Assembly: GCA_033442325.1 (NCBI GenBank) | Contig: JAWQFM010000002.1 | Location: 1,081,273-1,145,272 of the forward strand | Origin: Salpingoeca rosetta | Taxonomy: Eukaryota > Protista > Choanoflagellata | Direction of reading: 5' to 3' | Length of the DNA stretch: 64,000 nucleotides | Part shown: positions 1-64,000 of the stretch, in pieces | Position numbering within the stretch: position 1 is the first letter of the stretch | Layout: the number at the start of each line of letters is the position of its first letter | Notes under the pieces: generated by a model | What the model was told of the DNA's origin: nothing | Seen by the model: the letters and a program-made list of their open reading frames with translations, nothing else | Databases searched by the model: none | Program-made: the position numbers and the translations under genes

Positions 1-6
1 TGTCAG

Positions 7-237
<231 letters not shown>

Positions 238-404
238 CTCAACCCTTTCCTCTCCCCTCTCCCTCTCTCCCTCTTCCCTCTCCCCTCGTCCCCTCTCCCC
301 TCCCCCCCCATCACTCGCTCGTGAATCCCCACCCAAGCCTGCTCACTCGTGCTCACCTCCTCACCTCCTCCGATCCCCCCCTCCCAACCACTCGCACAAC
401 ACAG

Positions 405-4540
<4,136 letters not shown>

Positions 4541-4609
4541 CAGTGCAGTGCCACAATTTCATAAAAACACCAACAGTGGACACGAACATACACCACCATG
4601 CATCATCAT

Positions 4610-4767
<158 letters not shown>

Positions 4768-4997
4768 CCACTCACGCCTGCGTGTCAAATGTCAAATCGC
4801 CAGTCATCATTTTCACAAGTCACAATCATCTGACGCGATTAATTGGGTTTCTGCTTGAAGATTTTTCTTTTTGGCGCGTAGAAATCGTGCAATTCCTCCA
4901 TTTTCAGCACGCCACTCAAGCGCCCGCGCCAAGCAAGATCACACGCACACTCACAAGGCACAAAGCAAGCAACCCCCCCCCCCCCACACACACAGTG

Positions 4998-6023
4998 ATG
5001 ATGGAGACGCTGCTGCGTGTGGAGGGCATGACCTGCGGGTCGTGCGCGTCGAGCGTCAAGGCGTGCATCGAAAAGGTGATGCAAGGGGAGCCGTTCACAG
5101 CGGACGTCTCCGTGGCGGAAGGAACAGCAATGGTGCAGCACCCAGCTAGTGTCAGCGCCACCGCCATCGCCGAGGCCATCTCAGACATCGGCTTTGATGC
5201 GCGTGTTGTGTCATCCAGCAACACGCAAGGTGACACCACCACCGCCGCCGCCACAACAACGATCGAGTTCAACTCACCCCTCATGCAGGGCTTGCAGGAG
5301 AACATGAGCTTCACACCGGTTGACAACGACCAAAACGAGCAGCAGGCACAGCGGGCTGCCGCCACAACCAACCACGACGACCACGACGACGACACCGATG
5401 GCGACGTGAAGACATCACGCATTAGCGTGGACGGCATGACCTGCCACTCGTGCGTTGGCAACATCACAGATGTCCTCTCCGACACCGCGGGCATCGTCGA
5501 TGTCGACGTCAGCTTGCAGGACAAGCTGGCCACCGTGAAGCACACCACGGCGATCAGCGCCCAGGCCATCGCAGACAGGATTGACGACATGGGGTTTGGC
5601 GCCGCGCCTCTGGACGCTGACACCGCGTCCGAGGAGGACACGTGCCAGCTGCTGCCCCGCTCCAAGTCGCCAGCAAGTGAAACGAAGAAGGCTGCTCCTG
5701 TCGATCGCGAGGTGCTGCCCGCCGAGGACGAAGACGACGACTCGGACGCCACACGCGAACTGCTGCACTTGCGCATCGAAGGTGTGTGTGTGTGTGGGGT
5801 GGGGTGGGGTTGTGGGGCTGTGTTTGGGATTCTTTGTGTGTGTGTACGTGTGTGTGTGTGTGTACGTGTGTACGTGTGTGTGTGTGTTTGGTTTTTTTTT
5901 TGTGTGTGTGTGTGATGGCTGTGTGTGATTGCTGACTGTATGAGTGGAATCGAGATCATGGGATTGTGTGCATCCGTTTGTGTGCGTGTTCATCTCGGCG
6001 GCTGAGGCGCCTCCACCCTACGG

Positions 6024-6117
<94 letters not shown>

Positions 6118-6452
6118 ACGCGTGCTGGCAGGCATGTCGTGCGCGTCGTGTGTGGCGGCCATTGAGACCCGCGTGGGCAAGTTGCCCGGGGTGCTGCGCG
6201 TCAACGTCGCGCTCCTGGCAGAGTCTGGCGATGTGGTGTATCTCCCAGACAAGATCAGCCCCGACACCATTGTCTCGTGCATCTCCAACGCGGGCTTCCG
6301 CGTGCAGGCCACCCGCTCGAAGGAAACAGACACGGTTGTCCTGTCCATCAACCTGCCCATCAAAAAGAGCGACGCCGACACCATCAAGGTACTGTGCTAC
6401 TGTAGGTGGTGGCTTCCGTGTGTTGGTTTGTGTGCTGAGATTTATGTTTAGA

Positions 6453-6514
<62 letters not shown>

Positions 6515-9166
6515 TGTGTGCTGTTGTTGAGCTGCTGCGTGAACCTTTTTCTGCCACATCCCTCCCCTTTCTTACTGCCACATCCCTCCCCTTTCTTACT
6601 GCCACATCCCTCCCCTTTCTTACTGCCACATCCCTCCCCCTTCTCACTGCACATCCTCCCTCCTCCCTTGCTCACTACACATCACCCTCACCATTGAAAC
6701 ACCAACGAATTGCAGGAGAGGCTGTCGGCGCTGCAGGGGGTGCTGAAGGTGGACGTGGCCGTGTCTGACGCGCGCGTCTCTGTCGGCTACAACTCGTACG
6801 AGACGGGACCTCGCGACGTCCTGAAGTGAGTCTCAGTGCAGGCCAGTCTCTGTGTTGTGTGGTGTATGGTGTGTGCGTGTTGTGTGTGGTGCGTGGTGCG
6901 TGGTGTGTGGTGTGTGTACATATAAATATATATTTTTATACATATATTTGTATATGTATACACACCTCTCTCTCTCTCTCTGTGTCAGCGACATTGCACG
7001 CAACTGCGCGAACGTGTCGCCAAACCCCATCCACAAGACCAACGTGTGCGTTTGCTCACCCCACTTGTTGTTGTGCGCGTGTTGCAGCGCCGTGAACAAC
7101 CTTGGATACGAGGCCGAGCTGGACCACAGCGACCAGCCCGACTACACGCACAAGAGCTCCATCCGCTTCTGGCGCCACACCTTCATCGCCGTCGTTTTCT
7201 TCTTCATTGCCGTGATGATGGTGCGCATGTGGCCAAAGTCGTGGGACGCGCGCATCACGGACGGCCTCTCCGAACGGAACCTGGCCATTCTGCTCATCTC
7301 CCTGGCTGCCTTCATCCCGGGTAAACCGTTTCTCGACTCGGCGCTCGCTTCCGTCCTGCACGGCTCTGCCAACATGGACGTCCTCATCTCCCTCAGCGCA
7401 ATGTAACCCGCTGGCTTCTGTGCGTGTGTGTGTGGGTGTGTGGGTGTGTGTGTCTGTCTGTGTGTCTGTGTGTCTGTGTGTATGGCTGTGTCTCTGTGTG
7501 TGGCGATGTCTCTGTGTGTGTGTGTGTGTGGCCATGTCTCTGTGTGTTCTTGACTCAAGGCGAACTTGTGGTTGCCAGGGACAGGGTATGTTGTCAATTT
7601 GCCAATCAACTGCACGCACTTGCACTAACTCACATACTCACACACACACATATACTCTGCACAGCGCTGCGTTTGTGTATTCGCTTGTTGTGCTGATTGT
7701 GGCCATTGCGTCGCGCGAGGACTCTGGCGGCGGCGACCTCTTCTTCGAGACGGGCATCATGCTCTTCACCTTTATTGCCCTCGGCCGCTACATTGAGCAC
7801 ATTGCAAAGGGCAAGACCTCGGAGGCTCTCTCCCACCTGCTGTCCCTGCAGCCGCCACAGGCGCTGCTGCTGCAAGAGGACGACGACGGCAACGCTGTCG
7901 AGGAGCACATTGCCACCGAGCTCGTTCAGCGCGGCGACAAAATCAAGGTGCGCCGTCTGTCTGTCTGTCTGTCTGTTGTCTATCTGTGTGCCTGTGCCTG
8001 TGCTTGTGTGTGTCTGTCTATGTGTGTGTGTGTGTCTGTCTGTGTGTGTGTGTTTGTGTCTGTGTGTCCGTGTGTGTTCATGTGCCTGTGTCCATGTGCC
8101 TGTGTCTGTGGTGTAGTGTCCATGTGTCTGTGACTTTGTGTCTGTCAATTATTTTCACTACACGGACAATGTCTTCCTTCGTTCGCCCATCACCCCTCTC
8201 CCCCTCCCCATGTCCTTGCCGTCCCATGTACACTTCCTCACACAACCGCCACACTCATGCAGGTGCTGGCTGGGGAGAAGGCGCCCGTGGACGGGCGTGT
8301 CGTTGCCGGGCGCGGCGAAGTGGACGAGTCGATGATCACGGGTGAATCGCGACCCATCACCAAGAACATCGGCGACACTGTCATGGGCGGCACCATCCTT
8401 AAGACGGGCGTGCTCACGTTTGAGGCGACACACGTCGGCAAGGACACCAGTCTCTCGCAGATTGTGCAGCTCATTGAACAGGCGCAGATGTCAAAGGCCC
8501 CGATCCAGCGCATTGCAGGTGCGGCCACTGTTTTGTTCTGTGTGTGTGTAGGCCGGGGGCTTGTGTGTGTGTGTGTGCATGTGTATGCATGTCTGTGCGG
8601 ATGAGTTCGTATTCGTGTGTGTGTGTGCATCTACACATCGCAAGTTCCAGTTGTGGCCTGAACACACACACACACTCACTCACTCACTCACTCACTCACT
8701 CACTCACTCACACACACACACACACTCACACACACTCACACACACACACACACGCCCACACACACTCACTCACTCACACCCGCGCACCCACTCACTCACT
8801 CACTCACAACAACAACGACAGACAAGATTGCTGGGCGCTTTGTGCCTGGCATTGTGCTGATGTCCATCATCACCCTCATCATCTGGCTCGCCCTCCTCAC
8901 CACGGGCACTGTCCACTCGGACGAGTCAGACTCCAAGACGGCCTTCCAGTTTGCCGTTGCCGTGCTCGTAATTGCGTGCCCCTGCGCGCTTGGCCTAGCC
9001 ACTCCCACAGCGGTGATGGTGGGCACAGGCGTTGGCGCACGCTTTGGCGTTCTCATCAAAGGCGGAGAGGCCCTCGAAACAGCCCACAAGGTGTGTGTGT
9101 GTGTGTTGCGTGTTGCGTGTTGCGTGTTGCGTGGTGCGTGTTGTGTGTGTTGCGTGTTGCGTGTTG

Positions 9167-9216
<50 letters not shown>

Positions 9217-10615
9217 TGTGTGTGTGGAGATCTTGCCTTGCCTCAACCTTGTTCAAGTTGCACAACATACCCTTCGCCCGCCGTTTCCTGTGGTCAAACT
9301 CACCTTTTCATGTCGTGTCGCTCGCTGTGTTAAGGTGACGACGATTGTGTTTGACAAGACCGGCACGCTGACCAAAGGCGAACCAAGCGTCACGAAAGTG
9401 GTGGCGTTCAAGAAACCCACGAGCGACGACAACGCCGTCAGCAGCGAAGGCAGCAGCGCGGCCAGGGCCCTTGGAAAGGCGATGAGCGAGGACGAGGTGC
9501 TGCAGCTTGTTGCTTCGGCGGAGGTCGACAGCGAGCACGTGCTTGGGCAGGCGATTGTGGCGCACGCCACGGAGCAGTTTGGGGCTGGCTGCCTGCGCCC
9601 TGCTGCGGACTACACGACGATTCCCGGGCGGGGCATCAGCGCGACCATTGAGGGCGTGGCGGTGCTGGTCGGCAGCCCGTCGCTGCTGGACGAGAGCGGC
9701 ATTGCGGCGAGCGACGACGCGCGGGCACAGGTGCACGCACTGGAGGAGCAGGGCAACACGGTCGTGCTGTGCAGCGCAGACGGCGTGCTTGTCGGGTGCG
9801 TGGCGCTCGCGGACCAGTGCAAGGAGGACTCTGCGCAGGCTGTGCGGGTGCTGCAGAAGCAGGGCCTGCGCACGGTCATGCTCACGGGCGACAACGAGCG
9901 CACCGCCAAGGCCATTGCAGACCAGGTTGGCATTGACACGGTGTTTGCGGGCGTGCTTCCGTCCCACAAGGCGGCCAAGGTGCAGGAGCTGCAGGAGCAA
10001 GGGGAGGTGGTGGCCATGGTTGGTGACGGCATCAACGACGCGCCCGCGCTCGCTGCTGCGGACCTGGGCGTGGCCGTCGGCGCAGGCACGGACGTGGCCA
10101 TTGAGGCCGCAGACGTCGTGCTGATCAAGGACAACCTGCTGGACGTGTTTGTGGCGCTGCACCTGTCCAAGGCAACGGTGCGCCGCATCCACTACAACTT
10201 CATCTGGGCCATTGTGTACAACGCGATTGGCGTGCCCATTGCTGCGGGCGCGCTGTATTCGCTGGGCGTGGTGCTGACGCCGATGATGGCCTCTGGGGCG
10301 ATGGCTGTGTCCTCCGTGTCTGTGGTGTGCTCCTCGCTGTTGCTCCGCCGCTACCGCAGCCCGACGTCGCAGGAGATGGACGACGCCTCCACGCTTGGCC
10401 CGCGCACCAAGCAGCGCACCCTGCTGCAGCGCCTGTTCCCCATGCAGAGCCGTCGCAACGCGCGTCGCGATGGAGGGCGACAGCTGCGGCAGCGACCCCG
10501 GCGCCTGGACCTGCGCTCGCCAACCGTGGATGGCGGGCCGTCGTACCAGCGCGTCGCGTCCACGTCCTCGGTCGTCACCTTCGCCTCTGTTGGCTCCTCC
10601 ACCTCCGAGGTGTAG
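4998..10615 (+). CDS. ATP7: Copper-transporting P1B-type ATPase (ATP7A/ATP7B/CCC2 family)
   Basis: Exons 4998-5781, 6132-6388, 6716-6825, 7088-7402, 7665-7947, 8263-8518, 8822-9090, 9335-10615. HMA motifs GMTCGSC, GMTCHSC and GMSCASC plus a Cys-less fourth HMA. Also [45 protein letters not shown] and MxxSS (MAVSS). Confidence 0.97.
6551..6660 (+). repeat. 24-bp minisatellite CTGCCACATCCCTCCCCTTTCTTA, ~4.5 copies, ATP7 intron 2
   Basis: Three exact copies plus degenerate copies just upstream of the 6715 acceptor. Confidence 0.9.
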
Positions 10616-10770
10616 CCAGCGCGAAAACGAAACGACCGCGTGGTTGTTTGTTTGTGCCTCTTGTGTGACGTTGGTGTGTGTGTGTGTGTGACGTTGGTGA
10701 GTGTGTGTGTGTGTGTGTGTGCGTTTGTGTGTGCGTTTGTGTGTGTGTGTGTGTGCGTTTGTGTGTGTGT

Positions 10771-10817
<47 letters not shown>

Positions 10818-11305
10818 GTGTGTTGTGTGTGTGTGTGCGTTTTATGCGCGTGACGTGCTGAGTGCTTTTGAGTGATGATGTGTCACCTCAGCCCCTATTT
10901 GTTACATGATGTGGTGATCGCTGCCGTTATTGCGTCTTTGCTTATTGTGGCCTCATGCGTGCCTGTGGGCGACGTGGTTCTTTGCTTCTTACCTGCTCTG
11001 TCTTGCCTCGTTGCCTTGTTGCCTGTTGTTCTTCCTTCCTTGCTCTGCTTCTTCCTTCCTGCACTTGCTTGCCATAAACCTTGATGATGACGCAATGCTT
11101 CGTCACAGCATGACGCAATCGAAGCTTTCAAGCAAGCGACAGCGCCCACAAATACGAAATTGCATGATGGGGATGAAGTTGCTCTGTTGCTGCAGCCACA
11201 AGCAACAATGCGTCGCCTCGATTGTTCCATAGTTGGTGGTCAGCGAGTCGTGCTTGCTTCATTTCTTTCTTCCACCACAAGTACACACACACACACACAC
11301 ACAGG

Positions 11306-12879
11306 ATGAACGCTCGCGTGTTTGTTGCGGTGCTGACCGTGCTGCTGAGCTGCTCCACAGCTGGCGTGCTTGCTGAAATCTGCAACCTCAACCGGCCGGT
11401 CGAATGTGCTTCCTTTCAATTCTCATGGTGTGTGTGCCTCTGTGTGTGCCTGTGTGTGTGTGTGTGTGTGTGCCTGTGTGTGTGTATGTGTGTGTGTGTG
11501 TCGTTCTCTGTGTCCATCCGCCTTTGTTGCGTATCTTCCTGTCTTGCCCGTTGACCAAGCCTGTGCCCGCCCCGGTGTTCCATCCCACCTCCCTCTCCCC
11601 CCCCCATTCTCCTCACATCTTTCCCCTCTCCTCCGCCCACTTCCTCGGCTCCCTCTCCTCCACTCATCATCCTCCGCAGCCCGACAAGCTCGCATCACCA
11701 TCATGAGGACTACTGCTGTCGCACTGGAAGCTTCAGTAGCAACCCAAATGGCTGTGATAACGTGAGCACCCTGTCATGTGCACCCGCTGTGTGATGGAGA
11801 CAAGCGAGTGAGGCAAGCAAGGCGACCTGCTTGCTCTCTCTTGTGTCGTTGATGGCTCTGCGTGCTCGTGCGAGCATTCAGCGCCAACAAACCACAACAC
11901 TGCACGCACTCACGCGTGTCTGACGTCGTGTGTTGTAACACACTGCAGGATTGCTGTGACTACTTCCTCTCCGGCCACATCATTGGCGGTAAGTGCGACC
12001 ATGTCGCTGTTGCTTGCTTGCTTGCAGGCAACAACAACAACTGTGCATACACATCTTCACTTGCTGGTTTTCGTTCGCGCCTTCGCTTGCGTTGCAACTT
12101 TGGCTCACACGTCTTCACGTCCACGCAAACACACCACACACACGCACACACACGCACACACGCACACACCACATCCATACACGCACACACACACGCACGC
12201 ACACTAAATCCATACACACACGCACACGCACGCACACCACATCCATACACAACACGCCCCCCCCCACACACACACATCCACGTCTCCTGTCTTCATGTCT
12301 CTGCAGCCATTGTGGGGACCATTTTCTTCGTTCTGATCGTCTGTAAGTCCCCGTCAAGTGCAAGCCTGCAAGCGTTGTGTTGTGTTTCCACCATCACTGC
12401 CTCAACAACCACTCACAAGCCAGCAACTCCCCCCCCCCAACCCCAAACAGCTGCTGTTGTCCCAGTTTCGCCCCCACTCCCATGTCCTCTACAATCATCT
12501 CACAGACCCTCTTCACCCCCCCCCCTTCGCCTTCTTTTCTCTCCCCTCAGCTGCCATCATGTACTGCTGCTATGCTGGGGTCTTGTGCTTTGCCGGGCGC
12601 GATGCACGCGACGGCAACGCAACCGTCATCACCACCACCACGACCAGCCCGCCCGTGGCTTCCAGCTCACAGCCGCCGCCGTACTCCCAGTACCCGCAGG
12701 CGTCCCCTCCTCAAGGCTACCCTCCACAGGGCTACCCAGCGCAGGGCTATCCACAGCAACAACAACAACAAGGCTACTACCCTCAACAGCAACAAAGCTA
12801 CCCACCACAGCAACAACAACAAGAACAGAACCTTGCATACCCACCACAGCAACAGCAGCCGTATGACAAACCCTACTGA
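11306..12879 (+). CDS. Shisa-like/STMC6-type single-pass membrane protein (~202 aa): signal peptide, Cys-rich ectodomain, TM, juxtamembrane Cys, PPPY and Q/G/Y/P-rich tail
   Basis: Exons 11306-11427, 11680-11761, 11949-11988, 12307-12342, 12551-12879 splice in frame (609 nt): MNARVFVAVLTVLLSCSTAGVLA-EICNLNRPVECASFQFSCPTSSHHHHEDYCCRTGSFSSNPNGCDNDCCDY-FLSGHIIGAIVGTIFFVLIVSAIMYCCYAGVLCF...SQPPPYSQYPQ...QGYPP...PYDKPY*. Confidence 0.8.
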
Positions 12880-13272
12880 GAAGCCATGGAACTTGCGCGC
12901 GATTGGAAGCTGCACGTATGCCTTGATGTGATGCTTTTGTTGGACTCGGGCTGACAGGCGTTCGAGGACGCCATCAACTGCCCACTCCTCAACTCCCGTG
13001 AACCCCCCCCCCCCTTTTCCTTGCTGTGATTGTTTCATGCATGCTGTACACTGATGCACGTGTTGTTCGTTTATTGCGTGGACAGCAGCCTGTTAACATC
13101 GTGTTCTGCCTGGTGCACTGTATCCCTTGCCTCTGTTATGCGAGTCGCACCTCTTTGCCAGCGCTCCAATCCATAGTAGACATTTTTGTGAAGTGAGACA
13201 AGACATGAAACAAAACCGACAACAAACACCAACGCACAATATACGCATCCAAGCTAGCCGATGTGCGAGTGT

Positions 13273-13436
13273 TTACGACGTGGAAGGGGCCGGTGTTGCT
13301 TCTGCCGACGCATCCTCGGCGGGATGGTGGAGCTTTGTCAACTTGTCCATAATGGCAGACTGCACACGCTCAAGGAGCAAAGCAAGTGTGAGTGTGGAAG
13401 GCTGGGAGGTGGAGGAGGCCTGAGGGAAACGAACAA

Positions 13437-13489
<53 letters not shown>

Positions 13490-14052
13490 GTTAAGTACAC
13501 ACCAGGATTGGGTTGCCGCCGAGTTTTGCGATGAGATCGCGTGCTTGCACTTCCAGGCGGTTCAGCTCTTTCATCTGCACGCCACACACAAAGCAGTATG
13601 AGCTGTTGAGGGCGTGCACACAACGCAGATGGACGCACTGAACACAGGTGCACAGTGATGCGCACATAGTGTGATCCGTGCACATGCAGAGAAGCACTTC
13701 CATGAACACACACACACACACACACACAACACGCACCGTGTAGTCGAAGGAGCCCGTTCGCTTCATGCAGTCGAGGCAGTGGCGCTTGAGATCCACGTCT
13801 GTTGTGCGCTGCTTCAGAATGTTCAGCAGCTGCCGGTCGTGCGGTGTGCTGTGTCGCGCAATTGTCCGTGCATAGAAGTGGGCAGAATGAGTATGGGTGC
13901 TGGGAATGGCTTGTCATAGCTTGTCATGGCTTGTCATGGCTTGCCATCCACAACACCCCACGAACACGCGTGAACACGAGAATGCACAATCACCGCCTCA
14001 CAGTCACAACACGCAAGCACACAAGCACACAAGCACACACACACACACACAC

Positions 14053-14093
<41 letters not shown>

Positions 14094-14440
14094 ACGGCAA
14101 CTCACGCTCGGATGCTGTGGATGATGGGGAAGCTGAACTTGCCCTCTGTAATGTCCTCACAGAAGCTCTTGTTGTCTTCGTACTGGTGACATGACAATGG
14201 AAAAGGAACAGCAGACACAAGGCACGAGCGTAAGCCTGGTTCGTTAACCACTCTTGTATGTACCACTGTTGAACAGATAGCATCCACGATCAAGAAAACA
14301 GGTGCAACGTACCTCCTTTGACTGCAAGTTTGCATAGTCGTCTCGGATTTGGAAATACAGCCCAAACGCATTCAAAAGCGGGGTGTAATCTCTGGTGGTG
14401 GTGATGCGCGAGTGTGGCATGTGTCAGAGTGTGTGGATCC

Positions 14441-14512
<72 letters not shown>

Positions 14513-15067
14513 NNNNNNNNNNNNNNNNNNNNNNNNNNNNNNNNNNNNNNNNNNNNNNNNNNNNNNNNNNNNNNNNNNNNNNNNNNNNNNNNNNNNNNNN
14601 NNNNNNNNNNNNNNNNNNNNNNNNNNNNNNNNNNNNNNNNNNNNNNNNNNNNNNNNNNNNNNNNNNNNNNNNNNNNNNNNNNNNNNNNNNNNNNNNNNNN
14701 NNNNNNNNNNNNNNNNNNNNNNNNNNNNNNNNNNNNNNNNNNNNNNNNNNNNNNNNNNNNNNNNNNNNNNNNNNNNNNNNNNNNNNNNNNNNNNNNNNNN
14801 NNNNNNNNNNNNNNNNNNNNNNNNNNNNNNNNNNNNNNNNNNNNNNNNNNNNNNNNNNNNNNNNNNNNNNNNNNNNNNNNNNNNNNNNNNNNNNNNNNNN
14901 NNNNNNNNNNNNNNNNNNNNNNNNNNNNNNNNNNNNNNNNNNNNNNNNNNNNNNNNNNNNNNNNNNNNNNNNNNNNNNNNNNNNNNNNNNNNNNNNNNNN
15001 NNNNNNNNNNNNNNNNNNNNNNNNNNNNNNNNNNNNNNNNNNNNNNNNNNNNNNNNNNNNNNNNNNN

Positions 15068-15141
<74 letters not shown>

Positions 15142-15717
15142 AAACACGGTTGCACCAGAGTGCGACCTACCGTGAGTCATCGCTGAAGAGCTGCATGATT
15201 TGCACGGCAAGCTGGAACAGCCCGCCCGTCTCTGTGCAACGATGATACAACAGGATGCGGTCAGCAACGCATACAGCTCGTGCAAGTGCGCAAGCAACAT
15301 ATTCGCACGTATACGTGTACGAGTGCACATTTGCCAACCAAACGCACCAACATCACACACATACACACACACACATCATCCGCATACACACACACACCAT
15401 GCACACACCATACACACATGTGCTGGGTGACTCACTTCTGAGGACCATGGTTCGATACTCGTCCTCGGTCGGACACACAAATGCGTCGCGCCAGTAGATG
15501 TCCATGCCCTGGCCACGGTGCAGCTCCAACAGCTGATCTGCAATGACGACAGGCATGAATCACACCATCGTAAGCAACACACACGCACGCGCTCACATGA
15601 GGAGAGAAAGAGCAGAGGTTGGCTGCATGTGCATTGCATTGAGCTGGGGATGATGTTCGTACCTGTGAACACCTGCGCTGCATCAGGGTGTCCCAGCGCC
15701 GCAATCTGTTGAATGTT

Positions 15718-15748
<31 letters not shown>

Positions 15749-16114
15749 CGAGTGGGTGTAAGTGAGCGAGTGATTGGACGAGATACTGTGTATGCTACAT
15801 GACTATGTGCAAGTGTGTGCGTGTGTGAGAGTGAGAGAGGATATGAGAGGCGCTGTGTATGTTGCACAAGTGAGCCTTCGTGGGTGCGGTCAGAAGCCCG
15901 CGTCTTACCTCTGCCATTGCTTTGAAATACATGTAGTTGGCGCAGTTGATGGTTTGCGCGACCCCATACACGCTGTGTGCGACTGGGTGGATAGCGAAGC
16001 AAGAAAGTGTGAGTCAGGTGGTCGTGAGGGTGCGTGTGCGTGCATGTGCGTGTGCGTGTGCACATGCGGGTGTACATATTGCGTGTGTGCGTGTGTACAT
16101 ATTGTGTGCGTGTG

Positions 16115-16145
<31 letters not shown>

Positions 16146-16468
16146 GGACACAGCAGCAGCAGCAGCATGTGACTGGCGTCAATGGCCGATGTTGTGCTGC
16201 AGCACAGCAATTGATAAATGGGCAAGGCAGCATCGAGCGGCTCACCAGGAATGCCACGGCGCAACTTGCTGTTGTCCTCAATATCGTCAATCCTAATGCG
16301 AGGGAGGGAGGTGGGGGTTGCATAGGCGCACAGAAAAGCATGAGACGCATCACACACAAGACCGGGATGGCAGGAAGGACGGACGAACGTGTGTGGGCGT
16401 GTGGATGTGTGTGCGTGTGGCGTATGGTTGCATGGTTGCATCCATGAGATCAGCTGTCCACACCACAC

Positions 16469-16499
<31 letters not shown>

Positions 16500-16787
16500 T
16501 TACACACGCACTTACACACTCACACACACATGCACAGTCACACTTACAGGAGGGATGCGTTGTGGAGGATCTTGGTGACTGATTTGATCTTGGAAAGCTT
16601 GTCATCTGGAACCTTGAGCCAGAGGTTGAAGGCTTGGATGAGCTGGCTGCGGATATCCTTGCCTGGGATTTGGGTAATGTAGTTGTACGGCTCTTGCAGG
16701 ATCTAACAAACACATGCAGGAGAGTGCGCGCACATGTGAGTGAATTGGGGGATGTTGTGGGGTTGAGGACTGCCGCATAAATGGAAC

Positions 16788-16873
<86 letters not shown>

Positions 16874-16958
16874 GCCGAACCTCTTCCTCGCGACTGGAGA
16901 CTTGGAGTGGTGGGCTTGGTGCGTCGTCGCGTGGCTCCCCCCTCTTGCTTTCGCTCAT
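13273..16958 (-). CDS. GGPS1: Geranylgeranyl diphosphate synthase (type III), interrupted by N gap
   Basis: [28 protein letters not shown]|[13 protein letters not shown] (FARM), [51 protein letters not shown] (SARM region), LGGNP. The KTG/FQIRDDY part falls in gap 14513-15067. Confidence 0.95.
14513..15067. other. Assembly gap hiding GGPS1 exon(s)
   Basis: N run flanked by (GT)n. Confidence 1.
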
Positions 16959-17382
16959 GGTGGTGTAAGCGTGTGTGTGTGTGTGTGTGTGTGCGTGTGT
17001 CTAGCTGCTGTGTCTTGGGTAAATGAATGGAGGTGGTGAAGGCGAGCGAGAGAGAGAGAGAGTGTGTGTGTGTGTCTGTGTGTCTGTGGCTGCGCACTTG
17101 GGGTGAGTGTGTCTGCTTGCTTGGTTGGTGTGTCAGCAGAGTGGCCAAATCCGTTTCTTCTTCGCTCCAAACAGCCAAAAATAGGCACAAGCAGCAGCTT
17201 GACGAGGGCGACTTGATGATGGTGAGATCACAACATGTTACACGTGGTGGCAGCTTGTCGTGTTTATTCGGCTTACGCTCCCGTCATCCCCTTTCTCCCT
17301 CTCCCTCTCCCTCTCTCGTTCTACTCACACCCACACACCCACACACCACCAGCACCACCTGTCACATCACACCACACTCAAC

Positions 17383-17666
17383 TCATGCAAACAAGGATGG
17401 GAGCATGGATGTGACGAGGGTGAGGGCGGTCCAGTGCATGCCATTCAAGGACACTTGTTCCCGCTGCTGCGCTTGTGGCTGTTGCTCTTGCGACGCCTGC
17501 TGTTGGCGTTGCGCTGTGGAGGAGTTAGGGGAGGAGGAGGACGTTGGTGATGCTGCAAACCGCTTTGCGACCTCCACCAGCGCTGCAAACGTGCGGGGCT
17601 CGTGGATGGACAGCTCACTCAGCACTTTCCGGTTTAGCGCCACATCCGCCTTTACGTGAGTTCGTG

Positions 17667-17765
<99 letters not shown>

Positions 17766-18608
17766 TTCGTGTAGTGTGTGTGTGTTTGTGTGTGTGTGTT
17801 TTGTGTTTGTGTGTGTGTGTGCATTTGTCGTGTTCAGGAGAGGGAGAGCGTGAGATAGGTTCGAGGTGGAGCTGTGTGAGCAAACGTGAAAAAACGGTAT
17901 GCACCTGGTGGTCACGAGAAAATTAGTATTATATTTCTCATTTTTCTAGTCAAANNNNNNNNNNNNNNNNNNNNNNNNNNNNNNNNNNNNNNNNNNNNNN
18001 NNNNNNNNNNNNNNNNNNNNNNNNNNNNNNNNNNNNNNNNNNNNNNNNNNNNNNNNNNNNNNNNNNNNNNNNNNNNNNNNNNNNNNNNNNNNNNNNNNNN
18101 NNNNNNNNNNNNNNNNNNNNNNNNNNNNNNNNNNNNNNNNNNNNNNNNNNNNNNNNNNNNNNNNNNNNNNNNNNNNNNNNNNNNNNNNNNNNNNNNNNNN
18201 NNNNNNNNNNNNNNNNNNNNNNNNNNNNNNNNNNNNNNNNNNNNNNNNNNNNNNNNNNNNNNNNNNNNNNNNNNNNNNNNNNNNNNNNNNNNNNNNNNNN
18301 NNNNNNNNNNNNNNNNNNNNNNNNNNNNNNNNNNNNNNNNNNNNNNNNNNNNNNNNNNNNNNNNNNNNNNNNNNNNNNNNNNNNNNNNNNNNNNNNNNNN
18401 NNNNNNNNNNNNNNNNNNNNNNNNNNNNNNNNNNNNNNNNNNNNNNNNNNNNNNNNNNNNNNNNNNNNNNNNNNNNNNNNNNNNNNNNNNNNNNNNNNNN
18501 NNNNNNNNNNNNNNNNNNNNNNNNNNNNNNNNNNNNNNNNNNNNNNNNNNNNNNNNNNNNNNNNNNNNNNNNNNNNNNNNNNNNNNNNNNNNNNNNNNNN
18601 NNNNNNNN

Positions 18609-18661
<53 letters not shown>

Positions 18662-18676
18662 GCCTGCTCGCGTCAT
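17383..18676 (-). CDS. MRPL20: Mitochondrial ribosomal protein bL20m (L20), mostly hidden in N gap
   Basis: Last exon ~17383-17649 encodes ADVALNRKVLSELSIHEPRTFAALVEVAK (L20 signature LNRKxLxxLAIxEPxxF). Probable first micro-exon ATG ACG CGA GCA GGC G|gt at 18676-18661. The middle lies in gap 17955-18608. Confidence 0.8.
17955..18608. other. Assembly gap hiding MRPL20 exon(s)
   Basis: N run; (CA)n on the right flank. Confidence 1.
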
Positions 18677-18857
18677 GCTGCTTGTGCTGGTGTGGTTGTG
18701 GAAAGTTTGTGAAAACAGCACCCAATTATCTTTCGACGTGGAAGTTGATGACTTCTGCTCTGACTTCTTGCAACCCAAGCAAGCGGATACAAATCACACG
18801 CTGCAAGCCCTCACGCTCTTGCTTCAGTCTGTCAGCCTCCTCTTCACACCACCCGCC
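18677..18857. promoter_or_regulatory. Putative bidirectional promoter MRPL20/FAM185A-like
   Basis: Divergent ATGs 181 bp apart; contains the TTGTGGAA-N3-TTGTGAA-N8-CCAATT motif. The MRPL20 start is tentative. Confidence 0.55.
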
Positions 18858-19814
18858 ATGCTTGCCCTGGCTGTGGCTCGCTGTGGCCGTGCGCTGTGGT
18901 CGCACGCATGCCTCCGCACCCCGGCCTCCCTCTCGTCCTTTCGTACACTCCCCACCTCCGCCGCTGCATCCGCTGGAGCGGTGACAAAGGATTCCACTGT
19001 GTCGCAGTTTGCGACTGTGCGCATCAGCAGCTCCATCCCCGTTCACGTTCAGAGCCTGGAGCCTGCGCGCAGGCCAAGCGCCCTCAAGGAAGATGCTTCG
19101 GTGGACGACAGAACACGCGTGCACATCGAGCTCAAGTAAGAATCCACCCATCGTGTGCGTGCGTTGTGCGTGTGTGTGTATGCGGTGGCAACTTGCAGCT
19201 GCAAACGTGTGAGCTGTGCGCTGTGAGCTGTGAGCTGTGAGCTGTGCGCTGTGAGCTGTGAGCTGTGAGCTGTGAGCTGCGAGCCGCGAGCTGTTCTCTC
19301 TCTCTTGCCCCCTCTCTGTTTCCCTCCCCTGTCTTTGTTTCTCTTCTGTCCTTCTCCTGTCCCTCCCCATCTCTCCGGTTCTTTCCTCTCTCACGCACTT
19401 GTATTTATTGATTGCCTTGTGGCGAATAGGCCAGATCGTAGCATGCACGGTGGCTTGACACAGGACGACCTGTGCATCGACCACGAGGGCGAGAATCTCG
19501 TCGTGAAATGTCATCGCCAAGGCGCAACCCTCAATGTCTGGGTTCCATTTTCGTGTGGTATGTAGCTGTAGCTTTGTCTGCTTGTGCCGTGAATGTGCAA
19601 TGAGATGCCCGTTATTCTCTTGTTGCAGATCGGGGGAGGGCACTGTGTGCGCCAGTGCTTGTGTGTGTTTATGCGTACGCACGTGTTTATGCGTGTGTGC
19701 TTGGCGGTGACAATGTGGCGGACGCGTGCAAAGCCGCGAGTGTCCCTCCCTCCTCCTCCCGGCTGTGTCACCCTCTTACCCCAACGGCACCCAATTTGCT
19801 CCAACACTCACTCA

Positions 19815-19859
<45 letters not shown>

Positions 19860-19862
19860 ACG

Positions 19863-19897
<35 letters not shown>

Positions 19898-19921
19898 TCA
19901 CTCACTCACTCACTCACTCAC

Positions 19922-19980
<59 letters not shown>

Positions 19981-22221
19981 CACTCACACACACACACACA
20001 CACACACACTTTCTCTATCGTCAGGAGTGGATGCTGAGCTGAAGGAGGCAGACGAAAGCAGCAGCCCTGCCGACTTGATTGTGAGCAAGATGGAGGGCGG
20101 TGCCATCTCCTTCAAAACCGGCCGAGGTCTCGTCTCGTCCTGCCTTGTCTTGTCTTGCTTGTCGCACAACGCAACACTGCACTGTGTACAACACGTTTGG
20201 GCAGTGAGTGCGTGGGCGCCTGTACAGCCGTCAAAGCGTCATACCCAACACCAGCATCCATGCCTTGATGGTCACCTGGCGAGCGAGCGAGCGGTCATCG
20301 CCCACTCAATGAACTGTTGGCTCTCTTGGTCGTTTGCTCATTGGTCTGCTCGCCTGCTTACCGACTCCACCTGTTTGCCTTCCCTGCAACCTTCGCTTGT
20401 GCTTGCGCTGCAGGCTCGTGTTTCCTGGCGGGTGTGAAGACATCTGCTGTGAACGGCACTTCGGACGCCGGCAACCTCGTCATCGACAGCTTGCTCGTGT
20501 GTACGCTGCAGTGATATGTCAGTGCTCCTTGCCGCGCTTGCCCAGCGGTGTTGAGCATCGTCATCATTGTTGCTGCCATACCACCATGATCACCGCTCTT
20601 TACTCGCACTCCTTTACCGTAATCCCACCACCACCACCCCGCAACAACAGCAGTGGCAATAATCCTAGCAGCAATTGCAATTGCAACACTGCACAGCTTA
20701 CGCGTCTACCTCCTACCACGCACACACACACACACACAACACACACACACGCACACATACCAACAGGGGAATGTGAGCTATCAGAGCACGACTGGCAGTG
20801 TCTTTGTCCGTCGTGTGCAGAGCCAAGAAGTGCGTGGCGTGGGCATTGTTGCTGCTTGACTGCGCGTCTTCCAACAACGTGCTTGCATGCATAACTAACT
20901 AATCACACAGTACACCTCAGCTTGGAGTGCACCCACCCCTCATATGGGCGATCCAGCACACATGTCGTTCACATCCCACGCATTGACACACCTGTCCACC
21001 GCACGACCGCACAGTTTGACGTTGAGCTCGCGAGCGGAACTGCGTCTGTGGAGGCGCTGTATTCGGATGTGACGCGAGTTGCGACGGAGAGCGGGCACAT
21101 CAGTGTTGGCGACGCACACGGGCCGGGGTCCTATCGCTCAGACACAGGCGACATCACCCTCGGTTGGTTTCAAGCGCGCGCGCGTGTGTGTGCGAATGGT
21201 TGGGTGTGCGTTTGGTCATGTGTGGACGTTCGTGTGCAGGGGCGAGTGTGTGCGTAATTATGTGTGTTTGCACATGTGCATGGGTTTGTGTGTGTGTGTG
21301 TGTGTGCGTGTGTGTGTGTGTGTGTGCGTGTGTGTGTGTGCATGCAACTGAGCGTGTGCTCGTGCGTGTGTTTGCGACGCTGGTGCGCATGGAGCATGCA
21401 TCTGCAACACATTTACGCGTGCATCTCAATGTCACACCACAACGTTCCGTGACACGCCTCAGGCACGGTGGATGGCCCCATGGATGTGTGGACGCGAACT
21501 GGAAACGTGTTCATGCATGTCGCGCGCGCCGTCAACGGCACTGTCAACAGCGACTCAGGTATTGACAACACTGAGCAGATGAACCCGAGAGAGAGTGTGT
21601 GTATGAGTGTATGAGTGTGTGTGTGTGAGCATGTGTGTGTGTGTGTGTGAGCATGTGTGTGTGTGTGTGTGTGTGAGTGAATGGGACAGGAAGCAGAAGA
21701 AGTGCATGCATCGTCTGGGTTTGTTGAGACCTCCGTAGTTAGACCCATGTGTGATTTGTGATGAGCACCAACTCTGACCTTCATATATGATTCACTTCCA
21801 TCCAACCATCATGCACACGAACGAAATTATTTCGTCACCACAACTGTAGGAGCGGTTGAAGTGGCCTGAGGTGCTGTATTGCACGCGCCCCCACACGCGG
21901 CGGGGGGTGCACCCCAATGACGCCACCGCCACCACCACCACCAGCAACGGCAGCAACGGCACGGGACGACCACTGGCAACAACAGCGCTGGAGCTCCGGC
22001 GCAAGAGCGGGGGGAAGCACGATGGACGCCACGGCGAAATTGAGCTGCAGGTTGGACGCGCCATCACCGAGGACGTGCCGCACACGGGCACCATCACCGT
22101 CACGCACGCGCCGGGGAAGCTGGCCGTGAGCTGCGAGTCGTACATGCAGGCGGTGATGGGCAAGCGCCGCAGCATCATCACAAATATGCGCGCAGCGTGG
22201 CCGCAGCCGTCACGCACGTGA
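18858..22221 (+). CDS. FAM185A: FAM185A-like protein (DUF4097/adhesin-type beta-solenoid repeats) with mitochondrial-type presequence
   Basis: Arg/Ala/Ser-rich N-terminus [20 protein letters not shown]. About 8 exons with repeated T/S-x-x-G-x-(I/V)-x-(V/L) strands ([41 protein letters not shown]). [22 protein letters not shown] resembles FAM185A. Frame problem at the last exon junction. Confidence 0.7.
19209..19280 (+). repeat. (GTGAGCT)n 7-bp tandem repeat in FAM185A-like intron 1
   Basis: Directly visible. Confidence 0.85.
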
Positions 22222-22223
22222 TT

Positions 22224-22288
<65 letters not shown>

Positions 22289-22670
22289 ACACATGCGTGC
22301 GGATGTTCTTGGAAATGACATGTGTGGCTGTGTTTGCCTCAATTGTTGTGTTGCTGTCCCATACACACGGTTTATTATTGGCGCTTGCACACACACACAC
22401 ACAAATGCACAAATGCACAAATACACACACACACATACACGCAAACACACACAGTAATCGGTTACACTAAACCATGACACACTACAACCAAATGAGGACG
22501 GGTGGATGGCTCAACTCAGACCTACCATAGTTAGTCATGAAAGTCGTTGGACAGGCAGGCAGGCAGACACACATACACAGACATACAAAGACATACAAAG
22601 ACGTACAAAGACACCCCCCCCCACACACACACACACACAGAGGCCCAGCCAGCCTGCGAGCGCTGCTGGA

Positions 22671-25600
22671 TCACTTGTGGTCGTCGTCGTCACCGATGAG
22701 ACGGGTGAGGAGATGGTCGCCAGGCTCCTCCGGCTGAAGATACCTGTGATAGCCGCAGCGGTGGTGGTGATGGTGGTGATGGTGAGGAAACAAGGCCGGG
22801 TGAGTTCATGGTGTCATTCTCCTAATGAAGCGCAATGAAACACAACACAACACAACACAACACAACACAACACAACACAAAACAACACAACACAACACAA
22901 CACAACACAACACAACACACGCACAGAGCACAGCACGGCATAACACCCCTTGTCCTTTTCCTCAACGCACTTATCAGCGAGGAAGGAGCGCTCTGCCAAG
23001 ACGCGTGTGAGCTCGTGCGGGGCGAGTACGGGCCGCGCACTGCGGAGAAAGTTGACCAGCTTCACCCTGCTGTAGAAGTCAAGGCGATGCTTTGCCATGA
23101 CAGCAAGCAGGTCGCACCCGTGCACCTGGCGCATGTGTCGCAGCACGTGGTCCGGGTGCATGCACACGGTTGAGCAGAACAGGCACGATGTGGGCGCCTT
23201 CTCGCTCTCCAGCCACGTGCGCCACTCCCCTTCATCATCACCACCATTGTCATCATCGTCGTCAGCACCACCACGGCGCTGAATGCGGCGGTGCGCGGAT
23301 CCCCCGTGCCCGCGCCAACTGCTGCTATTCACAGCACCTCGCTCGCGACCGTGCCCCCATCGCTGCCGCTGCCCGCGCTCGCCACGCCCTTTTCCTTCCA
23401 TTTCCATTCCCTTTCGCGTCACGGCACCAGTGTCACCGCGTGGTGCTGATGTCTGCGCAGGTGCTCTGGCAGCCGCGACTGATGCCAGAGCTGCATCCGC
23501 GTCGCCAATGCTCCCTGCCTGTGTCGGCTCCCCTACTGCCGCTGTACAAGCTGCACAATCTGTAGCTGGTGCAGTGGCCGTTGTGCTTGTCGCGGTTGTG
23601 CTGGTTGTAGCAAGCGTGCTGGTTGTGGCTGGTGTGCGCCGCCAAGCACCCTCGTCTCGCTGCTCGCTCCGTGGTGGTGCGCATGTGTCCGTGTGTGAAC
23701 CAGTCTCCGCCCCGCTTTCCGTCTCACCACCACTGCCATCATGATGCTGGTGCTGGTGCTGGTGCTGGTGGCGTTGCCTGCGTTTCTGCTTGGAGTGCTG
23801 TCCGCTCTTTCCCACACGCTCCCTCTGCATCACCTCATCATCATCCGTGTGCCCCTGGTGCTGCTTATGGTGTTGGTGCGGGACACGAGCAGCCGGTGAT
23901 GACGACGATGACGACGGCGTCGCGTGCTGGTGCGATTTGCCTCTGCCTCGCTGCGTCTTGTGCTGTCTTTTTCTTCGCCCACTGCCCCTGCGACTGCCAC
24001 CACCGCTGCTACTGTTACCGCCGTCACTCGACTGGGCGCCGTCGGATGTGCCGCCTCCATCACCATCGTCGTCAACAATTGTCTGCCACGGCGTCCCGGG
24101 ATCCTGTGCACAGCAGCGGCGTGTGAGTGAGTGAGTGAGTGAGTGAGTGAGTGAGTGAGTGAGTGAGTGAGCGAGTGAGTGAGTGAGTGAGTGAGTGAGT
24201 GAGTGAGTGAGTGAGTGTGTATGTGTGTGAGTGTGTGCGTACGTGAGCGAGTGTGTGTAAGTATGTGTATGTGTGTAAGTAGGTGTATGTGTGTAAGTAT
24301 GTGTATGTGTGTATGTGTGTATGTGTATGTGTGTGTGTGAACGTGTGTGTGAATGTGTGTGTGTGTGTGTGTGAGTGTGTGTGTATGTAAGTATGTGTGT
24401 GTGTGCGTGTGTGTGTGTACTGTCGTTGGGCAGTGGAATGTGGCACAGCCGTTCTGTGGCACAACCGTTCTGTGCCGCTCACGCTCTCTTCCATCCCCCG
24501 TCCCGATTCCCCACAGTTCCAACGTCCAATGCGCGCACCGTGTAAGTGATGATGTAGTGCTCGTCAAAGGTGTGGTCGTTTGGGTTGAGCTTGTAATGCC
24601 TCTTCTTGCGGAGATGCGCCTTGAACTTTGGCCAGTCGTCAAACCGCTTGCAGCAATACGGGCAGATGCGCTCGCACACGCGTGCCTGTTTGCACAGAGA
24701 CACCCGACAGCGGCAAGGTGGAGGTGGACACACACATGTGGTCAGAGGGCGAGGCTGGCCGTGACGCAAGCATGGGCACACACGCACGCACACATGTGAA
24801 AACACACACACACACACACGCACGCACGCACACACACACCACGCACACGCACACGCACACACTCACCTACACACGCACACACATGCGCACACACATGTGA
24901 AACAAAGGGTGTAGCGAGCAACCAGGATTGGGAATACGTCCTGCTCCCAACGCACAGCAACCCACCTCAATTTTGTCGAGCAGCTGGTGGATGTGAACAA
25001 TGTTGTCTGGCAATCCGATGTTGAAATGGTGGCGGGAAAACAAGTGCTGTCAAGCATCCACACATGTGTGTGGGTGTGGGTGCGCGTGTGTATGGTGCGT
25101 GGATGAGACGAGGCAATTCTAACACGAGTTTCAAGTGCGCAGAGCCAAGCGACATGCCAAACGATGCACAATGCGCCCATCATCTCCATATGAACACGGT
25201 CAGAGGACAGACATGCAGAAGAAGAGGCATACGCTCACACAGGGTATCCACACATTGACAAACACACGCATACCGCGGCACAATCACTCATCAGTACGCA
25301 AATACACACACACACGCACACACACGTCGAGAAAGGGGCGAACGCCATCGATGGGATCAGCGTCCTTGCAGAAGAAGCAGCGCCGAGAGAACGGCTGGCT
25401 GCGTTCAAGCCGCTTGCACTCCAGGACTTGTTTCTATCGCCGTCACATGCATTGGTAGGGGATAAGTTGGCGCCAACGTGAGCACTGCCTTGAAAGGGAA
25501 GGGCGGAGGAACACCATGTGAGTGGATGCAGCGCGCCAAGCGAACAAGCACCAGTTACACGCCGTACATACAAGCCGCTTGTCGTTGAAGAGCTTGCGTA

Positions 25601-26231
25601 GCCGGATGTCAGCAGCAGATCCCCCGAGCATGTACAACTTGTCTGCGCACAACATGAGTCCAGCAGCACAAGCGAATCAGTGTAACGACAAACGCCAGTT
25701 CATGCAAAGGCAGCTTGTCCCCCCCACACACACACATATATACGCACACTTATGCAGCTGTAAGTTTCCTTGGGCAACGCTTCAAAAACACAACACTACC
25801 TTCTGAAGCGTGGATGGGGTCGTCTGAGGGAGCTGTTGCTGCTGCTGTTGTTGCTGTTGCTGAGGGCTGTGTGCCGGTTGACTGTTGTTTCGCCGTTTCT
25901 GCTTCGGAACGCTGCAGAACAGAGCACATGGCAGCCAAAGGCGCCGTTGAGGCTTGCTGCTCCTGCTGCAAGTACGCCTTCCGATAGTAGCTCAAATACC
26001 TGCCCAGCAAGCAGTCCAAACCGGCACGTTAGGCTTTCTTGACAGACGTGCGGCGCACGTTACGGTTCATGTGCGGCACATGTGCGGCACACGCACAACT
26101 TCTCCACCACAAACCCAAGCACACACACACAAGCACACGCACAGACACACAAGCACACACAAGCACACACGGACACAGACACACACAGACACACACAGAC
26201 ACACACACAGACACACACACACACAGACACA

Positions 26232-26278
<47 letters not shown>

Positions 26279-26510
26279 GCACGTCCAACCCCCCCCCCTC
26301 TCTCTCTCTCTCCAAACCGTTTGCAACTCACTCTGGCAGGTTGGAGATTTTGTGGACATCGTTGATGACCAAGGAGTGGGCACCAAGCATATGCACCAAG
26401 ACCTGTTCCCGCGGTCCACAATGCACTTGGCCACACACGACACACACATGCACCTCCGCTGCGCGCAACGCGCATCCAGCACACCCGCCGCCGCCTTCTC
26501 TGCCGGCCAT
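22671..26510 (-). CDS. ZNF277: Zinc finger protein 277 homolog (C2H2 jazz-type fingers)
   Basis: [119 protein letters not shown]. Block order and motifs match ZNF277. Confidence 0.88.
22841..22920 (+). repeat. (CACAA)n pentanucleotide repeat in the last ZNF277 intron
   Basis: Directly visible. Confidence 0.9.
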
Positions 26511-26705
26511 GCCGAAACTTTATGCGTATTTTCAACCAATCGCCAACAATCATCATCGCCCCTGTTCGAAGGACTGCCCACCATCCATTGCTTGGTTGTG
26601 TTGGCGTTGCTGCTGTTTGGATTGTTTGTTTGAACCACATACAGCAACCAGCAGCAGCAGATTCCTCGTGCCTCAAACCCTCCTCGCGCGCGCTGGTTGA
26701 TGTGA
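26511..26705. promoter_or_regulatory. Putative bidirectional promoter ZNF277/NEDD4
   Basis: Divergent ATGs 195 bp apart; CCAAT at ~26536. Confidence 0.6.
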
Positions 26706-27521
26706 ATGTCGACGATGCTGAAAGGTGGAGAAACAGCAGGCCCAAAGATGGGCCCACCGCTGCTGATTCAACCGGTGAGAAAGGCGAACACGCCGTCCGT
26801 CATAGCTTCTGTGGCCTTTTGTCTTGCTTGTGTTGTGTTGGGTTACGTTGCACGTCAAGCTGCACGTCACCGTGGCTTACACGTTCATGCTCGTTAATTG
26901 GGGGATCTATTGCATGGTTGCAGAAGAGCGCCTCAGACCTGGTGAAGAAGAGCCGGCTGGGCGTGGCTGAGCCGTACGTCGTGGCGAAGGTTCGTGTGTG
27001 TTCTCTCTTTCCTAGGTGTGCTCTCTTTCCGACGTGTTCTCTCTTTCCAACGTGTTCTCTCTTTCCAACGTATTCTCTCTTTCGTGCGTGTGCTCTCTTT
27101 CATGCACACACACACACACACATGCACACTCGCTCTGCTCGGGCAACTCCATACATGATCGCCATCCACGACCGTGTGTGAGAGGTGTACGCAGATGTTC
27201 CCCTCCCCCCAACGCAAACTCTTACTTGGTTGCCCAGCAATCATTCTTTGTTGATGTGGTAGAGTGCTCCGCTGACGTTCAGCATTCTGTTTACCCATCT
27301 TGAGAGCATGATAACAAACCTGCCGCCTTGTTACACACACACACATACACACACACCTGCTCTGTGCTTTGTCGCTGTAGTTGACACAAGTTGACCCAAT
27401 GGTTGTGTCGAAGCCCTCCATGTGTGGAACTCGCGCCCGCACACGACATGCCGTAGGATTGAACCCAACGGTGCGTGCATGTTCGTATGGGTGATGGCAT
27501 CCGTGTGTGCTGCCTGTGTGC

Positions 27522-27575
<54 letters not shown>

Positions 27576-29997
27576 TGTGTGCGTGTGTGCTTGTGTGCGT
27601 GTGTGCTTGTGTGAGAGGGCCTTGAGGGTCCTCCTATCTTTTGTGTGTTTATATTCTCCTCGCATGCGAATTCGTGGCCTCTTACATTCACTCACGCTCA
27701 TCCTATCGGCCCACCTTGCGACAAATTTGCTTGTGCGTTTGTTTCCTCACCGCATACTTTTGGTCTTCATTCGCACGTGCTGCAGTGGGACGACGTGCTG
27801 CAGCTCAACTGGAAAGTCGAAGGCCACATTGATGAACACAACGGCCCGCACTACTTCCTCCTTCTGCAAATCTTTGACAGACATCGCCTTGGCCGTGACA
27901 GCTTCCTCGGACAGGTCTGACACACACACGCACACACACACACAGACACACAGACACAGACACACACACACACACACACACACACACAAGCACACGCACA
28001 CACACACGCACACGCCAACGGCGCTGCAATGCAGTCATGTCATGACTCTTCCAACAGCAGTGTCCATATGGTTGTGTTCGTGCACTGAAGCCCACGTGAA
28101 ACTGAGCACAGATGACAGGCACATGCACACACAAGCACACGTGCAACTATCATCACACACTCATACACGCCCCATGTTTGCGCCTATGCCGCTGTGCTTC
28201 ATGGTAGGCGGTGTTGAATCTGCGACTGCTGCCCCCGAGTGCACGCTCCTTCTCAGACACGCCCGCCGTGCTGAACATTCCCCTTCGCCCGCGCACAAGA
28301 AAGCAGCGCGTCAGCGGCCACCTGCGTGTTGCTGTCGGCTATGACCTGGGCGCTGTAGGTGGAGGCGCAGGCAAGCGCACGACAGCAGCGACGAAACGCG
28401 GCCAGCCCGAGTCGTTCTCGGCGTCGCCAGCAGCCACAGCGCACGCACAGCCGCTCGATCTTGGCTTTGCAAAGATGGTGGGACATGCGGAGCCATCGTC
28501 CGCAACGACTCACGCACGGGATGGCCGCGATGACCGCAATGGCAGCGGGACGGCGACTGGCGGCACCGGTGCTGTCTCATCAGCAGAGGCGGCCAGAGCA
28601 GCAGCGGAAGACGCAGTGGAACTGGACGAACCATCCACAGATGACGCAATCGAGCAACGCCCCCTGCCTGAAGGGTGGGGCACGAAGACAGACCGCCAAG
28701 GCCGGCTCTTGTACGTGAACCACAAGCTGCGGCGCGTGACATATCGCCACCCACTTGATATCCGCCGCTCAAGCAGAAGAACCAGCAGTGGAAGCGCGCG
28801 CATATACTGCGCACAAGTGTCGCCGCACCCCCGTGGTGACACGGGTGATGCAAGCGACACGTGTGAGGACGACGTGTTTGTGCAGGTGGAGGAAGTGCCG
28901 ATTGCCACGACCACCACCACGACCACCACCAGCAATGACGACGAACATACACGTGCACATGACGCATCACACGGAAGCAGCGCCGGGCGCGGTGTCAACG
29001 ATGTGAGCAGCGCCGATGGCCGAGGTGGCCACGACACCAGCGATGAGCAAGGTGGCCGTCATGCAAATGACGATGGCGCTGCGGTGGAGTCGTCGACGTT
29101 TTCTGTTGAGGACGCGCTGCCGCCGGGCTGGGTCAAGTCCAAGACGGCCACGGGCAGGTGCGAAGTGTTTCGTTCGTGTGTGTTTGCGTGTGCGTGTGTG
29201 TGTGTGGGCGGGGTTGTGTGTGTGTGTGTGTGTTTGCGTGTGTGTGTGTGTGTGTTTTCTTTGACAACTCGGCTGATTCCCCTGCGTGCTGCGGTGCTGT
29301 GCACGCCCACACCCCATTCTGGTTGCCTGCAGGGTGTTCTTCATTGACCACAACACGAAGCGAACAACCTGGGATGATCCACGCACACATTACCGACGTA
29401 AGCACGCCACAACATATTTGGGGGGGGGGGATAGCGAGCATGTCAGGGGTGCACGCACACGTCAGTTGCAGTTGCATCGTAGTGAAGAACGCATATTTAC
29501 AGTCAGGGTGGGATTTCTGTTTCTGCATTCTTCAGTGCTACCCGCACGTTGTTTCTGTCCACACACATTCACACACACACACACACACACTTGGCTCCTC
29601 CTTCTGTCACACACACACATACACATATGTGTGCGCAGGGATGGGTGTTGGTGAGAATGCGGTGAACTTGCCGCGCGTGCGTCGGTTGCAGCCAGCGGAC
29701 AGCCTGTCCGATTTGGGCATGCTCCCTGCCAAGTGGGAGGAGCGGCAGACAGAACGCGGGCGGCGGTACTTTGTGAACCACCGAACGCGCACGACGCAGT
29801 GGGAGGACCCGCGCACTGGATTGCCGCCATCAACGGCCGACGCGGGCGTGAGCGCCATCTTCTCCCAGGCGTTTGTGGACAAGAAGCGACACCTCCACTC
29901 GCTCATCAAACGAACGAGACCACGTGGCAAGGTGTGGTGTGGTGTATGTGCGTGTGTGTGTGTAGTGTGTGTGTGTCGTGTGTGTGTGTGTGCGTGC

Positions 29998-30066
<69 letters not shown>

Positions 30067-30342
30067 GTGTGTGTGTGTGTGTATTTGCTGGCATGTCGGT
30101 AGTGGGCGGGCATCTGCAGTCAGCCTTGGTGGCCGTTGTGTGAGTATTGCCGAGCCCATCTCCTCACACACATGCATTCTCGCGCGTGCGCACGTGTGCA
30201 GTGCGACATCAGCGTGAGTCGCAGCCGCATCTTTGAGCAGTCGTACAGCGCCGTGCTCGGCATGTCCCCTGACCAGCTCCGCAGGGAACTCAGGATCACC
30301 TTTGAAGGTGGGGCTGGCTTGGGGCGCGCGCGTGTGTGTGTG

Positions 30343-30381
<39 letters not shown>

Positions 30382-31637
30382 GTGTGTGTGTGTGTGTGCG
30401 TGTGTGTGTGTGTGCGTGTGTGTGTGCACACATGCGTCTGTTCGCGTCTCTCCTGTGTGTGTGTGTGTCTTCATGTGTCTGTGCGCGGCTGTGTGTTCCT
30501 GCATCTGTGTATGTGTCTGCTTGCTGTGCTTTGTTGTAACGTTGGGTCACATGAGCACGTGCTTGGCGTATTCCTTCGTTTGCGTGTGTTGTTGCGTTTA
30601 CGGTAACGCCAGAGGAGCGCGGCCTTGACTTTGGCGGGCCGACGCGCGAATGGTTCTACCTCCTCAGCCACGAAATGTACGTGTTGCACACACACACACA
30701 CTGACATCCATGTGTGAGCCAATCAATGCGGTTCTGCGTTGCGCCATGGCCTCATCCCGCCCCCTCCCTTGTTCCCATTCCTACTTCACAGGTTCAACCC
30801 GTACTACGGGTTGTTTGAGTACAGCGCCGCCGATAGCTACACGCTACAGATGAGTCCCACCAGCAGCGTCAACCCAGACCACCTGCGCTACTTCCAGTTC
30901 ATCGGGCGCGTTGTTGGCATGGCCATCTACCACGGCAGGCTGCTCGACGTCTTCTTCATCCACCCTTTCTACAAGGTGTGCTGTGTGTCGTGTATATGTG
31001 TGTGTGTGTGCGTGTGTGTGTGTGTGTGTCGTGTGTCGTGTGTCGTGTGTCGTGTGTGTGAGTGTGTGTGTGCGTGCGCGCGCGTGTGTGCATGTATCCC
31101 ACGGTCTGGTTGTTCGAAATGCCTCATAACCCGCGACCATCGTCATCACCGCCACTGCCACCACCAGATGATGCTGCGCCGCCACATCGCGCTGGCCGAT
31201 GTGGAGGTGGTGGATGCAGATTACTACCGCTCTCTTCAGTGGATCCTTGACAACGACCCAACCCAACTCGAACTCACCTTTGAGGTCCGCAAACGCACAC
31301 ACACACGCACACATGTTCACATGTTCACATTCAATGCCTGTGACACACGCACACACACACACACGCACACACACATGCACACACACATGCACACGCACGC
31401 ACACATACTCTCTTAACTCCAACATTCAACGTTCCCGCTCACCATGTGTACTCGGTTTTTTGTGCGTGCAGGTTGATCGTGAAGAGTTTGGAACGGTGAC
31501 ACATATTGAACTCAAGCCTGGTGGTGCCGACATTCCCGTGACGCAAGACAACAAGGAGGAGTATGTGAACCTTGTTGTGAAACACAAGTTTGTGGACCAG
31601 GTCGCCGCACAAATGGACGCGTGAGTGCTCATTGATT

Positions 31638-31717
<80 letters not shown>

Positions 31718-32410
31718 AGGTTTCGTTCTCGAGGTGACTTGCGTCATTTTTTGATGTTCGCTCTGCCCCTCTGCACACCTCGGCTACATTGAATTCTGCC
31801 CGGCACTGTCTCACCTCGTCCTGTCATGATGGTTTGATATGTGTGGATGGTTCTTTTTTGTGCACATGTGTGCGGGTGCGTGTGTGCAGGTTCATGGAGG
31901 GCCTGACTGCGATTGTGCCCCTGGATTGGCTGGAGCCGTTCACGTCACACGAACTCGAGCTCCTCATCAGCGGCATTTCAGAAATTGACATCCACGACTG
32001 GCGCGCACACACCGTCTACCTTGACGGCTACACCAACCGCTCACAGGTGCATGCATGCATACGTGTGCGTGCGTGTGTGCATGTGTGCATGTGTTGTTTG
32101 AGAGAGAGTGTGTGTGTGAGGGAGTGTCGGGATGATTCTTTGTTTGTGTGTTTTGTCTCCGTCAGAACACTGCGTGGAGGCAAGGTCACGCGTGATGTGG
32201 ATTGATAGTCAAGAGCGATGGTGTTGCGCTTGCGGCCTTCTTCATAGGTGTCTGCCTCTGCTCATGCACGGGTGCACTTGCGTGCCTGCATCTGATGGTT
32301 ACTTTGTCTCTGTGGGAAACAGGTGATTGGATGGTTCTGGCAGGCCATCTCCTCCCTCAACATGCAGGAGCGCGCACGCGTCTTGCAGTTCGTCACAGGT
32401 GTGTGTGTGT

Positions 32411-32468
<58 letters not shown>

Positions 32469-33208
32469 TCGAGCCTTCAGCCGTTTCCTCCTCTCTGCAC
32501 GGTGCATTTTCTTCGCTTCCACTTTGCACAACCCATAGTTCCTTCACCACGCCCTTCACATCCTCCTCGCGTGCATCCCAGGCACATCGCGCGTGCCGAT
32601 GAACGGGTTTGCTGAGCTGTACGGATCAAATGGTCTGCAGCGCTTCTGCATTGCCCGTCGGTGAGCAGTCATTCATGGTTGTCTGCGGTCTTGTTCAAGC
32701 TGTCACTGTTGCTGTGGTATTGTTGCAGTTTGTTGGGTATCATTGGATTGTTGCTGTTTGTGAGGTGTTGTTGATGTGTTCATGTCTCGCTCACACGCCC
32801 TCCTACCGTGCGCCTACGCCAACTGCTGCTGTTGTTGCCTTGTTGCCATTGTGTCATTGCATCTTCTTCGTAAAACCAGTGGCGGTCGTTCGCAACTGCC
32901 GCGTGCACACACGTGCTTCAACCGACTGGATCTCCCACAGTACCAGTCCTACGACGAAGTGAGCGCGCACGCAGTGTGTGTATGTGTGCCTCTGTGTGTA
33001 TGTGTGTGCGTGTGCGTGCGACTTCTTGCAGTTATGAGGTCTCCTCTGTGTGTGTGTGTGCTGCTGTGACATCTCCTGCTCATCGTTTCCCGTGCACCAC
33101 CTCACACCGTCACTCCACATTGTGTCGCATCACCACCTCTCGCTTCAGCTTCGGGAAAAGCTGCTGTTGGCAGTTGAGAACACGGAGGGATATGATGGCG
33201 TCGACTGA
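26706..33208 (+). CDS. NEDD4: Nedd4/Rsp5-family HECT E3 ubiquitin ligase (C2 - 3 WW - HECT)
   Basis: C2 ([48 protein letters not shown]). WW1 LPEGW..YVNH..TYRHP, WW2 [22 protein letters not shown]3 [27 protein letters not shown] with [31 protein letters not shown] and catalytic [14 protein letters not shown]. Ends [10 protein letters not shown]. Confidence 0.95.
26998..27101 (+). repeat. 18-bp imperfect tandem repeat (GTGTTCTCTCTTTCCAAC)n, ~6 copies, NEDD4 intron 2
   Basis: Directly visible; contiguous units with no spacers. Confidence 0.85.
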
Positions 33209-33224
33209 TGGCCACACCCACACA

Positions 33225-33270
<46 letters not shown>

Positions 33271-33662
33271 CACACACACACACACAAGATGTACGAGCGC
33301 AGTGCATGCTAGGGCAAACTGTACTCAGCTGCGTACATCAACCCCGATTATTATGTTTTCACTTACCGCCGACTATTTGCCATCATTGATCATGATCAGT
33401 TAGACAACAGTTCACTTGCTGTGTTGGTAACAAGAGCGCAGCAATAACACACAGGCTTGAAAGAAGTAAAGAGCCGCACGCTATTGTCAATGCCTTTCAT
33501 ACTTCGTCAGCGATAAAATAAAAATGGAAGACATACACCATACAACCCGCTTTCGAACACAAGCAGTTCATCAAGACAAGCAGCGCTGACACACACACAA
33601 ACACACACACACACACGCACACACACACACACACATACACAAAACAACACAACAGCACCAAG

Positions 33663-34309
33663 CTAAAGCGAGCCCAACAAGTCCTCGTCGAGGTCAAGCG
33701 CGCCGACGTCTACAGGGACCTGCTGCGACCATTCAAACAGCTTGTCTTCATCATCATCCTCTTCATAGTAATCATCATAACCGTCCACACTGCCAAACCC
33801 GCCACTGGCATCAAACACATCCTCATCGCCACCACCCACGTCACCACGACGTCTCGCAACCCCTGCACCATCACCAGCACCATCACCACCACTATCATCG
33901 CGCCATGTGCTGTGAGGTGCCTCCACCATGGTCAGTGCACTTTCCTCGTTTGCCGGGCGGCTGTGCGACCATCGTCGCTCGCTCCCTGTTCCTGCACGCT
34001 GCTCCTGGGCAGATGCAAGAGCACTCCGTGCAACTACTTGCTGCTGTGATGGTTGCTGCTGTAATGCGGATGGTTGCTGCTGTAATGCAGGGGTTGCAGG
34101 TTTTCCTGTCATTGTCGATGACAGTGAGGCTGCAAGCTGTGGCGTCTGCTGCGTCTGCGGAGTGCCCACACCATATGCGCGGCGCAGCTGATTCATGCGC
34201 CGCGCTCTGCCGTGTGCAGACATGCGTCCCGTCTGCGTTCCCGTGCGTGTGCGCGTGAGGGCGCGGTGTGCTGTTGCCGCCCGCAACTTCGCCAGCTGTC
34301 ACACGGCGT

Positions 34310-34359
<50 letters not shown>

Positions 34360-36530
34360 CAAGCGTGAGAGATGGGCACAACTTTCTTCTTCTGATGCCA
34401 AAGGGGGAAGATAATGCGTTCTCAACACAACCCTCTCGTCACACCACGTCAGAGTACCTGGTCATCAATCAGCACCGTCGCATTGAGCTCTTGAGTTCTG
34501 TGTTTGCATGTGTGTGTGTGTGTGTGTTCGCATGTGTGTATGTTTGCATGTGCGTGTGCGTTGAGTGAGCGCAAAAAGATGATTGCGTGATGATGGTGAC
34601 GTGAACATGTGCACACGCACGCGAGAGAAGCCGCGAGCCACCTTGAGGCAACACATGAACAGCAACAACAGCAACAGACGATACAACGTACATCATCTTC
34701 AGTTCCGTGCGGCCGCCGCTTCTGACGTGTTCGATAAAGTCGTTCACCGTACTCGATGATGTTGTCGGCTCTGCAGGTTCAACACGCATGTGGTTGAGGG
34801 AACACGTGTGATGGAGGGTGGGCATACGCACATGGGTCACACAACACACACAACACACACAACACACACAATACAACACACATGCACGACAGAGAAGGAG
34901 TATGGAACGCAATGGGCGGCCGCAGCAGCTCGCCACCGCCACCACGACCGCCAATGGCAGCAGGTGAATACCACAGTACCGATGGTGTGGAGCGGGCGCC
35001 AGTCGTTTGATCGCCCACCAGACATGGCCGACTGCTTGTCCAGCGCAGTCATCACCTGACAAAACACACACACACACACATGCGCGCGCGTGTGCACCAT
35101 CGGATAACCAACAGAAGGTGAGTTGAGGGCTGGTAAAGACGTTTACAAGTGGCCGTCTTCGTGCAGCAAGACGCCACACACGAATCACCACGCTCACACG
35201 CATTCACAGAATCCCACACATGTGCACACACACACGCACGCAGTTACGTACACCCGCACGCACATATACACAAGTGTGTGCACCTGCACGTATTCTCGCT
35301 CGTCGCTGACGTCGATGAGATCGCTCATGCCACCGGAGTTGACGTGCAGATACCAGTCCTCAATCACTTGCTCCATGTACTTTCGTGGGCCCATCATACT
35401 CCGCGCATCCTCCGCCGCCTGGCAATCGCAAAAGTACAACGGCAGCGGTTGCTGATTGTCATGAAATTGATTGTCTGGAATGGCGACGAGCTCTTCTGTG
35501 TTGCGGCAAGCCACGTTTGCAGCACTCGTATATGCACCCACGCACACGCATACACACCACACACGCACACGCACACATGCACGCACAGATTCGCGCGCAC
35601 ATCCACATGCACGTACATACATCCCGTAGATGCACATGGCCAAACAATACCCTCTCCAGGTTGCAATAATGCACACGCACCTGAGTTGATGCGCGGAAGA
35701 GCTGGCGAGCGGACATGTACTGCACCTTTGTGCCACAAGGACTCAAATATATCTGCAACCGACAGCGTGGTTGAAATGGTGGGAGGACATGAGCACATAC
35801 GCACACGGTTGACATCCTAAAAACCAGCACAGCAAACTGCTTCGCGTGTGTCAAGGGAGTTGCAGAGCCAAAGGTGGAATCAGGAACAAGCAAGAAGTCC
35901 CTCCCATACGCACGCACACACGCACAAGCCGTCGCATAGACCACCTTGAAGAAGATTTGAGGGGGGTACTGGTCACCACCAAACCGAAAGCGTATGGTTG
36001 GCGAGAGTGTGGGGTCTAGAAGAAGCTCTGCTTCCGCAGGGCACAGGGTTCGAATAAAATCCACAGCATATGCCGTTTCCTGTTGTTTCATCCACGATAC
36101 CACGAATTGTACCATGAGCAAGCAGTGTGGCGTCATCACTCTAAGCTCCGGGTGCCAATGGCCAGTTGGCTGACCGACCGACAAGGGAACAACACACAAC
36201 ATACAACAACAACACAACGACACAGAACACGGCAACACAACACGGAACAACCCAAAACACAACAACACACAAAAAGGCAACACCACGTACCGCGGCCTTA
36301 ACGGCCAGCTTGAGCCGTTGAAATAGACGGCGCCATGCCACGCGCCGTACGGCACGTGTGATGATCGTGGCCGCAACGTGCTCCACGTGCCGCTGCTGCA
36401 TCTCCTCATCATCAGCTCCACCCACCGCAGTGCGGTGGTGCTGCTGTTGTGGGAAGCGTCTGGTGAACGTCGTTGTCATCGGCGTTGTTGTTGTGCAGCC
36501 AAGTCCGGACGATTCATGGAAGATATCCAT
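33663..36530 (-). CDS. CXorf58-like uncharacterized protein (C11orf65/MFI-related N-terminal domain, IQ-like helix)
   Basis: AATIITRAVRRVAWRRLFQRLK (IQ-like), LCPAEAELLLDP..IRFRFGGDQYPPQIFFKI, AAEDARSMMGPRKYMEQVIED, GGRSNDWRPL, acidic tail DKLFEWSQ. Start codon uncertain; apparent frame break near 34990. Confidence 0.7.
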
Positions 36531-36732
36531 TAATTCTCCAACACACGACAAGACGAAGAACAACAGAACAAGCTGGCGTTGTTGGTGTTGCTGTGCTGCC
36601 TGTCCTGACCACACTCGAGTGTCTGTCTGTCCGTCTGTCCTTGTTCGTCTTCGTTTTGCTCCCATCGTTGCTTTGCTGCTGAAGTTGCGGTGTGGCATGA
36701 ATGGTACATGCTGCAGTAGCACACCACCACAA
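36531..36732. promoter_or_regulatory. Putative bidirectional promoter CXorf58-like/PH protein
   Basis: Divergent ATGs ~202 bp apart; the CXorf58-like start is uncertain. Confidence 0.5.
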
Positions 36733-38860
<2,128 letters not shown>

Positions 38861-38867
38861 ACCGTGG

Positions 38868-38870
<3 letters not shown>

Positions 38871-38948
<78 letters not shown>

Positions 38949-38992
38949 GTGGTGTGGTGTGGAGTGGTGGTGGTGGTGGTGGTGGTGGTGGT
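38871..38992 (+). repeat. (GAT)n then (GGT)n microsatellite in the 3' UTR of the PH-domain gene
   Basis: Directly visible just after the stop at 38860. Confidence 0.9.
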
Positions 38993-39632
38993 GAGCTGCG
39001 CAATGATGACTCCGAGCTGTTGCTGGTGGTGGTGGCTGCCACTGTGTTATGTTACGTTACGACTGTGGCTGGCTGGGTAGACGGCCTCATTGCTGATTGA
39101 CGTTGTGTGTGCTCTCGTTCTCGGCCTCCCCTCCCCCGGCTGTTGTTATGTTTGATACTCTGTAGACAAACATGTACGCGTGCACGCATGTGTTTGCGTA
39201 TGTTGGTGCGTGAGTGGTGATGACTGCTTTGAGGACGCCGGGGCTGCCTTCTTGTCTCCTTCCTTCCTTCTTCCTTGTGTTTCTGTCCTCGTCGATGCGA
39301 TTGTGTGCATATATGCTGGGGTGTCTTCCTACGTCTCTTTGTGTGTGTTGTCGTTGCTGCTGCTGGCTGTGCCGGCACATTGACTGCAACCAACACCAAA
39401 CCTTGTTGCTTTGTGGCTTCCTCAGCCCCTCCAACCAACCTCAATGTACATAACCGCTCCAATACACGACGGCTACAACATGGGATGACAGGCGTGGCAT
39501 GGTGTATGGCGCTGCTTGCTTGATGTGTGCTGCCACCGCTCAGAGTTGGGGTCGTTTACTCGGTTTGTTACAGCCACAGCATGCAAGCAGTGCGGTGCGT
39601 CGTGTCAGTATGAAAGGTGTGCACGCTCGAAG

Positions 39633-39885
39633 CTACGTGCGATAGAAGGCGTTGTCCATGCTGGTCTGAAACTCCTGTAGCCTCTTCCTGCCTTGCGCCA
39701 CCAGGAGCTGGATTTCCCTCTGCGACACAAGTGTCAGCAGTGAAGGTCGTGAAGATGTGAGCGACCACGCATGTTGTACGCAAGCACGCTCCCCATGTGA
39801 GTATGTGTGTGTCTGTGTGTGTGTGTGTGCGTGTGTGTGTCTGTGTGTGTGTGTGTGTGTTTGTGTGTGTGTGTGCGTGTGTGTA

Positions 39886-39963
<78 letters not shown>

Positions 39964-40685
39964 CAGGGAGTAGGTCGTGTTGCATGCGCTTCCTACAATA
40001 GGCGCAACGATAACGCGTTGCTTGCTCGTTGTTTCACACACCTCGTCTGTCTCCTTGATATGATTCTTGAACTCGGTGCGCACCCAATCACGCAGGTACT
40101 CGCGATAGTAGCTGTCATTCACCTCTGCATGAGCACCGGATATGCGTATTGCGTGTGCGTTGTGCGTGTGCGTTGTGCGTTAGGCGTTAGGCGTCGTGCA
40201 TTGGTGGAGGTAGGTGGTTGTTTCAGATAAGGCACGTGGCTATTCGGTTATTTGCAAACAGACAGAAATAGAGACAAAGAAACACAGCGAGAGAGACAGA
40301 CAGACAGAGAGACAGAGACAGAGAGAGAAACGTCGCAAGGAAGGGACGCTCTCATACACACACATAACACACACACACACGCGCGCACACATCAACACAG
40401 CATGACAACCACACAACTCACCTCGAATGGTGCGGAACATGTCACGGTACAGGACCATGACATCTCGTCGCAGCATAAACTGTGAGGGACAAGCCAAAGG
40501 GCCGTGTGACATGAGGCTTTCAGGAGGCGAATTATGGGAGGGAACAAGAAGGAGAGGTTTCACGTCCACCACAAGCAACTGCACACACACACATAAAAGC
40601 ACACACACACATAAAAGCACACACACACATAAAAGCACACACACACATAAAAGCACACACACACATAAAAGCACACACACACATA

Positions 40686-40723
<38 letters not shown>

Positions 40724-40838
40724 CACACACACACACACACACAAAAGCACACACACACACACACACAAAAGCACACACACACACACACACAAAAGCACAC
40801 ACCTGTCGCAACGATGGGATGTGGGATGGCAACACCAT
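39633..40838 (-). CDS. LYRM2: LYR-motif protein 2 (87 aa, mitochondrial)
   Basis: Exons 40838-40803, 40479-40422, 40124-40042, 39719-39633 give MVLPSHIPSLRQFMLRRDVMVLYRDMFRTIREVNDSYYREYLRDWVRTEFKNHIKETDEREIQLLVAQGRKRLQEFQTSMDNAFYRT, matching the LYRM2 pattern LxQF..LYR..DWxRxEF. Confidence 0.88.
40582..40802 (+). repeat. Compound minisatellite (CA)n-TAAAAG / (CA)n-AAAG, 18- and 24-bp units, in LYRM2 intron 1
   Basis: Directly visible. Confidence 0.9.
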
Positions 40839-40996
40839 TGTGGAAGATTGTGAATAAAATGGCCAATTTTCGCACATGACGGTGCCATCGCCTCCTCGTC
40901 TGCGTCCTCCTTCCTTCAAGTCTCATAGCCTCCCTTCCCTTCTTCCCTGCCCCCTCTCGTGATCTTCTCTTCGAACCCCCTCCTCAAACCTGAACC
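40839..40996. promoter_or_regulatory. Putative bidirectional promoter LYRM2/ILEI-domain gene
   Basis: Divergent ATGs 158 bp apart; contains TTGTGGAA-N2-TTGTGAA-N8-CCAATT. Confidence 0.6.
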
Positions 40997-41183
40997 ATGG
41001 CGCGGCTTGCTCGACGCTGTGGTGCGCTGTTTGCGGTGCTGCTGATGCTGTTGGTGGCGCTTGCCAGCAAGCATGCGCTTGTCTCCGCCGCCAGCAACAG
41101 CACGACGACCGCAATACCGACCACGACAACTACCACCACCACACCCATCGTCTGCCAAAGCGCATCTGAACAAGGTACACCGC

Positions 41184-41216
<33 letters not shown>

Positions 41217-42902
41217 CACAACACAACACAATCCTTTATTGGGCGCATGTATGTCGTGTCGCTGTGTCGTTGAGGTCGTTGAGTGCAGCTCGCCAGCCAT
41301 GTCAGTACCTCACACCGCTGTCTGTCCGTGTTTCGGCGTTGGATCTTGTGCTGTACCCTCAGCTTGTGCTCGAAAGGGAAGGATGCCATGCCGGAATGAT
41401 CCGAATGTGTGTGGCCCTTGCCTGCGAGACCATCCGTACGCTGCTCGTGGGGGCGATCCAACGCAGGACGGCAACTCCAACTGCACCTCACGTAAGCATG
41501 ATTGGCACACATACTCGTGCGCGTGCCTGCATGCACAAACACAAGCAAAGCCAAAAGCTGTGTAGCAATCTGCATCCCGTCCTTTCTGCGTTCAGCAAAC
41601 GGTTGAGCCCTGCAACGTGTATGTGTGGGGCAACGCTCGCTGCTTGCCTGTCTCACATGCGGCCCGTCCCGACTGCTGCTTCTTCCGTGCCTGCAGGCAT
41701 TGATCGGCCCAAAATCGCTACGGAGCAGGGTCACATTGTTGCAGACGCCCTGAGCGGCGACATCTTCCTGCGTTTCTTGAATGGCCAAGAACTCTCCGTG
41801 TCTTCGCTGGCAGCGCTTCACACGAACATGCAGGTACAGGCAAGAGGTGCTATCTGTCCCCTACTCGAACGTATGGCAGCTTCATACGTGTGCTCTCCTG
41901 CATGACACTCTTCTTGCATCGTTGCTCTCGCTCGCTTGTGAACATGCACCACCCCAACACCCTGTCTTGATTGCCTGTGCGTTTGCAGAACGAGCTGTCG
42001 CTGGCGCTGGATGACCTCAGGTGCGTTCTTGCGTTCTTGCGTTCTTGCATCTCCTGCGTGTGCTTGTCTCCATGTGACGTTCAAGGCCTGTTTCCTGATG
42101 CCATGTTGTTCTTAATGAATGTTTGGTGCAGGGGCGAGTTTGCCACGAAGCTGGCTGAGCTTGAGGCCCAGTACAAGGCTGAGATTCAATCTCTCAGAAT
42201 CGCCCTACAGCGCTCAAACAGGTGCCTTTGCTGTGTCGTGTGTTGTGTGTTGTGTGTGTTGTGTGTTGTGTGTTGTGTGTATGTGTATCTTGTGTGTCGT
42301 GTGTGTGTCGTGTGTACGGTTGCTTTTGTCGCCTTCGCAAGGATCGATACCTTTTCCTGGAGTTGTGGGTGTTATGTTACACAGCTTCCACACACTCACG
42401 CGCCGCAAACACCACTGCCCTTCTCTCCCACGTTAGTTCGCTGGAGTCTGAAATTGAAACACTCGACTCAAGCAAAGCAGATGTTGCGGACGTGCATCGC
42501 GTGGAGAGTAGCATCGAAAGTGTCCAAAGCAGCGTCATCAGCATTAACAGTGCGTGTAGCTTCCGACAGCTGATCTCCTCCCTCCCCCCTCACACTCGCG
42601 TGCCTGCATCTTTGTATCTCGATAGTGTTGGTTCAACCGATGTGGGTGCTTCGTACCTTCCTATCCCTTCGTGTGTTCGCTTTCCCCCTCCCACTCTCCT
42701 CCTCCACTGCACACCGCTCACCCGTTGTCACTGTTCCGTGATTAGGTGCGCTGAACAACAAGGTTGATCTTGAAGGCCAGGCCTCGCTTGAAACAGCGCT
42801 GCGCTCCGACATCTCCATCGTTGCCTCAGATGGGCAGGACACCGCAAATGCTCTTGAGTGCGTATGCACGTGTGTGCATGTGTGCGTGCATGTGCATGTG
42901 CA

Positions 42903-42993
<91 letters not shown>

Positions 42994-45175
42994 TAAAGAG
43001 GAGGGGGGTTTTTCTTCACTCGTGCTGTGCGTATTTGCCGTGTGCAAACGCACCGTTACATGGCGTGTTGCTTGTTCTTTATGCAGCGCTGATGCTCACG
43101 ATCCACGCCAACAACAAACATATGCTGCTCCGGCAGGGGTTTGTTGGAGACAGCCGCGCGGGTCACGGATGTTGAGGCATCATTCGAGGAGTTGCGAATG
43201 GACATTTCGGAAGTATCGACAGCGGAGCGTGAGTTGCTGCTCGTATACTCGAGAGGGTTCCCCTTTCGCATGTTTCGGGAACTTCTGTTCCTCCACGCTG
43301 CTTTTTGTGTTGATCATGTTCTGCGATCAATCATGACCCGTGCATTACGTCCCCTTGCTTGCAGGCAACACGGCGTCGCTCTTTGATGGACTCATCGTCA
43401 AGATTTCGGTGTGCATGTGTGTGTGTGTGTGTCTGTGTGTGTGTGTGTGTCTGTCTGTCTCTCTGTCTGTCTGTCTCTCTCTATCTGTGTGTGTGTGTGT
43501 GTGTGTGTGGAGTTGACAGGTGTGGGCGTGCGCTGTATGTGCTTGAATGACGACGACGCAAACCACGAAAGTTGGTCTCCAATGTGCTCCTCGCTCACAC
43601 GGTCTGGTGTGGCTGCTGTTGCCCGTTTTCCTCGTGCACTATTCTTTGCTTGCAGGCACAGAGCTCTGGGCTTTGCAGTGGCTCGGCGCGACGCTTGTGG
43701 ATCAACGACGAGGTGCACATTGCTGCTCCCTTCAAGCGAATCATTCACACACACGTGCACGCGCGCCATCTCGCCATACTCTGTTCCTCCCCTACTTGCA
43801 CTCACTCACACGCTCACTCACTCATACACACACACTCACTCTCTCACTTACTCACACACACTCTCACTCACTCACTCACTCACTCACTCACTCACTCACT
43901 CACTCACTCACTTACTCACACACACTCTCACTCACTCACACACATACACATATCCACACACACACATACCATCTCTCTCTCTCGCGCACGCGCGCCCACA
44001 CAGCCTTACACCTGGACGTCGTCTTGGAGCCGTGGCATCAACACCGTGGAGTTCCACCCAACGACCATGCAAGTCGTGCGTGAGCAGAACTTTGACACTT
44101 GCTGTGGATCCTCCCCAGCAACGGAAGGTGTGATGTGATCGAGGTGTTTTGCGTCTCGTGTTGCTGTCGACTTGTGCTTTTTCCCTCGTGTTCAACCTGT
44201 ATTTGTCGCGTTGGCGTGGTACATGCTTTCCACGCATGCTTTCCACGCGCTCATGCGTTGTCCTGCTTTTTCACACCAAAATGGCGCAGCTGATCGCCTC
44301 ACACAGTACATCAACGGCCTGGCGGAGGGCGTGCCAGTCGTGTTTGTGATCCACGATGAAGGTAAGCCCGAGAGTGGGGGACCTGTTGCTCCTGGTGTTA
44401 CACAATGGACGTTGTGGTTGGATAGTAGAAGCTTCGGTCTCTGTCGTAGTGTCATGTCGCTTGATGACATACCCTCACGCCCTAGCTCACGCGATGGGGT
44501 GGCATTCTTGCCTTTGTAATGCCATTTTGCCGTGCCTGCAGGTATCAGCGCTGCCGATGACGAGCTGAAGTCAGCCATCGAGAGCATGGGCAGCCGGTAC
44601 ATCCGTACCATCACCTACAGAGGTGCGCTTTGCTTGTATGCCTTTGAGGGACAGGCAAGCTGCAAGGGCTGATCAGGATGTATTTGGTTGTGCATGCTCG
44701 ACACTGCCTGCACACATGGCTGTGCATGCGTACCTGCCTATTCACACACGCACACATGCACACACGCGCACGCCGCACATGCATCTGCCTTGAAGAGTCG
44801 TGGGCCATGATTGGAATCAAGGGGGCGTTTCCCGGCACTGTTCCGGAGGCGTACGGCTCCAAAGTGGACGACCCCGGATGCACACGTGATCCACCTGTCC
44901 AGGACGAAACAGCAATCATTTCGCAGTTGTTCTTTGCTGGCAAGCTCGCTCCTTTCAACCAAGAGCTTGCACGTCGCTCGTACGCCAATGTATGTGTGTG
45001 TGTGTGTGTCCCTTTTGGGCATGGACGCGTGCTACTGGGATTGACTGTCATTGCTCATCTGTCGTGCATTTCGTTGTGCCCACTCTGCTCGCGCGTCCGT
45101 CATGCTCGCACTTTCGTGTTCCGGCTGTGCTGAACACACTTGCACTCACGCATGCAATCGCACCCACCCACCCAC

Positions 45176-45253
<78 letters not shown>

Positions 45254-45969
45254 GGATGCAACAACCGTTCTTCACACACGCACAACAAATGCGCGCACAC
45301 TCGCACACACACACACAATTACACACACGCGCTTGCATGGTGCTCGCGCTCGCGTGCCGCCAGGGCCTGGAACGCTTCCGCAAGCGTTCGTCGTCGACGT
45401 GGGATGCGATGGTGTGGGGCGGGTACATCAGCGGAGACGTGGCGGGTATTGCTGAGCTTGGGACTATTCCAAGGACCTCCAATTACCAGCGATACATTGA
45501 CATCAAAGGTATGAAGGCACGGGGTTTGTGTTTTCGTGTTTCCGGACTTGGGCACCGTGATGGCCCACTTATCTCTCGTGTGCTCTGCTTGGTTCCTCTC
45601 CACACGGGATGTGTGCGTGTCAGGTATTATTGATGTGTGAGCATTTCTTCCAGAGTGTCACGCTCCTCCTCGTGCTTGCCTGCAGTGTACGGCTCCCATC
45701 GCGGCTACAACGTCAACAGCTACTTCGAGTTCAAGCACTATGTCATCATGTGCGGCGACAAGTGCTCTGCCGCCCTCATTGACGCAGCAGGTCTCTGCAA
45801 CAAAACCTGTTTTCTTTTTGTTGTCGTTCCTCGACATTGGGCGGGATGGGGAAGGGCGATTGACACACGATGTTCCGCAGGCCTTTGGTGTTCTTTGCAT
45901 TGTTCACACGCGGTACATGCAACACGCGCTCACGCACAAACACACGCGTCCACGCATGCTTGCGATTGC

Positions 45970-46043
<74 letters not shown>

Positions 46044-46863
46044 ACTACAGGTCGAGGTACGGTGAGCCTCTACGACACGATCCATCACGACTCCAACACA
46101 TATGCAGGTGAGGGATACCTCTCAACATGCGCATGTGTGCGTGTGCGTGCGTGTGTGTTTGTCTTGTGTACACGCCGTATTGTGTCTCATTTCTTCCCTT
46201 TTCAGCGTGCTGTGTGAAGCGCCGTCCTTGCTCGTTGCTCCTGTGATTCTCATTTTGCTGTTCCTCTGTTCATGCGTTGCGACCTTCGACTGGATGCTGC
46301 TTCTCAGGCAATGGTGACATTGACATCCCCCCAGAGGGTTTTGTGATTGCGCTCCGATTTACACCCGTCATTGGCGCCAACTTTGACTGTGAGCTGCGTG
46401 TGTGTGTGCGTGTGTGTCCGGGTTTGTTGCTGTTGGTCTGGGAGCGTGCGAAGTGTGTTTTGGGTGTTGGCAGTGTCCATGCGCTCCGAAAGTGCCCTTC
46501 GAGTGCAACCAAGGCTGCGTTGTCCGCATCGCTTCTGTTTTGCTCTTGCACACACACACTCACACACTCACACTCTCTCCCACTCACACACACTCACACA
46601 CTCACACACACGCACACGCACGCACACACACGCACGCACACACACGCACGCTCATCCTCACACACTCACACACACGCCTCTGTGTTGCGTGTATCGTGCT
46701 TGCTTGCTTGTTGGCATCGCTTGCAGACACGGTTGTGGTGAATTACTATGACTTTGACGAGTTCCACCCAAGCTTCGTTCCATCAGACCATCGCTGCTTC
46801 GACATGAGAGGCAATGCCGGCTATTCCTACCCATACGTCTCCTTCAAGTGCCGCGATGTTTGA
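40997..46863 (+). CDS. Secreted multidomain protein: signal peptide, Thr stalk, Cys-rich module, cubilin-NTD-like segment, coiled coil, ILEI/PANDER (GG-type lectin) domain, unknown C-terminal domain
   Basis: About 19 short exons splice in phase. ILEI signature across exons ~43656-44830: ISAQSSGLCSG..WINDE..RGINTVEFHPTT..NFDT..YINGLAEGVPVVFVIHDE..AIESMGSRYIRTITYRESWAMIGIKG. Heptad-like segment ~41989-43230. No TM helix after the signal peptide. Confidence 0.8.
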
Positions 46864-47600
46864 GCGTCACATCACTTGCCACGTGAGACGTGCTCAGCTT
46901 GCGTGCTGTTTTGCTTTCTTTGCTTGTTTGTGTTTGTGTTTGTGTTGTGCTGTTCGTGCTTCGTTGCCTGTCTCCTCTCGCTCACTGTGGAGGGAGTGTG
47001 TGTTTGTTGTTTTTGGCCTTTCCTTCGCCTGGCTTGTTGACTTGCACTGTCTGTGTGTCGAGGGATGGTGAGCTGTTCCTTCACAATACAACACAATAAA
47101 TGTGGTGATTTTGAACGCGCGTGTTCAGCAACGTAACAAGTCGCAGCACCAATCAGCCAAGGGACAGTCCCAATACCATCTTTGTTGTGGAGCTCATGGC
47201 GAATAACAATTTTCGTGTCGTGGATGAGAATGTCGTCTATGCTGCTGCTGCTACACGTCAAGCAAGTGGACGCCAGAGCGCGCGCGCGCGTTGGCAGATG
47301 GTCGTCCGTCGGCCCCCTTGTCTTCCTCCCTCTCTGACCTTTTTTTTTTTTTTTTTCTGCACATGCACAGACAAAGCATGCACACAGAACTGCTTTGTTT
47401 CCCACACGTCATGTCACCACCACCAAACTGGCCCTCATTGATTGCAAGGTTTCATGGCTGTGCTTTGTGTAATTGAAGAACGAGACAGACACGACCGAAC
47501 ACACCCAGGCCGATGAGTTGGCCGAAAAAGAAGAAGATGGTGGTGGCTAAGAACAAATCGCCGTGAAAGTAAGAGGTTCCACCGAGGGGAGAGAGGGAGG

Positions 47601-47645
<45 letters not shown>

Positions 47646-47754
47646 GGGACCAAGCTCGCAGAAAAAACAAACAAAACCAAACACACACACACACACACAC
47701 AGGGTGAAATTAAGGCAGAGGACAAAGAGACGGCACACGCACTCCACTATGGGC

Positions 47755-60748
<12,994 letters not shown>

Positions 60749-61018
60749 GCTTGCAGTCGTAGTTGTAGCAGCAACAACACCAGTGGCACCAAAAGCAGCA
60801 GCAGCAGCAGCAGCAGCGAGGCCCTTTTCGTTCCGTCTGCACTGCTCGTGTCCCAAGGTCAATCAGACAAGCGCACCCACCAAGATGTGCTTGTTGGCTT
60901 TTTCTGTGTGTCTGCTCCAACCAACGTACCAACAACGCACTGCTGACTGGAGCGGCGATTTTTGGTGGATGTCTTTTACGATTCTTCACAACACCACACA
61001 CCACACAAGAAAGGCACG
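60749..61018. promoter_or_regulatory. Putative bidirectional promoter MROH1/RPB8
   Basis: Divergent ATGs 270 bp apart. Confidence 0.6.
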
Positions 61019-62060
61019 ATGCGGCTGTTCGAGGATGTGTTCACGGTCAAGGCCAAGGACCCCAAGGGCCGCAAGTTCGAGAGGTGCGTGTGTGACGATG
61101 GCGGTGGCACTGGGTGGGTGGTGACCAGCGCCGGGGGAGGGGGAAGGGAGGGGAAGGGTGGCGCTTAGTCACACATGCAGGGACGAGCGTGGCTGGTGTG
61201 GTTTGGTGGCTGAATCTGTCGCGGAATGTGCATGGTTGTGTAGATGCGTTTGAACACGTGCTCAGTCAGCGGTCCTAATGGCGTGTAACTTGGCAGGGTC
61301 TCAAGGATCGTGTGCGAAGCCTTCATGACCGGCTTCGAGCTCATCCTCGACCTCAACACACAGCTCTACCCCATGGAGCTCGATGAACAGTGCGTTGCGT
61401 GTGTGTCTGTGTGTCTGTGTGTGTATGCTTGTACGTGCACGTGCGTCGTGTATGCTTGTGCGTCGTTTGTATGTGTGTACCTGCATGCGCATAGATACAC
61501 GGGCGTCCACCTTCAACTGCCATTCTCAACCACTCCACCAACACACACACATATACACACTGCTGCAGGTTTTCGCTATGCCTTGCGCGGAGCTTGGATG
61601 ACGAGGCTGCGCCCAGCTCAGGCACATACGTACAGGTGCGTTGCAACCAAGCTGTGTTGCACGTGCGTGTGCGTATGCGTTTGTGTGTATGCTCGTGTGT
61701 GTATGCTCGTGTGTGTGTGTGCATGTTCTCGTGTGAGTGTGTGTGCGTGTATGCGTGCTGCATTTCGTGACCAGTAATTGGATGAGGCTTGGATCCCAGT
61801 GCCCGTGTACGTTTGTCCTTCTGCATGTCACCGTATTTCCCCATCCTCCATCCACCTCACAGAACCGCGAGTCATCGCTGGCGGACAGCTTCGACTATGT
61901 GATGCACGGGACCATCTACCGTGTGGAGGAGAAGGAAGGGCAGGTGGCCGTGTACGCGTCATATGGTGGCATGCTCATGCGTCTCAAGGGCAACCGCAGC
62001 GCGCTCATGAAGCCAGGCCTCGAGCTCGACTCAAGCCTCTACCTCCTCATTCGCAAGTAG
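61019..62060 (+). CDS. POLR2H: RNA polymerase I/II/III shared subunit RPABC3 (RPB8)
   Basis: Four exons: LFEDVFTVKAKDPKGRKFER|VSRIVCE..LILDLNTQLYP|QFSLCLARSL..|SLADSFDYVMHGTIYRVE..VYASYGGMLMRLKG..LYLLIRK*. Confidence 0.95.
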
Positions 62061-62098
62061 CCGCAACTCCCCGCGTGTCTCCCGCCTGTCATCGCGTA

Positions 62099-62166
<68 letters not shown>

Positions 62167-62893
62167 GCTGTTGTCGCAGTATGTCTGAAGTTGTGCAAAT
62201 GTTGTTTGTTGTTGTTTTGTTGCGTGAACGTGCGTGTCGTGTGATGATGTGTCAAGGTTTGCAAACACCTTGTTGTCAGTGTATGTGCGCAGTGTGCGCA
62301 GTGTGCGCAGTGTGCGCGCGCGAGTGTTGGTGTGAGGTAGTGTCCAGTCTCACGAACGTTTCTGCTTTTGGCAAGGACGACAGAGTGCGTGGCTTTGGTT
62401 GGTGTTCTTGTTGTATGTTCATGTACGCTGTTCTGGTTGGCGCACTGCTTTCTTCTTGCTTGCTCGTTGATTAACCGTTTACACCGCATTAGAAAACACC
62501 CGCGACAACACATCACGCGTCGCCAAGGAACAAACGCAACGGGCAGAGTGCACACGCGCCACGTGTGAAGTAAAGTCATCACAACCCATGAACAAAACAA
62601 GATTGATGGAAGAGAGTGCAAGGAGAGAGCATGGAGAGAGCAAGGCAAGAGCAAGGAGAGAGAAGGAAAGAGGTCAATTGGAGAGGGGTGCGTGGGTAGA
62701 GCCAATGAAGAGGAGTCGCCACCCCCCCCCACCATCATGCGACACACAGATGCAAACAGATGCAAACAGACGAAGACAATACGGGCAGGGCACATAGGAA
62801 AAATAGTCGGAGCAGAGGACACGAGACAAGACACAGACACAGACACAGACACAGACACAGAGCATACACAGACACACACAGACAAGAGGACGA

Positions 62894-63106
62894 TCAGAGG
62901 TCGCTCAGCTGCTGGCCAAGTTCCCCTATCCTGCTCTTGCAATACGCCGTCACATCACGCGAGAAGTCCCACACCCGCAGCGTGTCGTCTTGGGAGCTGC
63001 TCACAATCTTGAACGCATCAAACTGCACGCGGAACACGCGGTTGTCGTGTCCCTCCAATCGCGGCGCAGGCTCGCCCGTCTGGAAGTTCCACACGCGCAC
63101 CGTCCT

Positions 63107-63188
<82 letters not shown>

Positions 63189-64000
63189 AATGATGATGAT
63201 GATGATGATGTTGATGATGAAGTTTGGGGAGAACAAAGGTGTTAGTGAGTGAAGTGAGCACAAAGGGAGAAAGTAGCACGTGGACCAGAGGAGCAGTGGT
63301 GAGACGGTGCTCTTGCAGGCAGCGGCGGCGGTGTTGGTTGTGCGGGCGTAACAATCATTTGCAACTGGAAACTGTGGCACTCCAACATCACGTGTGTGAG
63401 GACGCACCCATCGTAGGATCCAGACACGATGAATCTGTCGTCGAACCGCACACAGCGCACCAGCGATGTGTGGCCTGGGCACGCACATGAAACAAGCACA
63501 TACAAGACACAAGCGAACACATTTGACACCAAAGTGCATGTGAGAAAATGAGAGAAGATGACGGCCGTGGCAGCGGGGGATGGTGCATGCAGGCAAAAAT
63601 TACAAGCGCTGGCTATATGGGGGGTGGGGTGGGGTGGGCGACGGACCTCTGAGGACGTTGATGCACTCGCCCGTGTCGACCTGCCAAATGCGAATGGTCT
63701 GGTCGGAGGAGCCGCTCACAATGTGGTTGCCCCGGTACTGGATGCATGCAATGCCTGCAGGCAACAATAGTCAAGCACACGTGAGACGAACGAGGAAGAT
63801 GGATGGGGTGCAGAAAGATGGATTGTGTGTGTGTGTGTGCGTGTACGTGTGTGTGTGCGTGCGTGTACGTGTGTGTGTGCGTGCGTGTGCGTGCGTGTGT
63901 GTGCGTGTGCGTGCGTGTGTGTGCGTGCGTGCGGGTGCATGTCTACGTGGTCGAGGGCACAACAGCAGCAGGTATGGTGTCACACAGCCACACCTCGCTC
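62894..64000 (-). CDS. BTRC: beta-TrCP/FBXW-like WD40 protein, 3' end only
   Basis: Last three exons (~63754-63647, ~63474-63408, ~63105-62894): GIACIQYRGNHIVSGSSDQTIRIW..GHTSLVRCVRFDDRFIVSGSYDG..RVFRVQFDAFKIVSSSQDDTLRVWDF, closely matching the last beta-TrCP WD repeats. The F-box is outside the window. Confidence 0.8.
63107..63220 (+). repeat. (GAT)n tract (sense-strand CAT) abutting the last acceptor of the WD40 gene
   Basis: Directly visible; sense strand reads (CAT)n-CAAG|G. Confidence 0.9.

What the first reader, a model, noticed from the sequence alone, without database searches (positions are those of the whole stretch)
40997..46863. Novel secreted mosaic: Cys module + cubilin-like trimerization head + coiled coil + ILEI lectin-type domain
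Seen: signal peptide; Thr stalk; CARKGRMPCRNDPNVCGPCL..GNSNC (41363-41491); DRPKIATEQGHIVADALSGDIFLRF (41697-41833); ~170 aa of coiled coil; a clear ILEI/PANDER domain; and a further domain. Known: cubilin starts QPRMATERGNLVF, a three-chain beta-helix followed by a trimeric coiled coil that docks on amnionless; CxxxxRxxC..CGPCL resembles the NPDC1 Cys module; ILEI/GG domains (FAM3, POMGnT1 stem, TMEM2) can bind glycans. Inference: a trimeric collectin-like stalked lectin, possibly for prey capture, extracellular matrix or colony adhesion. I do not recognise this domain combination.
Basis: partly seen in the sequence, partly recalled or inferred. Interest (0 to 1): 0.78.

Follow-up and report, generated by a model that had tools for sequence, protein, structure and literature searches.

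The report
Secreted stalked ILEI lectin-like protein
This is a real 19-exon choanoflagellate gene (Salpingoeca rosetta PTSG_01220) for a secreted protein that carries a sugar-binding-type ILEI domain and an unknown end domain on a long coiled-coil stalk; the proposed kinship of its small "head" with animal cubilin got no support from any test I could run.

Summary
The 19 GT-AG exons at 40997-46863 (+) splice into a 659-aa ORF identical to the public model PTSG_01220 of Salpingoeca rosetta.

**Order of parts:**
- signal peptide
- short Thr tract
- 6-Cys module
- a 33-aa strand-rich segment
- about 165 aa of heptad repeats
- a full ILEI/FAM3 domain (Pfam 79.6 bits)
- a 170-aa orphan beta-rich domain with 4 Cys

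An ortholog in Hartaetosiga gracilis keeps the same order in one transcript.

**New support for a lectin reading:** the three residues that bind GlcNAc in the POMGnT1 stem domain are kept in both species (R338, D392, R420).

**Not supported:**
- Cubilin-like head: no sequence, profile or fold match to cubilin. No convincing amnionless was found by an exon-wise Pfam search.
- NPDC1-like Cys module: no Pfam hit.

Trimer formation could not be tested, because only monomer modelling was available.

This scan has flagged "cubilin-N-like" modules on other S. rosetta DNA before. I confirmed a family of about 150 copies, but its profile does not detect this head.

**Verdict:** a new domain architecture of a known superfamily, of moderate interest.

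The parts
40997..46863 (+). Whole gene PTSG_01220: 19 exons, 659 codons plus stop
   Evidence: Exons: 40997-41174, 41363-41491, 41697-41833, 41989-42020, 42132-42221, 42437-42549, 42746-42857, 43137-43228, 43365-43408, 43656-43712, 44004-44127, 44290-44361, 44542-44622, 44796-44989, 45364-45508, 45686-45790, 46051-46107, 46308-46388, 46727-46863. All are GT-AG. The translation is identical to P0001. 17 exons were re-found by search of the own genome.
40997..41174 (+). Exon 1: signal peptide (residues 1 to about 23-31), N-glycosylation sequon N34, Thr tract 36-48, first Cys (C53)
   Evidence: The only strongly hydrophobic 19-mer in the protein is here (Kyte-Doolittle 2.27). Small residues sit at -3/-1 (ALA|S or VSA|A), read directly from the sequence.
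41363..41491 (+). Exon 2: Cys module (C61, C69, C76, C79, C100), sequon N99
   Evidence: Translation. No Pfam, PDB or own-genome relative. The ending D-x-N-x-N-C is kept in H. gracilis.
41697..41833 (+). Exon 3: strand-rich 'head' (residues 104-136) plus the first helical turns (137-148)
   Evidence: AF2 with an 8-row alignment gives pLDDT 87.7, four short strands then a helix. Identity to the ortholog is 28%. There is no detectable relative.
41989..43408 (+). Exons 4-9: heptad-repeat stalk (with the end of exon 3: residues 137-303)
   Evidence: Heptad score z = 3.6 against shuffles. The a/d hydrophobic pattern is conserved in the ortholog (p = 7e-12). The low-confidence AF2 model is helical over 137-300. 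The ortholog carries a 7-residue indel at the start of the coil.
43656..44989 (+). Exons 10-14: ILEI/FAM3 (GG) domain, about residues 304-470 (Pfam core 338-431), Cys 316, 361, 362, 449
   Evidence: PF15711 at 79.6 bits, E = 2.6e-22. Exons 11, 12 and 13 hit profile positions 1-24, 31-52 and 57-79. PDB relatives are the POMGnT1 stem, FAM3A/B/C and TMEM2.
44031..44033 (+). Codon of R338, counterpart of POMGnT1 Arg129
   Evidence: Alignment to 5ggj_A. The spacing R..+50..D..+28..R fits Arg129/Asp179/Arg207, named as the GlcNAc-binding residues in PMC9802357. Invariant in H. gracilis.
44355..44357 (+). Codon of D392, counterpart of POMGnT1 Asp179
   Evidence: Same basis as for R338.
44619..44621 (+). 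Codon of R420, counterpart of POMGnT1 Arg207
   Evidence: Same basis as for R338.
45364..46863 (+). Exons 15-19: orphan C-terminal beta-rich domain (residues about 486-659), Cys 556, 560, 638, 656
   Evidence: 54% identity to H. gracilis, with long invariant blocks. No Pfam, NCBIfam or PDB hit. No paralog in the genome. Nine strands appear in the low-confidence models.

Best explanation
PTSG_01220 encodes a soluble secreted glycoprotein built like a stalked lectin.

Proposed working:
- After signal-peptide removal, a short O-glycosylated Thr tract and a 6-Cys module sit at the N-terminus.
- A small strand-rich cap leads straight into about 165 residues (roughly 24 nm) of parallel coiled coil that bundles two or more chains. 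Three is my preferred number, but it is unproven.
- Each chain ends in an ILEI/FAM3-type domain with an intact GlcNAc-binding triad, followed by a disulfide-bonded beta-rich domain of unknown fold.
- Bundling makes several weak glycan-binding heads act together. The likely targets are glycans of the cell coat, matrix or theca, or of bacterial prey.

Shown: the gene model, the secretion signal with no membrane anchor, the conserved heptads, ILEI membership, triad conservation, and an ortholog with the same order of parts.

Inferred: oligomerisation and chain number, sugar binding, and the biological target.

The strand-rich cap is best treated as a lineage-specific oligomerisation or capping element, not as a demonstrated cubilin homolog.
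For: - The model is identical to the public protein.
- There is a single hydrophobic segment, at the N-terminus.
- Heptads are significant and their core pattern is conserved at only 27% identity.
- Beta-branched V/I/T occupy 8 of 21 d positions. Established coiled-coil rules (Harbury 1993) count this against parallel dimers.
- ILEI scores 79.6 bits, with PDB relatives the POMGnT1 stem, FAM3A/B/C and TMEM2.
- R338/D392/R420 align with POMGnT1 Arg129/Asp179/Arg207. PMC9802357 reports that these residues bind beta-GlcNAc, and that FAM3C, FAM3A and a nematode FAM3-like domain carrying them bind GlcNAc resin.
- All 8 Cys of the two C-terminal domains are invariant in the ortholog, as expected for extracellular disulfides.
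- The globular domains are far better conserved (46-54%) than the head and stalk (27-28%). This fits structural spacers carrying functional heads.
Against: - No experiment or multimer model shows oligomerisation.
- The stalk has Gly-containing breaks (around 198-204, 233-237, 253-258, 271-276) and could fold back on itself.
- The triad is conserved across the whole ILEI superfamily, including FAM3 cytokine-like proteins whose physiological ligands are unknown, so its presence does not prove lectin function.
- Both AF2 and ESM models of the full protein are of low confidence.
- Only two species are known to carry the gene, so conservation statistics are thin.
Confidence: 0.55

Rival explanations
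1. The head is a true counterpart of the cubilin N-terminus. Three chains would intertwine into a beta-helix capped end-on by an amnionless-like membrane protein, making this a lectin-armed subunit of a pre-animal cubam-like uptake receptor.
For: - The position is the same as in cubilin, short strands directly before a coiled coil (PMC6283879).
- Gly-punctuated 9-residue strand units are read from the sequence (G114, G123, G132).
- From recall only, not from a tool: the first 11 residues (P-K-I-A-T-E-Q-G-H-I-V) resemble cubilin 42-52. My recalled numbering fits Met44, Pro103 and Asn105 as named.
- Earlier notes of this scan report amnionless-like genes elsewhere in this genome.
Against: - No cubilin hit at E <= 10 in the PDB with three different queries.
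- None at E <= 1e-3 in 1.84 billion representative proteins.
- No cubilin among Foldseek or VIA matches of a pLDDT-88 head model.
- The motif is only loosely kept in H. gracilis, where the head is 28% identical.
- The PF14828 hit is low-complexity.
- No EGF or CUB domains and no candidate anchor among the neighbours.
Confidence: 0.08
2. The head is a very diverged copy of the roughly 150-copy S. rosetta 'strands-then-coil' N-terminal module that carries swappable heads (propellers, L-domains). This gene would be one more head swap within that family.
For: - The motif F-L-N-G-x-[DE]-[LV] lies at the strand-to-coil junction, with a Gly 15 residues upstream, as in the family members L042, L043, L044, L046, L055 and L059.
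- The layout is the same: signal peptide, (Cys/Ser-Thr region), module, coil, head. It is closest to the C36 L-domain protein.
- AF2 with that family as the alignment folds the exon confidently.
Against: - I found the members with a DNA pattern derived from this very head, so the shared motif is there by construction.
- An HMM of the 7 members gives no alignment to the head.
- hhalign probability is 0.4%.
- The family profile finds 153 places in the genome, and this locus is not among the 150 listed (E up to 0.0014).
- The head exon alone finds no paralog.
Confidence: 0.15
3. The ILEI domain acts as a FAM3-like secreted signalling factor (cytokine-like) rather than as a lectin. The coiled coil would only dimerise it or tether it.
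For: The closest characterised relatives include FAM3A/B/C, which are described as secreted signalling proteins (PMC9802357).
Against: - The same paper shows FAM3C and FAM3A bind carbohydrate through the shared triad.
- A 24-nm stalk and an extra C-terminal domain are not features of FAM3 proteins.
- No receptor is known in choanoflagellates.
Confidence: 0.12
4. The helical region is not an extended intermolecular stalk. It would be an intramolecular helical bundle, and the protein a compact monomer.
For: The low-confidence model breaks the region into five helices of 12-60 residues. The heptad register shifts at about five points.
Against: The first helix alone is about 60 residues. The a/d core is conserved along the whole 165 residues. 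A 7-residue indel preserves the register.
Confidence: 0.1

Closest known systems
ILEI/FAM3 superfamily (PF15711): FAM3A-D, POMGnT1 stem domain, GG domain of CEMIP/TMEM2, nematode FAMP-1
   Same: A full-length domain match at 79.6 bits. The GlcNAc-binding Arg/Asp/Arg triad is present. It is a secreted or luminal, disulfide-bonded domain.
   Different: The known members I saw are stand-alone (FAM3), fused to a glycosyltransferase (POMGnT1, FAMP-1), or set within G8/PbH1 hyaluronidases (TMEM2). Here the domain sits on a long coiled coil and is followed by an orphan beta domain. I found no other protein with this combination, but my searches were limited.
Collectins and other stalk-and-head proteins of animals (MBL, SP-D; also olfactomedins, angiopoietins, emilins, CTHRC1)
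   Same: The layout: an N-terminal Cys-rich region, a long oligomerising stalk and C-terminal recognition domains. Multivalency is the presumed logic.
   Different: No collagen repeats, C-type lectin, C1q, fibrinogen or olfactomedin domain is present. It is an analogy of design, not membership.
Cubilin N-terminal region (residues 36-135; PDB structure with amnionless, PMC6283879)
   Same: Short beta strands immediately before a coiled coil in a secreted protein.
   Different: No detectable sequence, profile or fold similarity with the tools here. No EGF or CUB domains. No convincing amnionless was found by an exon-wise Pfam search. The head does not start the mature chain; it follows a Thr tract and a Cys module.
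S. rosetta family of about 150 N-terminal strands-then-coil modules (mostly intronless secreted propeller genes; confirmed)
   Same: A secreted protein with the order module, coil, head, and the F-L-N-G-x-[DE]-[LV] junction motif.
   Different: The family profile does not detect this head. This gene has 19 exons, while most family members sit in single open frames of 400-600 aa.

Membership tests
ILEI/FAM3 (Pfam PF15711) | Profile match above the curated gathering score over the whole domain | tested here: met
   79.6 bits against a cut-off of 27, profile positions 1-90 of 90, residues 338-431. The ortholog scores 68.9 bits. The exon-wise hits are colinear.
ILEI/FAM3 (Pfam PF15711) | Sequence relatives with the solved FAM3 / POMGnT1-stem fold | tested here: met
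   POMGnT1 stem E = 1.6e-7, FAM3B 7e-7, FAM3C 6e-6, TMEM2 2e-5, FAM3A 7.5e-5. The fold itself was not confirmed, because the model was of low confidence.
ILEI/FAM3 as glycan binder (POMGnT1-stem type) | Arg129/Asp179/Arg207 triad that contacts beta-GlcNAc | tested here: met
   R338, D392 and R420 align with the triad and have the same 50- and 28-residue spacing. The residues are named in PMC9802357. They are invariant in H. gracilis. Binding itself is not testable here.
Cubilin N-terminal trimerisation region | Sequence or profile similarity to cubilin residues 26-135 | tested here: not met
   No PDB hit at E <= 10 with the head exon, the two-species profile or the family profile. No cubilin at E <= 1e-3 in 1.84 billion representative proteins.
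Cubilin N-terminal trimerisation region | Three chains intertwined in a three-turn beta-helix | not testable with these tools
   Only monomer AF2 was available. The monomer model is a four-strand meander plus helix. Its best matches are propeller blades at Z <= 4.2, with no cubilin listed.
Cubilin N-terminal trimerisation region | Coiled coil directly after the strands | tested here: met
   Heptads run from residue 137.
Cubam system | An amnionless partner (PF14828) and EGF/CUB ligand-binding domains | tested here: not met
   The only PF14828 hit (20.3 bits, below the cut-off) is translated microsatellite. P0001 has no EGF or CUB domain. The neighbours are HECT, PH, LYR and HEAT genes plus one unknown. 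Exon-wise detection of a diverged amnionless is weak, so absence is not proven.
NPDC1 (Pfam PF06809) Cys module | Profile match to the NPDC1 family | tested here: not met
   No NPDC1 hit at E <= 10 for exon 2 or for the whole protein. HMMER filters drop very weak matches, so only a strong likeness is excluded.
S. rosetta ~150-copy strands-then-coil module | Detection by a profile built from members other than this gene | tested here: not met
   hmmsearch with filters off gives no alignment in residues 104-148. hhalign probability is 0.4%. The genome-wide search lists 150 places without this locus.
Collectins | Collagen Gly-X-Y stalk and C-type lectin domain | tested here: not met
   No Collagen or Lectin_C hit in Pfam. 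The likeness is of layout only.

The most novel reading that the evidence does not exclude
The strand-rich cap is an ancient, highly diverged relative or analogue of the cubilin three-chain beta-helix. It would plug into an amnionless-like membrane anchor encoded elsewhere in the genome. PTSG_01220 would then be a glycan-reading capture arm of a pre-animal cubam-type endocytic receptor, used for example for prey or nutrient uptake.
Probability: 0.07. Interest if true: 0.8.

Novelty: new variant of a known kind. Interest (0 to 1): 0.36.

Why it matters
Choanoflagellates are the closest living relatives of animals. How they built secreted recognition and matrix proteins bears on the origin of animal cell adhesion and innate recognition.

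This gene shows an ILEI/FAM3 domain with its sugar-binding residues intact, mounted on a coiled-coil stalk. That is the design principle of animal collectins and other stalk-and-head proteins, built here from different parts.

- It gives a concrete, testable candidate for a pre-animal multivalent lectin.
- Its conserved orphan C-terminal domain is worth a structure.
- It does not by itself add evidence for a pre-animal cubam receptor.

Tried and rejected
1. Paralog searches in the own genome with the head exon, Cys exon, a C-terminal exon and the whole protein found only the gene itself. The one weak Cys-exon hit is intron junk.
2. phmmer of the head exon against 1.84 billion representatives returned only three bacterial repeat proteins besides the gene itself. 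I read these as repeat-driven chance matches.
3. The full-length and profile word searches were swamped by low-complexity words. The search with alignment A1 did not even return the known ortholog.
4. AF2 of the whole protein with a 2-row alignment gave pLDDT 39.6 and I did not use it for fold search. The ESM Atlas structural neighbours of the C-terminal domain (TM about 0.5, assorted beta sandwiches) rest on a model of pLDDT 0.5. They are only a hint of a beta-sandwich.
5. The Atlas feature search for the head scored below 0.9, which is uninformative.
6. The metagenome scan found no relative.
7. The amnionless Pfam hit was rejected as translated microsatellite.
8. NCBIfam gave only coiled-coil noise.
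9. Papers: nothing on PTSG_01220, on FAM3 in choanoflagellates, or on cubilin in Salpingoeca.
Full report
**What is there**

The window is eukaryotic, with short exons and (CA)n-rich introns. It lies in a 55.4-Mb assembly, and the protein record later returned names it Salpingoeca rosetta.

- From the three forward frames and the DNA I built a 19-exon model, all GT-AG and phase-consistent, giving 659 codons plus a stop.
- I searched the exons one by one by reference. I handed no self-joined sequence to any search tool.
- A phmmer search of exon 3 against 1.84 billion representative proteins returned a 659-aa protein, P0001. A script showed it to be identical to my model.
- P0001 is PTSG_01220 (XP_004997193.1, EGD80632.1, UniProt F2U158). 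It is named "hypothetical protein" or "ILEI/PANDER domain-containing protein". All later full-length work used that database record.

**Anatomy**

| Part | Residues | Evidence |
|---|---|---|
| Signal peptide | 1 to about 23-31 | Only hydrophobic segment; no later TM and no hydrophobic C-terminus, so a soluble secreted product |
| Thr tract | 36-48 | Sequon at N34 |
| Cys module | 53-100 | Six Cys; sequon at N99 |
| Strand-rich segment | 104-136 | Four short strands |
| Heptad stalk | 137-303 | See below |
| ILEI domain | Pfam core 338-431, probably about 304-470 | E = 2.6e-22 |
| C-terminal domain | about 486-659 | Four Cys, beta-rich |

- The heptad score exceeds all 300 shuffles (z = 3.6).
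- In the ortholog, hydrophobic residues fill 37 of 46 a/d columns against 25 of 115 other columns (p = 7e-12).

**Ortholog**

- A region search with residues 486-659 found P0005 of Hartaetosiga gracilis. A sister isoform, P0007, retains an intron.
- Overall identity is 42%: head 28%, coil 27%, ILEI 46-51%, C-terminal domain 54%.
- All eight Cys of the two C-terminal domains are invariant.
- The transcript runs from the last residues of the Cys module to the stop. Head, stalk, ILEI and end domain therefore lie on one mRNA.
- P0007's retained intron lies at the S. rosetta exon 15/16 junction, so that intron position is shared.
- A 7-residue insertion at the start of the coil keeps the heptad register.

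**The ILEI domain as a sugar binder**

- A profile of the two species hits the POMGnT1 stem domain, FAM3B, FAM3C, TMEM2 and FAM3A in the PDB.
- In the printed alignment, R338, D392 and R420 face three POMGnT1 residues spaced 50 and 28 apart. That is exactly the spacing of Arg129, Asp179 and Arg207.
- PMC9802357 states that these three directly bind beta-linked GlcNAc. It also reports that FAM3C, FAM3A and a nematode FAM3-like domain with the triad bind GlcNAc resin, while a domain lacking two of them does not.
- The triad is invariant in H. gracilis.
- This is the best functional clue, though the triad is common to the whole superfamily.

**The cubilin claim**

Cubilin residues 36-135 form a three-chain beta-helix followed by a coiled coil (PMC6283879).

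| Test | Result |
|---|---|
| Head exon against all PDB chains | No hit at E <= 10 |
| Two-species profile against the PDB | ILEI relatives and coiled-coil noise only |
| Head exon against 1.84 billion proteins | No cubilin |
| AF2 of the exon with an 8-row alignment | pLDDT 87.7; four short strands and a helix |
| Foldseek on that model | Nothing below E = 0.49 |
| VIA-align against 48,161 chains | Top Z 4.2, on propeller blades; no cubilin |
| PF14828 (Amnionless) in the genome | One sub-threshold hit that is translated microsatellite |
| Gene neighbours | HECT, PH, LYR and HEAT genes plus one unknown 469-aa gene |

- I could not obtain a cubilin sequence from any tool, so the direct pairwise alignment was left out.
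- From recall only, the first 11 residues of the head resemble cubilin 42-52. My recalled numbering fits Met44, Pro103 and Asn105 named. Such an 11-residue likeness would not be significant in a database search, and it is only loosely kept in H. gracilis.
- Trimer formation was not testable, because modelling here is monomer-only.

**Relation to earlier findings of this scan**

- Notes from other parts of this genome report a "cubilin-N-like" module at the start of about 139-150 genes, with kinship to cubilin not demonstrated.
- Following the L-domain lead, I found such a module in a secreted L-domain protein on contig C36.
- A DNA pattern for F-[LF]-[ND]-G-x-[DE]-[LV] then found six more, in intronless secreted propeller genes.
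- A profile of these seven finds 153 places in the genome, mostly in open frames of 400-600 aa and many on contigs C4 and C25. So the family is real.
- This locus is not among the 150 places listed.
- The profile gives no alignment to the head even with filters off.
- hhalign gives 0.4% probability.
- The shared junction motif is there by construction of my pattern.
- The family profile does not hit cubilin in the PDB either.
- I therefore file the head as an unassigned strand-rich cap. It is possibly a very diverged family member (15%).

**Other claims**

- The NPDC1 likeness of the Cys module has no Pfam support, and the module has no paralog.
- The C-terminal domain has no Pfam, NCBIfam, PDB or own-genome relative.
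- Low-confidence models suggest about nine strands, possibly a beta-sandwich.

**Mechanism and verdict**

Most likely this is a secreted, glycosylated, coiled-coil oligomer presenting several ILEI heads plus orphan-domain heads. In other words, it is a multivalent lectin-like protein of the cell coat or matrix, or one used for prey capture.

| Claim | My estimate |
|---|---|
| Oligomerisation through the stalk | About 85% |
| Three chains | About 45% (valine and other beta-branched residues are frequent at d positions) |
| Glycan binding | About 50% |

It is a new domain architecture within a known superfamily, already present in databases as an unnamed ILEI protein. The cubilin and NPDC1 readings are unsupported. 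Interest is moderate.

Noticed in passing
G000 genome-wide; e.g. C4:1745322-1745501, C4:1629813-1629989, C31:141465-141641, C36:100832-101020 (loci L042-L046, L055, L059, L061): A family of about 150 short 'strands then Q-rich coil' modules sits just after signal peptides. Most are in intronless open frames of 400-600 aa that encode secreted propeller proteins, and they are strongly concentrated on contigs C4 and C25. The scan noted this before on other DNA; I confirmed it independently.
   Followed up: partly
L029:1458-3221 (G000:C36, + strand): A secreted L-domain (Recep_L_domain) protein with the same overall order as the studied gene: signal peptide, Cys-rich module, poly-Ser tract, strand module, short coil, then the binding domain.
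   Followed up: partly
G000:C21:810734-811042 (L006, L008): A second ILEI-domain gene in the genome (42 bits summed over two exons). It has a Thr-rich stretch upstream. Its architecture was not worked out.
   Followed up: no
window 41186-41215, 42905-42992, 43800-43975, 45176-45250, 45965-46042, 46555-46680: Nearly every intron of this gene carries (CA)n/(GT)n or CACT-type microsatellites. These produce long spurious Cys-Val or Thr-His open frames in the ORF list.
   Followed up: no
P0007 (Hartaetosiga gracilis isoform): A transcript isoform keeps an in-frame 37-codon intron exactly where S. rosetta has its exon 15/16 junction. The intron position is therefore conserved between two choanoflagellate genera.
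   Followed up: partly
L009 (G000:C4:286018-289389): The only Amnionless (PF14828) hit in the genome is a run of translated trinucleotide repeats (poly-Cys / poly-Asn frames). It lies inside what looks like an aldehyde dehydrogenase gene, so it is a false positive.
   Followed up: yes
L036, L040, L049 (G000:C2:310574, C2:1828884, C7:1591651): Three loci with near-identical Hsp70-type sequence (…DFFNGKDLNKSINPDEAV…) turned up in the pattern search. They are multiple Hsp70 copies.
   Followed up: no
window 33663-36530, minus strand: A called 469-aa gene with no Pfam hit lies two genes upstream of the studied gene. I did not examine it as a possible partner.
   Followed up: no
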